Below, in pieces: positions 1 to 64,000 of a stretch of 64,000 nucleotides of DNA. The position numbers were made by a program, and so were the translations under genes. This DNA is from Nemertoderma westbladi (Eukaryota; Animalia; Xenacoelomorpha), in assembly GCA_032718475.1 (NCBI GenBank), contig JAUCBJ010001846.1, forward strand, positions 372,001 to 436,000. The letters are read 5' to 3'. The notes under the pieces were generated by a model. The model did no database searches. It saw only the letters and a program-made list of their open reading frames with translations, and was not told the origin of the DNA. Position 1 is the stretch's first letter; each line of letters starts with the position of its first letter.

Positions 1-61
1 AGCGGCTAAAAACTTAGCTTTAGCGCCTCGGTAGAAAAATAATTAACCTTTTTTAAGCAAA

Positions 62-484
62 ATGCGTCATAGGAAGTCAGGCAGGAAGTTTAATCGAACC
101 TCAGCTCATCGGAAATCAATGTTCCGCAATTTATCATTGCAATTGATCAATTATGAGAAAATTAAGACTACCTTGCCTAAGGCCAAAGAACTTAGGCGAC
201 ACTTTGAGCCTTTAATCACCATTGCAAAAAACAACAACACGATTGCTGGTCGTCGTCATGTTTTTTCCTTTTTAAGGAATAATGATGCTGTGTTTAAATT
301 GTTTAATGAATTGGCGCCTCGATCGGCTGATCGACCTGGAGGGTATCTGCGTGTTTTAAAAAGTGGGTTTCGTACAGGTGATGTAGCGCCTATGGCGTAT
401 GTTTTGTTGACTGATCAAAAGCAAATTGTGGAGCCAGATGCCATTCAAGCTGAAATTAGCAATGAATCCGCTGCAGCCGCTTAA
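62..484 (+). CDS. rplQ: 50S ribosomal protein L17
   Basis: [17 protein letters not shown]...[10 protein letters not shown]...[10 protein letters not shown]...GDVAPMA signature. Confidence 0.98.
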
Positions 485-490
485 AATGTA

Positions 491-2050
491 TTGAACTCAA
501 TTTTCTCTCTCGTTCGCTCCATCAGTACATTTAGTTTATTAACCTTTTTTTCTAGAATATTAGGACTTATTCGAGACATTCTTTTTGCCCGTTATTTTGG
601 CGCTTCTATCTACTTAGATATATTTGTTGTTGCCTTTAAAATCCCTAATTTTTTTCGGCGCATTTTTGCAGAAGGCATTATCTCTCAAGTATTTTTACCG
701 CATTTTGCTGAACTTCAATCACAATCAACCGGTCAATTACAGCGTTTTGTAGATACCTTGCTTTTTTGGCAAATTGTAATTTTGCTCATATTTTTAGGTA
801 GCTTCTTTTTATTTTATGATTACCTTGTTTATCTTTTAGCACCAGGTTTTGCAAATGATGGCATGAAAAAATCTCTATTGTTAGGGATGATGTATCTGAC
901 CATGCCTTACTTATTTTTTACCTCACTCATGGCTTTATTTGGAGCACTACTAAATTTAAAGCGAAATTTTTTTGTGGTGGCAGCCGCCCCCGTTTTTTTA
1001 AATATCAGCTTTTTAATCGCGATCATCTGGGGCCGGGATTATTTTGATGTGCCTGAAAATATATTGGCACATGCCGTCTTTTGGGGTGGGGTTTGTCAAT
1101 TCATATTTATTTTAATACCCCTATATCGAAGCGGCTTTAGGTTGCAACTCATTTATCAACCCATTGGTGTTTTTTTTCGTTCATTCGCTCACCGTTTTTG
1201 GCCAGTGTTGCTTGCTCTTTCAGTAACCCAGCTTAATTTGTTTATTGATATATGGATGGCCTCATTTCTGCCCCCAGGCCGTATTTCTTGGTTATATTAC
1301 GCTGATCGACTATTTCAATTCCCCATTGGAGTGTTTTCCGTGGCACTGTCAACCGTAGTGTTATCGGAAATGTCTTTAAACGTTGGGCATGGTGCTTTGG
1401 ATAAAGCTAAGCAAAACCTATCCTTTGGCCTTGAATTGGGGTTTTTAATTGGTTTACCTGCCGCTGTGGGTTTATTTTTTTTATCAGAGCCAATTATTCA
1501 TGTGCTATTTTTCTCAAAAGGCAGCTTTGTAAAAAATGATGTATTGATGAGCGCTTACGCCTTAAGCGCTTATTCACTGGGGCTACTCCCTTGGATTTTA
1601 TCCAAACTTTTAATTAACGCCCTACATGTTCATCAAAAAGGCAAATGGGTCACAAAAGTTGCCTTATTAGGCTTGTTTACAAACATTATTTTTAATGCGA
1701 TTTTGATGCATTTTTTTGGGCATATTGGGCTTGCTTTGGCCACCAGCCTTTCTGGTATTTTACAAAGCGTGGTGTTTATTAAAATTGCTCTCAAGCATCG
1801 TTTGATGCCACCCTTTAGGTGGGCTGAGGGTTTTAAAATCATCCTATGCACCCTCATCATGTTAGGGATCATTGTCATGTTAAAAAATGTCACACTATCT
1901 GGCACTCAACACCAAATTATTCATTTACTATTTATTTTAATTACCCCTGCCATTTTCATATATATGTTAGGAGGCTATTTGCTGAAAATACAGTTAATTA
2001 GAAAATGGGTGAATGAAGCATTCAAGGCCATTAGAAGTAATCAGCGATGA
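491..2050 (+). CDS. murJ: Lipid II flippase MurJ (MviN)
   Basis: SRILGLIRD, AFKIPNFFRRIFAEG, YYADRLFQFPIG motifs; polytopic membrane protein; murJ-ribF-ileS-lspA synteny. Confidence 0.96.
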   Translation: MNSIFSLVRSISTFSLLTFFSRILGLIRDILFARYFGASIYLDIFVVAFKIPNFFRRIFAEGIISQVFLPHFAELQSQSTGQLQRFVDTLLFWQIVILLIFLGSFFLFYDYLVYLLAPGFANDGMKKSLLLGMMYLTMPYLFFTSLMALFGALLNLKRNFFVVAAAPVFLNISFLIAIIWGRDYFDVPENILAHAVFWGGVCQFIFILIPLYRSGFRLQLIYQPIGVFFRSFAHRFWPVLLALSVTQLNLFIDIWMASFLPPGRISWLYYADRLFQFPIGVFSVALSTVVLSEMSLNVGHGALDKAKQNLSFGLELGFLIGLPAAVGLFFLSEPIIHVLFFSKGSFVKNDVLMSAYALSAYSLGLLPWILSKLLINALHVHQKGKWVTKVALLGLFTNIIFNAILMHFFGHIGLALATSLSGILQSVVFIKIALKHRLMPPFRWAEGFKIILCTLIMLGIIVMLKNVTLSGTQHQIIHLLFILITPAIFIYMLGGYLLKIQLIRKWVNEAFKAIRSNQR

Positions 2051-2949
2051 AAAATACATGCAATTCCCATTCACTTAAGTATCACGCCATCACAGTGGGT
2101 AATTTTGATGGCATGCACAAAGGTCATCAACACCTATTTAATCAATTAAAGTCTGTGGCCACCCAACTGAATTTAGTGCCCAGCATATTAACTTTTGAAC
2201 CGCATCCGCGTCATTTTTTTGGTCAATCTTTTCTGCGTTTAAATCACTTGCGTGATAAAAAGCATTTAGCCGATGCTTGGGAATTAAATTTTTGGTTTTT
2301 GCACTTTCAAAAAAGCATGGCACAAATGACACCTAGACATTTTATTGATTTTTTAATTCAAAAAGGCATGCAAGCGCTTGTGGTGGGCAAAGACTTTCGG
2401 TTTGGCAAGAACCAAAAAGGCGATGTTGAATATTTAACCCAAGCGGCTAAAACCAAACCATTTAGATTATTGATTGCAGATAACTTTCAAACAAACGGTC
2501 AGCGTGTTAGCAGCAGTTTAGTCAGACAAGCCCTACAAAATAATGAGCTTGATCAAGCCAATCAACTACTGGGGTATCGCTACTTTTTATCCGGTCGAAT
2601 TGTTTGTGGTCACCAGCGTGGCCGAAAAATTGGTATCCCCACTTTAAATTTAGGCATCCCAAATAGCACGTTAGCCATTGGGGGGGTGTATGCCGTTTGT
2701 ATTTATATTGAAGGTTACCCTCCCTATCATGGGGTATGTAATATTGGCCAAGCCCCCACTTTTGATCGATTAACCTCAAAAGTTGAAGTGCATGTTTATG
2801 GCCAAAAGCTGCCCTATCTGTATGCTAAACTAATGCGAATTGAATTTTTCAAATATTTGCGAGAAGAAAAAAAATTTACCGACTTCAATAATTTAAAAAA
2901 ACAGATCCAAATAGATATTCAACAAGCAAAATCTTATTTTGCCAATTAA
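2047..2949 (+). CDS. ribF: Bifunctional riboflavin kinase/FAD synthetase
   Basis: GNFDGMHKGHQ, VGKDFRFG, GRKIGIPTLN, EVH motifs. Confidence 0.96.
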   Translation: MKNTCNSHSLKYHAITVGNFDGMHKGHQHLFNQLKSVATQLNLVPSILTFEPHPRHFFGQSFLRLNHLRDKKHLADAWELNFWFLHFQKSMAQMTPRHFIDFLIQKGMQALVVGKDFRFGKNQKGDVEYLTQAAKTKPFRLLIADNFQTNGQRVSSSLVRQALQNNELDQANQLLGYRYFLSGRIVCGHQRGRKIGIPTLNLGIPNSTLAIGGVYAVCIYIEGYPPYHGVCNIGQAPTFDRLTSKVEVHVYGQKLPYLYAKLMRIEFFKYLREEKKFTDFNNLKKQIQIDIQQAKSYFAN

Positions 2950-2964
2950 TGACTTAAAGCACCT

Positions 2965-5781
2965 ATGGCTGATCAAAACATTTACAAAAACACACTAAAT
3001 TTGCCCCAAACCGATTTTCCCATGAAGGCTAATTTAGCCGCACGTGAGCCTACACGCCTCAAAATTTGGCAAGCAGAAAAAATTTATGAAAAAATGCTTA
3101 AAGCGCGCCAAAACAACCCCACCTTTGTACTGCACGATGGCCCCCCGTATGCCAATGGTGCTATTCATATTGGCCATACGGTTAATAAAATTTTAAAAGA
3201 CATCATCTTAAAATTTAAACACCTATGTGGTTTTAAAACCGAATTTATTCCCGGTTGGGACTGCCATGGGTTGCCCATTGAACTGAACATTGAAAAAAAA
3301 TATGGCAAAGCCGCCAAAATTGGCACCAGGCAATTTCGCAACCATTGTCGCACGTATGCAGGCTCACAAATTAAGCAGCAAAAGGCCGATTTTATGCGTT
3401 TGGGGGTTTTTGCTGATTGGGAAAATCATTATGACACCAAAGCCTTTAAAAGCGAGGCAGAAATTTTACGAAGTTTAGGAAAAATTATTCAAACAGGCCA
3501 TGTGGCACAAGGCTTTAGGCCCGTGTATTGGTGTTTGGATTGTGCTTCAGCCTTAGCCGAGGCTGAGATTGAATACCACCCTAAAAAATCGTGCGCAGTG
3601 GATGTGGCCTTTAAAATTGACCCTAGCCAGCCGCTTTCAGGAGCGCTTTCTGTGCTAGCTGTCCATCAAGCCCAGTTTATTATTTGGACAACCACCCCAT
3701 GGACACTACCTGCCAACCAAGCCGTTGCGGTTTCAAGCGAGGTTGAATATACATGCCTTCGCATCAAGCAGGGGGAAGGCAGTCGCTATATTGTAATTGC
3801 CAAAGCTCTTCAAAAAGAAGTGTTGGCACGCTATCAGGTTGAAGACTATGAACTGATAGAAACTTTTGTGGGTGAACAATTATGTAATTTAATGTTGATT
3901 CACCCATTAGATCACCGCTTAGTGAGCGTTGTACATAGTGATCATGTTACCTTAGAGACAGGCACCGGCTTGGTACACATTGCGCCGTCTTGTGGAGCAG
4001 AGGATTTTGACGTGGGGGTTAAATACAAACTGCCCATGGATGTTTATGTGGATTATCGGGGTTGTTATACCGACTTTGCAACAACCATGGGGGGGGCGCA
4101 TATTAAAAAAGCAGATAATATTGTGCTTGACCAACTAAAGGCACAAAATACGTTGGTGCACTTTGAATCATATCAACACAGCTACCCGCATTGTTGGCGG
4201 CATAAAACCCCCATTATTTTTCGCTTAACCCATCAATGGTTTGTTGGCATGGGCGAGCAATTGCTTGCTCAAGCATCGCAGGCATCTGATCAGGTATCAT
4301 GGCTACCTAGTTGGGGCAAGGATCGTTTAAAAAGCATGCTAGATAACCGACCCGATTGGTGTATTTCACGCCAGCGTTATTGGGGGGTTCCGATTGCGGT
4401 GTTTGTTCATCAAAAAACCCATCAACTGCACCCTGATACTTTGCAAATTATTGAGCAAGTGGCAGCTGCGATTGAAAAAGAAGGGATTGATGTTTGGTTT
4501 GATGATCCCATGCGTTTTTTACCTACAAAAGATCACAAGACTTACCAAGCAGGTACAGATGTATTAGATGTGTGGTTTGATTCAGGGGTGACTCATCAGT
4601 TTGTGTTAAGCAATCGGTTGGGTCAGTCCGAGGCCGATGTTTATTTAGAAGGCAAAGATCAATACCGCGGCTGGTTTCAATCTTCATTGTTAACCGCTAT
4701 TGCCACGGGGCAAAAAAAGGCCCCTTACAAACAGGTGATCACCCATGGGTTTGTGGTAGATCAAAAGGGGCGAAAAATGTCAAAATCACTTGGCAATGTG
4801 GTTTCCCCTCAACAGGTCACCGACACATTAGGGGCGGATATTTTGCGCCTGTGGGTGGCAACCAATGATTACACGCAAGAGCTTACCATTTCAGATGAAA
4901 TACTTCGTCACACGGTGGATCATTATCGTCGAATTCGCAATACCTTTAAGTTTTTATTGGGTAATTTAGGTGACTTTAACCCCAAAACCGATGAGGTGGA
5001 ATTTGAACACATGGTCAGGCTTGACCAATGGCTGTTGGATGAGGTAAAAAAACTTCAACAAGCCGTTTATGCAGATTACAGCGCTTATCGTTTTCATTTA
5101 GGGGTGCAAAAAATCACCTTATTTTGTACCGAAAAATTAGGGGGTTTTTATTTGGATGTACTCAAAGACCGTTTATACACAACAGCCCAAAAAAGTGCGG
5201 CGAGGCGCTCAGCCCAAAGCGCCCTTTTTCATTTATGTGAATCAATGTTACGGCAATTGATGCCTATTTTGCCCTTTACGACTGATGAGGTAAGCAGTTT
5301 TGCCCATTGGCGGACGGACTGTGTTTTTTTAAGTGATCGTTATGAAGCGTTAAATGATTGTGTGTGTGACGCTAAATTTAGCCTTGCGGTTAGCCAAATA
5401 CAACGCCTGAAACAGGCCATTGAAAAGGTGTTAGATGATTTTCGAAAACAAGGCAAAATTGGCCACTCATTAAAAGCAACGGTTAATTTATTTGTGGATG
5501 AAGACTGGGCAGATACTTTAGATCAGTTTGGTGATGAGCTACATTTTATTTTAATGGTATCAAAGGTGGTGGCTCACCCCATTGATCAACAATCAGGTGA
5601 TTCTACATATACAGTTGATGAGGGATTGTTATTTAGCATTCAGGCTTTAAACAATCCACGTTGCGCGCGTTGTTGGCACTGTACAAGCAGTGTTGGCAAG
5701 CACTCAGCACATGTTGATTTATGTACGCGTTGTATAACCAATATCACGACCAATGCAGGTGAAACACGTTCATTTGTCTAA
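2965..5781 (+). CDS. ileS: Isoleucine--tRNA ligase
   Basis: HDGPPYANG/HIGH, PGWDCHGLPIE, KMSKS, C-terminal CxRCW zinc finger. Confidence 0.99.
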   Translation: MADQNIYKNTLNLPQTDFPMKANLAAREPTRLKIWQAEKIYEKMLKARQNNPTFVLHDGPPYANGAIHIGHTVNKILKDIILKFKHLCGFKTEFIPGWDCHGLPIELNIEKKYGKAAKIGTRQFRNHCRTYAGSQIKQQKADFMRLGVFADWENHYDTKAFKSEAEILRSLGKIIQTGHVAQGFRPVYWCLDCASALAEAEIEYHPKKSCAVDVAFKIDPSQPLSGALSVLAVHQAQFIIWTTTPWTLPANQAVAVSSEVEYTCLRIKQGEGSRYIVIAKALQKEVLARYQVEDYELIETFVGEQLCNLMLIHPLDHRLVSVVHSDHVTLETGTGLVHIAPSCGAEDFDVGVKYKLPMDVYVDYRGCYTDFATTMGGAHIKKADNIVLDQLKAQNTLVHFESYQHSYPHCWRHKTPIIFRLTHQWFVGMGEQLLAQASQASDQVSWLPSWGKDRLKSMLDNRPDWCISRQRYWGVPIAVFVHQKTHQLHPDTLQIIEQVAAAIEKEGIDVWFDDPMRFLPTKDHKTYQAGTDVLDVWFDSGVTHQFVLSNRLGQSEADVYLEGKDQYRGWFQSSLLTAIATGQKKAPYKQVITHGFVVDQKGRKMSKSLGNVVSPQQVTDTLGADILRLWVATNDYTQELTISDEILRHTVDHYRRIRNTFKFLLGNLGDFNPKTDEVEFEHMVRLDQWLLDEVKKLQQAVYADYSAYRFHLGVQKITLFCTEKLGGFYLDVLKDRLYTTAQKSAARRSAQSALFHLCESMLRQLMPILPFTTDEVSSFAHWRTDCVFLSDRYEALNDCVCDAKFSLAVSQIQRLKQAIEKVLDDFRKQGKIGHSLKATVNLFVDEDWADTLDQFGDELHFILMVSKVVAHPIDQQSGDSTYTVDEGLLFSIQALNNPRCARCWHCTSSVGKHSAHVDLCTRCITNITTNAGETRSFV

Positions 5782-6229
5782 AATCTATGTGCTGTTTGGG
5801 GTGCTCTTAATTGTATTAGCTGATCAGCTAACCAAATGGTATACGGTGAACCATTTTTATCACCATCAGGTGAAGCATATAAATGACTTGTTTAATTGGG
5901 TATATGTCACTAATGTGGGTAGTTTGTTTGGGTTATTTAACAATCAAACAGGTATTAACTTAATCCTTATGCTTGTTGGTTTGGCGGTGGTGATCGGCGC
6001 ACTTATTTATGGGTTTAAAAATACGCCTAATCGATTGATGCAATGGTTTTTAGTGTTTTTAGTTGGGGGGGCACTGGGCAATACAATTGATAGAATCATC
6101 CATGGCCATGTGATTGACTGGGTAGATATTCATATGGGAGTTTATCATTGGCCAGCGTTTAATATTGCCGATGTTAGTTTAAATATTGGGGTTATTATTT
6201 TGCTCTTTAATAGCTTAAGAAAATCATAA
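5753..6229 (+). CDS. lspA: Signal peptidase II (start may be TTG 5774)
   Basis: DQLTK, GGALGNTIDR, WPAFNIAD motifs. Confidence 0.96.
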   Translation: MQVKHVHLSKIYVLFGVLLIVLADQLTKWYTVNHFYHHQVKHINDLFNWVYVTNVGSLFGLFNNQTGINLILMLVGLAVVIGALIYGFKNTPNRLMQWFLVFLVGGALGNTIDRIIHGHVIDWVDIHMGVYHWPAFNIADVSLNIGVIILLFNSLRKS

Positions 6230-6329
6230 TATAAGGTGTATAGAGACATTTTAAATCAATATACTATTTGTTATAACTTTAAGATATTATAAAGCAATTT
6301 ATCTAAGTCAACAAAACCTATGGGGAGCT

Positions 6330-6842
6330 ATGCAAATAAAATACTTAAATATACTGATTATAGGGCTATCTACTTTATTTTCATCACATGTGCTTTCTTC
6401 TGACCTCAATTATAAATATGTTTCTATTTATAATAATTACTACGGCATCATTCTATACGCCCACAAAGCCTATCGCTCAGCATATGTAGGTGCAAACTAC
6501 GCTGCTCGTATAAATAAATTTTCGACTTGGCGAATTGTGAGAATAGGTGGGTATTACCGTTTTGCTAATACGAGTAGAAGTTTATGTTTAACGTGGTACG
6601 GCAATGGTTATGGGGCTATCCAAGAAAAATGCAGTCAGAATAATTCTAATCAATTATTCTCATTCATTTCAAAGGAAAATGAGACTTATGTCGTTAAACT
6701 TAAGGGTGGAAAAAACCAATGCCTTGTGGCTAAATCCAAAACCTACTATTGGCCTTATACGGATACTTGCCCAAGAGGTACAGTTCCTGGTCCATATAGG
6801 TGGTCGTTTATTCCACCTAAAACTCCTTCAAGGATAAAGTGA
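6330..6842 (+). CDS. Secreted ricin-B/beta-trefoil protein resembling cytolethal distending toxin subunit A/C
   Basis: Signal peptide; WRIV...RFAN..SLCLTWYGNG..QEKC.Q.NSNQLF...NQCL...TC...W.FIPP pattern parallels CdtA (recognised by eye). Confidence 0.65.
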   Translation: MQIKYLNILIIGLSTLFSSHVLSSDLNYKYVSIYNNYYGIILYAHKAYRSAYVGANYAARINKFSTWRIVRIGGYYRFANTSRSLCLTWYGNGYGAIQEKCSQNNSNQLFSFISKENETYVVKLKGGKNQCLVAKSKTYYWPYTDTCPRGTVPGPYRWSFIPPKTPSRIK

Positions 6843-6908
6843 TAAATAAAACGATAATATAATTAAAGAAAACAACAATCTGTATTAAACTAAAAAACAG
6901 GAGATAGT

Positions 6909-7724
6909 ATGTTAACAAGGTATATCAATGTATTAGTAGTGAGCCTGTCCATTTTATTTTCATCGTATGCATTTTCTGATGAAGAGATTTCATACGAGTA
7001 CCTCTATGAGCGTATTATACTAGACTTGAAAATGACTGAGGAGGAATGGGAGCGTCATATAGAAAATTGGACGAGAAATGATATGCAAATATACGAGATG
7101 AAGGGTTCTCGTTATCATCATCTCGGATACAGGGAATGGCTGGCTGCTGATTCCCATGCACGCAAGCTGTACAAAGGGAGTATGCCTAAGTTTGAAATTC
7201 TTTCTGAGAAGAAGGATGTTAGTGTTCACAATATTCGTTATGGTGTGAATTTATATGAACTACCAGAAGGCGCAAGGATGGACAAGATAATGGGTCATAG
7301 CGGGCTATGGGCATCTTATGCTAATAACATGAGGAGGGAGTATAAAGTTGCGTTCCTCTCTAGCTGGAATATTAAAAAGCTTCGTAATGCTCGGGGCAAT
7401 ATTTTCAGAATTTTTAAGAGTGTAATATCATCGCCGAACGGATTTTCAGCGCGCTGTATGGTTAAAGAGAGTGATAAGGAGAAGCCTCAGTTAGGCGACG
7501 GAGGATGTCATGAGAAGGACAAATCACTTTATTTCCTTAAATTACACTCAACAACAAGTGGTGCTTTCTTAATTTCTACTGCAGATAATTCTAAATGTCT
7601 TATGATTGAATCTGGAAAGACTTACTACAATCCCTATTTTCGTCGGTGTCCAAATCTTAAGAATAAAAGGGCGGCGATTGATTCCAGATTTTTATGGGCT
7701 TTCCCTGCTAACATTCTTAGATAA
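6909..7724 (+). CDS. Secreted protein with unknown N-terminal extension and C-terminal CdtA/C-like beta-trefoil domain
   Basis: Signal peptide nearly matches the upstream gene; C...C...HSTTSGAFLIS..SKCL...KTYYNPY..C...LW resembles the CdtC 'PTTTSAVQIRS..C' region. Confidence 0.55.
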   Translation: MLTRYINVLVVSLSILFSSYAFSDEEISYEYLYERIILDLKMTEEEWERHIENWTRNDMQIYEMKGSRYHHLGYREWLAADSHARKLYKGSMPKFEILSEKKDVSVHNIRYGVNLYELPEGARMDKIMGHSGLWASYANNMRREYKVAFLSSWNIKKLRNARGNIFRIFKSVISSPNGFSARCMVKESDKEKPQLGDGGCHEKDKSLYFLKLHSTTSGAFLISTADNSKCLMIESGKTYYNPYFRRCPNLKNKRAAIDSRFLWAFPANILR

Positions 7725-7807
7725 AGTTGATAATAAAAATCTTCATATATCAATGAAATTTTTGGGAATGATAAGCACTTTTTTTGGCTGATACGTTGTG
7801 AATTGCT

Positions 7808-8911
7808 TTAAGCATTTAAAAAATCTAGCACAATATTAAGTGTTCGCCGAATAGGTTCAGCTGCGCCCCACAACAGTTGATCACCCACTGTAAAAACACC
7901 AATGTGGTTGGCTTTATTTAGTTTTCGAATTCTGCCCACATGTACATTTAAGCTACCCGATACACAAAGGGGGTTAAGTTGTTCTTGGGTCGCAGCAGGT
8001 GTATTTTCGATCACCTTGGTCCAAGGGGAGGTGTTTTCAATGGCTTGTGTGATCGTTTCAAGGTCAAGCTCACTTGTAAGCTCAATGTGTAAGGTCTGTG
8101 CATGGGAGCGAATCGATCCCACCCGCACACAGGTGCTATCCACGGTGATGGGGTTGTTTTGGCGGCCTAAAATTTTGTTGGTCTCAAGTACCCCTTTGTA
8201 TTCTTCTTTTGTAAAACCATCTGTCAAACCCTGATCAATCCATGGGCATAGGTTACCCACAAGCGACCAGTTGTAATCGCTTGTATAAGCGGGGGTTTGT
8301 AGGTGCTTGCGAAGAGCCTTTTCTTTTTCTAAAAAAGGCAAATCATCACATTGATCCAGTGTTTGACCAAGTGTTTTAATTTGGCTAAAAAAGGTTTGAA
8401 TCATCTTCGCCCCTGCGCCTGAAAACGCCTGATAGGTTGAAACATTGATGCTTTTAATATGCTTAGCAAGCCCGCCAATGGCCATCAACATTAAGCTCAC
8501 CGTGCAATTGCCCCCAATGTATTGCTTAATACCACTTTTCAAACTGTTTTGAATGGTCTCGCCATTGATTGGGTCAAGCGCGATGATGCTTTTTTCATCG
8601 TTTCGAAGGGCAGAGGCGGCATCTAGCCAATAGCCTTGCCACTTACCCTGTTTTAATGCAGGGAATACTTTGTTAGTATAGCTCGAACCTTGGCATGTTA
8701 CCAAAATGTTGCACTGCTTAAGCGCTTTGACATCAAAGGCATCCTGAAGGTGAGTGGGGTTGTTTTGAACATTAGGGGCCAATTTTCCCGCCTGTGAGGT
8801 GGAAAAAAACACAATGTCTATGTTTTGGTCAAAATCATTTTCTGCTTGCATGCGCTCTAGCAATACAGAACCTACCATGCCACGCCAGCCAATTAATCCT
8901 ACTTTTATCAT
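7808..8911 (-). CDS. asd: Aspartate-semialdehyde dehydrogenase
   Basis: GWRGMVGSVL, GGNCTVSLML, VGDQLLWGAAEP. Confidence 0.98.
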   Translation of the reverse strand: MIKVGLIGWRGMVGSVLLERMQAENDFDQNIDIVFFSTSQAGKLAPNVQNNPTHLQDAFDVKALKQCNILVTCQGSSYTNKVFPALKQGKWQGYWLDAASALRNDEKSIIALDPINGETIQNSLKSGIKQYIGGNCTVSLMLMAIGGLAKHIKSINVSTYQAFSGAGAKMIQTFFSQIKTLGQTLDQCDDLPFLEKEKALRKHLQTPAYTSDYNWSLVGNLCPWIDQGLTDGFTKEEYKGVLETNKILGRQNNPITVDSTCVRVGSIRSHAQTLHIELTSELDLETITQAIENTSPWTKVIENTPAATQEQLNPLCVSGSLNVHVGRIRKLNKANHIGVFTVGDQLLWGAAEPIRRTLNIVLDFLNA

Positions 8912-9051
8912 TTATTTAAAACTTCGTTAATTTTTTACATTTTAGCGTGTAATGTTAGCAAGCAGTTAGTTTAAAATTGATTAACACCCCTTTTGGTTTT
9001 TAAATAATGGGGTTTATGTGAGAGAATTTAAGCAAAATTGTTGATCAATTA

Positions 9052-9699
9052 TTGGCCATGCCTATAAAAACAAAAGATAAATTACACCTTGATTGTTGCG
9101 GGGGAACTCGCCAATCACCCATTGACTTAACTTCCCCCATTGTTGCTAAATTACCCCCCATTGAATTTAGCTATCAACCCATGCCCATCGAATTTTCTAA
9201 AAGCCAACGCACCCTTCAAATCGATGCCCAACAAGGCGGTGTTCGAATAGAAAGCACTTGGTATAAGCTATTACAATTTCATTTTCATACTCCTAGTGAA
9301 CATTTAATTGATGGTGAAGTGTTTCCTATGGAAATGCACTTGGTTCATCAGCGTGAGGATGGGGTATTAGCCATAGTGGGGGCATTTATAAAAGAAGGCC
9401 AAACCAATGATGAGATGCAAAAAATTTGGAACCTAATGCCCAGGCGGGAAGAAAAAATACCCGATCTCAATGCCACCACCAATCCCATGAATTTATTGCC
9501 TAAAGGTCAAGATTATTATCGTTACAATGGTTCTTTAACCACCCCGCCTTTTTCAGAACCTGTATTGTGGTTTGTATTAAACGAGGCGATTGAGTTATCA
9601 GCCGATCAAATTTCACACTTTAGAAAAGCGTTTAAGAACAATGCTCGTTCGGTTCAGCCCAAAGGGGATCGCTTGTTGCTTCAATCCGATCCAAAGTAG
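9052..9699 (+). CDS. Alpha-class carbonic anhydrase, N-terminally short
   Basis: RQSPID, QFHFHTPSEH, EMHLVH zinc ligands, YYRYNGSLTTPP. Confidence 0.9.
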   Translation: MAMPIKTKDKLHLDCCGGTRQSPIDLTSPIVAKLPPIEFSYQPMPIEFSKSQRTLQIDAQQGGVRIESTWYKLLQFHFHTPSEHLIDGEVFPMEMHLVHQREDGVLAIVGAFIKEGQTNDEMQKIWNLMPRREEKIPDLNATTNPMNLLPKGQDYYRYNGSLTTPPFSEPVLWFVLNEAIELSADQISHFRKAFKNNARSVQPKGDRLLLQSDPK

Positions 9700-9705
9700 T
9701 TATTT

Positions 9706-10329
9706 TTAGGTGAGCGAGTCGTCTTGAAACGATTCAAACAACTTTGTTATCGTTTCTTGCCCCGCATCAATCCCAATTTTTTTAATCGATGAGCTTTTCT
9801 GAAGGCTAAAATCACCCCCCATTTGCTCAAGCTGTGTTTGGGTGGTTTGAAGTGCTTGGTGGGTTTTGGCTTGATTAAGCTTATCAACTTTGGTGAGCAC
9901 CACATGGGCGTGAATGTGATTGGCTTGGCACCACTGCAAGATGGGCTCATCCAAAGGACCAATTAAGCGCCTTGAGTCAATTGTAATACACAATGCTTTT
10001 AGGTGCTTTCTTTTAAGTAGGTAATCGCGTATAGTCTGTTGCCACTGAGCTTGTGTGGTTTTAGAGGCTTTGGCAAAGCCATAGCCCGGTAGATCAAGTA
10101 AATAATAAGGGCGCTGGGGATGTAGTTGAAACAAGTTAAGTAGTTGGGTTTTACCTGGTCGGCTGCTGGTGTAGGCAATTTTTCGGCCACATAGCTGATT
10201 AATAAAGGTAGATTTACCACTATTTGACCGACCAACAACGGCAATTTCAACACCTGCATGTTGGGGTAATTTACCCAGTGAAGGGGCGCTTGTGACAAAC
10301 TGAATTTGATGGCTGGGAAAAAGAGGCAT
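9706..10329 (-). CDS. engB: Ribosome biogenesis GTPase YihA/EngB
   Basis: GRSNSGKS, PGKTQ, DLPGYG, TKVDK; start placed at ATG 10329. Confidence 0.95.
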   Translation of the reverse strand: MPLFPSHQIQFVTSAPSLGKLPQHAGVEIAVVGRSNSGKSTFINQLCGRKIAYTSSRPGKTQLLNLFQLHPQRPYYLLDLPGYGFAKASKTTQAQWQQTIRDYLLKRKHLKALCITIDSRRLIGPLDEPILQWCQANHIHAHVVLTKVDKLNQAKTHQALQTTQTQLEQMGGDFSLQKSSSIKKIGIDAGQETITKLFESFQDDSLT

Positions 10330-10375
10330 GATAAAATAATAATCTATTCTTTTAATATTTGACACCAAGCCAACA

Positions 10376-11029
10376 ATGGGCAGTGAATTAAAAATTTTTC
10401 AACTCAAATTAAAACAAGCCCTTCAGCAAAACCGTATTCCTTTAAAACAAAAACAGGTCGCAGACTTTTTAGGGGTGAGTATTGGTACCGCTTGGCATTA
10501 TTTAAATGGCACACGTATACCGCGCTATTCTAAACTAGATGAAATGGCCAAGCGTTTGGGTGTGAGCACCCAATTTTTGCTTACCAATAACCGTTTTTCA
10601 GATAAGCTGCATCAACAAAGTGCGCTCTCATTTGCACAAGATAGTGCCATCATCAATCAACATTTGATCACTTTGCCGATGATTGATGTTACCCAATTTA
10701 TCAAAAACCCTGAAACGTATATGACCTATCACAACCAAACCATGGTGCTAAACGAAAACATTATTCAACAAATGCTAGGCTTACAGCAGCGGGCAGATCA
10801 TTTAGTGGTATGTTGGAATCACCCACAAGGCCAGCCATTTTTTAAACGTTTTGATTGGGTGTTAGGGACATCAGTATTTACAGACAAACCAGCTGTTTAT
10901 TTAGTGGAAGATGCAAAACATAACATTCGTTATCAGCAACTTGACCAAACCGATTTTACCAAGCAATTTGTCAAGAAAGACACGCTGTTATTTAAAATGC
11001 TTTATCAAATGCGTGGGGAATTATTATGA
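10376..11029 (+). CDS. XRE-family HTH transcriptional regulator with repressor-like C-terminal region
   Basis: QKQVADFLGVSIGTAWHYLNGTRIP...AKRLGVSTQFLL Cro/CI-type HTH. Confidence 0.75.
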   Translation: MGSELKIFQLKLKQALQQNRIPLKQKQVADFLGVSIGTAWHYLNGTRIPRYSKLDEMAKRLGVSTQFLLTNNRFSDKLHQQSALSFAQDSAIINQHLITLPMIDVTQFIKNPETYMTYHNQTMVLNENIIQQMLGLQQRADHLVVCWNHPQGQPFFKRFDWVLGTSVFTDKPAVYLVEDAKHNIRYQQLDQTDFTKQFVKKDTLLFKMLYQMRGELL

Positions 11030-11955
11030 GTAAAAAGTATTACATTAGTGCTCAGTATTGCTTTTATCCGCAAAACAGTCTGGAAGCATTGAAAGCAGAA
11101 TTGCTAGATGTTCTGCAAAACAATAATATTCAAGGCACACTTTTAATTGCCCCGGAAGGCATCAATGGCACCGTGGCTTCAACCAGCCAAAGCGCTATTA
11201 AAACATTACAAACTTATTTAACTGAACAATACCCTGCTATTGTTTTTAAAAACTCAGTGGCAGAACATAACCTTCCACCATTTTATCGGGCTAAGGTGGT
11301 GATTAAAAAAGAAATTGTAGGCTTGGGCGAGCCTGACCTACAGGTTCACAAAAAAACAGGCGCATATGTACAACCAAAAGATTGGAATGCATTGATCAAT
11401 GACCCCAATGTTTTATTGATTGATACCCGTAATGACTATGAATATAAAATTGGCACCTTTCAAAACGCCCAAAATCCCCATACTAAAACATTTCGAGAGT
11501 TCCCCAAGTTTGTAAAACAACATGTTAAAAGGGATCAAAAAATTGCGATGTTTTGCACCGGCGGTATTCGCTGTGAAAAGGCCAGTAGCTGGTTGTTAGA
11601 AAAGGGTTATCAAAACGTTTATCAGCTAGATGGGGGGATATTAAATTATTTAGAATCGGTTGACCAAAAAGATTCACTGTGGCAAGGAGAATGTTTTGTA
11701 TTTGATAATCGTGTCTCAGTTGACCACAAGCTAAAACCCGGGCACTATAACCTATGCCATGGTTGTAGGCAACCGATTACTGAACAAGAAAAACAAAGCC
11801 CACTGTATCAAGCAGGGGTGAGCTGCCCGTATTGTTATGATCAATTATCCACTGAACAAAAAAAGCGCTTCAAAGAACGCCACAAACAAGTTCAATTGGC
11901 CAAGCAAAAGGGGCAAGCTCATATTGGTCAAACTTTGCAAGCAAAAAACACATGA
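11026..11955 (+). CDS. trhO: Rhodanese-domain tRNA hydroxylase TrhO (YceA)
   Basis: EGINGT, DTRNDYE, FCTGGIRCEKAS, GECFVFDNR. Confidence 0.93.
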   Translation: MSKKYYISAQYCFYPQNSLEALKAELLDVLQNNNIQGTLLIAPEGINGTVASTSQSAIKTLQTYLTEQYPAIVFKNSVAEHNLPPFYRAKVVIKKEIVGLGEPDLQVHKKTGAYVQPKDWNALINDPNVLLIDTRNDYEYKIGTFQNAQNPHTKTFREFPKFVKQHVKRDQKIAMFCTGGIRCEKASSWLLEKGYQNVYQLDGGILNYLESVDQKDSLWQGECFVFDNRVSVDHKLKPGHYNLCHGCRQPITEQEKQSPLYQAGVSCPYCYDQLSTEQKKRFKERHKQVQLAKQKGQAHIGQTLQAKNT

Positions 11956-13112
11956 ATTCCTACCTAAAACAACTCAACCCTTACCCGTTTACCAAACTTG
12001 ATCAACTACTTGAAGGCATTACCCCGCGTTTAGACCTCATTAACCTATCGGTCGGTGAACCAAAACTATCCATTCCAAAAACCATTCGTGAAACCTTGAT
12101 TCAACATGCCAACCAACCCCACGTGCCTTACAACAAAGTGGGGGGGCATTTATACCTTCGTAAAGCCATTGCAAGTTATTTAACCAAGCGCTTTGGTTTA
12201 CCATCTGATGCAATTGATCTTGACCAACACATTCTGCCATTAAATGGCACACGGGAAGGCTTATTTTCAGTTGCTCAAGCCTTGGGGGTGCCCACCCAAT
12301 CGGTGTTGATGCCTGATCCGTGTTATCAAATTTATGAAGGGGCAGCGATTATGTTAGGGGCAAAATCGGTTTCAATGGCAGGTGATCCGCAAAATGGTTT
12401 TGTGCTTGATCCCAAACAGCTTTCAGCCAAACAACTTCGTGATTGCACCTTAATGTATGTTTGCTCACCTACAAACCCTGGGGGTGTGAATTTATCTAAA
12501 CAAGCCTTTATGCAATTGTTTGAGTTAGCTGATCAATACAATTTTTGCTTGCTCATTGATGAATGCTACCTTGATCTATATTTAGAAACACCCACATGCA
12601 GCGCACTAACCTATGCCATTGAATCAGGGCGCACAGATTTTAAAAACATGATTGTATTTCATAGTCTTTCCAAGCGCTCTAACATGGCAGGCTTGCGTTC
12701 AGGGTTTGCTTTTGGTGATGCCAACTACATGGCTAAATTCAAAAAATACCGAACCTATCATGGGGTGACCATGCCAGATTTAATCCAACAAGCTTCATCG
12801 GTGGCATGGCTGGACGACACCCATGTCGAAAAAAACCGCCAGCACTATCAAAAAAACATCGAAATTGCCAGATATTACCTAGGTGATTGGGTCAGCAAGT
12901 GGCCACAAGTTGGCTTTTTTATTTTGCTAAATGCAGATGATGATTTGAGTCTCACTAAAAACTTGTACGAACACGCTGGCATTAAAGTATTGCCATTGCA
13001 GTTTTTGACTCGTCATTCAATGAAAAGCCAATATGTTCGGGTCGCCCTTGTGCATGCGCATGAGATAATTGAACAGGCTTGCAAACGCATACGAAAACAT
13101 TTATCAACTTAA
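11952..13112 (+). CDS. dapC: N-succinyldiaminopimelate aminotransferase
   Basis: [32 protein letters not shown]; adjacent to dapD. Confidence 0.9.
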
Positions 13113-13126
13113 AAAAAGGGATTTAT

Positions 13127-13951
13127 ATGAACGAACTATTCATTCAAATCATCAACGATGCTTTTGAAAATATTAACAACCTATCTAGCATGCATAATTT
13201 AGCTGAAATTAGACGAGCCGTTGACCATGCCCTTGATATGCTCGATCGTGGTGAACTTCGCGTGGCCGAGCCCACCAAAGATGGCTGGCAAGTCAACCAG
13301 TGGCTGAAAAAAGCCATTTTATTATCATTTAGGCTTGCCGATAATCAACTGATCAGTGATGGTAAAACCCATTACTTCGATAAAGTGCCTTTAAAATATG
13401 CAAACACAAGCGAAGCGCAAATGGCTAAAAACAATGTACGTGTTGTGCCGCCCGCTATCGTGCGCTTTGGTGCCTATGTGGCGCCACAGGCCGTGCTGAT
13501 GCCCTCTTACGTCAACATTGGGGCGTATGTGGGGGCAGGCAGTATGGTCGATACTTGGGCGACTGTGGGTTCATGTGCTCAAATTGGAAAAAACGTTCAT
13601 CTTTCAGGCGGTGTGGGCATTGGCGGAGTGCTAGAGCCTTTACAAGCCAACCCCACCATTATTGAAGATAACTGTTTTATTGGTGCTCGTTCTGAAATTG
13701 TAGAAGGGGTGGTGGTGAAAAAAAATTCGGTGATCTCTATGGGGGTTTTTATTGGGCAAAGCACCAAAATTTATCATCGTGACACCAAAAAAATTACCTA
13801 TGGTGTGGTGCCTGAAGGGGCGGTGGTAGTACCAGGGAGTTTACCAAGTAGTGATGGCTCGCACTGCCTTAATTGTGCTGTAATTGTAAAACAGGTCGAT
13901 GAAAAAACCCGATCAAAGGTGAGCATTAACGAATTGCTTCGGGCAGAGTAA
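13127..13951 (+). CDS. dapD: Tetrahydrodipicolinate N-succinyltransferase
   Basis: [40 protein letters not shown]. Confidence 0.98.
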
Positions 13952-13954
13952 AAG

Positions 13955-14431
13955 TTGAAGCTAACGGGGTATTTTTTAGTCAACACGCCAATGGGAGGCA
14001 TTAAAGCAGTGCTTGATCAAGGGGTTTATCAGCAAGTGTCTTGGCAAGTAGATGAGCCATTAAAAACAGCACCTATTGAACTGCAAACCTATTTTAATCA
14101 ATATTTTTTGCATCAAAAGCCTTTAGGAAAGGTAGCAATCAACTTAAGTAATATGTCCGCCTTTTCTAGGGATGTCTTAAGCCATGTTAAAATCATTGCA
14201 TTTGGTCAAGTAATAAGCTACCAAGCCGTTGCAAAAGCGATTGGTCAGCCACATGCCTTTCGAGCCGTGGGGCAGGCTTTAAAACGTAACCCGTTTGTGC
14301 TGATTATTCCTTGCCATCGGGTGGTGCCTAAAAGTTTTCCAAGCAATGTTGGGGGGTATTTGGGCAAACAGGTGGATAAAAAAAGTGATTTACTCAAACT
14401 TGAAGGACACCATCACAAATCGTTTAATTGA
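13955..14431 (+). CDS. ogt: Methylated-DNA--protein-cysteine methyltransferase
   Basis: RAVGQAL..NP..IIPCHRV active-site motif. Confidence 0.88.
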   Translation: MKLTGYFLVNTPMGGIKAVLDQGVYQQVSWQVDEPLKTAPIELQTYFNQYFLHQKPLGKVAINLSNMSAFSRDVLSHVKIIAFGQVISYQAVAKAIGQPHAFRAVGQALKRNPFVLIIPCHRVVPKSFPSNVGGYLGKQVDKKSDLLKLEGHHHKSFN

Positions 14432-14496
14432 TGATTGTTGTTAAGTTGGCCTCTAAATTAGTTATTCATTATTGCTAGGCATTTCAGGGAATATAG

Positions 14497-15324
14497 ATGA
14501 TTAAAAAAGATAAAATGTTGCCATCTGTCGCGCCACAAAAAGGTGTGGCGCTTATTGATCAGCAAATTGAAAAAGGAAATCAGATACTTAAAAAGGGTAT
14601 TGATGCCAATTAATATAATGCATGGAAGGTTGTTACAAAGGATTTTCTTTTAAAGGCGTTTGGATCATCCTCACCCAATATTACTGCGTTTAAGCGTGCT
14701 GGAATGACCACTTTTTTAACGGATGATGATGAACAAGCGCGGAAAAATCATCTCACTGAAATTTTAAAAGCACAAGTTGCAATGATGGAAGGTTTAGTCG
14801 AGGTTTTAAATGCACAGATAGCCCTAAACCAAGGCATTGATAAAGCGCCATCCGTTGATACAAAAATATCCCCTGATGCAAACACTGTCTTTTTAGTTCA
14901 TGGGCAGGATGATGGGGCAAAAGAAACGGTTGCCCGACATATCGAAAATTTAGGTTTAACGCTAACCATCCTTCACGAAAAGCCTAATCAAGGCAGAACA
15001 CTTATCGAAAATTTTGAAGATTACGCAAATGTGGCATTTGTTGTCGTGCTATTAACACCAGATGACCAAGGGGGTTTGGCTACCTTGGATTATGAATCCC
15101 AAACTAAACGTGCGCGACAGAATGTTATTTTTGAGCTTGGGTTTTTTATTGGAAAGTTAGGGAGAGATCGGGTTTGTGGGCTTTATTGTGAGGGCGTTGA
15201 GATTTCTTCTGATTATTCTGGTGTGTTGTGTATTAAATTCGATAAGAAAGAGGCATGGAAATTACCTTTGGTAAAAGAGATAAAAGCAGTGGAAATCAAC
15301 ATTGATATGAACAAAGTGTCGTGA
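14497..15324 (+). pseudogene. TIR-like nucleotide-binding (Cap12/PycTIR-type) protein interrupted by an in-frame TAA at 14611-14613; 14704-15324 remains open
   Basis: VFLVHG, LLTPDD, RARQNVIFELGFFIGKLGR, SDYSG motifs; upstream ATG 14497 is in the same frame with a single stop. Confidence 0.8.
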
Positions 15325-15551
15325 AAATAACGCTTAATAAGCACACAGGCAATGCCTTGGGTGGGGGTTAGAGATATTATTTTTTTCAAACCCAGCACCC
15401 AATGCTTGTGCACTAGCAGTTGCGGACAATATCAAAATATTTTGAAAAAATAAAAAACTTCAATGATCTGGATTTAAGCAGCCTAACAACACTACAATGA
15501 CACATTAGATAGTTCATAATAAATGTTAATTAAAATTGAGCGTTACAACAA

Positions 15552-16811
15552 ATGAGAGAAAAAAGTTTTATTTTTGCAAACACGGGTAAACAAGCCAGAA
15601 AATCATCCAAGCAAATTTCGTGTGCGCCAACCGCCCAAAAAAATGAGGCTTTGTCCCGGTTAGTGGATCAGCTTCAAGCCAATATAAACAAAATTATGGC
15701 TGAAAATGAAAAAGATATTCAATTTGCAAAAGATAAGGGATTATCAGATGCCATGATTGATCGGTTGTGCTTGGATCAGGATCGCATTGATCAAATGTGT
15801 GAAAGTGTTCAAAAAGTGATCAGTTTAGATGATGTGGTGGGAGAAGTAAAAGAGATGAAAATGATGCCATCTGGCATTCAGGTAGGTAAAATGCGCGTGC
15901 CCATCGGCGTGATTGGTATCATTTATGAATCCCGCCCCAATGTCACCTGTGATGTGTCTGCCCTTTGTTTAAAATCTGGTAACTCAGTGATTTTACGCGG
16001 CGGTAAAGAGGCCATACATTCTAATTACATCATTGCCCAATTGGTTCAAAAAGCCTTAATTGAAAGTGAACTTGACCCCTATATTGTCCAAATTATTCCT
16101 GTCTCTGATCGGCGCATCGTACAAGAGATGATCACCCACCCCGAATGGGTGGATTTAATTATCCCAAGGGGGGGTCGGCAGTTGATTGAAGCGGTTTCAT
16201 CTGATGCTAAAATCCCTGTACTCAAGCATTTAGATGGGGTGTGCCACACCTATGTGGATAAATATTGCAATGTGGCTGATGTAGTACCGGTGGTGGTAAA
16301 TGCCAAGACACGTCGATTTAGTATTTGTAATGCCACCGAGACCGTGTTGGTGCATGATGCAGTTTCTCAAAGTGTGTTGGAATTTTTAGTGCCTGAGCTT
16401 TTAGCCAAAGGGGTTGAGCTACGTGGCTGTGAAAAAATATTGAAACTATTCCCATCACTGGACCAAGCCACTGAAAAAGACTGGTATACGGAATATTTAT
16501 CACCCATTTTATCCATCCGAATTGTCTCTAGTATTGACTCAGCCATTTCACATATTCAAGAGTACGGGTCTTGCCATACCGATGCTATCTTAACCACACA
16601 CCTTGGGCGGGCGAATTTATTCGTCAACCAAGTCAATTCAAGTTCTGTGATGGTCAACTGTTCCACCCAATTTGCGGATGGTTTTGAATATGGCTTGGGA
16701 GCTGAAGTGGGGATCAGTACCGATAAACTACATGCTCGTGGGCCGATTGGTTTAGAAGGGCTCACCAATCAAAAATATGTTGTTTATGGGCAAAATAGCC
16801 TTCGCCCTTAA
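15552..16811 (+). CDS. proA: Gamma-glutamyl phosphate reductase
   Basis: IYESRPNVT, LRGGKEA, CNATET, GAEVGISTDKLHARGP. Confidence 0.98.
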   Translation: MREKSFIFANTGKQARKSSKQISCAPTAQKNEALSRLVDQLQANINKIMAENEKDIQFAKDKGLSDAMIDRLCLDQDRIDQMCESVQKVISLDDVVGEVKEMKMMPSGIQVGKMRVPIGVIGIIYESRPNVTCDVSALCLKSGNSVILRGGKEAIHSNYIIAQLVQKALIESELDPYIVQIIPVSDRRIVQEMITHPEWVDLIIPRGGRQLIEAVSSDAKIPVLKHLDGVCHTYVDKYCNVADVVPVVVNAKTRRFSICNATETVLVHDAVSQSVLEFLVPELLAKGVELRGCEKILKLFPSLDQATEKDWYTEYLSPILSIRIVSSIDSAISHIQEYGSCHTDAILTTHLGRANLFVNQVNSSSVMVNCSTQFADGFEYGLGAEVGISTDKLHARGPIGLEGLTNQKYVVYGQNSLRP

Positions 16812-17403
16812 AAAACAAGCAACTTGTGTAGCCATTTTGGGCGGCGCGTTTGACCCACCCCATTTTGGTCATATTTATATGACTGCTATGGCGAATTTGT
16901 ATTTACCCATTGAGCATACCTACATTGTGCCCAGCGCTAATCGTTTGGACAAACCCCATATTCATGCCACCGCCACGCAGCGCATAGAAATGTTAAGGGG
17001 TTATTTTAAGCATGCACAAAACGTCAGCATTAGTGATTATGAACTTCAACACCCTCAGCAAAAAAGCCGCACCTTTCACACATTAAAATATTTTACCAAG
17101 CACTATAAAAGGGTGTATTTATTGATGGGGCAAGATGCTTGGGCAGGATTTAATGATTGGTATCAGGCCAAGGAAGTTAGATCAATGGCAAAAATTGTTG
17201 TTTTTTCAAGAACGGGTTTTTCGAGTTTGGATCAAAAGGATCAAAGAAGCGTCCAATTTATTCAAATGCCCCCTATTTGTGCAACCTCTAGCCAACTGCG
17301 CTTGAGCATCAAAAACGGTGAAACAAAACAATTGCTCAATCAACTACCCCATTGTGTATTAGAATACATTCATGAAAATAAGCTCTACAAAACATGCCAA
17401 TGA
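16777..17403 (+). CDS. nadD: Nicotinate-nucleotide adenylyltransferase (start uncertain)
   Basis: GGAFDPPHFGH, LMGQD, SSQLR, YIHENKLY. Confidence 0.93.
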   Translation: MLFMGKIAFALKKQATCVAILGGAFDPPHFGHIYMTAMANLYLPIEHTYIVPSANRLDKPHIHATATQRIEMLRGYFKHAQNVSISDYELQHPQQKSRTFHTLKYFTKHYKRVYLLMGQDAWAGFNDWYQAKEVRSMAKIVVFSRTGFSSLDQKDQRSVQFIQMPPICATSSQLRLSIKNGETKQLLNQLPHCVLEYIHENKLYKTCQ

Positions 17404-17722
17404 TTTGGCAGATCGAATCATTGATTGCCTCTCAGATATTAAGGCAGAAGATATCAATCAATTTGACCTATCCACTGATCAATGTAGCGATTTTGACACC
17501 GTTATTATCACCACTGGTCGGTCAGACAGACACACCAAAGCCATTGTAAGGCACGTAGTCGATGCATTGCGTGATCAAGGCATTCGCCCTTTTAGCATTG
17601 AGGGTGAGCAAGCAGGTAGGTGGATTTTGATTGACTTAGGCGATGTGGTGTTACATGTCATGCAGCGTGAGGCAAGACAGTACTACCAGCTTGAGAAAAT
17701 ATGGGACATTGATGAACATTGA
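17372..17722 (+). CDS. rsfS: Ribosome silencing factor
   Basis: KAEDI, WILIDLGDVVLHVM, R.YYQLEKIW. Confidence 0.95.
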   Translation: MKISSTKHANDLADRIIDCLSDIKAEDINQFDLSTDQCSDFDTVIITTGRSDRHTKAIVRHVVDALRDQGIRPFSIEGEQAGRWILIDLGDVVLHVMQREARQYYQLEKIWDIDEH

Positions 17723-18179
17723 GATTTATTATTTAACCAGCAGCAAAAAATTAGACTGGGTGAGTGAGCCGATCAAGGATTATCTGTCACGTCTACCTAA
17801 TTTTTGGAAGGTGAGTATTCAACCTATTTATACCAAGCATCATCAAAATAAGGGGGCGAGTGAAATTCTTTTACAAGAATCAAAAAAAATAGAGTCTGCC
17901 ATTGGGGCTCGGCCTTGTTTAATTGCACTAGATAAAGGCGGCACACAACTAAGCACTGAAAAGTTTGCACAAAAAATGCAGCAGTTTTCAACCCAACATA
18001 CACTAATCACCTTTTTGATTGGCAGTGCCGTGGGGCTTTCTGAACAATTGATTAAAAAAGCAGAGCATGTGTGGTCATTCTCACTTTTAACCTTGCCGCA
18101 TAGGCTGGCACGACTGCTTTTGGTAGAACAAATTTATCGATCCTATGCATTTTTAAACCAACATCCCTATTACAAATAA
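17712..18179 (+). CDS. rlmH: 23S rRNA pseudouridine-1915 N3-methyltransferase
   Basis: FLIGSAVGL, SLLTLPH, EQIYR, HPYY. Confidence 0.93.
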   Translation: MNIEIYYLTSSKKLDWVSEPIKDYLSRLPNFWKVSIQPIYTKHHQNKGASEILLQESKKIESAIGARPCLIALDKGGTQLSTEKFAQKMQQFSTQHTLITFLIGSAVGLSEQLIKKAEHVWSFSLLTLPHRLARLLLVEQIYRSYAFLNQHPYYK

Positions 18180-18180
18180 C

Positions 18181-19209
18181 ATGCCAAACAGTTTTCAAGC
18201 GCTTTTAATTGAATTGGTAGAAATACGCACCTTGAGTAATGCCCAATTTGAACAAGCATTTTCACATATTTTGTCGGGTCAAATTAATAGTGGGCAAATT
18301 GCTGCTTTTTTAACCACTTTGAAACTACTAGGTGAAAAGCCTGAACAACTAGTCGCTTTGGCTAAAACCTTGAAATCCGTTCAAAAAACGGTAACCGTTG
18401 AGCACACAAAGTATTTAGTCGATAACTGTGGCACAGGCGGTGATGGGGCTAATTTGGTCAATATCTCCACCGCCGCCGCTTTTGTGGCATCAAGCGCTGG
18501 GGCACAGGTGGCAAAGCACGGTAACCGCGGTATTTCAAGCAACAGTGGCAGTGCAGATGTGCTGGAGTCTTTAGAGGCAAACCTTGCACTTTCGTGCAAT
18601 CAAATTGCCCAATGCCTTGAAAAAATTCACCTAGCCTTTATGTTTGCACCCCAACATCACGCTGCGATTGCCCATGTTGGGGCGGTTAGAAAATTGTTAG
18701 GGTATCGAACTATTTTCAACCTCGTAGGCCCCTTGGTGAACCCTGCCAATGTTAAACACCAACTGATTGGCGTGTTTGATCAAAAATGGCTTCATTTTAT
18801 GGCAGAGGCTGCTGTGCTTTTGGGCGCCAAGCATGTGATGGTAGTGCATTCACATGATGGATTAAATGAGCTAAGCATCGCCGATAAAACTAATGTTGTG
18901 GAATATTGTGAAGGCAAAAAGAAGGCATACACTGTTTGCCCAGAGGATGTGGGTTTAGATCGCTTCTTACTTGATTCACTCAAAGTTAAATCACCTGAGC
19001 AAAGTGCAAAAATGATTCGCGAGGCTTTTTTGGGCCAACATAAACCAGCTCAGGCCATGATCGCGCTAAATGCAGGGGCTTGTTTGTACGTTTCAGGTCG
19101 CTGTAGTAGCCTTCAAGCCGGTGTGGATAAGGCGAAAATGGTGATTGAATCAGGCCAAGCAGTTGAAAAATTAGATGCTTTTGTTCAATTAACGCAATCG
19201 TTTGAATGA
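18181..19209 (+). CDS. trpD: Anthranilate phosphoribosyltransferase
   Basis: CGTGGDG, NIST, KHGNR..SS.SGSAD, RTIFNLVGP. Confidence 0.97.
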   Translation: MPNSFQALLIELVEIRTLSNAQFEQAFSHILSGQINSGQIAAFLTTLKLLGEKPEQLVALAKTLKSVQKTVTVEHTKYLVDNCGTGGDGANLVNISTAAAFVASSAGAQVAKHGNRGISSNSGSADVLESLEANLALSCNQIAQCLEKIHLAFMFAPQHHAAIAHVGAVRKLLGYRTIFNLVGPLVNPANVKHQLIGVFDQKWLHFMAEAAVLLGAKHVMVVHSHDGLNELSIADKTNVVEYCEGKKKAYTVCPEDVGLDRFLLDSLKVKSPEQSAKMIREAFLGQHKPAQAMIALNAGACLYVSGRCSSLQAGVDKAKMVIESGQAVEKLDAFVQLTQSFE

Positions 19210-20000
19210 ATCTTTTAAAAAACATTTTAGCGTCAAAAAAAGAGTGGTTAGCTCATCAACAAAAAACGTTGCCCACAAGCAAGCTAGAGAGCCAACTAGG
19301 GGATATTTCACTTGAAAAAGCCCCCATTTTTGCAAGTACCTTAAAACAGCGTGTTGATGGGCAAAAAAATGCCTTAATTGCTGAATTTAAACGTGCATCC
19401 CCCAGTCAAGGAGATTTAGGCAAAACACTACATGAGGTGTGCGAGGTTTATCGTAAAAAACAGGTGACTTGTATCTCTGTATTGACAGATCAGCCCTATT
19501 TTAAAGGCTGTTTTGAAGACATTAAGCAATTTAGGTTAAAAACCAAACAACTCATTTTGTGCAAAGATTTTATCATCGACCCGTATCAACTTTTTTTAGC
19601 CAAAGCCTATGGAGCCGATTGTGTGTTATTAATTGCCGATATTTTACCCAACAACCAATTAAAAACACTTTATCAGCTAGCCACACAACTTAAAATGGAT
19701 GTATTAATTGAATTATTTGATCAAACTCACCTGCCTAATATTTTAAATTTAGAACCCAAAATGGTGGGGATTAACAGTCGAAATTTAGCGAATCTTTCAG
19801 TTAATTTAGAAAATATTACCAATGTGGTCAAACAAATCCCAAAACCCATCATCACCATTGCTGAAAGTGGCATTCAATCGCACAAGGAGGTTGAGCATCT
19901 TAATCAGCATGGTATTTACGCCTTTTTAATGGGTCATACCTTTTTGATTTCGGCTAATATTTCAAAAAAAATTAATAAATTATTTCCTCAAGGATTTTAA
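19206..20000 (+). CDS. trpC: Indole-3-glycerol phosphate synthase
   Basis: IAEFKRASPS, SVLTD, KDFIIDPYQ, GINSRNL, AESGI. Confidence 0.96.
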   Translation: MNLLKNILASKKEWLAHQQKTLPTSKLESQLGDISLEKAPIFASTLKQRVDGQKNALIAEFKRASPSQGDLGKTLHEVCEVYRKKQVTCISVLTDQPYFKGCFEDIKQFRLKTKQLILCKDFIIDPYQLFLAKAYGADCVLLIADILPNNQLKTLYQLATQLKMDVLIELFDQTHLPNILNLEPKMVGINSRNLANLSVNLENITNVVKQIPKPIITIAESGIQSHKEVEHLNQHGIYAFLMGHTFLISANISKKINKLFPQGF

Positions 20001-20044
20001 TTAAATGACTATAGGGTTACACTATTTCTGATAGTGAGAGGAGG

Positions 20045-22479
20045 GTGTTTTCGATGAGAAATTTGATTAATGGTTTATTAGCTTGCCGCCCGTTTGCAAG
20101 ATGGGTATTTTTTCTATTATTTTCTAGTCCTATATTAGCTGTATTACCTCAACCCCCTGCGTCCATTACAGCTGCTATTTCACAGAGTCAGAAACTGTAT
20201 GGATTTGACCAAAACGATCCACAGATTGGTCAATTAATGCAAGCTGATGGGGTTCCAATGGTCATGTTTGATTCAGCGATATATCAGGATTTAGATGAAG
20301 TTTTTCAGTATTTCAGTTTAATGTATGGCTTTACTATGAACGAAGATAATTTTAGTGCAAATAGTGTTTCGGACTTTCAGAAGTATCTTATTAAAGACGC
20401 TAGTATATCAAAATTGAACATTGCCCAACATAACAGTAATCCAATGGAATCAATGGTTTTTATGGGGCATGCTAAACAAGTGGCTCAATTCATTGAAAAT
20501 AAAGATGTAGGGTATGCACAAAATGCAGACTTACACCATTATCCAATGCAACTTATATTTCCTATCCAACCTAGGGACAATAGGGACAATGAGTCTCTTC
20601 AAATAAAAGATACAGTTATTAGTGTTGAAAGCTCAGATAAAATAAGAGATATTTTCTATGAAAAAGCACTAAAAACCGCATTGGTGATGAATAATAGTTG
20701 GGGCATGCCTTTAGAGGGAAAATTGTCAGATATTGAATCGCCGCCTACAAACAGCTTTATTGGGATCATGAAAGAAGAATTCAAACAGTTTGCCAAACAT
20801 GGAGTAATTGTTCAAGCATTACCTAACAATGTTGCAGAAAAAATTTTCTGATGGTTCCCCTTGCTTTAGGTCAAGTGGACTTAACGATTAGAAATAGCAT
20901 GCTCACCGTTGCCAATGTTGATTTAAGTAATAAAAGTACAAAAATAGAGGGCACGTCTTGTGAGAAAAGTCAACTTTATTGTGTCGTGATGGATGGGGTA
21001 GACTTATATGCTCGTTCTTTGGGTGACTTGAGTCAATTTGAGTTAGTAAGTGGTAACTCCTTCAGCGCACCCAGACTCTCAGCCATGGTTGCTATATTAG
21101 CTAAAAACTTCCCCACCTTATCCCCCAATCAATGGCGAGATAGAATACTGGCCACCGCTCAGACCAATTTGCTTGCAGAATTTAACCAAAGCCTTACAGG
21201 CAAAAAAACCTTCAATGGCTTTGGTCGTATTCAAAAATCATACAGCGCTTTATATGGCTTTGGCGTGCCTAATATTAAAAAGGCTTTATTGCCCGTTGGG
21301 CAGTTAGGTTTTGTTCAAAACCTTAACAATATCAATGATTTTAATTTAAGTTTAGGTACTCGAATAATAGCTAACTGGGTATTAGCGGCAGCAAGTTTCT
21401 TTAAGTATAGTCCTTATCTTTCCTTTATTTACAGGCCATTCGTCAATCATTTTAGAAGAATCCCTGTGACCCTATTTGATCAAATGGCCTTTCCCTATGA
21501 AGCAAGCATAGGAGACTTCATTTACCAAACCTTTAAAGAAACTCACCAGCTTAAAACCGCTGTTCATTACACATTCACTCGTCCTCAAGGCAGCTTTTTG
21601 ACACAACTAACCACTTCTAATGATTCAACCCTTTCAGGTTTAGGGTATGTGGGTAATAATTACCAAGTGTTTTTAACCGATCAAGAAGCGGCGTACCAAA
21701 CTAATTTTAGCTCATCGTATCATCTGTTTGGTAATCAGCGAGCCAAAGAGATCACCCCGTTCTTTTTGCAGTCTGATGCACAAAGTGTTTTGCCAAATAG
21801 TTTAGCTTTTAGCACAAATTTGGGTGATCACAATACCTTTAATATGCTTGCAATGACGCAAAATACGCAAACTAACATTGGAGATGAATATGCCTTGATG
21901 CTGGGTTTAAGTGGGCAAGCAGGAGAGATTGCCTATAATGTTCATGTGGGTCAACACAAAGAAGGTGAAAAACTACTAAAATCAGAATTTAGCGGAGCAT
22001 TTGCGTTGGACGATCAACAATACATGCAATATTATGGGGGTAATTTTTCAGCCAAATTAAGTGATAACTTACAACTAATGGGTGGAGTCAATTTTGGCTC
22101 ACTCAAGCGGCAAAATTTGGATGCTAGAATGTTTAATTTTGATCAAGTTAAAACATCTGAATGGCAGCTTTTTTTACAAAGTAACCTAACAGATCATGAT
22201 CAAATCTACATCGGCGTTGAACAGCCCATTCGTTTTGATAAAATGAAAGGTCAGTTGGTAGTAGCAAGCGGCATTGATCAAAAAGGCACTATTAGCTATA
22301 ACAACCATCAATTTGATATGAGTACCCCAGCCAGACAGGTAGATATTGTAGCAGGACTTAATCAGTCATTGAATCAAGCAGTGAGTTTACGGGGTGAGGT
22401 TAAATATTCTATAGAGTATGATAACCAGGTTGGTCAACAGGATATTACATTGGGTTTTGGTTTGAATGGGCGTTTTTAG
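20045..22479 (+). pseudogene. Subtilase (S8) with C-terminal beta-barrel-like domain, split into two ORFs (20045-20851, 20851-22479)
   Basis: Asp (MFDSAI), His (GHAKQVA) and NNSWG in ORF1; Ser (GNSFSAP) and YGFG in ORF2; alternating beta strands ending in Phe; one extra base at A6 20838-20843 would fuse them. Confidence 0.7.
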
Positions 22480-22614
22480 GTATCATTTAACACTATACTA
22501 GTATTTTTATGTAGTTAAGCGATATAAATTGGTATTTGTTTTGAGGTGGTTAAATGTATTGTTAAGCTATGGCATAGGCTCATATTAAACCGTTGATGGT
22601 GACGTAAAAAATTA

Positions 22615-23031
22615 ATGAAAATATCAGTTGCCTGGGTAGGCCAGCTTAAACAAATTGTAACCAATGATTTGGGGAATCAAGTGCCTCTTGATGGGCCTGT
22701 TGAGTTGGGTGGTCAAAATACAGGCATGCGACCCATGCAGCTATTGTTGGCTGGTTTAGGGGGATGTGCCAACATTGAGGTGGTTCAAATACTCAAAAAA
22801 ATGCGACTGGATGTTAAAAGTTGTCAAGTGGATGTTCAAGGAAAAAGGCATGACCAAGCTCCCCATGTTTTTACTAATATTCATTTAACATTTAAGGTCG
22901 CTGGCACTGACTTGAAACCAAAAAACGCTGAAAAAGCCATTAATTTAACGCTGGATAAATATTGTTCGGCGGCTAGTATGCTTTCCAAAACGGCTACTAT
23001 TTCTTTTGAGTGTGTGATTGAAACAACTTAA
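22615..23031 (+). CDS. OsmC/YhfA family protein
   Basis: RPMQLLLAGLGGC...KYCSA two-Cys motif. Confidence 0.9.
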   Translation: MKISVAWVGQLKQIVTNDLGNQVPLDGPVELGGQNTGMRPMQLLLAGLGGCANIEVVQILKKMRLDVKSCQVDVQGKRHDQAPHVFTNIHLTFKVAGTDLKPKNAEKAINLTLDKYCSAASMLSKTATISFECVIETT

Positions 23032-23317
23032 TCTACTTGTAAGCTGTTTATTGAAATGCATGCATTTTAAATAATGTAACTGTGTTAAGGGTTTGTTAAA
23101 GAAATCACTGTTATTTGTTTAGTTTTAAAAAACACCTAAAATAAAAAATTTGATAGCGTCAGGGAACTTTCTCAATTGAAATGGTTTAAAGCTGCCTCAC
23201 TATGGTTTAATTAGCAAGTGTTTTTAACATAAAGTAAAAGCACGCTAAACCCATTTAAGCACAGTTTTTTGCCTATAGACCATCATGAGTGTTGGGTCAA
23301 TCTTAAGCTTTAATCGG

Positions 23318-23343
23318 TGGTGGCCGGAGGCAGAATTGAACTG

Positions 23344-23388
<45 letters not shown>

Positions 23389-23393
23389 CGGCC
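23318..23393 (-). tRNA. tRNA-Phe(GAA)
   Basis: Reverse complement GGCCGGATAGCTCAGTTGGTAGAGCAGAGGACTGAAAATCCTTGTGTCGGCAGTTCAATTCTGCCTCCGGCCACCA; 76 nt cloverleaf with encoded CCA. Confidence 0.98.
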
Positions 23394-23446
23394 AATACAG
23401 ATAAGAAGACTAAATGCTAGAATTTTTAAGTCACTGTGTCAATCGC

Positions 23447-24193
23447 TTATTGCTGTAGATGCCTGCCCCCATCAATGCGAATAATTTCACCTGTAATGTA
23501 GCGTTGTGTTGCTAAAAATGTGACAGTATTTGCAATATCTGTTGGGTTACCCGCTCGCTTTAGAGCAGTTCGATTAATTAAATTCTTTTTTAAATCCTCA
23601 CAAGCTGCTTCATTATCTGCCCACAGGATAATACCGGGGGAAATGCCATTCACCCGAACCCAAGGCCCCATCTCTTTGGCAAGTGATTGTGTCAACATTT
23701 TAAGCCCCGCTTTGGCCGTGGTATAAAGGGAATAATTTTTCAAAGGCCTGTCGGCATGCACATCAATGATGTTAATAATTTGACCATGTTGTTTTTTAAG
23801 GTGGGGGGAAGCATGTTGTGATAAAAAAAAAGGGACTTTTACATTCATTGTCATTAAATCATCCCACTGAGCGCTTGTTACCGTCTCAACCGGGGTGGGG
23901 TAAAAGGTTGAGGCATTATTAATGAGCAAATCAAGCCGACCCCAACAATCACTTGCATTTTCAACCAACGTGGGCAGTGCGTTGGTGTTGGTTAAATCAC
24001 ACTTGAATATTTGAGCGCTATCTTTAACAATTTGATTCAGTTCACTTTTCAATTGACAAGCCTCATTGTTCGATTGATGATAATGAATCACCACATTAAA
24101 GCCATGTTGGTGCAAGGCGCTTACAATATGTTTCCCAATTCGTTTAGCGCCCCCTGTCACCAAAACAACCGGTCTATTTTTGATGTCTGTCAC
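23447..24193 (-). CDS. folM: Pteridine reductase (SDR, FolM/PTR1-like)
   Basis: TGGAKRIG, NNAS.F, YTTAK, RVNGISPG, DGGRHL. Confidence 0.85.
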   Translation of the reverse strand: MTDIKNRPVVLVTGGAKRIGKHIVSALHQHGFNVVIHYHQSNNEACQLKSELNQIVKDSAQIFKCDLTNTNALPTLVENASDCWGRLDLLINNASTFYPTPVETVTSAQWDDLMTMNVKVPFFLSQHASPHLKKQHGQIINIIDVHADRPLKNYSLYTTAKAGLKMLTQSLAKEMGPWVRVNGISPGIILWADNEAACEDLKKNLINRTALKRAGNPTDIANTVTFLATQRYITGEIIRIDGGRHLQQ

Positions 24194-25235
24194 TGAAAAA
24201 ATTTATCAACTCATTAAAAAAAATCATTATATAAGGTTTAACGATTTCATGGCGATTACCCAGCAAGGAAGTAACGGGTATTACGCCCAGTCAAACCCTG
24301 TTGGAAAAGCGGGTGATTTTATCACCGCTACCAACTTTGGGCCGCTTTTGCCCTACGCACTTGCCTATAACATCACCCAACATTATGCGCAAACAGACTA
24401 TGATGTAATGGAAGTGGGCGCAGGGAGTGGCAAAATGGCCATTGATTTTTTGAAAGCATCTATTGCCCTAAGCCATCCGCCTAAGCGTTACATCATTGAT
24501 GAGCCCAGCCCCACACTGAAAAAGGTACAAAAAAAACGACTACAAAACACCCTGCCTGAATTTTTTAACCAAATCACTTGGTTGGGAGATGACCAGTTAG
24601 TTGAATCATTCAGCGGTGCTGTTATTGCCAATGAAGTGCTAGATTGTTTGGCATTTCATCGTGTTAAAAAAAAACAAGACAGGTGGCATGAGCAGGTAAT
24701 CACCCTTACCCAATCAAAATTGGTTTGGGAAACTATTGCGCTTGACCCAACACTTACCCAATACATCAACCAATATATGCCTGATGATTTACCCAACAAT
24801 TATCACACTGAAATTTGTTTAAATTATCAACTGTGGCTTGAGAACTTGAAAAAAAAAATCAAGTGCGCCACCCTTTTTTTAATTGATTATGGGTACGAAA
24901 CAGACGAATATTTTCATTCCCAGCGCCACATGGGAACCCTTTGTTGTTTCTATCAGCATCAAAAACACCAAAACCCACTTATCAACCTAGGTAAGCAAGA
25001 TATCACCGCACATATTCAATTTAGCGCCCTTTTAGAGGTGGCAGAAACTTTAGGCTACCGGCTTGAAAGCTACCAAACCCAAGCACAATTTGTGCTAGAA
25101 AGGGGTACGCTGGCTTACCTAGAAAGTGCCAAAAACTACCCCAAGTTATACCGCGCCCTTCAAAATAATCTGTATGCATTGACTGATCCCAACCAGATGG
25201 GTAATGTCTTTAAATGCATGACACTGTCCATTTAA
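24183..25235 (+). CDS. SAM-dependent methyltransferase, MidA/NDUFAF7 family
   Basis: GYY...GDFITA, EVGAGSG, ANEVLD, IDYG, QDITAH. Confidence 0.9.
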   Translation: MSVTEKIYQLIKKNHYIRFNDFMAITQQGSNGYYAQSNPVGKAGDFITATNFGPLLPYALAYNITQHYAQTDYDVMEVGAGSGKMAIDFLKASIALSHPPKRYIIDEPSPTLKKVQKKRLQNTLPEFFNQITWLGDDQLVESFSGAVIANEVLDCLAFHRVKKKQDRWHEQVITLTQSKLVWETIALDPTLTQYINQYMPDDLPNNYHTEICLNYQLWLENLKKKIKCATLFLIDYGYETDEYFHSQRHMGTLCCFYQHQKHQNPLINLGKQDITAHIQFSALLEVAETLGYRLESYQTQAQFVLERGTLAYLESAKNYPKLYRALQNNLYALTDPNQMGNVFKCMTLSI

Positions 25236-25248
25236 AATAAATGTAACC

Positions 25249-26055
25249 ATGATAGATGCACTGATCCTTTCAATCATTCAAGGGCTGACCGAATTTTTAC
25301 CCGTTTCAAGCTCCGCCCATTTGTTTTTATGGTCTGTATGGTTTTCGAGCGGCGATGCTAGTCTATTGATTGATGTGGGGGCACATTTAGGGGCATTACT
25401 TGCCATTGTTTTGTATCAACGCACCCTCATCATGCAAATGATCCATGCAACGTTTAGGTTCATCAGAGCGCCCAATCAAGTTGATCAACAATTGATGGAT
25501 GTGATCAAACTAATAGTAGCAACTCTACCGGTTGTGATCACAGGTGGGCTTTTTGCAAACTTTATTGTTGAGTTTCGTACCCCTGTGGTTGTGGGGGTAA
25601 GTACCCTATTTTTTGGTTTGCTGTTGGGCTTAAGTGATCAAAAAGATGAAGCGATTGACTCTGAAAATGCCCATATTCAAACCATGCGCCACGCATTTAT
25701 CCTTGGTTGTTACCAAGTATTAGCACTCATCCCTGGGGTGTCTCGCTCAGGCATTGTGGTGACAGGGGCACGGTTTTTGGGGTATTCACGTGTGCAAAGC
25801 GTTTCAATTGCCTTTTTATTGGCCATTCCAGTGCTTGTGGCAGCAAGTTTGTGGGGGGGCTGGCAGCTACTAAGCCAACCCAGTGTGATGATTGAAAAAT
25901 TTATATGGGTGGTACTTTTCTCAGCGCTATTTTCTTACCTATCCATTTGTTTTTTAATCAAATGGGTGAACCGTTTAAGCTTTATGCCCTTTGTTTATTA
26001 TCGGCTGATTTTAGGGGCACTAATTTTAGGAGTGGTGTGGCAGTTTGTGGCATAA
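25249..26055 (+). CDS. uppP: Undecaprenyl-diphosphate phosphatase
   Basis: QGLTEFLPVSSSAH, ALIPGVSRSG, FVYYR. Confidence 0.96.
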   Translation: MIDALILSIIQGLTEFLPVSSSAHLFLWSVWFSSGDASLLIDVGAHLGALLAIVLYQRTLIMQMIHATFRFIRAPNQVDQQLMDVIKLIVATLPVVITGGLFANFIVEFRTPVVVGVSTLFFGLLLGLSDQKDEAIDSENAHIQTMRHAFILGCYQVLALIPGVSRSGIVVTGARFLGYSRVQSVSIAFLLAIPVLVAASLWGGWQLLSQPSVMIEKFIWVVLFSALFSYLSICFLIKWVNRLSFMPFVYYRLILGALILGVVWQFVA

Positions 26056-26084
26056 TTGAGCGTACTTTATAAACACAAACACCC

Positions 26085-26741
26085 ATGTCAACAAACCATC
26101 CATTTTTTGAACACCTTTGGCAACACCACGTGTTATGCTTGGGGGATTTCACCTTAAAATCAGGCCGCCAAAGCCCCTATTTTTTCAATTTTGGAAAACT
26201 TGCAAGCGCAAATGGCATGAAGCAGCTAGGCCGTTTTTACGCTCAAAAAATGGTGCAAAAAAACCTTGATGTGAATGTCATATTTGGCCCAGCTTACAAG
26301 GGCATTTATTTAGCCTTGAGTACCGCCATGGCGTATGCCGAACACACCAAGCGCGATGTTGAATTTGCCACCAACCGAAAAGAGGCTAAAACCCATGGCG
26401 AAGGCGGGCAGCTGATGGGGGCAGACCTTGTGGGCAAAAAAATCATCATTGTGGACGATGTGCTCACCCAAGGCTCAGCGCTAAAAGAGGTGATGCCGAT
26501 TTTAGCAAAAATTAAAGGCATTCAAATCATCGGCATGCTCATTGCCATTGACAGGCAGGAGGTGTTGGAAGGCACCAACCAAACCGCCAAACAAATGGTT
26601 GAGTCTCGTTATAACCTCCCCCTTTATCGCATTGCCACCTTGGCTGATTTAATTAAATGGATGGGAAAGCGGGCAGATACCCAAAAACACCTTCAAGCCA
26701 TTGAGCAATATGCGGATCAATATGTGCAGTTGGGGGACTAG
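26085..26741 (+). CDS. pyrE: Orotate phosphoribosyltransferase
   Basis: FTLKSGRQSPYFFN, GPAYKGI, RKEAKTHGEGG, VDDVLT. Confidence 0.97.
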   Translation: MSTNHPFFEHLWQHHVLCLGDFTLKSGRQSPYFFNFGKLASANGMKQLGRFYAQKMVQKNLDVNVIFGPAYKGIYLALSTAMAYAEHTKRDVEFATNRKEAKTHGEGGQLMGADLVGKKIIIVDDVLTQGSALKEVMPILAKIKGIQIIGMLIAIDRQEVLEGTNQTAKQMVESRYNLPLYRIATLADLIKWMGKRADTQKHLQAIEQYADQYVQLGD

Positions 26742-27440
26742 GTGAGGGCGATTGAGGAGAAATATCAAAAAGAGATTGATGATTTGGTGAACAATGCGCC
26801 TCGCCGTGGTGATAGGGTTAGTTTAGAAGACTTATCCTGTTGGCGGAGTCGTCTAGGAAGTATGGTTGGGAATTTATATCCTGAAAATTCCCAAATATAT
26901 AAGGAATATGATGCGCTTGGGCAGGCGGTATATAAAATTCTTGAAATAAAAAACAAAAATATTCTTGAAACGGAATTGCTTAAGATAATTTCGCAATTTG
27001 TTGGCCTCAAACAAACCATTCAACATGAAATTAAAAACGGTTTGTTGACCAACGCCCAAAACCTGCTACGCGCTGACATCTTTAGCAATTTTTTAGAGCA
27101 GGCTGAGCATTTATTAAACCAAGGCTATAAAGATGCTGCCGCGGTGATCACAGGTGGCGTGTTAGAAGATACCTTAAAAAAATTATGTAGCCAACAAAAC
27201 ATTACCACTCAAAAAGGTGAAAAAAATGAAAAAGGTGAGGTGTTAAAAAAGAATTTACCCCTTAGTGAAATGAATCATGCTTTAGAAAAAAAAGGGCAAT
27301 ACAACGCTCTAATCAAAAAAAAAATTGAAAGCTGGGGCGATCTTCGAAACAACGCCGCCCATGGCAAGTATGACCAGTACACAAAAGATCAGGTCAAATC
27401 AATGTTAGCGTTTGTACAAGATTTTGTGGCCAACACCTAA
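26742..27440 (+). CDS. HEPN (DUF4145-like) domain protein
   Basis: FLEQAEHLL...[12 protein letters not shown]...LRNNAAHG (RxxxxH) motif. Confidence 0.75.
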
Positions 27441-27441
27441 C

Positions 27442-30400
27442 ATGAATATCTTTAAAACCCTACACACCCATCTACAAAAAAGAATTCTATTTTTAGATGG
27501 TGCCATGGGAAGCGTCATCCAAACTCACAAACTATCAGAGGCTGACTACCGCGGCAAACAATTTGCAAACTGGGAAAGCCCACTTCAAGGCAATAATGAT
27601 CTTTTAGTGCTAACCCAACCCGACATTATTCAAAACATTCACCGCGACTACCTAAAATCAGGCTGTGATTTGATCGAAACCAACACCTTCAATGCCAACC
27701 GCATTGCAATGAGCGATTACAACATGGCTCATTTGGCGTATGACATTAACTTTAAAGCTGCCAAGCTACTTAAAGAACTCACACTTGAATTTAGCACTGA
27801 AAAAAAACCCCGCTTTGCCGTGGGGGTGCTTGGGCCAACAAATAAAACCGCCTCTATCTCGCCGGATGTCAATCAACCCAGTTTCAGAGACATTACCTTC
27901 AACCAATTGGTTGAAAGCTACACCGAGGCGATTAAGGGCTTGGTTAAAGGCGGGGTGGATATTTTAATGGTTGAAACCATCTTTGACTGCTTAAACGCCA
28001 AAGCCGCTTGTTTTGCGATTCGTCATTTTTTTAAAAACAACCCCCAACACGTGATGCCTGTGATGATATCGGGCACCATAACAGACCAAAGTGGGCGCAC
28101 ACTTTCTGGCCAAACGACTGAAGCCTTCTACCACACCTTTGATTTTATGAAGCCTTTAAGTATTGGTTTTAACTGCGCCTTGGGGGCGGATATGCTCTTT
28201 AGCTATGTTGAAACACTCAGTAACGTAAGCACAACCTTTGTCAGCGCCCATCCCAATGCGGGGCTACCCAATGAGCTAGGCGGGTATGATCAAACCCCTA
28301 ATGAGATGGGAGAACTAGCTGGGATGTATGTAGAAGCAGGAGTGGTTAACATTATTGGTGGGTGTTGTGGTTCCACACCTGATCATCTAGCAGCGATGAT
28401 TGAGACAATCGAACCACTTGATCAAATTAGAAAGCCCCAAAAACCAAGCCAAACGTTTTGTTTAACAGGGCTTGAGGCATTGGTATTTCATAAAGATTTA
28501 GGTTTTGTGAATGTGGGGGAGCGCACCAATGTAACCGGCTCTGCTAAATTTCGAGACCTAATTAAAGCAGAAGAGCTGGAAAAAGCAGTATCAGTTGCCA
28601 AAGAACAAGTGGAAAACGGGGCACAAATAATTGACATCAACATGGATGAAGGGTTGATTGACTCTAAATCAATGATGCGTGACTTTGTTAATTTAATTAG
28701 CACCGAGCCTGATATTGCCAAAGTCCCTTTGATGATTGATTCCTCCAAATGGGAAGTGATTGAGCAAGGCCTACAGTGCGCCCAAGGTAAATGCGTGGTG
28801 AATTCCATTAGCTTAAAAGAAGGCAAGGCCCAATTTTTTACACAAGCCAATCTAGCCCTAGATTATGGCGCGGCTGTGGTGGTGATGGCCTTTGATGAAA
28901 AGGGGCAGGCCGACGACTACAAAAGAAGGATTGAAATTTGCAAACGCGCCTACAACCTGCTAACTGAAAAGATAGGCTTTTTGCCCCACAACATTATTTT
29001 TGACCCCAACATATTCGCTGTGGCCACCGGCATTGAAGCACACAACGCTTACGGCATTGATTTTTTAAACGCTGTTGAGTGGATTAAAAAAAACCTAAAA
29101 GGGGTGAGTATATCGGGTGGGGTATCGAATGTGTCGTTTTCATTTCGGGGGAACAATTATGTTCGGGAAGCCATCCACAGCGTGTTTTTATTCCACGCCC
29201 TAAAACGCGGCATGAACATGGGGATTGTAAATGCTGGCCAGCTTAACATTTATGACGATATTGAACCCAAGCTACGCAATGCAATTGAAGACGTTTTATT
29301 TAACCGATCAGTCGAAGCATCAGAGAACTTATTAAACGTCGCGCAAACGTATCAGTCTAAAGGCAGCCAGTTAAAAAATAACAAAGCTGATGACAGTTGG
29401 CGCCAGCTCCCCATTGAAAAACGCCTAAGCCATGCCTTGGTTAAAGGTATTAATGCCCATATTGAAACCGACACGGAGGAGGCAAGAATTGAATTAAAAG
29501 AACCCATTTTTGTGATTGAAGGGCCACTAATGGCAGGGATGAACATGGTGGGGGATTTGTTTGGTTCAGGCAAAATGTTTTTACCCCAAGTGGTTAAAAG
29601 TGCACGTGTGATGAAACAAGCCGTGGCCTACTTGTTACCTTTTATGGAAAAAAAAGGTCAAAAAAAACAAGCGCGTGCCAAGATATTGATGGCCACCGTC
29701 AAAGGTGATGTGCACGATATTGGCAAAAATATTGTGGGCATTGTGCTTCAATGCAACGCCTATGAAGTGATTGATTTGGGTGTAATGGTGCCTACAGAGA
29801 CCATTTTAGAACAAGCACTAAAACATCAAGTAGATGTGATCGGTTTATCGGGCTTGATTACCCCTTCATTAGATGAAATGGTGCATGTTGCCACCCAAAT
29901 GGAAAAAAAGGGATTTAAAGTGCCACTGTTAATTGGGGGGGCAACCACATCCAAATTACATACTGCTCTTAAAATTGCCCCTTGCTACAAGCACCCTGTG
30001 GTGTATGTGCCCGATGCCTCCAAAGTCATCGGTGTTACCAACCAATTGCTGAACCCAAAAACGACTAAAGCCTATGCCCAGTCCATTCAAGCAGAATATC
30101 AAACACTGGCTGAACAATTCAAAAACCGAAAACCCCTAAAGTCAGCACTTCCCTTTGAAAAGGCCAATGCCAATAAGTTTGTCATTAATTGGTCATCTCA
30201 AGATATTTTTGCACCCAAGTACCTAGGCATTCAAAAAATAGTTGGTTTTGATCTTAAAACAATTCGGCGCTACATCGACTGGGGACCTTTTTTTATTGCG
30301 TGGAACTTATCCAGTCGTTTTCCAGCCGTGCTCAGTGACCCAAAACAAGGTGAACAGGCTCAAAAATTGTATGACGATGCCAACCAAATGCTAGATGAGA

Positions 30401-31110
30401 TCATCAATGACAATATTTTAGAAGCACGCGCCGTTTTTGGCATCTTCCCTGCCAATAGTGTTGAGAACGATATATACCTTAGTCATGAAAATAATGAATA
30501 CCGCTTTCATTTTCTGCGCCAGCAAACCCAAAAACGCTCAGGCGAACCCAACCGATCATTGGTCGATTGGATTGCACCTAGTACATCAGGCTTCACTGAT
30601 TACATGGGTGCATTTGCAGTAGGTACAGGGTTTAGGCTAGATGACTACGTAAAACACTTTGAAAAAAGGCATGATGATTATTCAATTATTCTAGCCAAAG
30701 TATTGGCTGATAGATTAGCAGAAGCCTTTGCCGAGTGCCTACACCAACAGGTGCGGCAAAAATACTGGGGTTATGGAAGGGATGAAACATTAGAAAATAC
30801 CGATTTAATCAAAGAGCGCTACCAAGGTATTCGACCAGCCCCAGGGTACGGGGCGTGCCCCGATCACAGCGAAAAACAAACCTTGTGGGATTTATTAAAA
30901 GTAGATGATATTAGTTTAACGCTAACTGAGCATTTTGCCGTTTTCCCAACAGCAGCGGTGTGCGGATATTACTTTGCTCACCCCAAAGCCCGTTTTTTTG
31001 ATGTGGGTAAAATTGACCGCGATCAAGTTGCTGATTATGCTAAACGAAAAAGGTGGTCACTTGAACAAGCACAGCGTTGGATTGGTCATCATCACCTATT
31101 TGATCAGTAG
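27442..31110 (+). CDS. metH: Cobalamin-dependent methionine synthase
   Basis: [44 protein letters not shown]. Confidence 0.99.
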
Positions 31111-31224
31111 CCCCTTGGGCTAAAAGTCTTGAATATATATTACAGATGAAAACCCCAGATTAAACTGTATTTTAAAAGGGTAGTTTATACAATGACTTTT
31201 ATCATAAAAACTTAGGGAAACACA

Positions 31225-31549
31225 ATGGAAAAATATGCATTATTTTATCGAAACCCCACCCCACCTGAAGGGGGTGTAGACACTAATAAAATGATGGCTG
31301 ATTGGCACAAATGGGTGCTGATATGGGCGAGAATTTAGTAGACCCTGGCTGTGGTGTTGGGCCTTCTAAAACCGTGTTTGGTGATGGTCGTGTTACTGAA
31401 GGTGGGGGTACAACCCGTTGTTTGGTTATTGCATTATTCAAGCCAATGGAATAGAAAATGCCTTGGTTAAAACTAAAATACACCCCTTTTTCCTAACAGG
31501 CGGTCGCATTGAAATAGCCCCCATTTTTGGCGGTGATAAAACGGATTAA
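31225..31549 (+). pseudogene. YciI-family protein with a 1-bp frameshift near 31315 (not in ORF track)
   Basis: MEKYALFY...MADWHKW then, in the shifted frame, DMGENLVDPG..VGPSKTV...GYCIIQA...HP....GGRIEI. Confidence 0.7.
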
Positions 31550-31680
31550 GTCTCATCAATTGGTGGCCTAACGCTCTTAAAAACAGAATGTGTGATGGGT
31601 TGATTGTTTCAAATACTTGTTTGTCAAAATACTAGGCCATTAATTTATTATAAAAATGTAACGATCCAGCCTTCTCCAAA

Positions 31681-33081
31681 TTAAGGAAGTTGACTTAAAC
31701 TTTTACCATGCCAATAAAAATGAGAATAATTTTTATTTTTTTTATTTTTCAAAATCTTTTGCTTCATAACCCTAACAAATTCATCCAGGCCGTTTTTAAT
31801 TTGCGTTTGACCAGGTGTATTGTTTGAATCATCATGCGCCTCACTTAATATAATATTTTCATTATAAAGATTAACCAACCACTTGCTGTCAATAGAATTT
31901 TGATGATTACTCGCAGATTGAGCCTGTGTTGAATCACATGTTTCTGACAAACCCATCAAAACAGGCTTACTAGTTGCTGTGAGGAAAATCTCAGATATTA
32001 TTTGATATAACATGGCATCAATTGATGGTGTATTAATAGGCTTGCACACTTTTTGATCATTCGTTTGCAATTGCTTAAAAAGTGATAAAAGTTTCTGAGG
32101 CACATCATAAGTACTTTGATCAACTATATCATCATTAACTTTAATGTCAGTTATATCCTCAATAGGCTTTATGTCATCCTTATTATCCTGAGGTAGAACT
32201 TCTTGCTGTATTGTTTGGGCTTGTTCAATGGTTTCATCAGTTAAATCATTGTCCCCTGATCCAGAACTCCCAGAACTTGAACTCCCACTCCCTGAACTAG
32301 ATGATGATCCTGAACCCGAATCACTACACTTTTTACTATTACCGGGGTTGCTTGGATCACAGCCGTCTGGGTTGTTGCCGTGGCCGTTGTTGCCGTCGTT
32401 GTCAGTGGATGCGTCTTTGTTGTTTTTCTTAGCCCTTGATTCATATTTTGTTTGAAGGGTGGCTAAGTTTTGGAGGTTGATTTCGCCTGGGTGCTGGATT
32501 TTTCCATGTATTTGAATGCGATGGGCTTTTATTATTAAGTTGAATTGGCTATCTGTGCTAAGCCCGTTGGGGCTGATTGTGATTTCCCCATTTGTTTGTT
32601 GAAGGGGGCTAAATGGGTTGGATGTTGTTAGTAGTATGTCTTTTGTGTTGATGAAACCACACCCGTCACATTGGATACCGGAGGGGTTGATGATAATTAA
32701 TTCAGCTGAACTGCCTGCTATTTCAATGTTGCCTTGTAGTAAGGAGGGGTCAGGGCTTGTGATTTGATTAAGGATGATGTCAGCGCTTTTTTGAAGTTGG
32801 GAATTATGTTGAATGGGTAGGCCGTTTTTGGTTTGGGTATCGACCACGGCGTTGTTGAGAATAATGCCTTTTTTTGTGACGTGGAATTGTGAGTAGTGGT
32901 TGTGGCTGATGCCGTTTTGGTCTGGGTTTTGAATGTTGATGATGGTTTGTTGTGTGGTGTGTTTAACTTGGGTGTGTCGGTTGGATGGTTGGATGTTATT
33001 GGTGAATGATTTGTTGGAAATGATGGCGAGTAACACAAGTGTTGTGATGGTTTTTTTATTCAAAGTTATTGTCTGTATCAT
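31681..33081 (-). CDS. Short TpsA/filamentous-haemagglutinin-type exoprotein
   Basis: IINIQNPDQNGISHNHYSQFHV, ILNN, IILNQI, INPSGIQCDGCGFIN TPS domain; then GNNGHGNN motif, Ser/Gly linker and acidic C-terminal part. Confidence 0.85.
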   Translation of the reverse strand: MIQTITLNKKTITTLVLLAIISNKSFTNNIQPSNRHTQVKHTTQQTIINIQNPDQNGISHNHYSQFHVTKKGIILNNAVVDTQTKNGLPIQHNSQLQKSADIILNQITSPDPSLLQGNIEIAGSSAELIIINPSGIQCDGCGFINTKDILLTTSNPFSPLQQTNGEITISPNGLSTDSQFNLIIKAHRIQIHGKIQHPGEINLQNLATLQTKYESRAKKNNKDASTDNDGNNGHGNNPDGCDPSNPGNSKKCSDSGSGSSSSSGSGSSSSGSSGSGDNDLTDETIEQAQTIQQEVLPQDNKDDIKPIEDITDIKVNDDIVDQSTYDVPQKLLSLFKQLQTNDQKVCKPINTPSIDAMLYQIISEIFLTATSKPVLMGLSETCDSTQAQSASNHQNSIDSKWLVNLYNENIILSEAHDDSNNTPGQTQIKNGLDEFVRVMKQKILKNKKNKNYSHFYWHGKSLSQLP

Positions 33082-33083
33082 GT

Positions 33084-34489
33084 TTATTTTTCAGTTTTGA
33101 TTGAGAAATATATTTGGAATTTTGGTGGGTTAGTTAGGGTGTTTGGGTATTTGATGGGGATATCGAATCGAAGATGCCATTTGTCTTTTATTTCTTTTAA
33201 AATCATTCCCATGCCAATTAATGTTTCGTTTTGGGTGTTGTTAGCAAGACCAATATCTAGGAAAACTTGTGGGGTGATTTTTTTGGTTTTTTCAAGTATG
33301 AAGGTGTTTTTGAGTTGTATGAGCCAGTTAACGGGTAGGCTAACGCCCATTAGACCGCGTAGTCCACTCATATAAAGTGTGTCAGCAATGTTTTCAGTTT
33401 GTTGAAGGCTCATTTTGATGTTTAGTTGCCCATTGTAGTTGTTGTTTTGGTAGGTTATCTCAGTTGTGCTGCGTGTGAATTTAGCGCCACTGTTAAAGTC
33501 GATGATTTGGTTGAATTCAGTGCGGTTGTTTATTTTTCCTGAAAGGGTGGCCTGATAGCGCCATGCATTTGACTCTCCAAATATGATGGCTAGGTTTTGG
33601 TTGTTGATGTCGAATTTTTTTTTGTAGTGGCTATGTGTTGCTTTAAGTTGGAAGGTGAGTTGGTGGGGTCCATTCTTTTAAGGCGTTTGCTGATACTAAA
33701 GCTAAAAATATGACTATTTCCATCAACGGTTAAAAGGTTGCCGTTGCTGATTTGATCAATGCTGTATTTTGTATGTTGGTAATCGTACTGGTAGCTGTAG
33801 TAGATGTTATAAGGCATTCTAATTTGGGTGGAGACAGATAAGTAATATGTTTGGCTAGATTGTCTAGTATGGGCTATTTTAAGGTTCCAGTTTTCGCCCA
33901 TGGTCATGGCCTCGAACGTGCTGACATTACCTAATAGTTGTATGTGACCGAATAGGTGGTTGTGGTAGTTGTTAATTTCTAGTTCATGTAACCATTTTAA
34001 TAGTTGAGGGTTGGTTGTGAGTATGATATCGGTGTGTTGAGGGGTTTCGCTTGCACTAATGTTTGTTTTGTAATAACGCCTTTTTTGGATTTTTTTAAGT
34101 GCGTATTGGAGGTCGTATAGGTTGAATATGGTTTTTTCAATGCCTACAAATACAAGGGGTGGTTTTGAGTCATCATTTTTTATGATCTCTCCAATATAAT
34201 CTTCTTTTATTTGAATGGTAACAGCTTGAGGGTTTTTGCTTAACAGATTAAAGGGTTGAAAGACAGCTTCGGAGGTTAAAAAACCATTTCGATGATAGGT
34301 TAGATTAATGTTTAGTAACTTTTCATATAGTGTTTCTAAGTTGTAGCAGTCGCTATCTGTGCTAAATGCATCTGCTAAGGTTAGTTGTTTTTGGGTGCTG
34401 TCTTGGATGGAAAAATGAGTAATTTCTAAGCAAGGCTCGTCTGCCCAAATTGATTGAAGTAATAAAAAATAGCCTAACGTTAATGACAT
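33084..34489 (-). pseudogene. TpsB (ShlB/FhaC) transporter split by a frameshift
   Basis: CLEI..., YHRNGFLTS POTRA in 33590-34489; barrel strands (GLRG, FLDIG) continue in another frame from about 33670 to 33084; adjacent to tpsA. Confidence 0.7.
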
Positions 34490-34655
34490 TAGACAAGCTT
34501 TTAATAATAAAAAGCTGCACCGCGTTTGAAGGGCAGCGAAAAGTTCTCTTCCCCAAGAGAATAAAGATATCTAGAGCAAATTGATTCCTTAATTTCATAC
34601 ATTTCAGTTTTTATCCTAACATAAGGATAAGTAATTGTTTAATCAGTGCTATTAG

Positions 34656-34868
34656 TGTAGGGCACAGAAAGAAACGAAAATAATAACAACCCAACAAAAA
34701 CACCCTAACTCTAAACACACCAAAAAATTACGGCGATTTTTTTATCTACACCTTTTAAAGTTTGTTTTGGAAAAAACTTTCCATTTCTAACTAAAAATAA
34801 CCTTAAAACTTTCCTTTTTGAGATAGTTTTGAACCACAAATGAAAAGAAAACAGAAAGAAAGTAGAAA
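34656..34868 (+). repeat. Candidate prophage end with transposase-binding repeats
   Basis: TGTAGGGCACAGAAAGAAACGAAAA at 34656; ACAGAAAGAAA at 34664 and 34851; resembles Mu end sites. Confidence 0.5.
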
Positions 34869-34951
34869 GTTTTTAAAAAATTAAGAGGCGATTAATAACC
34901 TTTTAAATCGCTTTTAATCTTTAATTCTCAAACTGCTGAGTAGCCCCTTCC

Positions 34952-34991
34952 AAAATACCCCATCAACTGATCTTTCCTCTTTCTTTAAGAT
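34952..34991 (+). promoter_or_regulatory. Putative activator-dependent late promoter, copy 1
   Basis: AAAATACCCCATCAAC + 18 bp + TAAGAT; same box and spacing at 51963. Confidence 0.65.
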
Positions 34992-34998
34992 AGATCAT

Positions 34999-35616
34999 AT
35001 GAATACTTTACTCCCTCAAAATTCCACTAATCTAGAAGTAATCGTTGATCAAACAACCCGAGGACGTTTAGATGGTTTGCCTATCACGCCTAAACATAAC
35101 AAAAACCCATAGACCATTCCAGATCAACTCCTTCCATATCTTGCAAAAGAACTCAGTGTGGATTTTTGGAATGATGATTGGTCAGTTGAAAAGAAGCATT
35201 CTGTCATTTCTATATCAATTGATGCCCATCGTCATAAAGGCACAATGCATGCCGTACGCACTGCCCTTAATGCCATCAACACAGACATTGAAATCACAGA
35301 GTGGTTTGACCAAAACCCACTCTCTGATCCAAACACAATGCAGGTCACCATTCTTGCTAAAGAAGGCTTGAGTGATTCAGTGGTGGATGAAGTCAAGGCT
35401 ATTTTGGATACTACCAAACCCTTACATGTGCATTATGGAATTTCTTTTAAACAACTCTCAAGCGTTTTAATGAACTTAGCCAGTGCAGGAGTGATTCGTT
35501 TGAGAAAAAGTATTCAGGTAGCAAGCAAACTGTCTCACCAATTCCAAAATAACCTTAATATCTACCACACAGGTACTGGCAGGCAACGAATAAACGTAAC
35601 AGGAACCATCCAATGA
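34999..35616 (+). pseudogene. P2 gpI-like tail/baseplate protein with an in-frame TAG at 35110-35112
   Basis: MNTLLPQNSTNLE...NP*TIP..LLPYLAKELSVDFW..DW..EKK...HRHKGT..AV. Confidence 0.85.
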
Positions 35617-36485
35617 GCCAGATTATTTTTACACTCACCCAGGCAGGCATTAATGCCACAACTCAAAGCTCAGGCGTAAAGGCTGTTATCTCTCATATTG
35701 GTTTTGGAGCAGGGGATTATGTCCCCACAGGCACAGAGACAACACTGAGTGCCCAACAAGATTTTATCGCTATTACATCAGGTATTGATAATGGTGATCA
35801 AATTACCATTGAGGCTATCCTTTCAGGGAGCCAGAACTATTCCATCAAAGAGATCGGTATCTTTTTAGAGGATGGCACACTATTTGCCATTTATTCTCAC
35901 CCAACTAACACCATTGCTTATAAAAGTGCAGGGACAGATTTTCAGTTTGTTTACACATTAACCCTGAGCGGTGTTAACACGGATAACGTTACCTTAAATG
36001 TATCTGCCTTTGGAGAAGCAACCCTTCAATCACACATTCAAAATATTGCCAACCCCCACAACATCACACCAAGTCAAATAGGGGCTGCGAGTCAAACTGA
36101 TTTGGATACTACCAATACACAGCTCACCGACTTAATTAACAACCCATCGGCTACACGAACAGAGACTGTTTTATTTACATCCACTGGTGGTGCTAAATCT
36201 GGAAGCATTGCAAACTGGAATACCTATAACTACTTAGAATTTTTACTGACAGGTAATTACGAACTGTTTAGTATTAAAACCGAACATATTGAGGTGGGCA
36301 CTGCACGTAACTTTATCTCCACCCTAAGTGGCCATTTTCACAGCTCATCACGCATTACCATAGGCAGCGATAACACCTTTAACTTATCTGATGGCTACAG
36401 CCAAAACTACATCACAGGGCAAAATTATGACAATACCGCAGGTGTGCATAGCATTAGTAAAATCATTGGAGTGAACCATGGGTAA
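35613..36485 (+). CDS. Short tail fibre protein (P2 gpH-like N-terminus)
   Basis: LTQAG, IKEIGIFLEDGTLFAI, H...NPHNITPSQIGA. Confidence 0.8.
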   Translation: MSQIIFTLTQAGINATTQSSGVKAVISHIGFGAGDYVPTGTETTLSAQQDFIAITSGIDNGDQITIEAILSGSQNYSIKEIGIFLEDGTLFAIYSHPTNTIAYKSAGTDFQFVYTLTLSGVNTDNVTLNVSAFGEATLQSHIQNIANPHNITPSQIGAASQTDLDTTNTQLTDLINNPSATRTETVLFTSTGGAKSGSIANWNTYNYLEFLLTGNYELFSIKTEHIEVGTARNFISTLSGHFHSSSRITIGSDNTFNLSDGYSQNYITGQNYDNTAGVHSISKIIGVNHG

Positions 36486-36939
36486 TTATCAATTTATTTA
36501 TAACCAAGCGGGTGAGTATATTGATTTACGCTGTCCTGATGATATCGGAAAACCTGTTGAAGGTTCCATTATCATCACTCTTGAAAACCCCACAGCTGAT
36601 CAACTCAAACACCCCGATCACTACAAACCTAATGAAGATCAAACCAACCTCATTCCAAGACACACCGAGTCAGAGAAAAGAGGTATCCTTTTCTCCCAAG
36701 CCAAAACTCAACTGACCTTTTTACTCAAACAACACCAAAACCAAGCAGCCATTACCCATGATTATTTAGGCATTGATCAAGCTATACAGCTGGATCAACA
36801 GTTTAAAAACTGGGCGATTGATTGCAGAGAAAAATCCATTGCAATCAAAACCGATGTTCTTTCAGGAAAAATTGATCTTCCCGATGAAAAAACATTTATT
36901 AACGCCATGCCTAAAATAGAGGATTACCTCAATGAATAA
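36478..36939 (+). CDS. Probable tail fibre assembly/accessory protein
   Basis: Position after fibre; C-terminal W...C....P....FI..MP pattern. Confidence 0.5.
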   Translation: MGNYQFIYNQAGEYIDLRCPDDIGKPVEGSIIITLENPTADQLKHPDHYKPNEDQTNLIPRHTESEKRGILFSQAKTQLTFLLKQHQNQAAITHDYLGIDQAIQLDQQFKNWAIDCREKSIAIKTDVLSGKIDLPDEKTFINAMPKIEDYLNE

Positions 36940-37132
36940 CCCAATCACTTATACATTCACCGAACTTTCAAACCCCATTGAAATTGATTTATCCAGTGTT
37001 CAAGGTTTTTACAAACAAAACACCCGTCCAACCATTCGTTTTGTGATTGAGACAACGGGCGGTGAATATCAATTTAGTGTTTCAACTAAAACCAGAGGTT
37101 CAACTTGGGGAAAAGTTAAAACAAAAGATTAA
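36932..37132 (+). CDS. Hypothetical phage protein
   Basis: Overlap-coupled ORF in the tail operon. Confidence 0.5.
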   Translation: MNNPITYTFTELSNPIEIDLSSVQGFYKQNTRPTIRFVIETTGGEYQFSVSTKTRGSTWGKVKTKD

Positions 37133-37156
37133 TCAAACCAACAAAGGAGAAACAAC

Positions 37157-38311
37157 ATGACATACATTCACGGCATCCAATCCCTTGCCACACAATCAGG
37201 CACACGTTCAATTAAAGAGCAATCAACATCTTTGATCTGTATATTAGGTACAGCCCCTAAAGCCGATGCAACCAAATACCCACTAGATGCACCCGTATTA
37301 ATCAACGCAGCAAGCAATAGAGATCACGCCTTGCTTGGAAGCACAGGCACCCTACCTAAAGCAGTTGATGGCATCCGCGATCAAATCGGTGCAAAGGTCT
37401 GTATTATCCGAATAGATCACTCAGGTACACCAGCTGAACTTCAAAGCCGAGCATTAGAAAAAACACAACTCATCCGTGGGGTAGAGTCTGTTGTGGGAGA
37501 GAAACCAAAAATACTGATTGCACCTAGCTTTCTAACGATCACAACCGATGCTGCTAATCCTGTCATCACAGAAATGTTGAGTATTGCTGAAAGTCTGCGC
37601 GCTTTTGTGATTGCAGATGGACCCAATATCACCAATACCGATGCCATCCAAGCACGAAACCATTACGGCAGCAAACGTCTTTTGATTGTTGACCCAGGTG
37701 TGAAAGTCTGGGACACAAAAACCGACTCTTGGCTTAACGAATTTGCATCACCCAGAATTGCAGGCTTATTTGCTAAAAATGATGCTGAAAGATCAGCCTT
37801 TCATACGCCATCCAATATGCTGATTACAGGCATCGGTGGAACAACACGCCCCATTCAATACGCTACATCCGATTCAAACTCTGAACACAACCTTCTAAAC
37901 AAAAACCAAATCGGCACCATTGTAAACGCAAATGGTTATCGGTTTTTGGGGACTGATACCTGTGATATTACAGACTCGAACAACCGCTTTATCAACTCAA
38001 TTCGAGGCGCTGACGCCATCGATGATGCACTCGAATCTGGCATCCAGTGGGCACTGGATCGAAACATCACCCAAACATTCATTGATGATGTCACCACATC
38101 AATTCAAGGCTATCTTGAAAACAGAATTGCTCAAGGGGATTTACTGCCAGGTTCTAAGATCACAGCCGACCCAGAACTCAATACTCAAACTGCCTATTCC
38201 AATGGCCAAGTGTATTTTAATTATGACTACGCCACCCCAACCCCTGCTGTGCATATCACGATCAAGCGTCAAGTGAATTATGACCTAGCCAAGGGTATTT
38301 TTAACCTGTAA
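37157..38311 (+). CDS. Tail sheath protein (P2 FI-like)
   Basis: YIHGI, GTLPKAVDGI.DQ, PKILIAP, SPRIAGL.AK.D, PSN; strong RBS. Confidence 0.95.
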   Translation: MTYIHGIQSLATQSGTRSIKEQSTSLICILGTAPKADATKYPLDAPVLINAASNRDHALLGSTGTLPKAVDGIRDQIGAKVCIIRIDHSGTPAELQSRALEKTQLIRGVESVVGEKPKILIAPSFLTITTDAANPVITEMLSIAESLRAFVIADGPNITNTDAIQARNHYGSKRLLIVDPGVKVWDTKTDSWLNEFASPRIAGLFAKNDAERSAFHTPSNMLITGIGGTTRPIQYATSDSNSEHNLLNKNQIGTIVNANGYRFLGTDTCDITDSNNRFINSIRGADAIDDALESGIQWALDRNITQTFIDDVTTSIQGYLENRIAQGDLLPGSKITADPELNTQTAYSNGQVYFNYDYATPTPAVHITIKRQVNYDLAKGIFNL

Positions 38312-38350
38312 TTAAACACGCATTAAACAATACTTAAAAGGAGAACAATC

Positions 38351-38857
38351 ATGAGTAAACAACAAGTCGGTCAACTATTTCGTTTAAGCGTTGATGGTTT
38401 TGGTTTCGCAGGCAGCTGTAAAGATGTTAAACCACCCAAAATTTCTAAAAAGATGGAAAGCTACCGAGGGGGTGGTATGGGTGGTGAGATTGAAATTCCT
38501 GTGGGCATTGAAATGGACGCACTGGAGTTTACCCTAACCGAGATCGTACCCAATGTGCTTAAGCGATTTGGCTTTGTGCAAGGCTCGGATAAACCCTTTA
38601 CCCTACGCTGTGCCATTGTTGATGATACAGGCAAAACACTCGCTCATCGCTATGAGGTGGGTGGGATACTCAAAGAGATTGACCCGGGTTCAATTGAGGC
38701 AGGCAAAATTATAGAGCGAAAGTTTTCAGTGAGTCCCAGAAGCTTTAAAGAATTTTTAGCAGGCGAGCCACTCATCCACATTGACCTAGAAAAAGGCATT
38801 GAGGTGATCGGTGGGGTGGATAGATTGGCTGATGCAAGAAGTGCTGCTGGGATTTAG
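38351..38857 (+). CDS. Tail tube protein (P2 FII-like)
   Basis: PKI..KMESYRGGGM, IGGVDRLA..R.A.G. Confidence 0.93.
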   Translation: MSKQQVGQLFRLSVDGFGFAGSCKDVKPPKISKKMESYRGGGMGGEIEIPVGIEMDALEFTLTEIVPNVLKRFGFVQGSDKPFTLRCAIVDDTGKTLAHRYEVGGILKEIDPGSIEAGKIIERKFSVSPRSFKEFLAGEPLIHIDLEKGIEVIGGVDRLADARSAAGI

Positions 38858-38858
38858 G

Positions 38859-39257
38859 ATGAAAAACATAGAGCTATTTAATCAAGCCACCGCTGAAATT
38901 TTATCAGGTTTGTATAGTCAGTTTCCAAATCCTATCTCTTTTAATGCCATGAAGATGTCAGGGTGTCAGGAGATTAACGATTATGGACATCCTGTGGATA
39001 AATTGGGCAATGAATCCAAAACCTTTACGACCATCAACAATACCATTAAGTGGCTAGCTGATGAAGGTTATATCAAAGGCGAGAAAGACGGCTATGGCAT
39101 TTCATTTACAACACTGACCCAAAAAGGTCTTGATGCAATGAATAAAATTCCTGAAGCACTAAACACCAAGCAAAGCTTAGGTGTGCGACTTCAAAAGTTT
39201 ATTGCAGCAGGCGCCAAAGAATTAACCAGCGAGACTATTAAACAAATTTTAACTTAA
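38859..39257 (+). CDS. Hypothetical winged-helix-like moron protein
   Basis: NIELF...ILSGLY..FP, TIKWLADEGYI, LTQKGL; not a standard tail gene. Confidence 0.6.
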   Translation: MKNIELFNQATAEILSGLYSQFPNPISFNAMKMSGCQEINDYGHPVDKLGNESKTFTTINNTIKWLADEGYIKGEKDGYGISFTTLTQKGLDAMNKIPEALNTKQSLGVRLQKFIAAGAKELTSETIKQILT

Positions 39258-39267
39258 GGAGAAAGCG

Positions 39268-39534
39268 ATGAACAACCAAAAACACACCATCACACTCACC
39301 CATCCTGTGGCGTTTGAGGGGGAGACGATAACAACACTTCAAATGAAACCACCCATCGTCAAATACATCATTACCGCACAATCCTTAGGTGCAACCGATG
39401 CTGAACGTGAGGTACATATCATGGCAGCCCTTACCGAACAACCCTCTGACATGATTGAGCAATTACATATGGCAGATTACATGAAACTACAAGGGCAGTA
39501 CCAGGATTTTTTAGCCTCAAGCCCAGCGACATAG
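39268..39534 (+). CDS. Tail assembly chaperone (P2 gpE-like)
   Basis: ITLTHPV..EG..IT.L.M..P.V...L...DY.KLQ..Y..FL. Confidence 0.85.
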   Translation: MNNQKHTITLTHPVAFEGETITTLQMKPPIVKYIITAQSLGATDAEREVHIMAALTEQPSDMIEQLHMADYMKLQGQYQDFLASSPAT

Positions 39535-39668
39535 GCATGGCTGTTGTAGCCATTGCCGATACCACCAGTTGGGCTAAAAAAGAATTATTAGAACTAACAG
39601 TTAGCGAGCTTGTATTTTGGAGCGAACAAATTCAAAAGTTTCAAGCACTGAAACATAGACCAAGCTAG
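39506..39668 (+). CDS. gpE' extension via programmed -1 frameshift at T TTT TTA
   Basis: -1 frame reads IA....W...EL.EL...EL.FW, typical of GpE'; stop TAG 39666-39668. Confidence 0.8.
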
Positions 39669-39825
39669 CCAAAAAAAATACAGGTAGGCATAAGAAACCC
39701 AAAACCACCGACCCCACAACAACTAAAGGATCGAAAAAAAACAACCCGTCAGAAAATGAATAAAAGATTAGATAACACCCTAAAAAATAAGCTGTTATGA
39801 AAACCTTATCACTGGGTATTGTCAT
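39601..39825 (-). CDS. Small antisense membrane protein (moron)
   Basis: Two hydrophobic segments; fills the E'-tape measure gap on the opposite strand. Confidence 0.5.
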   Translation of the reverse strand: MTIPSDKVFITAYFLGCYLIFYSFSDGLFFFDPLVVVGSVVLGFLCLPVFFLASLVYVSVLETFEFVRSKIQAR

Positions 39826-41722
39826 CGGCGCATCCTTAGGGGCTAGTTTTAACAAAAGCTTTCAAAGCACAACCGAAAAAATTGGTGCGCTTTCAAAAAG
39901 CATAGCATCCACTAATATTAAATTCCAAGCCACCAAAGATGTTATTAAGTATCAAAAACTCCTAAAAACACTTCGTGATAAACAAAAAATACTAGGTACA
40001 AGCAACAAACAACTGGCACGTGGAATTAAAGATGTTGAGAAACGCTATAAACAATCCAAACAGGCAGCTAAAAGCTATGGCATCCAAATTGGACAAGTCG
40101 TTGCTCAAAACAACAAACTTGAACGAAGCCTTCATCAGCTAGCGCGCAAACAAAAAAGATTACAAAACTTAGAGAAATCCAAACAACGCTTATCCAATGC
40201 CAAGGGAAGTTTTCTAGGGCTTTTAGGAGTAGGGTATGCAGCACATCGCATTGGTCAAAACGCCATAACGCATGATGATGCAACCATCCGCCTTAAAACC
40301 GTGGTTGATCCAAAATCGTTTGAAAAAGCCAAACAATTTGCAAGAGATTATAGTAAAACCCATCTAGGAACTGAAACACAAATCATCAACATTCAATACG
40401 CGCTTAACTCAGCAGGCTTAAGTGCTGATGCGGCGATGATTGGCGCAACCGTTGTGGAGAAAGTAGCAAAAGTTACAGGTGGCGTGGGTGAATCTGTGGG
40501 TGAGATCATCGGGATTGTTTATAACAATATGGCAGGCTCTATTGAGGGCAAAACAAAAGAAAAACTAGAGCGAATTGGCGATGTCCTCACCCAAACACAA
40601 CTTAAATTTCAAATCAGAGATTTTTCTCAGTTAGGTGAATCCATGGCCAAGGGTGCCAAAGGGGCCATCAAATATAAAGTTGGTTTAGAGCAAACCGCAG
40701 CCGCGCTAGGGCAACTCAACACCTCAGGTGTACAAGGCTCCCTTGCAGGCACCGCCTTTAATGCCATTTTACGGCAAATGAGCAAAGCAGCTGATGAGCT
40801 GGGTTTTTCCATTGTGCGAGGGGCAAATGGCAACATGGATTTTATCCAAACCATTAAAAACTTAAAACAAAGTATTAGCTTTACCGATGATATTGATGAG
40901 CGAGCTGGTATTATTCAAGACGCTTTTGGTGATGAAGGGGGTGCGATCTCCATTTTGATCGATAACCTGGGAAAATTAGAGTCTAATTTTCAGTATGTAG
41001 CCAAATCTCAAGGCGTGGTTAATAAAAACTACGATTACTTTTTAAAAGGCAAAGGGGCGCCCCTTCGGCAATTTGCCAAAAACATGCAACTGGTCGGCAC
41101 CGCCTTCGCTGAAACCTTGCTTCCGCCCATGAATGCTGTTTTAAAGCCATTGGGTAAAATTGCGGTTTGGACGGCTGAGGCAGCACAAAATTACCCTGTT
41201 ATCACAAAACTCATAGGTGGCATTTCCACAGGTTTTATATTGTACAAAGCGGGTGCGCTCCTTGCGGCAGCGGCTAGCTGGGCGTTTAACGCAGCGCTTG
41301 TGGCTAATCCAATCGGGCTAATTGTGGCAGGCATCGTGACAGCGGCAACACTTATTTATACCTATTGGGAGCCAATCGCTGGCTTTTTTAAAAAGCTTTG
41401 GAACGGCATTAAAAATACTTTCTCATCAGGGTTTGCATGGATTGGAAAAACCATTAAAAGCATGACATCTTGGTTGCCTGACTGGCTAGTTGGAAATGAT
41501 GATTCAAACCAATCTTCAAACAAGCTTCATCAGGCAGCAAAAAGTGTGGCAAAATCCTCAAGCATTAAAAATACCAACACCACCAACCACCTAAACGCCC
41601 CTATTACCATCCATGCTGCCCCTGGTATGAATACACAGCAGTTAGCTAATCAAGTACAAAACTCTATATCACAACCCTTTAGTGATTTAAATAACACCCA
41701 ACTCGATGACCCCGACCTATGA
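39797..41722 (+). CDS. Tail tape measure protein (TP901-type core)
   Basis: LGQL..SG.QGS.AGTAF..IL, ANPIGLIV.GI..AA.LIY.YWEPI. Confidence 0.92.
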   Translation: MKTLSLGIVIGASLGASFNKSFQSTTEKIGALSKSIASTNIKFQATKDVIKYQKLLKTLRDKQKILGTSNKQLARGIKDVEKRYKQSKQAAKSYGIQIGQVVAQNNKLERSLHQLARKQKRLQNLEKSKQRLSNAKGSFLGLLGVGYAAHRIGQNAITHDDATIRLKTVVDPKSFEKAKQFARDYSKTHLGTETQIINIQYALNSAGLSADAAMIGATVVEKVAKVTGGVGESVGEIIGIVYNNMAGSIEGKTKEKLERIGDVLTQTQLKFQIRDFSQLGESMAKGAKGAIKYKVGLEQTAAALGQLNTSGVQGSLAGTAFNAILRQMSKAADELGFSIVRGANGNMDFIQTIKNLKQSISFTDDIDERAGIIQDAFGDEGGAISILIDNLGKLESNFQYVAKSQGVVNKNYDYFLKGKGAPLRQFAKNMQLVGTAFAETLLPPMNAVLKPLGKIAVWTAEAAQNYPVITKLIGGISTGFILYKAGALLAAAASWAFNAALVANPIGLIVAGIVTAATLIYTYWEPIAGFFKKLWNGIKNTFSSGFAWIGKTIKSMTSWLPDWLVGNDDSNQSSNKLHQAAKSVAKSSSIKNTNTTNHLNAPITIHAAPGMNTQQLANQVQNSISQPFSDLNNTQLDDPDL

Positions 41723-42114
41723 GCCTTGCTACCTTAGGTACTTTTAGCTTTAACATCAATCAAACCAGCTTTGAAAGCTTAAAGCGAAGCGCAACATTTA
41801 GACACCCACAACAACAGGTCATCAACACACATCCTGTCAGTCAATTTGTAGGCGTTGGCGAACAAAACATAATGCTTGCAGGAACCCTCTATCCTGAACA
41901 TACAGGTCGTCTGCATGATGTCTCCACCCTTCGAGAAATGGCCAAAACAGGTAAACCTCAACCTTTGCACATCACCTATTTAACTTCCAGCGAGGTATTA
42001 GGGTTTTGGGTGATTACAGGTATTGATGAGGAGCAAACCTATTTTCACCAAAATGGCCAACCTCGTAAAATCACCTTTAGTATTGAACTTCAATATTACG
42101 GAGACCAAGCGTGA
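41719..42114 (+). CDS. P2 gpU-like tail protein
   Basis: LG.FSF, QFVGVG, LAG.LYP, G.WVI..I.E, PRKI.FSI.L. Confidence 0.9.
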   Translation: MSLATLGTFSFNINQTSFESLKRSATFRHPQQQVINTHPVSQFVGVGEQNIMLAGTLYPEHTGRLHDVSTLREMAKTGKPQPLHITYLTSSEVLGFWVITGIDEEQTYFHQNGQPRKITFSIELQYYGDQA

Positions 42115-42314
42115 ATACTTACACGACAAAACAAGGCGAGCGATTGGATCAAATTTGCCAAGCCTACTATGGTTCACAAAGTGGTGTATTAGAGCAGGTA
42201 CTACTTGCGAATCCAAATTTAAGTGATCTGCCGCTTGTTTTACCTGAAGCCACTGTGATTGCTCTTCCAACAATCAGTGCACAAAAACCAAATAAAACAA
42301 CAGAACTATTTTGA
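42111..42314 (+). CDS. P2 gpX-like tail protein
   Basis: T.QG..LD.IC..YYG...VL.ANP.L...LP. Confidence 0.9.
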   Translation: MNTYTTKQGERLDQICQAYYGSQSGVLEQVLLANPNLSDLPLVLPEATVIALPTISAQKPNKTTELF

Positions 42315-43276
42315 AACCAGATTTTAAGATTGAGTCAAATGATGTGGATATCACCTCAACTATTAAGCCTTACTTGACACGTTTAGAACTTAAAGATGAA
42401 TCAGGTTTTAAAAACGACAGCCTAACCCTCACGATAGCTAATCCTAAAAACCATTTTAAACTACCGAATCGGGGTAAAGACTTAACAGTGTCACTTGGCT
42501 ATGATGGTGATTTGGTGAAAAAAGGATCATTTGAGGTGAGCGATATTAAATTGACTAGCCCACCTGATACACTCACTATCCTTGCAGTAGGCGCTAAGAT
42601 CAACGCGTCACTGAAGATCAAACACACCCAAACCTTTACAAACATCGCCCTAGGTGATCTGGTGAGTCAGATTGCGTTAAAAAACAGCATGAAAGCAAGT
42701 GTTAGCACTGCTTTTCAAGGCGTTAAAATTGATCACATCAACCAAACCAACCAATCGGATCAACACTTTTTAGCTGAACTTGCAAAGCGTTTTGATGCTA
42801 GGTTTAAACCCCTATCCAACCACTTACTTTTTTACAAACAAGATGATTTTAAAAGCGTTTCAGTGGAAGCACTCATACCCATTATTATTAATCAAACCGA
42901 CTGCACCCGATTTGAGTTTAACCTCACAGACCGCCCTAAATACCAAAGCGTCAAGGCGTTGTGGTGGGATTTAGATGCAGCACAATCCAAACAGGTTATT
43001 GTTGGCAACGGCGAACCAGCCTATACCTTAAGCGCTGAGTACGCAACTGAGGTTGAAGCTAAACAACATGCACAGTCCAAATACAATCAATTACAACGCC
43101 AAACTGTCACGGGTACGGTGGATTTTTTTGGTAATGCGAATTTGGCTGGGGAGTTTGAGGTTAAGTTGCTTGGGTTTTCACAAGACTTACCTAAGCGCTT
43201 TAAGGTGGAAAGTTGTGTACATATAATGGATGGAAGTGGATACAAAACAAACGCAAAAATTGTGATGAAAAAATGA
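42311..43276 (+). CDS. P2 gpD-like baseplate hub/late control protein
   Basis: D..G..D.L.L, LGY, PPD.L.I, IDHINQTNQSD.HFL..LA.R.DA. Confidence 0.9.
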   Translation: MKPDFKIESNDVDITSTIKPYLTRLELKDESGFKNDSLTLTIANPKNHFKLPNRGKDLTVSLGYDGDLVKKGSFEVSDIKLTSPPDTLTILAVGAKINASLKIKHTQTFTNIALGDLVSQIALKNSMKASVSTAFQGVKIDHINQTNQSDQHFLAELAKRFDARFKPLSNHLLFYKQDDFKSVSVEALIPIIINQTDCTRFEFNLTDRPKYQSVKALWWDLDAAQSKQVIVGNGEPAYTLSAEYATEVEAKQHAQSKYNQLQRQTVTGTVDFFGNANLAGEFEVKLLGFSQDLPKRFKVESCVHIMDGSGYKTNAKIVMKK

Positions 43277-43695
43277 AACACACCTTCTACCTAATCATCA
43301 CCCTATTACTCATCACCCAACCAAGCCAAGCGGCCTACCCAGATATTCAGGTTGAAAAACTGATATCTGTGTATGACGGAGACACCTTTAAAATAGATAT
43401 TGCAAACTGCCCACTTATTATCTTTCAAAATATCGCGGTACGAATCAATGGCTTGGATACACCAGAAATTAGAACGAAATGCATTGGGGGGAAGAATTTA
43501 GCTAAACAAGCTAGAGGCGTGTTGAAAAACCTTTTGCAAAACGCCCAGCTCATTACCCTTAAAAACCCCAAGCGAGGTAAATATTTTAGAATCATCGCCG
43601 ATGTGTTTGCTGATCAAATTAGGGTATCTGATGTATTGATCAATCAGGGTTTAGGTAGACCATATGCGGGAGGTAAAAGAAGGTCATGGTGTTAA
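43273..43695 (+). CDS. Thermonuclease (SNase) family protein with signal-like N-terminus
   Basis: VYDGDT, VRINGLDTPE, GKYFRI.ADV, Y.GG.R..WC. Confidence 0.9.
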   Translation: MKHTFYLIITLLLITQPSQAAYPDIQVEKLISVYDGDTFKIDIANCPLIIFQNIAVRINGLDTPEIRTKCIGGKNLAKQARGVLKNLLQNAQLITLKNPKRGKYFRIIADVFADQIRVSDVLINQGLGRPYAGGKRRSWC

Positions 43696-43731
43696 TAGGT
43701 TAACTGGATATTTTCGCATATAAACCGCTAC

Positions 43732-44145
43732 TTAATTTTTAAGGGAACGACTTTCTCGAACCATTAAATCAATGGGCTCACCATGGGTATAGCTCAAATT
43801 AGCCAACAAAGACTTGAAAGATGCAATATCACTCTTATTCTCATACAGCCGAACACGAATAAAATAATACTTTTCTTGAAATGCATCAGATGCCGCTTTA
43901 AGCGCAGTGTGTGCAAATTCATCTTTACTTTGTGCCTGTGGTGCAACAATCACAATCTCAAGCTTAGTTTTATCTGCGTCAAACACACTTTGATCTATCA
44001 CTTTATAAGACTTTGCCTGGCTTAAATTTATCTCTGGAAAAGATGGTTGATTTATCACATCAACAACAAGAGCCAACACAAACAAAACACCCAAACCAAT
44101 TAAAATCAGCTTGTTAACTGACTCGCGTTTTTCAATATTTTTCAT
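43732..44145 (-). CDS. Membrane-anchored hypothetical protein co-oriented with the repressor
   Basis: N-terminal TM helix; abuts repressor stop codon. Confidence 0.6.
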   Translation of the reverse strand: MKNIEKRESVNKLILIGLGVLFVLALVVDVINQPSFPEINLSQAKSYKVIDQSVFDADKTKLEIVIVAPQAQSKDEFAHTALKAASDAFQEKYYFIRVRLYENKSDIASFKSLLANLSYTHGEPIDLMVRESRSLKN

Positions 44146-44898
44146 TTACAACTTCTTCACATTCAACACAACCCGACCAATAATCTTCACCTCATCAATC
44201 GTTTTTTCATCTAAAAAATACGAATCATATTCTTTGTTATCTGAAATTACCTTAACGCTTTTATTAATTTGAGATTGCAGCCGCTTCACATGCAAAGCAT
44301 CACCTACGCGCAATACATAAATGCCATCACTCACCACATTATTAATGGATCGATCAATTAAAATTGGGTCATTGGGTTGCAAGGTGGGCATCATGCTATC
44401 CCCTGTCACATAAAGCATGGATAAGTTTTTAGGGTTGATCCCAAGTTCCTGACGAATATAGGTCTCGCTAAGCTGTATTGAGCCATGGCGTTGTTCATTT
44501 TCAACAAGGGTTCCAGTCCCAGCAGAGGCGTGGACATCGTAGATGGGGATGGGGTAGGTTGATTCTTTCAAATACGAACCATGGTTCTTATTTGTTTCAG
44601 GTTTTAAGATTTCGCTATTATTTGATTTTTCTACTTTCTGAACTATTGAGCCAATTTTATTCATAAAACCGGCATTGATCTTGGGAAACTTGCCTAAAAA
44701 TTCATTTTCTATATCTTCTGGAAAAATCTTGGAATATTCTGTTAGAATTTTTACCTTAACAGCAATCAGACCTCTTTCCAGATCATAAATTTTTTGAGGC
44801 TTCCAGCCTAAATTATCCGCTAAATCTTTAGCACTATAACCATTTTTTATTCTGATATTCTTTAGCTTTTCAGCAGCTTTTTGATCCTCTATCTTCAT
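44146..44898 (-). CDS. Prophage CI-like repressor (HTH + S24 peptidase)
   Basis: HTH; ASAGTG cleavage site; GDSM.PTL; VKRL; IIGRV. Confidence 0.93.
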   Translation of the reverse strand: MKIEDQKAAEKLKNIRIKNGYSAKDLADNLGWKPQKIYDLERGLIAVKVKILTEYSKIFPEDIENEFLGKFPKINAGFMNKIGSIVQKVEKSNNSEILKPETNKNHGSYLKESTYPIPIYDVHASAGTGTLVENEQRHGSIQLSETYIRQELGINPKNLSMLYVTGDSMMPTLQPNDPILIDRSINNVVSDGIYVLRVGDALHVKRLQSQINKSVKVISDNKEYDSYFLDEKTIDEVKIIGRVVLNVKKL

Positions 44899-44952
44899 TT
44901 TTCCAAAAATTTTATAAATAAGTGTTGACTTATTTTCCAATAATTTTATAAT
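44899..44952. promoter_or_regulatory. Immunity region: 19-bp direct repeats overlapping the early promoter
   Basis: TTTTCCAAAAATTTTATAA (44899) / TTTTCCAATAATTTTATAA (44933); TTGACT 44925 and TATAAT 44947. Confidence 0.7.
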
Positions 44953-44988
44953 TTATTTATAAATTAAATTTACAAACTATTTCTAAAC

Positions 44989-45189
44989 ATGATACCAAAA
45001 CCCAGCTTAGAGCTCTACCAAAACGTACGAGGTGCATTCATTACTAAAGGGTTAACACTGCATGAGTTTTGCAAGAAAAACAAAATTAACACCCCAAGTG
45101 CGAGACAAGCACTAATTGGAAGTTGGAATGGCCCGAAAGGAAAAAATATACGCCAAAAAATCTGCCAAGCCGCATTCAAGGAGGACTAG
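44989..45189 (+). CDS. Ner-like DNA-binding protein
   Basis: L...VRGAF..KG.TL..FC.......ARQAL.G.WNGPKG; divergent from repressor. Confidence 0.75.
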   Translation: MIPKPSLELYQNVRGAFITKGLTLHEFCKKNKINTPSARQALIGSWNGPKGKNIRQKICQAAFKED

Positions 45190-45191
45190 CC

Positions 45192-45362
45192 ATGCAAATT
45201 AAATTTCAAAACTTACCCAAACCTTATCAAAACCTAAACCAATACCAACTCATCACCTTGGCATGCAATGGCGACTTTAAAGATCAAAAGCGTATTGGAA
45301 GTTGTATTTTCCCCAACCTTCAACCCCACAGACAACCCAACTACCTAAGGAGGCTGGCATGA
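45192..45362 (+). CDS. Small hypothetical early protein
   Basis: RBS GGAGG; stop overlaps next ATG. Confidence 0.45.
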   Translation: MQIKFQNLPKPYQNLNQYQLITLACNGDFKDQKRIGSCIFPNLQPHRQPNYLRRLA

Positions 45363-45538
45363 GCAACTTACATACATACTTTGTTTTACATCAACTGTTT
45401 AGCAACTGTTGTGAAAACTGCAAATACCAAAACAACTGCGCATTACTTCATCAAGAAGATGCAATAGAGCAAATGGAAGAAACGGAAAACGGACTATTTT
45501 GCCCACAGTGGAAGCAAATCAATGAGGTAAAAAAATGA
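45359..45538 (+). CDS. Small Cys-rich early protein
   Basis: AAGGAGG RBS; CCENC...C...C. Confidence 0.55.
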   Translation: MSNLHTYFVLHQLFSNCCENCKYQNNCALLHQEDAIEQMEETENGLFCPQWKQINEVKK

Positions 45539-46461
45539 AAGCACTCACCCACACCATCGGCTTTAACGCCTTTGATTTCATCCAAAACCTACCCGCTGAA
45601 ACAACAGTTGATCAGCATTTAGAGATTATTAAGCAAGGGGTGAAAGTGACCTTGCACAGTGCCATTATTGTCGGTTATTCGATTGAACAACTGAAGTCAA
45701 AAACCGACCATGGTCGGTTTTTAGAAGAACTTAAAAAATGCAATCTAAAAGAAGACTCAGCCCAACAATACAAATCCATCTACAAAAAATTCACCCAAAT
45801 CAAGGATACCCGCGCCCTTGAAAACCTAAGCCTACTACCCTTCGGTAAGCTGCGTGAGCTTGCAAGCTGCCCACCTGAGTCTATTGCTGAGTTTGGCGCA
45901 TCTCTGCCCAGAGTTAAAAAAGCCCTTGAGATGAAGCGCGTTGATTTCAGAAATGCGGTGATCCCCTTTATTAAACGTAAAGAGGTCAACCTTCTTGATG
46001 AGTTGGAGGAAACCATTGAATTAAAAGAGAAAAAAGAACAAGCCCTTCAAGAAAAAATAGAGCACTTACAAAACGATTTAAATAAATACACCGAAATTGA
46101 AGACACCCACGAGCTGGTCACAAAATACGTTGAAACCCACAACCATATCAGCACACAAATCATGGTGCTTTTAGAGCGGCTTGAAAAACTACAGCACTCT
46201 GTTTTTGTGGGCAAGCACAACAACACCTTTTTAGAACTGGGCCTCATTGAACAAGACCGAATAATTTTTGAAACACAGGCCAAAACAGGGGCACTTGAAA
46301 AAATGACGACTAATCTTTTTAAACAATCGGAGAAACTTAAAACCCAATCAGGCGAGCCTATCACCTTTGATGAGGATGATTTTAAACGGATGAAACACAA
46401 CTTTGACGTGCTTAAGGAAGTAATAAGCGCCATGACCAACCTTCAATTAAACAGTCATTAA
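45535..46461 (+). CDS. DUF3102-like early protein with coiled coil
   Basis: G..I..LK....HGRF.E.L motif; typical position before the transposase. Confidence 0.6.
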   Translation: MKALTHTIGFNAFDFIQNLPAETTVDQHLEIIKQGVKVTLHSAIIVGYSIEQLKSKTDHGRFLEELKKCNLKEDSAQQYKSIYKKFTQIKDTRALENLSLLPFGKLRELASCPPESIAEFGASLPRVKKALEMKRVDFRNAVIPFIKRKEVNLLDELEETIELKEKKEQALQEKIEHLQNDLNKYTEIEDTHELVTKYVETHNHISTQIMVLLERLEKLQHSVFVGKHNNTFLELGLIEQDRIIFETQAKTGALEKMTTNLFKQSEKLKTQSGEPITFDEDDFKRMKHNFDVLKEVISAMTNLQLNSH

Positions 46462-46497
46462 ATAGGGAGTAAGCCATGAATAATAAGCCTTTAATTA

Positions 46498-47004
46498 TCA
46501 ATCATCTTCAGGCGCAAACGGCCAGTCACCCGTTGAGCAATCAAATGGCCAGAAATGATGATTCTTGTCAAGTTTATCGTAAGCCGCATAACCACACATT
46601 ATCACCCGACGCTGCCAATGCTCATCTAAAGAAGACGGCCTCCTCGGCGGCAAGTCACGATCTTCAACGCTCACTTGAGTGCGCCAGAACTCTAAAAAAA
46701 CGCAGGCATGTTGAAGCATTAATATTAAATCGCGCCCAGCCTTTTTCGAAAGACGTCGCTTTCGCTCGCTACGTGTTAGCAAATCATATTGGAGAATCGA
46801 CTCCCGCTTGGCATGAAACCAGTCCATCCACTTTGAAACGGTTTTATTTGCAAGTACATCGTAAAGCCGCTCAACTTGCGCGTTGTCAAGTTCTTCGATC
46901 AGCTCATTTGTTCGATTTGAAGCTACAAGCCACCAGTTCCTCGGATCAACTTCAGGCAATTTGTGATCGTTTTTTGTGGCGTTATTGCCCTTGGTATTTG
47001 GCAT
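46498..47004 (-). CDS. Hypothetical antisense protein nested in a plus-strand ORF (46476-47072)
   Basis: 168-aa ORF with globular-looking composition. Confidence 0.45.
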   Translation of the reverse strand: MPNTKGNNATKNDHKLPEVDPRNWWLVASNRTNELIEELDNAQVERLYDVLANKTVSKWMDWFHAKRESILQYDLLTRSERKRRLSKKAGRDLILMLQHACVFLEFWRTQVSVEDRDLPPRRPSSLDEHWQRRVIMCGYAAYDKLDKNHHFWPFDCSTGDWPFAPEDD

Positions 47005-47064
47005 TTCAAAAAATCTCCCAATTTCTATTCAACAATCATAACAAAATGAGAGAGGACTCAAAAG

Positions 47065-48606
47065 ATGCGTAACCAAGTAGCATCCAACCAGCAGAACAAC
47101 ACTTATAGATTATCAAACAAACAGCTATCAAATTTGAATGATGATCTACTAAAACTCCCGCAAACCAAACGCCAAAAGACCTTAGATCGATTGGCGATGA
47201 TCAGGCCCTACCTTGATATAGATTGCCTAGATGTAGCACTTAAAAACTACCAAGGAGCTGTGAGCAAATCCACATTACGACGCTGGGTGTTGGCTTACAA
47301 AAACCAAGGTATTTTAGGGCTTGCGCCCCAAACAAAAGGTCGCGTTGCATCGACCTGTGATTGGGAGAGCGATGCGCTGGCGCTCTTTCACTCCTCCAAC
47401 ACCCCCAATATTAACGCCATCACACGAGCACTCAACCTATCGGGACACAACTGCAGCTACTATCAAGTTAGACGCTATCTTTCAAAACTACCTGCACACC
47501 TCGGTATTAAGGGCAAAGCACGCATGGGGGCTAAAACTTACGCGCTCACCCAAACGCCTTATAAAATTATGGATTACGCTGATACGGGTGTCGGTGATGT
47601 TTATCAAGGTGACGGGCACACCGTCGATGTGTACATCAAACATCCCAACACAGGCAAACCGTATCGCCCAGAGCTCACCGCTTTTATCGATGTCAAAAGC
47701 CGCTACATTGTCGGGTGGTATTTAAGTGAGGGGGAATCAAGCATCTCCAGTATATTTGCACTCTCTCATGCCTTGGTTTCTCAAAACCATATCCCGCTAA
47801 TGGTGCATGTGGATAACGGTGCAGGGTTTAAATCTAAGCTCATGAACCACGATCAAACAGGTTTTTATAAAAATATATTAGGCAACCACCCACGATTTTC
47901 CATCCCAGGGCGCCCCACAGGTAAAGGTATTATCGAGCGCTGGTTTGGAACACTTAAAACCCAGTTTCATCAATTGTTGCCCGGGTTTTGTGGAAAAGCG
48001 CGAGATGCCTTTGATAAAAGCCGCTGGTATCAACTAGCGCTTAAAGGGAAGTCAAAAGATATTCTGAGCTTGGAAAATTATCACCTAAACCTAAAAAACT
48101 ACATCGAGCAATACAACACCCAACCCCACAAAGGTCTGGAAGGCAAAACACCCGCCGATCTGTGGGCAACCGTAAAGCGCTTTGCGCTTGATATCCCAAG
48201 CGAAGCGCTGATCACTCAGCGCACCACAAGGATAGTTCAGCGTGGTCAAATTAATTTTAAAAAACGCATCTACCGCCACCCCAACCTCCTTGCTTATAAC
48301 AACAATGAGGTTGTGATCGCCTATAACCTTCACAGCTTTGAACAAGTGCAAATTTTAAACCCTGATGGCAGCCTGATTTGTGAACCGAGCCTTGCAAGCA
48401 GCACCCCGTACATGGCTGAAAGTGCCTTAGAGGAGAAAAAACAAAATCGCCTGAAAGGGCAAATTAAACGCCTTGATAACAAAAAACGTGAGCTTGAAGG
48501 ACGTGCGCGTGACCCGATTGACACTCAACTTGTCGAGCAACTAAACGCACCCAAAGAGATTGAAAAACAACCCATCACAATTGATATCACCACAACTAAC
48601 TATTAA
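47065..48606 (+). CDS. Mu-type DDE transposase A
   Basis: HTH SKSTLRRW; YQGDGH, VDNGAGF, KGIIERWF catalytic DDE; YN..PH..L. Confidence 0.95.
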   Translation: MRNQVASNQQNNTYRLSNKQLSNLNDDLLKLPQTKRQKTLDRLAMIRPYLDIDCLDVALKNYQGAVSKSTLRRWVLAYKNQGILGLAPQTKGRVASTCDWESDALALFHSSNTPNINAITRALNLSGHNCSYYQVRRYLSKLPAHLGIKGKARMGAKTYALTQTPYKIMDYADTGVGDVYQGDGHTVDVYIKHPNTGKPYRPELTAFIDVKSRYIVGWYLSEGESSISSIFALSHALVSQNHIPLMVHVDNGAGFKSKLMNHDQTGFYKNILGNHPRFSIPGRPTGKGIIERWFGTLKTQFHQLLPGFCGKARDAFDKSRWYQLALKGKSKDILSLENYHLNLKNYIEQYNTQPHKGLEGKTPADLWATVKRFALDIPSEALITQRTTRIVQRGQINFKKRIYRHPNLLAYNNNEVVIAYNLHSFEQVQILNPDGSLICEPSLASSTPYMAESALEEKKQNRLKGQIKRLDNKKRELEGRARDPIDTQLVEQLNAPKEIEKQPITIDITTTNY

Positions 48607-48616
48607 AGGAGGCCAC

Positions 48617-49582
48617 ATGAAAGAAAACATCTCACACCCAAAACACTTTCACACAAGCTACACCACGGATGATCAAAAAAATGTGCTCAAAGCCATTGAG
48701 TGGCTGAACCAAAAAAACCAATCACAAGCCTACCTTGCACGTCTTTCTCGTATTAAAGCGGGCACACTCTCTCGCATATTAGCAGGGGATTATCCCTCTA
48801 CCCCTGCTAAATATATCGATCAAATCACCCAAGCCATTGCCCATATCGCTGATCGAGAGAGCAAAGGTAAAATTCCTTTTGTTAAAACCACGGTGTATGA
48901 AATGGTCGAGGCCGTGTGTAAACGCTCACGCATGTACGGCAACTTTGGCGTGCTTTCAGGCTATGTGGGGGTGGGTAAAACGTACTGCCTAAAGCACTAC
49001 GCACACAATCACCCCAACACAATACTGATTGAATCTGACCCCGACTTTACCCCCTCAGCCCTTTTAAATGACCTCATCTTGGCAACGCAGGCAGTCAGCC
49101 ACAAAACACACCCCAATAATATTGAAAAATTCAGAGCGGTGGTTTTAGCCTTAAAAGGCTCTAATACCTTATTAATTGTTGATGAGGCTGAAACCATGCA
49201 ACCCCGTGTGCTGCATTACCTCAGGCGAATTCGTGATAAAGCAGAAATCGGCATTGTACTAAGCGGAACTGAATTTTTAAGCGGGCTAATCAAACCCCAC
49301 CATGGCCAGTTTGATCAGATTCGATCACGCACACCGTTTATCCCCAACACCATCACCACCATCTCCTGTGAGGATGCAAAGCTTCTCATAGAAGCAGGCC
49401 TCGGGGTTAATGACAACCAACTATTTAAAAAGCTTTGGCGCTACTGCCAAGGCTCAGCACGCGTACTCACCGAAGGACTCATCCCTGCGATCATCGATTA
49501 TGGCATCAAACAGGGAAAAACACTTAACACAACGCTAATTGATAGCATCGCCAGCCAAGTGTTAGGCCTTAAACAACAATAA
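48617..49582 (+). CDS. MuB-like transposition AAA+ ATPase
   Basis: N-terminal HTH; GYVGVGKT; IVDEAE; LRRIRD. Confidence 0.93.
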   Translation: MKENISHPKHFHTSYTTDDQKNVLKAIEWLNQKNQSQAYLARLSRIKAGTLSRILAGDYPSTPAKYIDQITQAIAHIADRESKGKIPFVKTTVYEMVEAVCKRSRMYGNFGVLSGYVGVGKTYCLKHYAHNHPNTILIESDPDFTPSALLNDLILATQAVSHKTHPNNIEKFRAVVLALKGSNTLLIVDEAETMQPRVLHYLRRIRDKAEIGIVLSGTEFLSGLIKPHHGQFDQIRSRTPFIPNTITTISCEDAKLLIEAGLGVNDNQLFKKLWRYCQGSARVLTEGLIPAIIDYGIKQGKTLNTTLIDSIASQVLGLKQQ

Positions 49583-49602
49583 AAATAAAGGAGAAAAGAA
49601 CA

Positions 49603-50112
49603 ATGATGGCAGCCAAAACACTTGAACAACTAGCACTGACCTACGCCCAAGCCTTCAACGCTTTGCGTGATGAGGTAGATGATCTAAATTGGGAAATTAA
49701 TGAGGCGAAGAAAAATCGCCTGAGCAAAATCAAAGCAAAAGTGCGAGCGGTTAAAGAACTAGAAGACAAAATAGCTTGTTTGATTGAAGCGCACCCAAAC
49801 GATTTTGAAAAACCCAAAACCAAAGTACTGCATGGTATTAAGTTAGGATTTAGAAAACAAAAAGGCACCATCACTTTAGGTGATAAAACGCTTGAACTCA
49901 TCAAAGAAAAGCTAACTGAAAAATCTGATCAACTCATCGTTAAACAAGAGAATGTCTCTAAAGAAGCTGTGAGCCACTTAAGTGCCGCTGAGATTAAAAA
50001 AATAGGGGTTACCATCACAACAGACAACGATCAGGTCATGATTCAAAGTACCGATACCAACGTGGATAAGTTAGTTAAAACACTTTTAAAAGAAAAAGAG
50101 GTGAAGCTTTAA
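49603..50112 (+). CDS. Host nuclease inhibitor Gam-like protein
   Basis: Coiled coil; F.KPKT..LHGIKLGFRKQKG; IG..I. Confidence 0.8.
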   Translation: MMAAKTLEQLALTYAQAFNALRDEVDDLNWEINEAKKNRLSKIKAKVRAVKELEDKIACLIEAHPNDFEKPKTKVLHGIKLGFRKQKGTITLGDKTLELIKEKLTEKSDQLIVKQENVSKEAVSHLSAAEIKKIGVTITTDNDQVMIQSTDTNVDKLVKTLLKEKEVKL

Positions 50113-50543
50113 TGTTTGCAAGCAAGCCCAAATACATGCAACTGATTGCCATCGCTAAAAACAAAGTGGGTGTTTGTGATGACGATCACCGCGCCATACT
50201 CAAACGATTTGGGGCGAAGGTTAAAGACGGGCGCATTAGTGCCACAACGCTTACTATTTGGCAGCTTGCAAAGGTTTTAGATCACTACAAAAAAACAGGC
50301 TTTCAGGTGGTGCAAAAACCCGCCCAACAAAGCACCCTACAGCACCCACAAGTTCAAAAAATCATTGCCCTTTGGAATGATCTTTTCAAACAAAAAAAGA
50401 TTAACAACCATTCAATTAAATCACTTAACGGCTGGATCAAACGCCAAACAGGCCTCAAAACAATTGATAAACTTACCCAAGATAAAAAAGCACTTCACCA
50501 AACAATTGAATCGCTGAAAAAATGGAAAACCCGATCAATCTAG
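50112..50543 (+). CDS. GemA (Mu gp16/DUF1018) regulatory protein
   Basis: I.IAK..G..DD..R..L, GF, KI.ALW..L, IESLKKW. Confidence 0.85.
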   Translation: MFASKPKYMQLIAIAKNKVGVCDDDHRAILKRFGAKVKDGRISATTLTIWQLAKVLDHYKKTGFQVVQKPAQQSTLQHPQVQKIIALWNDLFKQKKINNHSIKSLNGWIKRQTGLKTIDKLTQDKKALHQTIESLKKWKTRSI

Positions 50544-51010
50544 GCGGTTTAGAGCATATTGATATCAAGCGTCTGCCACCTCAAATTAAACAATTAATTC
50601 AATTAATTGGCATTACCCAAACCTATCATTTTTTAAAAGCCTTTGGGGGCAAGCGCTTAAACATCCCCAAAACCATCACCCGCTTTGACCACCCAATCGC
50701 CTTGGTGATTGGAATGGACGATTCCAATATTTTGTGCAACAGCTATTGGCATCAAATGCAAATAGAGGTACCCTCCTTTAACACGCTACTTCATAGCCTG
50801 CGCGTGAGCTTAATTTGTGCGGATCACCCAGCGCTTTCAATTAATGAGTTGGTGGAAAAATACCACCTCACCCATAAATATATTCGTAACATCCTAAACC
50901 AATGCCCCAAGTGCACACCAAACCCAGCCTCAACAATCACAAAAACGCCACAGCTTGATCTTTTTGAGGCTGAGGTGGTTTTGGGTGATGGGAGAAAGAA
51001 AGGGGTTTAA
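50522..51010 (+). CDS. Mor/C-like transcription activator
   Basis: LP.....LIG......FGG..L.IP; C-terminal HTH SINELV.KY.LT...IRNIL. Confidence 0.8.
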   Translation: MENPINLGGLEHIDIKRLPPQIKQLIQLIGITQTYHFLKAFGGKRLNIPKTITRFDHPIALVIGMDDSNILCNSYWHQMQIEVPSFNTLLHSLRVSLICADHPALSINELVEKYHLTHKYIRNILNQCPKCTPNPASTITKTPQLDLFEAEVVLGDGRKKGV

Positions 51011-51012
51011 AT

Positions 51013-51041
51013 TTGACAACAAATAAAAGTTTGGGTAGATT
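51013..51041 (+). promoter_or_regulatory. Sigma70 promoter
   Basis: TTGACA-17 bp-TAGATT. Confidence 0.75.
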
Positions 51042-51049
51042 AAAAGTAA

Positions 51050-51240
51050 GCGTGTCGAAACGCGATTACAAAGGCGGAGGTGTCTGCCCGACAGTTAGGC
51101 GTATCTTTCTACCTGTTTTTATTCATCTTCGTTAAGTCCGAATTGTTTTTCGGGCGGCTGCGGGAATATGGGAAAATACCGCGCACACTTTCCTTTGTAA
51201 GTGTTTCGAACGCCCGAATCCCTTTATGTCGAAATAAAGG
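51050..51240 (+). ncRNA. C4/CI-like antisense RNA leader upstream of a Bro-N antirepressor
   Basis: TCGAAAC (51055) and TTACAAAGG (51066) are complementary to CCTTTGTAA (51192) and GTTTCGA (51203); GC-rich relative to flanks. Confidence 0.55.
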
Positions 51241-51266
51241 GGAAACATAAAACAAAGGAGACTAGC

Positions 51267-51652
51267 ATGAATAATATTCAAATCTTTCATTTTAATAAGC
51301 TAACCGTTCGGATTATTAACGATAATCTTGATGAACCTTTATTTGTTGCTTTTGATGTGGCAACTGCTCTAGGGTATGCTAAACCTGAAAACGCAGTGAG
51401 ACGTCACTGCAACAAAGCGACACCCCACCCAAAACAGGGGGTGGTTTTTACATGCTGATACCTGAGCCTGACGTGTATCGTTTAATTATTCGATCCAATT
51501 TACAATCAGCTCAAGCTTTTTCAGACTGGGTATTTGAACAGGTACTTCCCCAAATCAGAAAAACAGGCGGATTTTGTAAATTAGAGAAATTATTCATTAG
51601 TTCTTTAAGGTTTTTCTCATTAAAAACGAGTGGAGTGGTTGAGTTAGTATAG
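51267..51652 (+). pseudogene. Bro-N antirepressor-like gene, frameshifted at G5 (51437-51441) and truncated
   Basis: F.F....VR...EP.FVA.DVA.ALGY / IPEPDVYRLI.RS...A..F.DWV.E.VLP.IRKTG in two frames. Confidence 0.85.
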
Positions 51653-51726
51653 TTATTGGTCGTATTAATATCCCTACCTGCTTGTTGGTTATTGTTACCC
51701 GTAATTGATTGATTGCTCTTAACCAT
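51511..51726 (-). CDS. Protein with N-terminal QSITGNNNQQAGRD motif, probably truncated
   Basis: ATG overlaps the upstream stop (ATGGTTAA); runs into the antisense strand of Bro-N after about 50 codons. Confidence 0.55.
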   Translation of the reverse strand: MVKSNQSITGNNNQQAGRDINTTNNYTNSTTPLVFNEKNLKELMNNFSNLQNPPVFLIWGSTCSNTQSEKA

Positions 51727-51772
51727 TAAGATCCCTACCTGCTTGTTGGTTATTGTTACCCGTAATTGATTG
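51670..51772. repeat. Perfect 42-bp direct repeat, period 61 bp
   Basis: ATCCCTACCTGCTTGTTGGTTATTGTTACCCGTAATTGATTG at 51670-51711 and 51731-51772. Confidence 0.97.
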
Positions 51773-51895
51773 TCGATTAGTGTTTGTTGTTTTTCGCTTT
51801 TGCCAGCCCCGTATTCCAAGGCAGGCTGCAATAATTGCTAGAACAGAACCAATCAACGCAACCCAAGGATTAATATTGCTTAAATATTCCAACAT
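51719..51895 (-). CDS. 58-aa single-TM protein with C-terminal QSITGNNNQQAGRD motif (below ORF-track cutoff)
   Basis: MLEYLSNINPWVALIGSVLAIIAACLGIRGWQKRKTTNTNRQSITGNNNQQAGRDLNG*; TATAAT on the minus strand at 51926-51931. Confidence 0.7.
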   Translation of the reverse strand: MLEYLSNINPWVALIGSVLAIIAACLGIRGWQKRKTTNTNRQSITGNNNQQAGRDLNG

Positions 51896-51962
51896 CAGTT
51901 TTTCAAATTTTTTAATAGTCAGTTTATTATATCTTAATCAATATTTAGTTTTAGACTTTTCT

Positions 51963-52002
51963 AAAATACCCCATCAACACCCACAACCAAAACCCCTAAC
52001 AT
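51963..52002 (+). promoter_or_regulatory. Putative activator-dependent late promoter, copy 2
   Basis: AAAATACCCCATCAAC + 18 bp + TAACAT, upstream of the protease gene. Confidence 0.65.
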
Positions 52003-52031
52003 AGCTGTATACACTAAAAATACAGCACTAA

Positions 52032-53198
52032 ATGTTAGATAACTTCATCGAAATATTTAAAACAGGCAAACACACCGACTCTTCAGGAAACCAAAAAATT
52101 TGGACAGATGTCGATGTTCAAGAATTTATTGATAACCACAACCAAAATCAATCTGCACCTATTGTGGTTGGTCACCCCAAGTTCAATCAAGATACCTACG
52201 GTCAGGTCGATCAACTTCAATTTAAAAACGGTGTGTTATCCGCCACCTTTAAAAACATCGACCCCACCTTTGAAAAAATAATCCAATCAGGCGAGATCAA
52301 AAACCGATCCATCCGAGCCAAAAAAACACCCAAAGGCTGGATGTTAGATCATGTGGGGTTTTTGGGCGCAAGTGCGCCTGCTATCTCCGATCTAGCTCCG
52401 ATGTTTCAGGCCAAAGCCAATTGCCTAGATTATGCCTTTGATTTTGAGACTCAAACAAAAGCTCAAACCGATCATCAAAACACCCAATCCTTTGAACTTG
52501 ATGCCTCAAAAACCAACGTCTGGCGATTTAAAAATGGGATAGAAGCCATCCGATCCATCTTAGGAAATGTTCGTGATTTTCTCATTGAAAAACATGGGCT
52601 TAAAACAGCCAAGGAGGTGATTGGTGATTTTGATTTAGAACAAATAGCCAATGCAAAAGAATCACTGATAGAGAAAGAAGCTGACTACCAACAAACAAAT
52701 AAAGAACAAAAACAACAAGCACAAGGAGAAAAAAGCATGACAGAAACAACGAAACCCACCTTTAACCAAGCCGATATCGACAAAGCGAAAGATACCGCTA
52801 GACAAGAGGCACAAGCTGAATTCAATCAACAAATTCAAACCGAACAACACAAACGGCTTGCGATTGAATCCAAACAAGCCATTGACCAATTAATAACAGA
52901 TGGCAATATCACCCCCGCCCAAGCAACAGGTATGAGCGAGTTTATGGGTCATTTAGATGAGAGCAAAACCTATTCATTTGCACAAAATGATCAAACCCTT
53001 CAAACCAATCCAAAACAGTGGTTTATGGATTTTGTAAAAACACTTAAATCAGGTGTGGAAACCAACCAAGCGCTGGAAGATTCCGGTGAAACCCAAGCAG
53101 AATTTAGTGCCCAACAAATCGCTGAATATGCCAAAGCGCATAACACAGACCCTGTCACCGCACTTGAAAACTTAAAAAAGGAGAACAACCATGCATAA
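52032..53198 (+). CDS. Mu gpI-like prohead protease with nested scaffold (internal ATG 52737)
   Basis: IEIFKTGKH.D, APIVVGHP, RS, L.HVGFLGA..PAI..L; in-frame AAGGAG-ATG. Confidence 0.88.
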   Translation: MLDNFIEIFKTGKHTDSSGNQKIWTDVDVQEFIDNHNQNQSAPIVVGHPKFNQDTYGQVDQLQFKNGVLSATFKNIDPTFEKIIQSGEIKNRSIRAKKTPKGWMLDHVGFLGASAPAISDLAPMFQAKANCLDYAFDFETQTKAQTDHQNTQSFELDASKTNVWRFKNGIEAIRSILGNVRDFLIEKHGLKTAKEVIGDFDLEQIANAKESLIEKEADYQQTNKEQKQQAQGEKSMTETTKPTFNQADIDKAKDTARQEAQAEFNQQIQTEQHKRLAIESKQAIDQLITDGNITPAQATGMSEFMGHLDESKTYSFAQNDQTLQTNPKQWFMDFVKTLKSGVETNQALEDSGETQAEFSAQQIAEYAKAHNTDPVTALENLKKENNHA

Positions 53199-53547
53199 AC
53201 CCAAACTCACCTTAGCTTTTAACGCCGAAAATAATATTTCAAGCCGCCGCATTGTTAAATTTGGTGCAACTGATAATCAAGTGCTCCAAGCTACATCAAA
53301 CAGCGATGACTTTTTTGGAATTACCGCTGATTTAGATGTTATATCTGGCGAGCCAGTGGATGTAATCACCTCAGGCGTGGCATCTGTGGAATACGGGGCA
53401 AGTGTGGCAGCAGGCAAGCTTTTAACTTCAGATGCTCAAGGCCGAGCAATTGAGGCATCCACAGGCAACCGAACCATCGGGGTTGCCACACAAACTGGTA
53501 ACACGGCTGATATTGGATCAGTGCTGATCATCCCCTCACAAATCTAA
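53191..53547 (+). CDS. Capsid cement/decoration protein (DUF2190-like)
   Basis: RIVKFG.D..V.QA, DV...G...VEYG..V..G..LTSDA.GRA. Confidence 0.8.
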   Translation: MHKPKLTLAFNAENNISSRRIVKFGATDNQVLQATSNSDDFFGITADLDVISGEPVDVITSGVASVEYGASVAAGKLLTSDAQGRAIEASTGNRTIGVATQTGNTADIGSVLIIPSQI

Positions 53548-53571
53548 TCAAATAAACGACAGGAGAATACA

Positions 53572-54510
53572 ATGAGCACAACCGCCTTTCCATCTAACCC
53601 AGAGATGACATCCATTGTTTCGGCCTATAAAAATGAACAACTCGTTTCTGATCAAGTATGTCCACTGACCCAAGCCGTTAATAAAAAAACATTTAAATAC
53701 GACAGCTTCCCCGTCGGTGAGCAACTCACCGCCCAAGACGACAGAGTGAGTCGTCGAGGAGAGATCCCTGAAATATCAGGCTCAAGTGTTGAAAACACAT
53801 CCTCAATCGAAGATCACGCATTAAGTGATTATGTACCTTACGATGATGTGAAATCGGCCAATGATCCATCGCGTGTGCTTAATATGACAGCGCTAAGGGT
53901 AAGAGGAATTATTGCCTTGAATCGTGAAATCCGTGTGGCAAATCTTATCTTTAATACTCAAAGTTATGAAGCAAACAGAGTTTTAACCATTGCAAGTGAT
54001 GCGGATAAAATCACCAACCCCAATGTCAACGCACTTGATTTAATAACCAATCAGCTTGATGGCATGCTTCAAAAAGCCAATACCTTGGTTATCTCTCAAG
54101 CGGGCTGGTCAGCACTTCGCTCAAACCCTTTCATTGTTAAAGCAGTACATAAAAATGCAGGCGACACAGGCTTGGCAAGTGTCCAAGCAGTGGCGGATTT
54201 ATTAGAGCTTGAAAAAATTATTGTGGCACGAGCAAATCGCAACGTGAACAATAACCCAAAATCCTTAAATCATGGACGTATTTGGGGCAATCATTTATCG
54301 CTGATTTATTTGGAACCTGCCACACAAGCAGGTGGAAGTTTTACCTTTTGCACAACAGTCCCTTATGAGTCAAATGATGGCATAACAGCAGGCACAGACT
54401 TTGACAAAAAACGCGGTGTTAGAGGATCACATGAAGTACGCATCGCACAACAAGTCAAAGAGCTCATTATTGCTCGCGAGGCAGGAAGCCTGATCACCAA
54501 CATCGTTTAG
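53572..54510 (+). CDS. Major capsid protein
   Basis: FP.NPE.T.I..AY.N, RE.RVA.L, W..LR.NP, IWG; position after protease and cement genes. Confidence 0.85.
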   Translation: MSTTAFPSNPEMTSIVSAYKNEQLVSDQVCPLTQAVNKKTFKYDSFPVGEQLTAQDDRVSRRGEIPEISGSSVENTSSIEDHALSDYVPYDDVKSANDPSRVLNMTALRVRGIIALNREIRVANLIFNTQSYEANRVLTIASDADKITNPNVNALDLITNQLDGMLQKANTLVISQAGWSALRSNPFIVKAVHKNAGDTGLASVQAVADLLELEKIIVARANRNVNNNPKSLNHGRIWGNHLSLIYLEPATQAGGSFTFCTTVPYESNDGITAGTDFDKKRGVRGSHEVRIAQQVKELIIAREAGSLITNIV

Positions 54511-54518
54511 GAGAAAAC

Positions 54519-54884
54519 ATGAAATACATCACCAAAACCCAGTTAAGGCTTAACGGCAAAACCTATCCAAAAGACGCAACTGTTGAGCTGGATTCTGCAA
54601 CAGCAGATCGGATAGCTCAGGTGCTTGAACCTTTTAAAGCACCAAAAGAAGATCACCTTCAAAACCATACCTCAGCTGTCAGAAATTACACACCAGGGCC
54701 ACAAGAAATCAAAACAGCTGTACTTAAGCTTGACCCAAACAATGACGAACATTGGACAAAAGAAGGCCTACCTTCAATGAAAGCGGTTGAAGCCATTTTA
54801 GGTGTTGAAATTAAACGCGCTGAGGTAAGCGATGCGGCAGGCGGTATTACCAGAGAAAACATCAAATCACATCAAGAAAAATGA
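54519..54884 (+). CDS. Mu gp35-like head-associated protein
   Basis: L.LNGK.Y, WTK.G.P...A.EA..G. Confidence 0.55.
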   Translation: MKYITKTQLRLNGKTYPKDATVELDSATADRIAQVLEPFKAPKEDHLQNHTSAVRNYTPGPQEIKTAVLKLDPNNDEHWTKEGLPSMKAVEAILGVEIKRAEVSDAAGGITRENIKSHQEK

Positions 54885-55381
54885 GTTATGCAACCGCCTT
54901 AAACTTTATTGATCAATTTGGCGTGCATTATGTCGCACGCCTGCTGGATAGAAGCGAAGAAAATAGCTTGACCGCTGAAACACTTTTTAAAGCCGCTAAA
55001 GAAGCGCCAATTGATGATGTTGAATTAAGCGCGCTTGCAACTGATGCCATTGATTTAATAATTGATCAATTAAGTGAAGCTCAAAGGCTTATTAATAGCT
55101 ATCTTATACGCATTTATCAAATGCCGCTAAGTGATGAAATTCAAGCACAACTGCCCTTGAAGAAGATGACCTGTGATATTGCGCGCCACTTCATTGCAAA
55201 TACCTATGATCTTTCCAGCGAAACCATTGTGACAGCCTATGAAAAATGGCTGGAATATTTACAACAAACAACCAAGGGCACAGCTTCAGGATCGTCAAAA
55301 CCAACAAACACCACCACTGGCCTAAATTCCACAATCGCTAAGTTTTCAAGCACACAAGGAGTTGATCTGGATGGCTATTAA
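54881..55381 (+). CDS. Mu gp36 (DUF1320) head-tail adaptor
   Basis: MSYAT, A...I.SYL..Y..PL, CDIAR. Confidence 0.85.
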   Translation: MSYATALNFIDQFGVHYVARLLDRSEENSLTAETLFKAAKEAPIDDVELSALATDAIDLIIDQLSEAQRLINSYLIRIYQMPLSDEIQAQLPLKKMTCDIARHFIANTYDLSSETIVTAYEKWLEYLQQTTKGTASGSSKPTNTTTGLNSTIAKFSSTQGVDLDGY

Positions 55382-55646
55382 ATCAGATTTTATTAATCAC
55401 CCCAGCCACTACACCAACCAAGTGCCCAACATTGAGTGTATTGAAGTTACTGAGCATTTTAACTTCAACCGAGGCAATGCTATGAAGTATTTGTGGCGGG
55501 CTGGGGATAAGGGAGATGCAATTCGTGATTTAAAAAAAGCCGCTTGGTATATCCAAAGAGAGATCAAACGCCTGGGTCAACTCAAGACTGAAAAGAGAGG
55601 TGTTGAGATGGAACTTAAACGATCAAACATGGTTTTGGAGACATAA
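55371..55646 (+). CDS. DUF3310 family protein
   Basis: NHPSHY, IECI, GNA.KYLWRAG.K, DLKKA.WY. Confidence 0.85.
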   Translation: MAIKSDFINHPSHYTNQVPNIECIEVTEHFNFNRGNAMKYLWRAGDKGDAIRDLKKAAWYIQREIKRLGQLKTEKRGVEMELKRSNMVLET

Positions 55647-55647
55647 A

Positions 55648-56109
55648 ATGGCAGGCGTTCAGATAAAGCTAGACAAGCATACTCTAAAAACCTTGAATCA
55701 AAAACTTGATCAACTGCAAAGTTTAGTCGGTAACTTGCGTGGTGTGATGGATGAAATTGGCGCACAACTTGTAAGCACCACAACACAACGTTTTCATGAT
55801 TCCAAAACGCCTGATGGTATCCATTGGTCGCCAGTGGAACGTTGGGATAAAGCATCAAAAAGCTATCGCCCTGCAACCCCACTTGTACACAAAACTCACC
55901 TACGCGATTCCATTCATTCCCAAGCAAGCGAATCCAAAGTTGAAATCGGCTCTAACCTTATTTATGCCGCGATTCATCAGCTCGGTGGAAAGACAGGTCG
56001 AAATAAAAGCACAACGATTGTTGCTCGTCCGTTTTTAGGGGTGAGCGCTGAGGATGAGCGCGAGATTGGAAATACCCTACAACAACATATCCAAAGCGGT
56101 TTGTCATGA
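55648..56109 (+). CDS. Mu gpG-like virion morphogenesis protein
   Basis: T..RF....PDG..W, GSNLIYAAIHQLGG, ARPFLG. Confidence 0.9.
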   Translation: MAGVQIKLDKHTLKTLNQKLDQLQSLVGNLRGVMDEIGAQLVSTTTQRFHDSKTPDGIHWSPVERWDKASKSYRPATPLVHKTHLRDSIHSQASESKVEIGSNLIYAAIHQLGGKTGRNKSTTIVARPFLGVSAEDEREIGNTLQQHIQSGLS

Positions 56110-56624
56110 CATTTGTAGGGCTTGAAAAAAAGGTGTGTGATTATTTTAAAACAGCACTAAAATCGGTTCGCATTGAACCTTACAGTGGTCAGTTTGATGG
56201 AACATCAGTCAATAAAATAAGCTTTCGAGCGCCTTGTATTTTTGTATCCTTTTTAGGTGCACAACATATCACATCCTTGCCAGACGGGAAGCTGCAACTA
56301 AAAGCTAGGTGGGCAGCTTTTATCTTGACAAAACAAGACAATGAAACCGAAACCGCTTTAGTTGAGAAAGTACTTGCAAGCATTCATAACCAAAATTTAA
56401 ACCTTCAAGCACTCCCTGCAACCCTTCAATCAGTGGAGCAAATCGCCACCCAAAAATTAAGTGAAGGCAACCTAAGCTGTTGGTTGATCCGTTGGGAACA
56501 ACCCATTAATTTATTAACCAACCAGTGGCTTGCTGATGCCCCTGATTCAAAAACCAATGCATTGGTTTTAGACAATCCTGATATTGGGCAAGCACATATT
56601 GATGCGTACAGGGAGGTTAACTAA
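56106..56624 (+). CDS. Mu gp37-like tail terminator
   Basis: Y.GQFD, APC.FV.FLG; position in operon. Confidence 0.7.
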   Translation: MTFVGLEKKVCDYFKTALKSVRIEPYSGQFDGTSVNKISFRAPCIFVSFLGAQHITSLPDGKLQLKARWAAFILTKQDNETETALVEKVLASIHNQNLNLQALPATLQSVEQIATQKLSEGNLSCWLIRWEQPINLLTNQWLADAPDSKTNALVLDNPDIGQAHIDAYREVN

Positions 56625-57118
56625 TGACAGATCACACGTATGAAATCGCTAGACTAACACAGATGATACGTAACATTGTACGTGTGGGTATCATCGAGGA
56701 TGTGGAAACAAGCACAGCACGCGCGAGCGTTCGTTTGGGGGATAATTTAATCACACCACTTTTACCTTGGAGTGAAACATTGGCTGGTAGCACGCATTCT
56801 TGGATGCCACCTCGCGTGGGTGATCAGTGCATCATTTTATGCCCTGAAGGTAATTTAGATCGAGGCATCATCATTGACTACCTAAACCAATCCCAACATC
56901 CTGCGATTAGATCAAATGGGGATATTAAGGCGGTTGATTTTTCGGATGGATCAAGCATTGAGGTGAATGAATCAACAGGTGCGATGAAAATTCATGCAAC
57001 GGGTGATTTAAGTATTTCTTGTGGCGGCAAGCTTACGATTAATTCGGCTGGCAATGCATTAATTGAGTCCCAAACAGATATCGCCATCAACGCACCGCAT
57101 GTCGGAGTGAATGACTGA
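56624..57118 (+). CDS. Baseplate spike gpV
   Basis: N.VR.G.I, LPW...AG....W.PP.VGDQ..IL.P.G. Confidence 0.92.
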   Translation: MTDHTYEIARLTQMIRNIVRVGIIEDVETSTARASVRLGDNLITPLLPWSETLAGSTHSWMPPRVGDQCIILCPEGNLDRGIIIDYLNQSQHPAIRSNGDIKAVDFSDGSSIEVNESTGAMKIHATGDLSISCGGKLTINSAGNALIESQTDIAINAPHVGVND

Positions 57119-57411
57119 TGGCAGCAGTGGGACGAAAAACAGATAAAGACTCAGGCCATGGCTGCTGGCCAGCACGTGAAGCGCAAGCGGGATCATCGAA
57201 TGTTACCATCAATGGCTTGGATGCCCTTCGCGTGGGTGATTCATATGGATCACATACCTGTCCATCCATCCCCCAAACCCATGCAGGCAAACAATCTCAA
57301 GGCTCAAGTACCGTGACTGTCAACGGCAAACCCTTAGCGCGGGTGGGCGATGCGATCAGTTGTGGTGGCACATTGGCACAAGGCTCCCCCAATGTCACTT
57401 GTGGAGATTAG
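57118..57411 (+). CDS. PAAR-type spike tip protein
   Basis: R..D...GH, GS.NV.ING..A.RVGD, H.C...H, GKPLARVGD..CG. Confidence 0.93.
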   Translation: MAAVGRKTDKDSGHGCWPAREAQAGSSNVTINGLDALRVGDSYGSHTCPSIPQTHAGKQSQGSSTVTVNGKPLARVGDAISCGGTLAQGSPNVTCGD

Positions 57412-57412
57412 C

Positions 57413-57751
57413 ATGCAAGGATTGAATCGTCATACAGGCAAAACGATTACCGGGATTGAGTGGCTAGAACAATCCATCACCGACATATTAACCACCCCCA
57501 AAGGTAGTCGCACCATGCGCGCTGATTATGGAAGCAATCTACACGAATTACTTGATCAAAATATAACGCCACAACTTTCAACTAAAATTCATGTTGAAGT
57601 CACAAGTGCGTTGGGTATTTTGAAAGACATCTTTCAAATCAAATACACCAAAATTACCCATCCAAAAGCAGGCGATATTGAAATTGACATCACAGGCATC
57701 TATTTAGAAAACGGTCAAACCATTACCTTAGAGGGGGTCAAAATATCGTGA
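57413..57751 (+). CDS. Baseplate gpW/gp25
   Basis: G.NR.TG, QSI.DILTTP.GSR.MR.DYGS.L..L.D. Confidence 0.92.
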   Translation: MQGLNRHTGKTITGIEWLEQSITDILTTPKGSRTMRADYGSNLHELLDQNITPQLSTKIHVEVTSALGILKDIFQIKYTKITHPKAGDIEIDITGIYLENGQTITLEGVKIS

Positions 57752-58623
57752 TTGATTTATCTAAAATCCCCTTGCCTCAGTCTGTTGAAACCCTTGATTT
57801 TGAAACCATTGTAACCCAGATTAAAACGGACTTAATTAGCCGCGATTCAACGCTTCAAGCAGCGCTTGCACTGGAGTCTGAGACCTTAAGTAAACTCGTT
57901 GAAGCATTTGCATACCGAGAATTACACCTTAGATCAAGGATTAATGAGGCACTGAAGGCCACCTTTATTACTCATGCACTTGGAACCGATCTGGATAATT
58001 TAGGCGCATTGTTTGGTGTGGTGCGCATGGTGATTCAAGAAGAAGATTTAGAAGCCAGCCCACCCCAAAAAGAGATAATTGAGGCCGATTCTGATTTTAG
58101 ACGGCGCATTCTTTTAAGCCTGGATGCCTTTTCCACCGCAGGACCAACCGATAGTTATGTCTACCATGGCTTAAGCGCAGATGCGAGTGTGCGAGATATA
58201 TCGGCAACTAGTCCATCGGGTGGCGTGGTGGATATTGCTGTGATGAGTCAAACAGGCCTTGCTGATCAAGCCTTACAGGATTTGGTTGAAAGTAAACTCA
58301 ACACCGACACCATTCGTCCTCTAGGCACGCAACTCAATATTAGCAGCGCCACAGCCGTCGATTACACCATTGAGGTAATTTTACACACCAGTAACCTCCC
58401 CGAACAATCCATCGCACAACAAACCGCTCAAAGTAATTTAGAAGCGCTGCGAGATGAGCGTTTTAAGATTGGTCAGTCCATTCACCTATCCGCAATTTAT
58501 GCTGCTTGCCACAGTCAAGGCGTGGAGCGGGTGGAGATACTACAGCCGCAAACAAATATTGAGATTAATCACACTCAGTTTGCAAACAACACACAAATCA
58601 CCATCACCACCCAAGGAGAATAA
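57748..58623 (+). CDS. Baseplate gpJ
   Basis: IDLS..P.P..VE.LDFE, LESE, AYRE, DLDNL, STAGP..Y. Confidence 0.95.
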   Translation: MIDLSKIPLPQSVETLDFETIVTQIKTDLISRDSTLQAALALESETLSKLVEAFAYRELHLRSRINEALKATFITHALGTDLDNLGALFGVVRMVIQEEDLEASPPQKEIIEADSDFRRRILLSLDAFSTAGPTDSYVYHGLSADASVRDISATSPSGGVVDIAVMSQTGLADQALQDLVESKLNTDTIRPLGTQLNISSATAVDYTIEVILHTSNLPEQSIAQQTAQSNLEALRDERFKIGQSIHLSAIYAACHSQGVERVEILQPQTNIEINHTQFANNTQITITTQGE

Positions 58624-58634
58624 AGGAGTCTTAA

Positions 58635-59036
58635 ATGATTTTTGAATTTTTAAAACAAGCGATACAACCCATTAGCAACCTGATTGATGAAGTTCACACA
58701 TCAGATGAGGAAAAACTGAAACTTCAAAACGAACTGGCTAAAATTGAAGCCACCATTGGTATGAAGTTAATGGATTACCAAGCTCAAGTGTTGACATCAC
58801 AAACCAGAATTATTGCTACGGAAGCTCAGGGAGGCTTTTTAAAAAGTAACTGGCGACCCATTACGATGTTGGTGTTTTTAGTGTTGGTCGTGTGCGACAG
58901 CTTTGGCTTTTTAACCACGCCCTTAGCACCTGAAGCATGGGAACTTTTAAAGATTGGTTTAGGCGGATATGTGATCGGACGTTCGGGGGAGAAAATGATG
59001 CCAAAAATCATTGATCAGTTTGGGGCGAAAAGATGA
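58635..59036 (+). CDS. 3TM (GTA-type) holin family protein
   Basis: EA.G.....WRP, TM segments, LGGYV.GRS.EK. Confidence 0.8.
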   Translation: MIFEFLKQAIQPISNLIDEVHTSDEEKLKLQNELAKIEATIGMKLMDYQAQVLTSQTRIIATEAQGGFLKSNWRPITMLVFLVLVVCDSFGFLTTPLAPEAWELLKIGLGGYVIGRSGEKMMPKIIDQFGAKR

Positions 59037-59419
59037 AGACATTGCCCATTAATCTCATTGAAGCAGATAAATGGTACAAGCGTTGCAAGCTAATCACAAT
59101 AAAAAAGCAAAGTTTCCAAATTGTACTTGAAACAGGTGTACAAACAATTGAGATTCCCCAAGGCTTTGTCTTTGATGGCGCAAGCGTCCCACGTGTATTT
59201 CGGTTTATCTTATCCCCTATTGGCAAGTACATCACAGATGCCATGATTCATGACTATTTATATAAAACACAACCTGTCACCAGAAAGAAAGCCGATAGTC
59301 TATTGTATGAAGGCTTTATTCAACATGGCATACCAAAGCCTTTGGCGTTGACTATGTATTTAAGCATTCGAGCCTTTGGTTGGTGGTATTGGTCAAAAGG
59401 AGGAAAAGGTGGACCTTAA
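59033..59419 (+). CDS. DUF1353 family protein
   Basis: IP.GFV.DGASVP, A.IHDYLY, R..AD, Y..IR.FG. Confidence 0.85.
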   Translation: MKTLPINLIEADKWYKRCKLITIKKQSFQIVLETGVQTIEIPQGFVFDGASVPRVFRFILSPIGKYITDAMIHDYLYKTQPVTRKKADSLLYEGFIQHGIPKPLALTMYLSIRAFGWWYWSKGGKGGP

Positions 59420-59651
59420 CCTAGATTTATGGCGTTTGGGTGTTGATGGGCTTCAAATGATTGCAATCATTGCCCTTTGGGTTTTTAGTCAATCCAAAAA
59501 AACCAATGAGCGCCTTATCAAACTTGAAGCGCGCTGCGTTAGTCTAAAAGAGATCAGCAAACTTTCAGGTGAGATTGAAAAAATAAAAGGCCAACTTGAA
59601 GGCATTGATAAAAGCCTGCACAACCTAAACGAAACCCTTCGAAGTAAATAA
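59409..59651 (+). CDS. Small TM + coiled-coil protein (DUF2730-like)
   Basis: TM helix then RL.KLE coiled coil; usual position before small terminase in Mu-like phages. Confidence 0.55.
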   Translation: MDLNLDLWRLGVDGLQMIAIIALWVFSQSKKTNERLIKLEARCVSLKEISKLSGEIEKIKGQLEGIDKSLHNLNETLRSK

Positions 59652-60154
59652 TGGCTCACTCTAAACACACTAAAGATCAAGTTCGATACGATTACATCTA
59701 TAAACGCCTACCGCTTAGTATTTTAGCCAAAAAATATGACACCACCTCAGCCAGTATTAGAGCTTGGCGAGACAAAGCAAAACACCTAGGTAATGATTGG
59801 GATCAAGCAAGATACGCCCACACCCTTTGTGGTGGTGATGATCTGGCCAAACAAGCCAACACGGATTTTGAAAAGCTTTTCTCAGAGGTCTACAAGCAAA
59901 TACTTAGAGATGACATCAAACCGACTGAAAAAGTCCAAGCCTTGGCCACCTTGGCCGATGCCAAAATCAAAACCGTTAAAGCCATGCGGATGAGTGACCC
60001 CAAACAAGGGGAACTGGCAATTGCACTGGATGTTTTAAATGAGTTTAGCAACTTCATTAAAACCCATCATCCTGACAAGCTCAGTTTTATTGCACCACTG
60101 CTGCTTCCTTTTGGCAGGCACATCAACCAAAAATGGGGTACTCGTGGCAAGTAA
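59651..60154 (+). CDS. Terminase small subunit (DUF1804-like)
   Basis: MAH......R..Y, W...AK..G.DWD.AR, LA.LADA. Confidence 0.8.
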   Translation: MAHSKHTKDQVRYDYIYKRLPLSILAKKYDTTSASIRAWRDKAKHLGNDWDQARYAHTLCGGDDLAKQANTDFEKLFSEVYKQILRDDIKPTEKVQALATLADAKIKTVKAMRMSDPKQGELAIALDVLNEFSNFIKTHHPDKLSFIAPLLLPFGRHINQKWGTRGK

Positions 60155-61850
60155 AGATCAGATAATCTTTTTAAAAGAACTTGAAAAACTTTCAAGCACC
60201 TTAAAACAACAAATTGAAGCCAAAGAATTTGGGCTTGATCCAAGTCCAACTAAGATCAGGAGCAGAAGAAAAAGAGTGCTCGGTGGGGATTTTAAATGGT
60301 TTGCTTATACCTATTTTCCTCACCATATCTGGAGCAAGCCGTCTGTATTTCAGACTGATTTTTGTAAACTGTTTCCTAAACTTCTTCTATCAAAAGAAGG
60401 CTCACGCGACTGGTGGGTCGCGCCCAGAGGTGAGAGCAAATCAACCCTGTTGACTAAAATAGGCTGTGTGTATGTGGCGGTTTTAGGACTACTGCAAAAC
60501 AAAAACATACGTGAAGCATTGGATTTACCCCAACCCCCCACCTTCATTGATTACTGCATTTTATTTGGGGCAGAGACCAAGTTCCCAACAAAGCTTCTAA
60601 CCGTTATAAAAACTGAGCTTACCTGTAACCCAGCACTTGCACTTGATTTCGGTGATGCGGTGGGGGCAACCGATACTTGGAAAGTCGCTGAGATCAAAAC
60701 AAAAACTGGCGTGAGCTTTGAACCTAGAGGCGCTGAACAGGCCGTGCGGGGTGCTTTTAGTGGTGCCTCTCGCCCCAAGCTTTTAATTGCAGATGATCTC
60801 ATCACCGATAGCGAGGCCAAAAGCCCAACTGAATGCACCAACCGTTGGGAGTGGCTGGAAAAATCGGTTGATTATTTAGGGCCGCCTGATGGCTCTGTGA
60901 AGTTTATGGCGGTAGGTACTACCCTTTCAAACCATGATCCGATTGCAAGAGCTCGTGCTTGCCTCGGTCATCAAGTACATATTTATCAAGCGATTATCAC
61001 AGAACCAGAGCGTGTGGATTTATGGGAAAGCTGTGAAAAACTGATGCGAGAAAAAGATACAAAAACCAAAAGTATTGATCCTAAAGACCTCCCATCCTAC
61101 AAGTTTTACTTAAAAAACAAACAAGCCATGGATTGCGGCTCAACTATCTCATGGCCACAAGTACGATCACTTTACTGGCTGATGCGTCAGCGCGCTAAAA
61201 ACAGAAACGCTTTTAACTGTGAAATGCAGGCATCGCCCAGAAGTGATGATGAAAAGGTATTCAAAAATATTCAATTTTGGATCAGAGAATCAACACGCTG
61301 GATATATTATGGCGCGGTTGATCCATCAGTGGGTAATAGCACAAAAGCTGACCCATCGAGCATCGTGATTGGCGGGTTTGATCCTGATAAGAACACGCTT
61401 AATATCGTGCACTGTGCCACCTATAGGCGCACCTTAAGCCAGCTTGAAACGGACATCATAACAGCTCACCAACACTATAACTGCCAGCTCTGGGGTTTTG
61501 AATCAAACGGCGCGTTTGATCATACACGCCTTGCCATTATGAAATCTGCACTTGATAAAAGTGTAGCACTGCCCATGCGAGGTATTGTTGCTTCAGCTCC
61601 CTTGGCTGTTCGGATTGAATCGCTTGAACCCCACATCGCTTGTATCGATCCTCAAATACGCTTTCAGCAAAACCTAACAAGTCTGCTTGATGAGCTGGAT
61701 AACTGGCCACAAAAACAACCCCATCACCATTATGATGGTTTATCAGCCCTTTGGGTACTATGGCAGATAACCAGTAAGCGAACAGGTGGCTTACCACAAA
61801 TTACCAACCTACCCACACCACTCTTTAATAACCGATTAAACACCTTTTAA
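60144..61850 (+). CDS. Terminase large subunit
   Basis: APRGESKST, RP.L...DD, GT.L..D, AVDPS.G...D.S.I, HYDG. Confidence 0.92.
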   Translation: MASKDQIIFLKELEKLSSTLKQQIEAKEFGLDPSPTKIRSRRKRVLGGDFKWFAYTYFPHHIWSKPSVFQTDFCKLFPKLLLSKEGSRDWWVAPRGESKSTLLTKIGCVYVAVLGLLQNKNIREALDLPQPPTFIDYCILFGAETKFPTKLLTVIKTELTCNPALALDFGDAVGATDTWKVAEIKTKTGVSFEPRGAEQAVRGAFSGASRPKLLIADDLITDSEAKSPTECTNRWEWLEKSVDYLGPPDGSVKFMAVGTTLSNHDPIARARACLGHQVHIYQAIITEPERVDLWESCEKLMREKDTKTKSIDPKDLPSYKFYLKNKQAMDCGSTISWPQVRSLYWLMRQRAKNRNAFNCEMQASPRSDDEKVFKNIQFWIRESTRWIYYGAVDPSVGNSTKADPSSIVIGGFDPDKNTLNIVHCATYRRTLSQLETDIITAHQHYNCQLWGFESNGAFDHTRLAIMKSALDKSVALPMRGIVASAPLAVRIESLEPHIACIDPQIRFQQNLTSLLDELDNWPQKQPHHHYDGLSALWVLWQITSKRTGGLPQITNLPTPLFNNRLNTF

Positions 61851-61853
61851 TTC

Positions 61854-63248
61854 ATGAATAAAACCCAATTAAACCAAGTATCTAAAAGAATACTTCTAGG
61901 CGATGAAATTGCATCCTCTAAAACCGATCCTGACTTTTACGCCGCCCTTGAGGTATTACCCAACCCCGATCAAATCCTTAGAAAACTAGGTAAAACCCAA
62001 GAAACTTATATGGCCATCGCCCAAGATGCCCATGTGCAAGGCGAGATTCGATCCGCACGTGCAGGGTTGTTTAAATATGAATATCAACTCACCGCTTCGG
62101 GTGATTCAAAAGCAGATCAACAAGCATTAATGCTTTGTCAGGAAATACTAAACCTGTCACCCAACCTTAATATGCGCTGGGATGATATTTTATGGCAGAT
62201 GGCACAGGCGCAGTATTTTGGGTTTAGCGTGCATGAGGTGGTGTGGCAGCGGCAAGGGGAGTACATTTTGCCAAAAGCTATCATTGATCGAGCAAACCAC
62301 CGCTTTAGCTTTTCAACCGATGGGAAGTTGCTTATTAAAACAAAAGGTTACCCAAAACCACAAGCTGTTCCTGACTACCGATTCCTCATCACCCGACACC
62401 AACCCGCCAGCCAAAACCCTTATGGCATCGCTCTGTTTTCAAGCTGTTTTTGGCCATACACCTTCAAACACGCAGGCTTTAGAAGTTACACCAAATTCAT
62501 TAATAAATACGGCCTTCCTTGGGCAATTGGTAAATACCCCGAAGGCACAAACGAGAAGGATAGAGATGCTTTGGTTCAAGCATTGGCTCAAATGGTTGAA
62601 GATGCGGTTGGGGCAATTCCTGATGGAAACTCAGTTGATTTAATTGAGACTAAATCAACCCAAGCCCCACAACATGACTTCATCAGCCTTTGTAATAAAG
62701 AAATGAGCAAAGCCTTAACGAGTCAAACCATGGCCACCGAACAAGAGAAAAACGGATCACGCGCAGCAGGCGAAGTAGCACGCGAGCGAGAACAATCCAT
62801 TGATACCGCCACACGTTCAATGGTGGCATCAAGTATGAACCAGTTGATGAACTGGATTACAACCATTAATGTGCAAGGTGCCACACCCCCTAAATTTTCT
62901 TTTTATGAACAGGATCAACCTAACTTAGCCTGGGTTGAAGCACTGGAAACGGCAAATAAATTCATGCCAGTCTCAAAACAATTTGCACAAGCAAAAACAG
63001 GGATACAACTGGCACAAAATCAAAGGGATGAACTAAAAACAGATGAATCAGAATTCGCACGCCAGCCTCATGCATTTCATGATGCACAACAAGAGCAGAT
63101 GAATGCGATCTACCAACAACTCTCCAAAGCTGGGAGCTTGCAAGCATTCAGAGCAAGCCTGAATCAATTCTCAGACACAAAAAACACAGAACAAGCTCTA
63201 ACCCTTTCAATGCTTGATTCCATGATCAAAGGGCAAACAGATGAGTGA
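61854..63248 (+). CDS. Portal protein (Mu gp29/DUF935)
   Basis: LPNPD.ILRK.G, D.HV, G.SV.E..W, NPYG.A, KYG.PW..GKY, GSRAA.EV. Confidence 0.93.
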   Translation: MNKTQLNQVSKRILLGDEIASSKTDPDFYAALEVLPNPDQILRKLGKTQETYMAIAQDAHVQGEIRSARAGLFKYEYQLTASGDSKADQQALMLCQEILNLSPNLNMRWDDILWQMAQAQYFGFSVHEVVWQRQGEYILPKAIIDRANHRFSFSTDGKLLIKTKGYPKPQAVPDYRFLITRHQPASQNPYGIALFSSCFWPYTFKHAGFRSYTKFINKYGLPWAIGKYPEGTNEKDRDALVQALAQMVEDAVGAIPDGNSVDLIETKSTQAPQHDFISLCNKEMSKALTSQTMATEQEKNGSRAAGEVAREREQSIDTATRSMVASSMNQLMNWITTINVQGATPPKFSFYEQDQPNLAWVEALETANKFMPVSKQFAQAKTGIQLAQNQRDELKTDESEFARQPHAFHDAQQEQMNAIYQQLSKAGSLQAFRASLNQFSDTKNTEQALTLSMLDSMIKGQTDE

Positions 63249-64000
63249 TGTGATCTATGGGGGTTTGCCTTATCTTGAGGCCATTAAGCATTTAAGAGCT
63301 AAGACTAACCTTAAAACCCAACACTGGGATGACCTACTTTTTAAAGCCCACACCCACGGCTTCACCATCGCAGGGGTGATGACCCATGACTTATTAAATG
63401 ATCTACGTGAGGCAGTGGACAGCTCAATTGCAAACGGCACAACCATCACTGAATTTCGAAAAAGTTTTGATCAAACCGTTAAAAAAATGGGATGGAACTT
63501 TAAAGGCAAACGCGGCTGGCGTACGCGTGTTATTTTTGACACCAACATGCGAACAGCCCATATGGCAGGCAAATGGCAGCAGATTCAAGGTACTAAAAAA
63601 GAACGACCCTACCTGAAATATTTAGCAGTTGGGGATGAACGAACAAGACAACAACATAGTGATTGGCATGGCATAGTGCTTTCCATTGACGACCCGTTTT
63701 GGAAAACCCACACCCCACCCAATGGCTGGGGTTGCAGGTGTACGGTTCGAACCTTAACAAAATCCCAAGCCAAAAAGGAACCAAGGTACAAGAAAAAACC
63801 AGCTATTAAAACCACCCAACGCATCAACACCCGCACAGGTGAGGTTTACGGACAAGTACCCGTGGGCATTGATGTGGGGTGGGATCACAATGTGGGTGTT
63901 GGTTTTGGAAGTATCAAAGCATTAAATGAAACCCTTCAACGTATTCAGCCCAGTATTGCCGAACAACTAAGAAAGAACATGAAATACCCCATTAAAAATG
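63241..64000 (+). CDS. Mu gpF/gp30-like minor head protein (runs off the window)
   Basis: ATG 63241: LP..EAI..LR.K, W.D, FTIAG, WRTRVIF.TN, RPYL.Y..VGD.RTR..H..WHG, PPNGWGCRC. Confidence 0.9.
   Translation, partial: MSDVIYGGLPYLEAIKHLRAKTNLKTQHWDDLLFKAHTHGFTIAGVMTHDLLNDLREAVDSSIANGTTITEFRKSFDQTVKKMGWNFKGKRGWRTRVIFDTNMRTAHMAGKWQQIQGTKKERPYLKYLAVGDERTRQQHSDWHGIVLSIDDPFWKTHTPPNGWGCRCTVRTLTKSQAKKEPRYKKKPAIKTTQRINTRTGEVYGQVPVGIDVGWDHNVGVGFGSIKALNETLQRIQPSIAEQLRKNMKYPIKN

Follow-up and report, generated by a model that had tools for sequence, protein, structure and literature searches.

A putative Lamassu deletion remnant with a duplicated amyloid-like motif in a Mu-like prophage, and its enzyme-less four-gene relatives

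Introduction

In Lamassu systems, LmuBC sequesters monomeric LmuA and binds DNA ends; LmuA is released and tetramerises via its C-terminal domain (CTD) (PMC12663957; 10.1101/2025.06.23.660979). One group, clade O, was described as 'effector-less' in PMC12663957, its members having an enzyme-less LmuA together with intact lmuC and lmuB; in the available part of that publication no effector is offered for the clade and no upstream gene is mentioned. In BASS pairs the same motif is found at the C-terminus of an effector and at the N-terminus of its partner, the two being encoded by collinear overlapping genes, and the BASS1 motif forms cross-beta fibrils in vitro (Dyrka et al., 10.1101/2020.01.06.895854). 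Anti-phage amyloid signalling with abortive infection was proven for Bab/Agp (BASS11) from a prophage hotspot of E. coli ECOR25, where clustering of the sensor converts the shared motif on a membrane-targeting effector (10.1101/2024.11.07.622273).

The window (the whole stretch of 64,000 nucleotides analysed here) contains two small overlapping genes, ORF1 and ORF2, which share a motif and which an earlier note had interpreted as a candidate module of prion-like signalling or defence. Presented here are the features of this pair, the identity of its second gene, its prophage context, and a set of relatives in which the same motif accompanies an intact Lamassu core.

Repeat and overlapping genes

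The pair is encoded on the minus strand, antisense to the phage genes as stated earlier, and is AT-rich (GC 0.336 vs 0.43 for the phage). ORF1 (58 aa, 51719..51895, minus strand) is a predicted membrane effector composed of one hydrophobic helix, a basic linker and a C-terminal motif; a transmembrane helix was predicted by model at residues 10-31 (51803..51868, minus strand), with a best 19-residue hydropathy of 2.28. Five basic residues are located on the C-side of this helix, so the ORF1 motif is predicted to be cytoplasmic. ORF2 (71 aa, ATG at 51726, 51511..51726, minus strand) overlaps ORF1 by 8 nt and is read as a truncated enzyme-less lmuA (motif plus first CTD12 helix); from about residue 52 onward it is the antisense of an antirepressor gene.

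A direct repeat (51664-51711 and 51725-51772) with 47 of 48 nt identical and a period of 61 spans the overlap, and its exact 42-nt core (51670-51711 and 51731-51772) is the sole exact repeat of at least 30 nt in the window. The core encodes QSITGNNNQQAGRD, found at residues 42-55 of ORF1 (motif copy 1, 51731..51772, minus strand) and at residues 6-19 of ORF2 (motif copy 2, 51670..51711, minus strand), and the perfect 42-bp repeat of 61-bp period and the motif placement claimed earlier were both recovered in this way. The flanks of the two copies do not form a tandem unit. In contigs from the probable source sequencing run, which is not independent of the window, the 42-mer was covered to a depth of 60, twice that of its flanks (30), and the site of the presumed deletion (see below) was inside a single unbranched contig, which speaks against an assembly artefact.

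Regarding the TATAAT promoter attributed to the pair, the hexamer itself is present (51926..51931, minus strand) 30 nt 5' of ORF1 as a possible -10 element without a consensus -35; the promoter scan did not call it, and no good -35 was seen at 17 nt upstream. The AGRD codons of ORF1 (51728-51742, minus strand) form a purine-rich, Shine-Dalgarno-like stretch 6 nt 5' of the ORF2 ATG, which may couple translation of the two genes.

A word search with ORF1 gave no candidate and no close homologue, and no meaningful match was obtained for ORF1 or ORF2 in Pfam, PADLOC, NCBIfam or PHROGs. In the Atlas comparison the best value for ORF2 was an uninformative 0.76, while ORF1 reached 0.90-0.91 to unnamed clusters of 60-72 aa, which is a lead only.

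Identity of the second gene

Residues 31-50 of ORF2 (TPLVFNEKNLKELMNNFSNL, 51577..51636, minus strand) align with the start of CTD12 and were assigned to the first helix of this ABC-3C domain by a 20-column profile and by alignment. With the 20-column matrix they ranked first of the 46,832 20-mers of the window (14.1 bits vs 1.3 for the next). The CTD12 profiles applied to the window were built only from 50 long nuclease-type LmuA proteins, none of which has the motif, because circularity with the motif was to be avoided; the 50 were drawn from the 120 listed of 205 passing CTD12 matches, obtained with a search profile that contained the window fragment. The CTD12-like segment is at offset 18 from the motif Asp, the offsets in relatives being modally 17-20 (range 13-27). 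With the whole-domain CTD12 HMM the ORF2 frame came first of 2,514, but at an E of 0.52, and its score was reached by 1 of 2,000 shuffles. The CTD12 evidence in the window comprises 20 residues, with no Pfam match for ORF2. The end of ORF1 (AGRD-x-NG-stop with an 8-nt overlap) recurs in the Leptospira bin L053.

An AlphaFold model of one enzyme-less CTD12 relative had a pLDDT of 80 (about 50 for the N-terminal motif), and the top two of 48,161 solved chains compared with it were LmuA, with weak Z scores of 4.8 and 4.1, an rmsd of 4.4 and about 110 aligned residues. Foldseek with the same model yielded nothing below E 0.001, the best hit being a YydD-YydB model (E 0.04), and neither LmuA nor LmuB came up when solved structures were searched by sequence.

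As judged from its sequence, the window pair is in all likelihood a truncated CTD12 Lamassu cassette. Among the partners guessed at earlier, the ABC-three-component type is the one that applies, in the form of a CTD12-type LmuA, and the supposed loss of the C-terminal domain of the second gene is borne out, only the first CTD12 helix being left.

Prophage context and deletion

The surrounding region is a Mu-like prophage. Left of the cassette are a transposase, an AAA ATPase, Gam, GemA and a Mor-like regulator (50522..51010, plus strand; a weak match below the curated cut-off); on the right are the head maturation protease as the first late gene (52032..53198, plus strand), the major head protein, terminase and portal. 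Adjoining the cassette is a Bro-N antirepressor gene (51267..51575, plus strand; Pfam Bro-N 2-39 and 65-96 in two frames; PHROG anti-repressor), which is frameshifted near 51450 and cut at the junction. The frameshift of the antirepressor (51267-51652, plus strand) falls within a run of G that also serves as an arm of a hairpin resembling a terminator (51425-51444).

The antirepressor profile matches reach no further than residues 39-47 of the second piece (near 51575), after about 35-60% of the profile lengths, and the CTD12 likeness ends at ORF2 residue 50 (51577, minus strand). Both ends would be accounted for by one deletion between convergent genes: near 51575, lmuC and lmuB appear to have been lost along with some 130 codons of lmuA and the terminal part of the antirepressor; from the ends of the profile matches, the inferred junction between antirepressor (plus strand) and lmuA (minus strand) was placed at 51572..51580. 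When three LmuB and three LmuC sequences from relatives were run against the 64-kb window by tblastn (E up to 1), no remnant of lmuB or lmuC was detected, and the scans gave no phage closely related to that of the window in which the cassette is intact.

By its gene content the window cassette is likely to be without sensing. The copy is probably inert, as it would not sense phage and the oligomerising CTD is gone as well; losing the CTD along with lmuBC would have made the remnant harmless, which fits the fact that it persists. Since the sensor genes and most of the CTD are missing from the window, the pair is unlikely to be a working two-gene module of the kind proposed in the earlier note, and no evidence was found for the superinfection exclusion also suggested there.

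Tail fibre, sheath, tube, tape measure and late-control genes are located left of the repressor (about 35100-43700, plus strand, and 43732-44940, minus strand), and head and baseplate genes right of the early genes, an arrangement that would fit two tandem prophages or a Mu-like prophage with an uncommon gene order. A 466-aa ORF (31681-33081, minus strand) close to the prophage genes on the left has a filamentous haemagglutinin N-terminal domain and is short for the family.

Intact relatives

Relatives were found by scans with ORF2 and with the motif pattern. Intact systems have the order helix+motif gene, motif+CTD lmuA without enzyme, lmuC and SMC-like lmuB, i.e., a small first gene, an LmuA of 170-200 aa in which the motif is followed by the CTD and the N-terminal enzymatic domain is absent, a further small gene and an ATPase of 570-640 aa. 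Pfam assigned CTD9, CTD10 or CTD12 to the second protein, MC5/6/8 to the third and DUF2326/AAA_23 to the fourth, which PADLOC called LmuB or PDC-M68B.

A helix+motif gene was present directly 5' of lmuA in 15 of 15 distinct enzyme-less loci vs 0 of 19 enzyme-bearing loci, and in all seven enzyme-less systems reached through the CTD, not the motif pattern (Fisher p = 5e-10 or 1.5e-6, for loci that are not phylogenetically independent and of which several are kin). The 15 enzyme-less systems, those for which upstream sequence was available, have CTD10 (L002, L013, L014, L059), CTD12 (L021, L045, L049, L053, L068, L069, L071) or CTD9 (L024, L039, L084, L085); eight were reached by motif-containing patterns and seven (L013, L014, L068, L069, L071, L084, L085) by CTD patterns or full-length tblastn. 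Near-identical loci were counted once (L001-L003, L061-L063 and refetches as L002). There were 20 enzyme-bearing loci (L065-L067, L070, L072-L083, L086-L089), of which L072 has no upstream sequence, hence 19. Plasmid matches were opened for 3 of 23 and 6 of 8. The homologous gene pairs for which a search had been suggested earlier were in this way found in every enzyme-less system examined.

In a census of short CTD12 proteins, for which the search profile contained the motif, the motif was N-terminal in 58 of 70 by regular expression (about 8 more by eye) and in none of 50 nuclease-bearing proteins (from 120 listed of 205); four short CTD12 proteins without the motif (P0098, P0113, P0125, P0127) were seen among the matches listed. 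lmuB was present in 14 of the 15 motif systems, the remaining one (L021) stopping at a contig edge, and consists of two ORFs in L045. The Walker A lysine was found in 14 lmuB heads of motif systems. For the middle genes in L024 and L069, Pfam gave no match at the thresholds applied. According to their records, the hosts are Bacillota, Spirochaetota, Thermodesulfobacteriota and Alpha-, Beta- and Gammaproteobacteria, and the carriers include phages, plasmids and a Tn7 element. In a tree built from 28 LmuB heads (none was obtained for 3 of 31 loci) the motif systems fell into three groups; the tree requires 3 label changes, 2 of them forced by starred branches, with the direction not given and the bootstrap not settled.

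The helix+motif proteins, 53-96 aa long, have a hydrophobic helix besides the motif, although the hydrophobicity of this helix is weak in L084 (Ensifer adhaerens; 1.62) and L085 (Microvirga lotononidis; 1.45). Basic residues number at most one before the helix in 15 of 17 small genes and two to seven after it in all 17, so the tag is predicted to be cytoplasmic. The first helix of several small effectors has a character that we take to recall the 'MEPIS' helix of Bell/Hell proteins. Regarding L069 (NZ_CP147979.1, Alteromonas macleodii pKD01), a motif-type Lamassu is carried as Tn7 cargo, with a divergent NNSV-type tag lacking AGRD on a longer membrane protein of 89 aa; three of its proteins are recorded as WP_159120576.1, WP_159120577.1 and WP_338853894.1, and its middle gene is unannotated.

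Random genome samples contained CTD12 in 1 of 399 scored genomes, namely the seed genome, and in 3 of 400, each time of the nuclease type; motif-type CTD12 was thus not encountered in the genomes searched and seems rare. No match was obtained in viral contigs with the exact back-translated motif or a CTD9 query, in plasmids by tblastn of ORF2 or a CTD10 protein, or in phage records by tblastn of a CTD12 protein.

Co-variation, composition and occurrence of the motif

The mean motif score was 60.7 for cognate vs 38.6 for non-cognate combinations, a value as high being reached in 0 of 20,000 permutations. The cognate motif ranked first in 10 of 15 systems and poorly in L045 (10th) and L049 (5th), and cognate pairs exceeded 1,000 shuffles of the partner in 16 of 16 cases. 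Divergent variants drift jointly within the pairs of L013, L014, L069 and L084. The same codon is used at only 110 of 190 identical residues in the 16 pairs outside the window, from which conservation at the protein level follows; the outliers are the window (15/15) and L059 (13/14 identical residues), where recent homogenisation is suggested. Adjacent collinear motif pairs (n=17) have gaps of -32 to +16 nt. The pairing of an effector C-terminal with a partner N-terminal motif, which the earlier note had recognised in a single pair, accordingly holds across phyla and co-varies within pairs.

The motif is enriched in Q, N, G and I/V and depleted in K, P and L, which matches the composition bias of BASS in the available description by Dyrka et al. 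(10.1101/2020.01.06.895854). QAGRD occurs at least 1,146 times in the BASS data file of PMC8086366 (cross-validation copies included), and 14 of the 14 occurrences listed belong to cluster C01, which was taken to be BASS1 because of its cluster size (numbering to 210). By comparison with C01 sequences by eye, the window motif resembles the BASS1 QAGRD family. A RHIM-like or BASS3 identity, which the earlier note had read into AGRD, was rejected on this assignment of QAGRD. BASS11 was likewise considered and rejected, as the residues given for it in the available text (I87-G88-S89-V90, Q92, D99, N100; 10.1101/2024.11.07.622273) do not fit the QAGRD pattern.

A genome scan with the motif gave 44 loci, of which 32 were dropped: 12 haemagglutinin-like, 9 acetyl-CoA synthetase-like, 7 off-frame and GC-rich, and 4 other (5 were Pfam-checked). 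The 12 with the hexapeptide in haemagglutinin repeats were recognised by reading, and 4 of 4 were confirmed by Pfam.

The motif also occurs in other settings. No partner was visible for the tag in L027 and L037. At L032 (2090-2905, minus strand) and L055 (2354-3010, plus strand) the helix, the tag and a C-terminal domain without a name are joined in one protein. Genes just after phage repressors carry the tag without a helix+tag partner at L005 (3521-4210, minus strand), L040 (2381-2890, plus strand; with a zinc ribbon and a C-terminal hydrophobic stretch), L082 (2458-2793, plus strand) and L083 (2431-2793, plus strand). In the Bacteroidetes locus L016 (2279-4363, plus strand) a helix+tag gene is followed by one whose product has a start resembling a signal peptide, then the tag and ten TPRs; this may be a periplasmic form of the pair. 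Phage-borne helix+tag genes at L007 and L008 (4047-4250 and 2930-4069, minus strand) have as their partner a protein of the LPO_1073/Vpar_1526 family with the tag at its start, which suggests that this family is a defence sensor.

Comparison with known systems

The relatives share with Lamassu/ABC-3C systems of the short type (LmuA-LmuC-LmuB; DdmABC) a CTD9/10/12 lmuA, a middle component and an SMC-like ATPase in the usual order, and their domains are those of enzyme-bearing LmuA (CTD12 of the Mrr-type nuclease, CTD9 of the hydrolase). They differ in that LmuA has a tag of roughly 20 residues in place of an enzyme and that an extra upstream gene encodes a one-helix protein with the same tag; the window copy differs further in the absence of lmuC, lmuB and most of the CTD. 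An enzyme-less LmuA with intact lmuC and lmuB is also what the available part of PMC12663957 describes for clade O, a likeness of architecture; as the motif systems fall into three LmuB groups, they may be wider than clade O.

With the BASS1 Bell/NLR pairs the present ones have in common the motif placement, the collinear overlap, the composition bias and the QAGRD core, as far as these are described in the available parts of 10.1101/2020.01.06.895854 and PMC8086366. In contrast to the NLR (NB-ARC/NACHT) of BASS1, the partner here is an LmuA adaptor (elsewhere TPR or LPO_1073), the effector has a single helix and no Bell (or TIR, CHAT or hydrolase) domain, and most of the hosts are unicellular. 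When the motifs are compared by eye, Gly and Gln are closer by one residue than in BASS1, and the motif is N/Q-rich rather than R-V-Y. Bab/Agp, as presented in the available text of 10.1101/2024.11.07.622273, is similar as a prophage-borne pair with a shared motif, a non-NLR sensor and a small membrane-targeting effector (here predicted). It differs in its sensor (Agp, TPR-GreA/B-PIN) and in the five-helix Babybell domain of Bab; the helices that hide the toxic helix of Bab are absent from the one-helix effector.

The system is apparently an undescribed Lamassu variant that would work like BASS pairs, and not a member of BASS1-11 as defined. No Lamassu/ABC-3C system with an amyloid or prion tag was found in the literature covered, which includes few subscription journals; Krishnan et al. 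2020 (the ABC-3C definition) may mention the architecture.

Proposed mechanism and alternative explanations

The reading preferred here, with moderate confidence, is that the window pair is the deletion remnant of a four-gene Lamassu cassette whose intact kin kill infected cells by tag-to-tag templating. Its parts differ in strength: LmuA and the membrane protein are very probably coupled physically via the tag; cross-beta templating between the tags would, by analogy, be probable; and the one-helix membrane protein is, again by analogy, a likely candidate for the killer. By their sequences, intact relatives consist of helix+tag, tag+CTD lmuA, lmuC and lmuB; of these the window retains the helix+tag gene and some 50 codons of lmuA. 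From what is published on Lamassu, LmuBC would keep LmuA monomeric, sense phage DNA ends and free LmuA to form a CTD tetramer. By analogy with NWD2/HET-S and Agp/Bab, the clustered N-terminal tags would then seed a cross-beta fold and convert the cytoplasmic tags of the membrane protein, and the stacked tags would cluster the helices, damage the membrane and abort the infection. The window copy would sense no phage, the CTD also being lost. As to the off-state of a permanently exposed helix, nucleation may be the only barrier, which is a guess.

The alternative that survives best, itself unlikely, is that the tag is a small docking element of a few beta-rungs which tethers LmuA to the membrane via the one-helix protein, a bounded complex being the active form, with no self-propagating amyloid. 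Such docking would suit the single proteins in which helix, motif and domain are joined (L032, L055), and the same hexapeptide is found in haemagglutinin repeats, which form bounded beta-helices. The published LmuA oligomers are tetramers, according to the available texts (PMC12663957; 10.1101/2025.06.23.660979). However, the position, collinear overlap, length and composition of the tags fit those of BASS pairs as far as described, and BASS1 yields cross-beta fibrils.

It is improbable that the membrane protein acts as a brake or decoy by capping the LmuA tags, the toxic species being an LmuA polymer or another tag-bearing protein of the genome. The protein is small and without a recognisable toxic domain, and the motif is found on other kinds of protein as well (TPR in L016, LPO_1073 in L007/L008); however, it occupies the effector position of Bab and Bell proteins (upstream gene, C-terminal motif), has a conserved hydrophobic N-terminal helix, and corresponds to the protein that is the killer in the tested analogues, according to the available text (10.1101/2024.11.07.622273).

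A still functional two-gene remnant, whether it acts in superinfection exclusion or is an effector that a different tagged sensor of the host sets off in trans, has a similarly low probability. ORF1 is intact, and the identity of the motif copies at 15 of 15 codons could reflect recent homogenisation, but the sensor genes and the oligomerising CTD are missing from the window, and the frameshifted and cut state of the adjoining antirepressor suggests local decay. That the repeat is a local DNA duplication which fell by chance into two small ORFs and has no meaning at the protein level is largely refuted and hardly credible, since, despite the 100% identity of the window copies over 42 nt, unlike most relatives, and the lack of a close ORF1 homologue by word search, the pairing recurs in 15 systems of several phyla with synonymous differences and co-variation, and the copy flanks are not a tandem unit.

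Implications

Under the preferred reading of tag-to-tag templating, the broken window copy matters only as a pointer to intact systems. The broader proposition, for and against which the case is about evenly balanced, is that Lamassu of at least three LmuB lineages exchanged their enzyme for a BASS1-like amyloid tag, the SMC DNA-end sensor signalling by prion-like templating to a single helix plus tag. If true, this exchange would explain 'effector-less' Lamassu and so address an explicit gap in the published work, namely a Lamassu clade that lacks an effector. No smaller killer under amyloid control would be known than the single helix plus tag. At some 60 residues it would define a minimal effector, of a kind that annotation pipelines overlook or label as hypothetical, and its gene could be plugged in as an effector by other sensors (TPR, LPO_1073). 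Bacterial amyloid signalling would be widened beyond the NLR and TGP sensors of mainly multicellular bacteria to unicellular hosts of many phyla as well as to phages, plasmids and the cargo of a Tn7 element. The sensing of DNA ends by SMC proteins and signalling by amyloids, immune designs so far separate, would be united.
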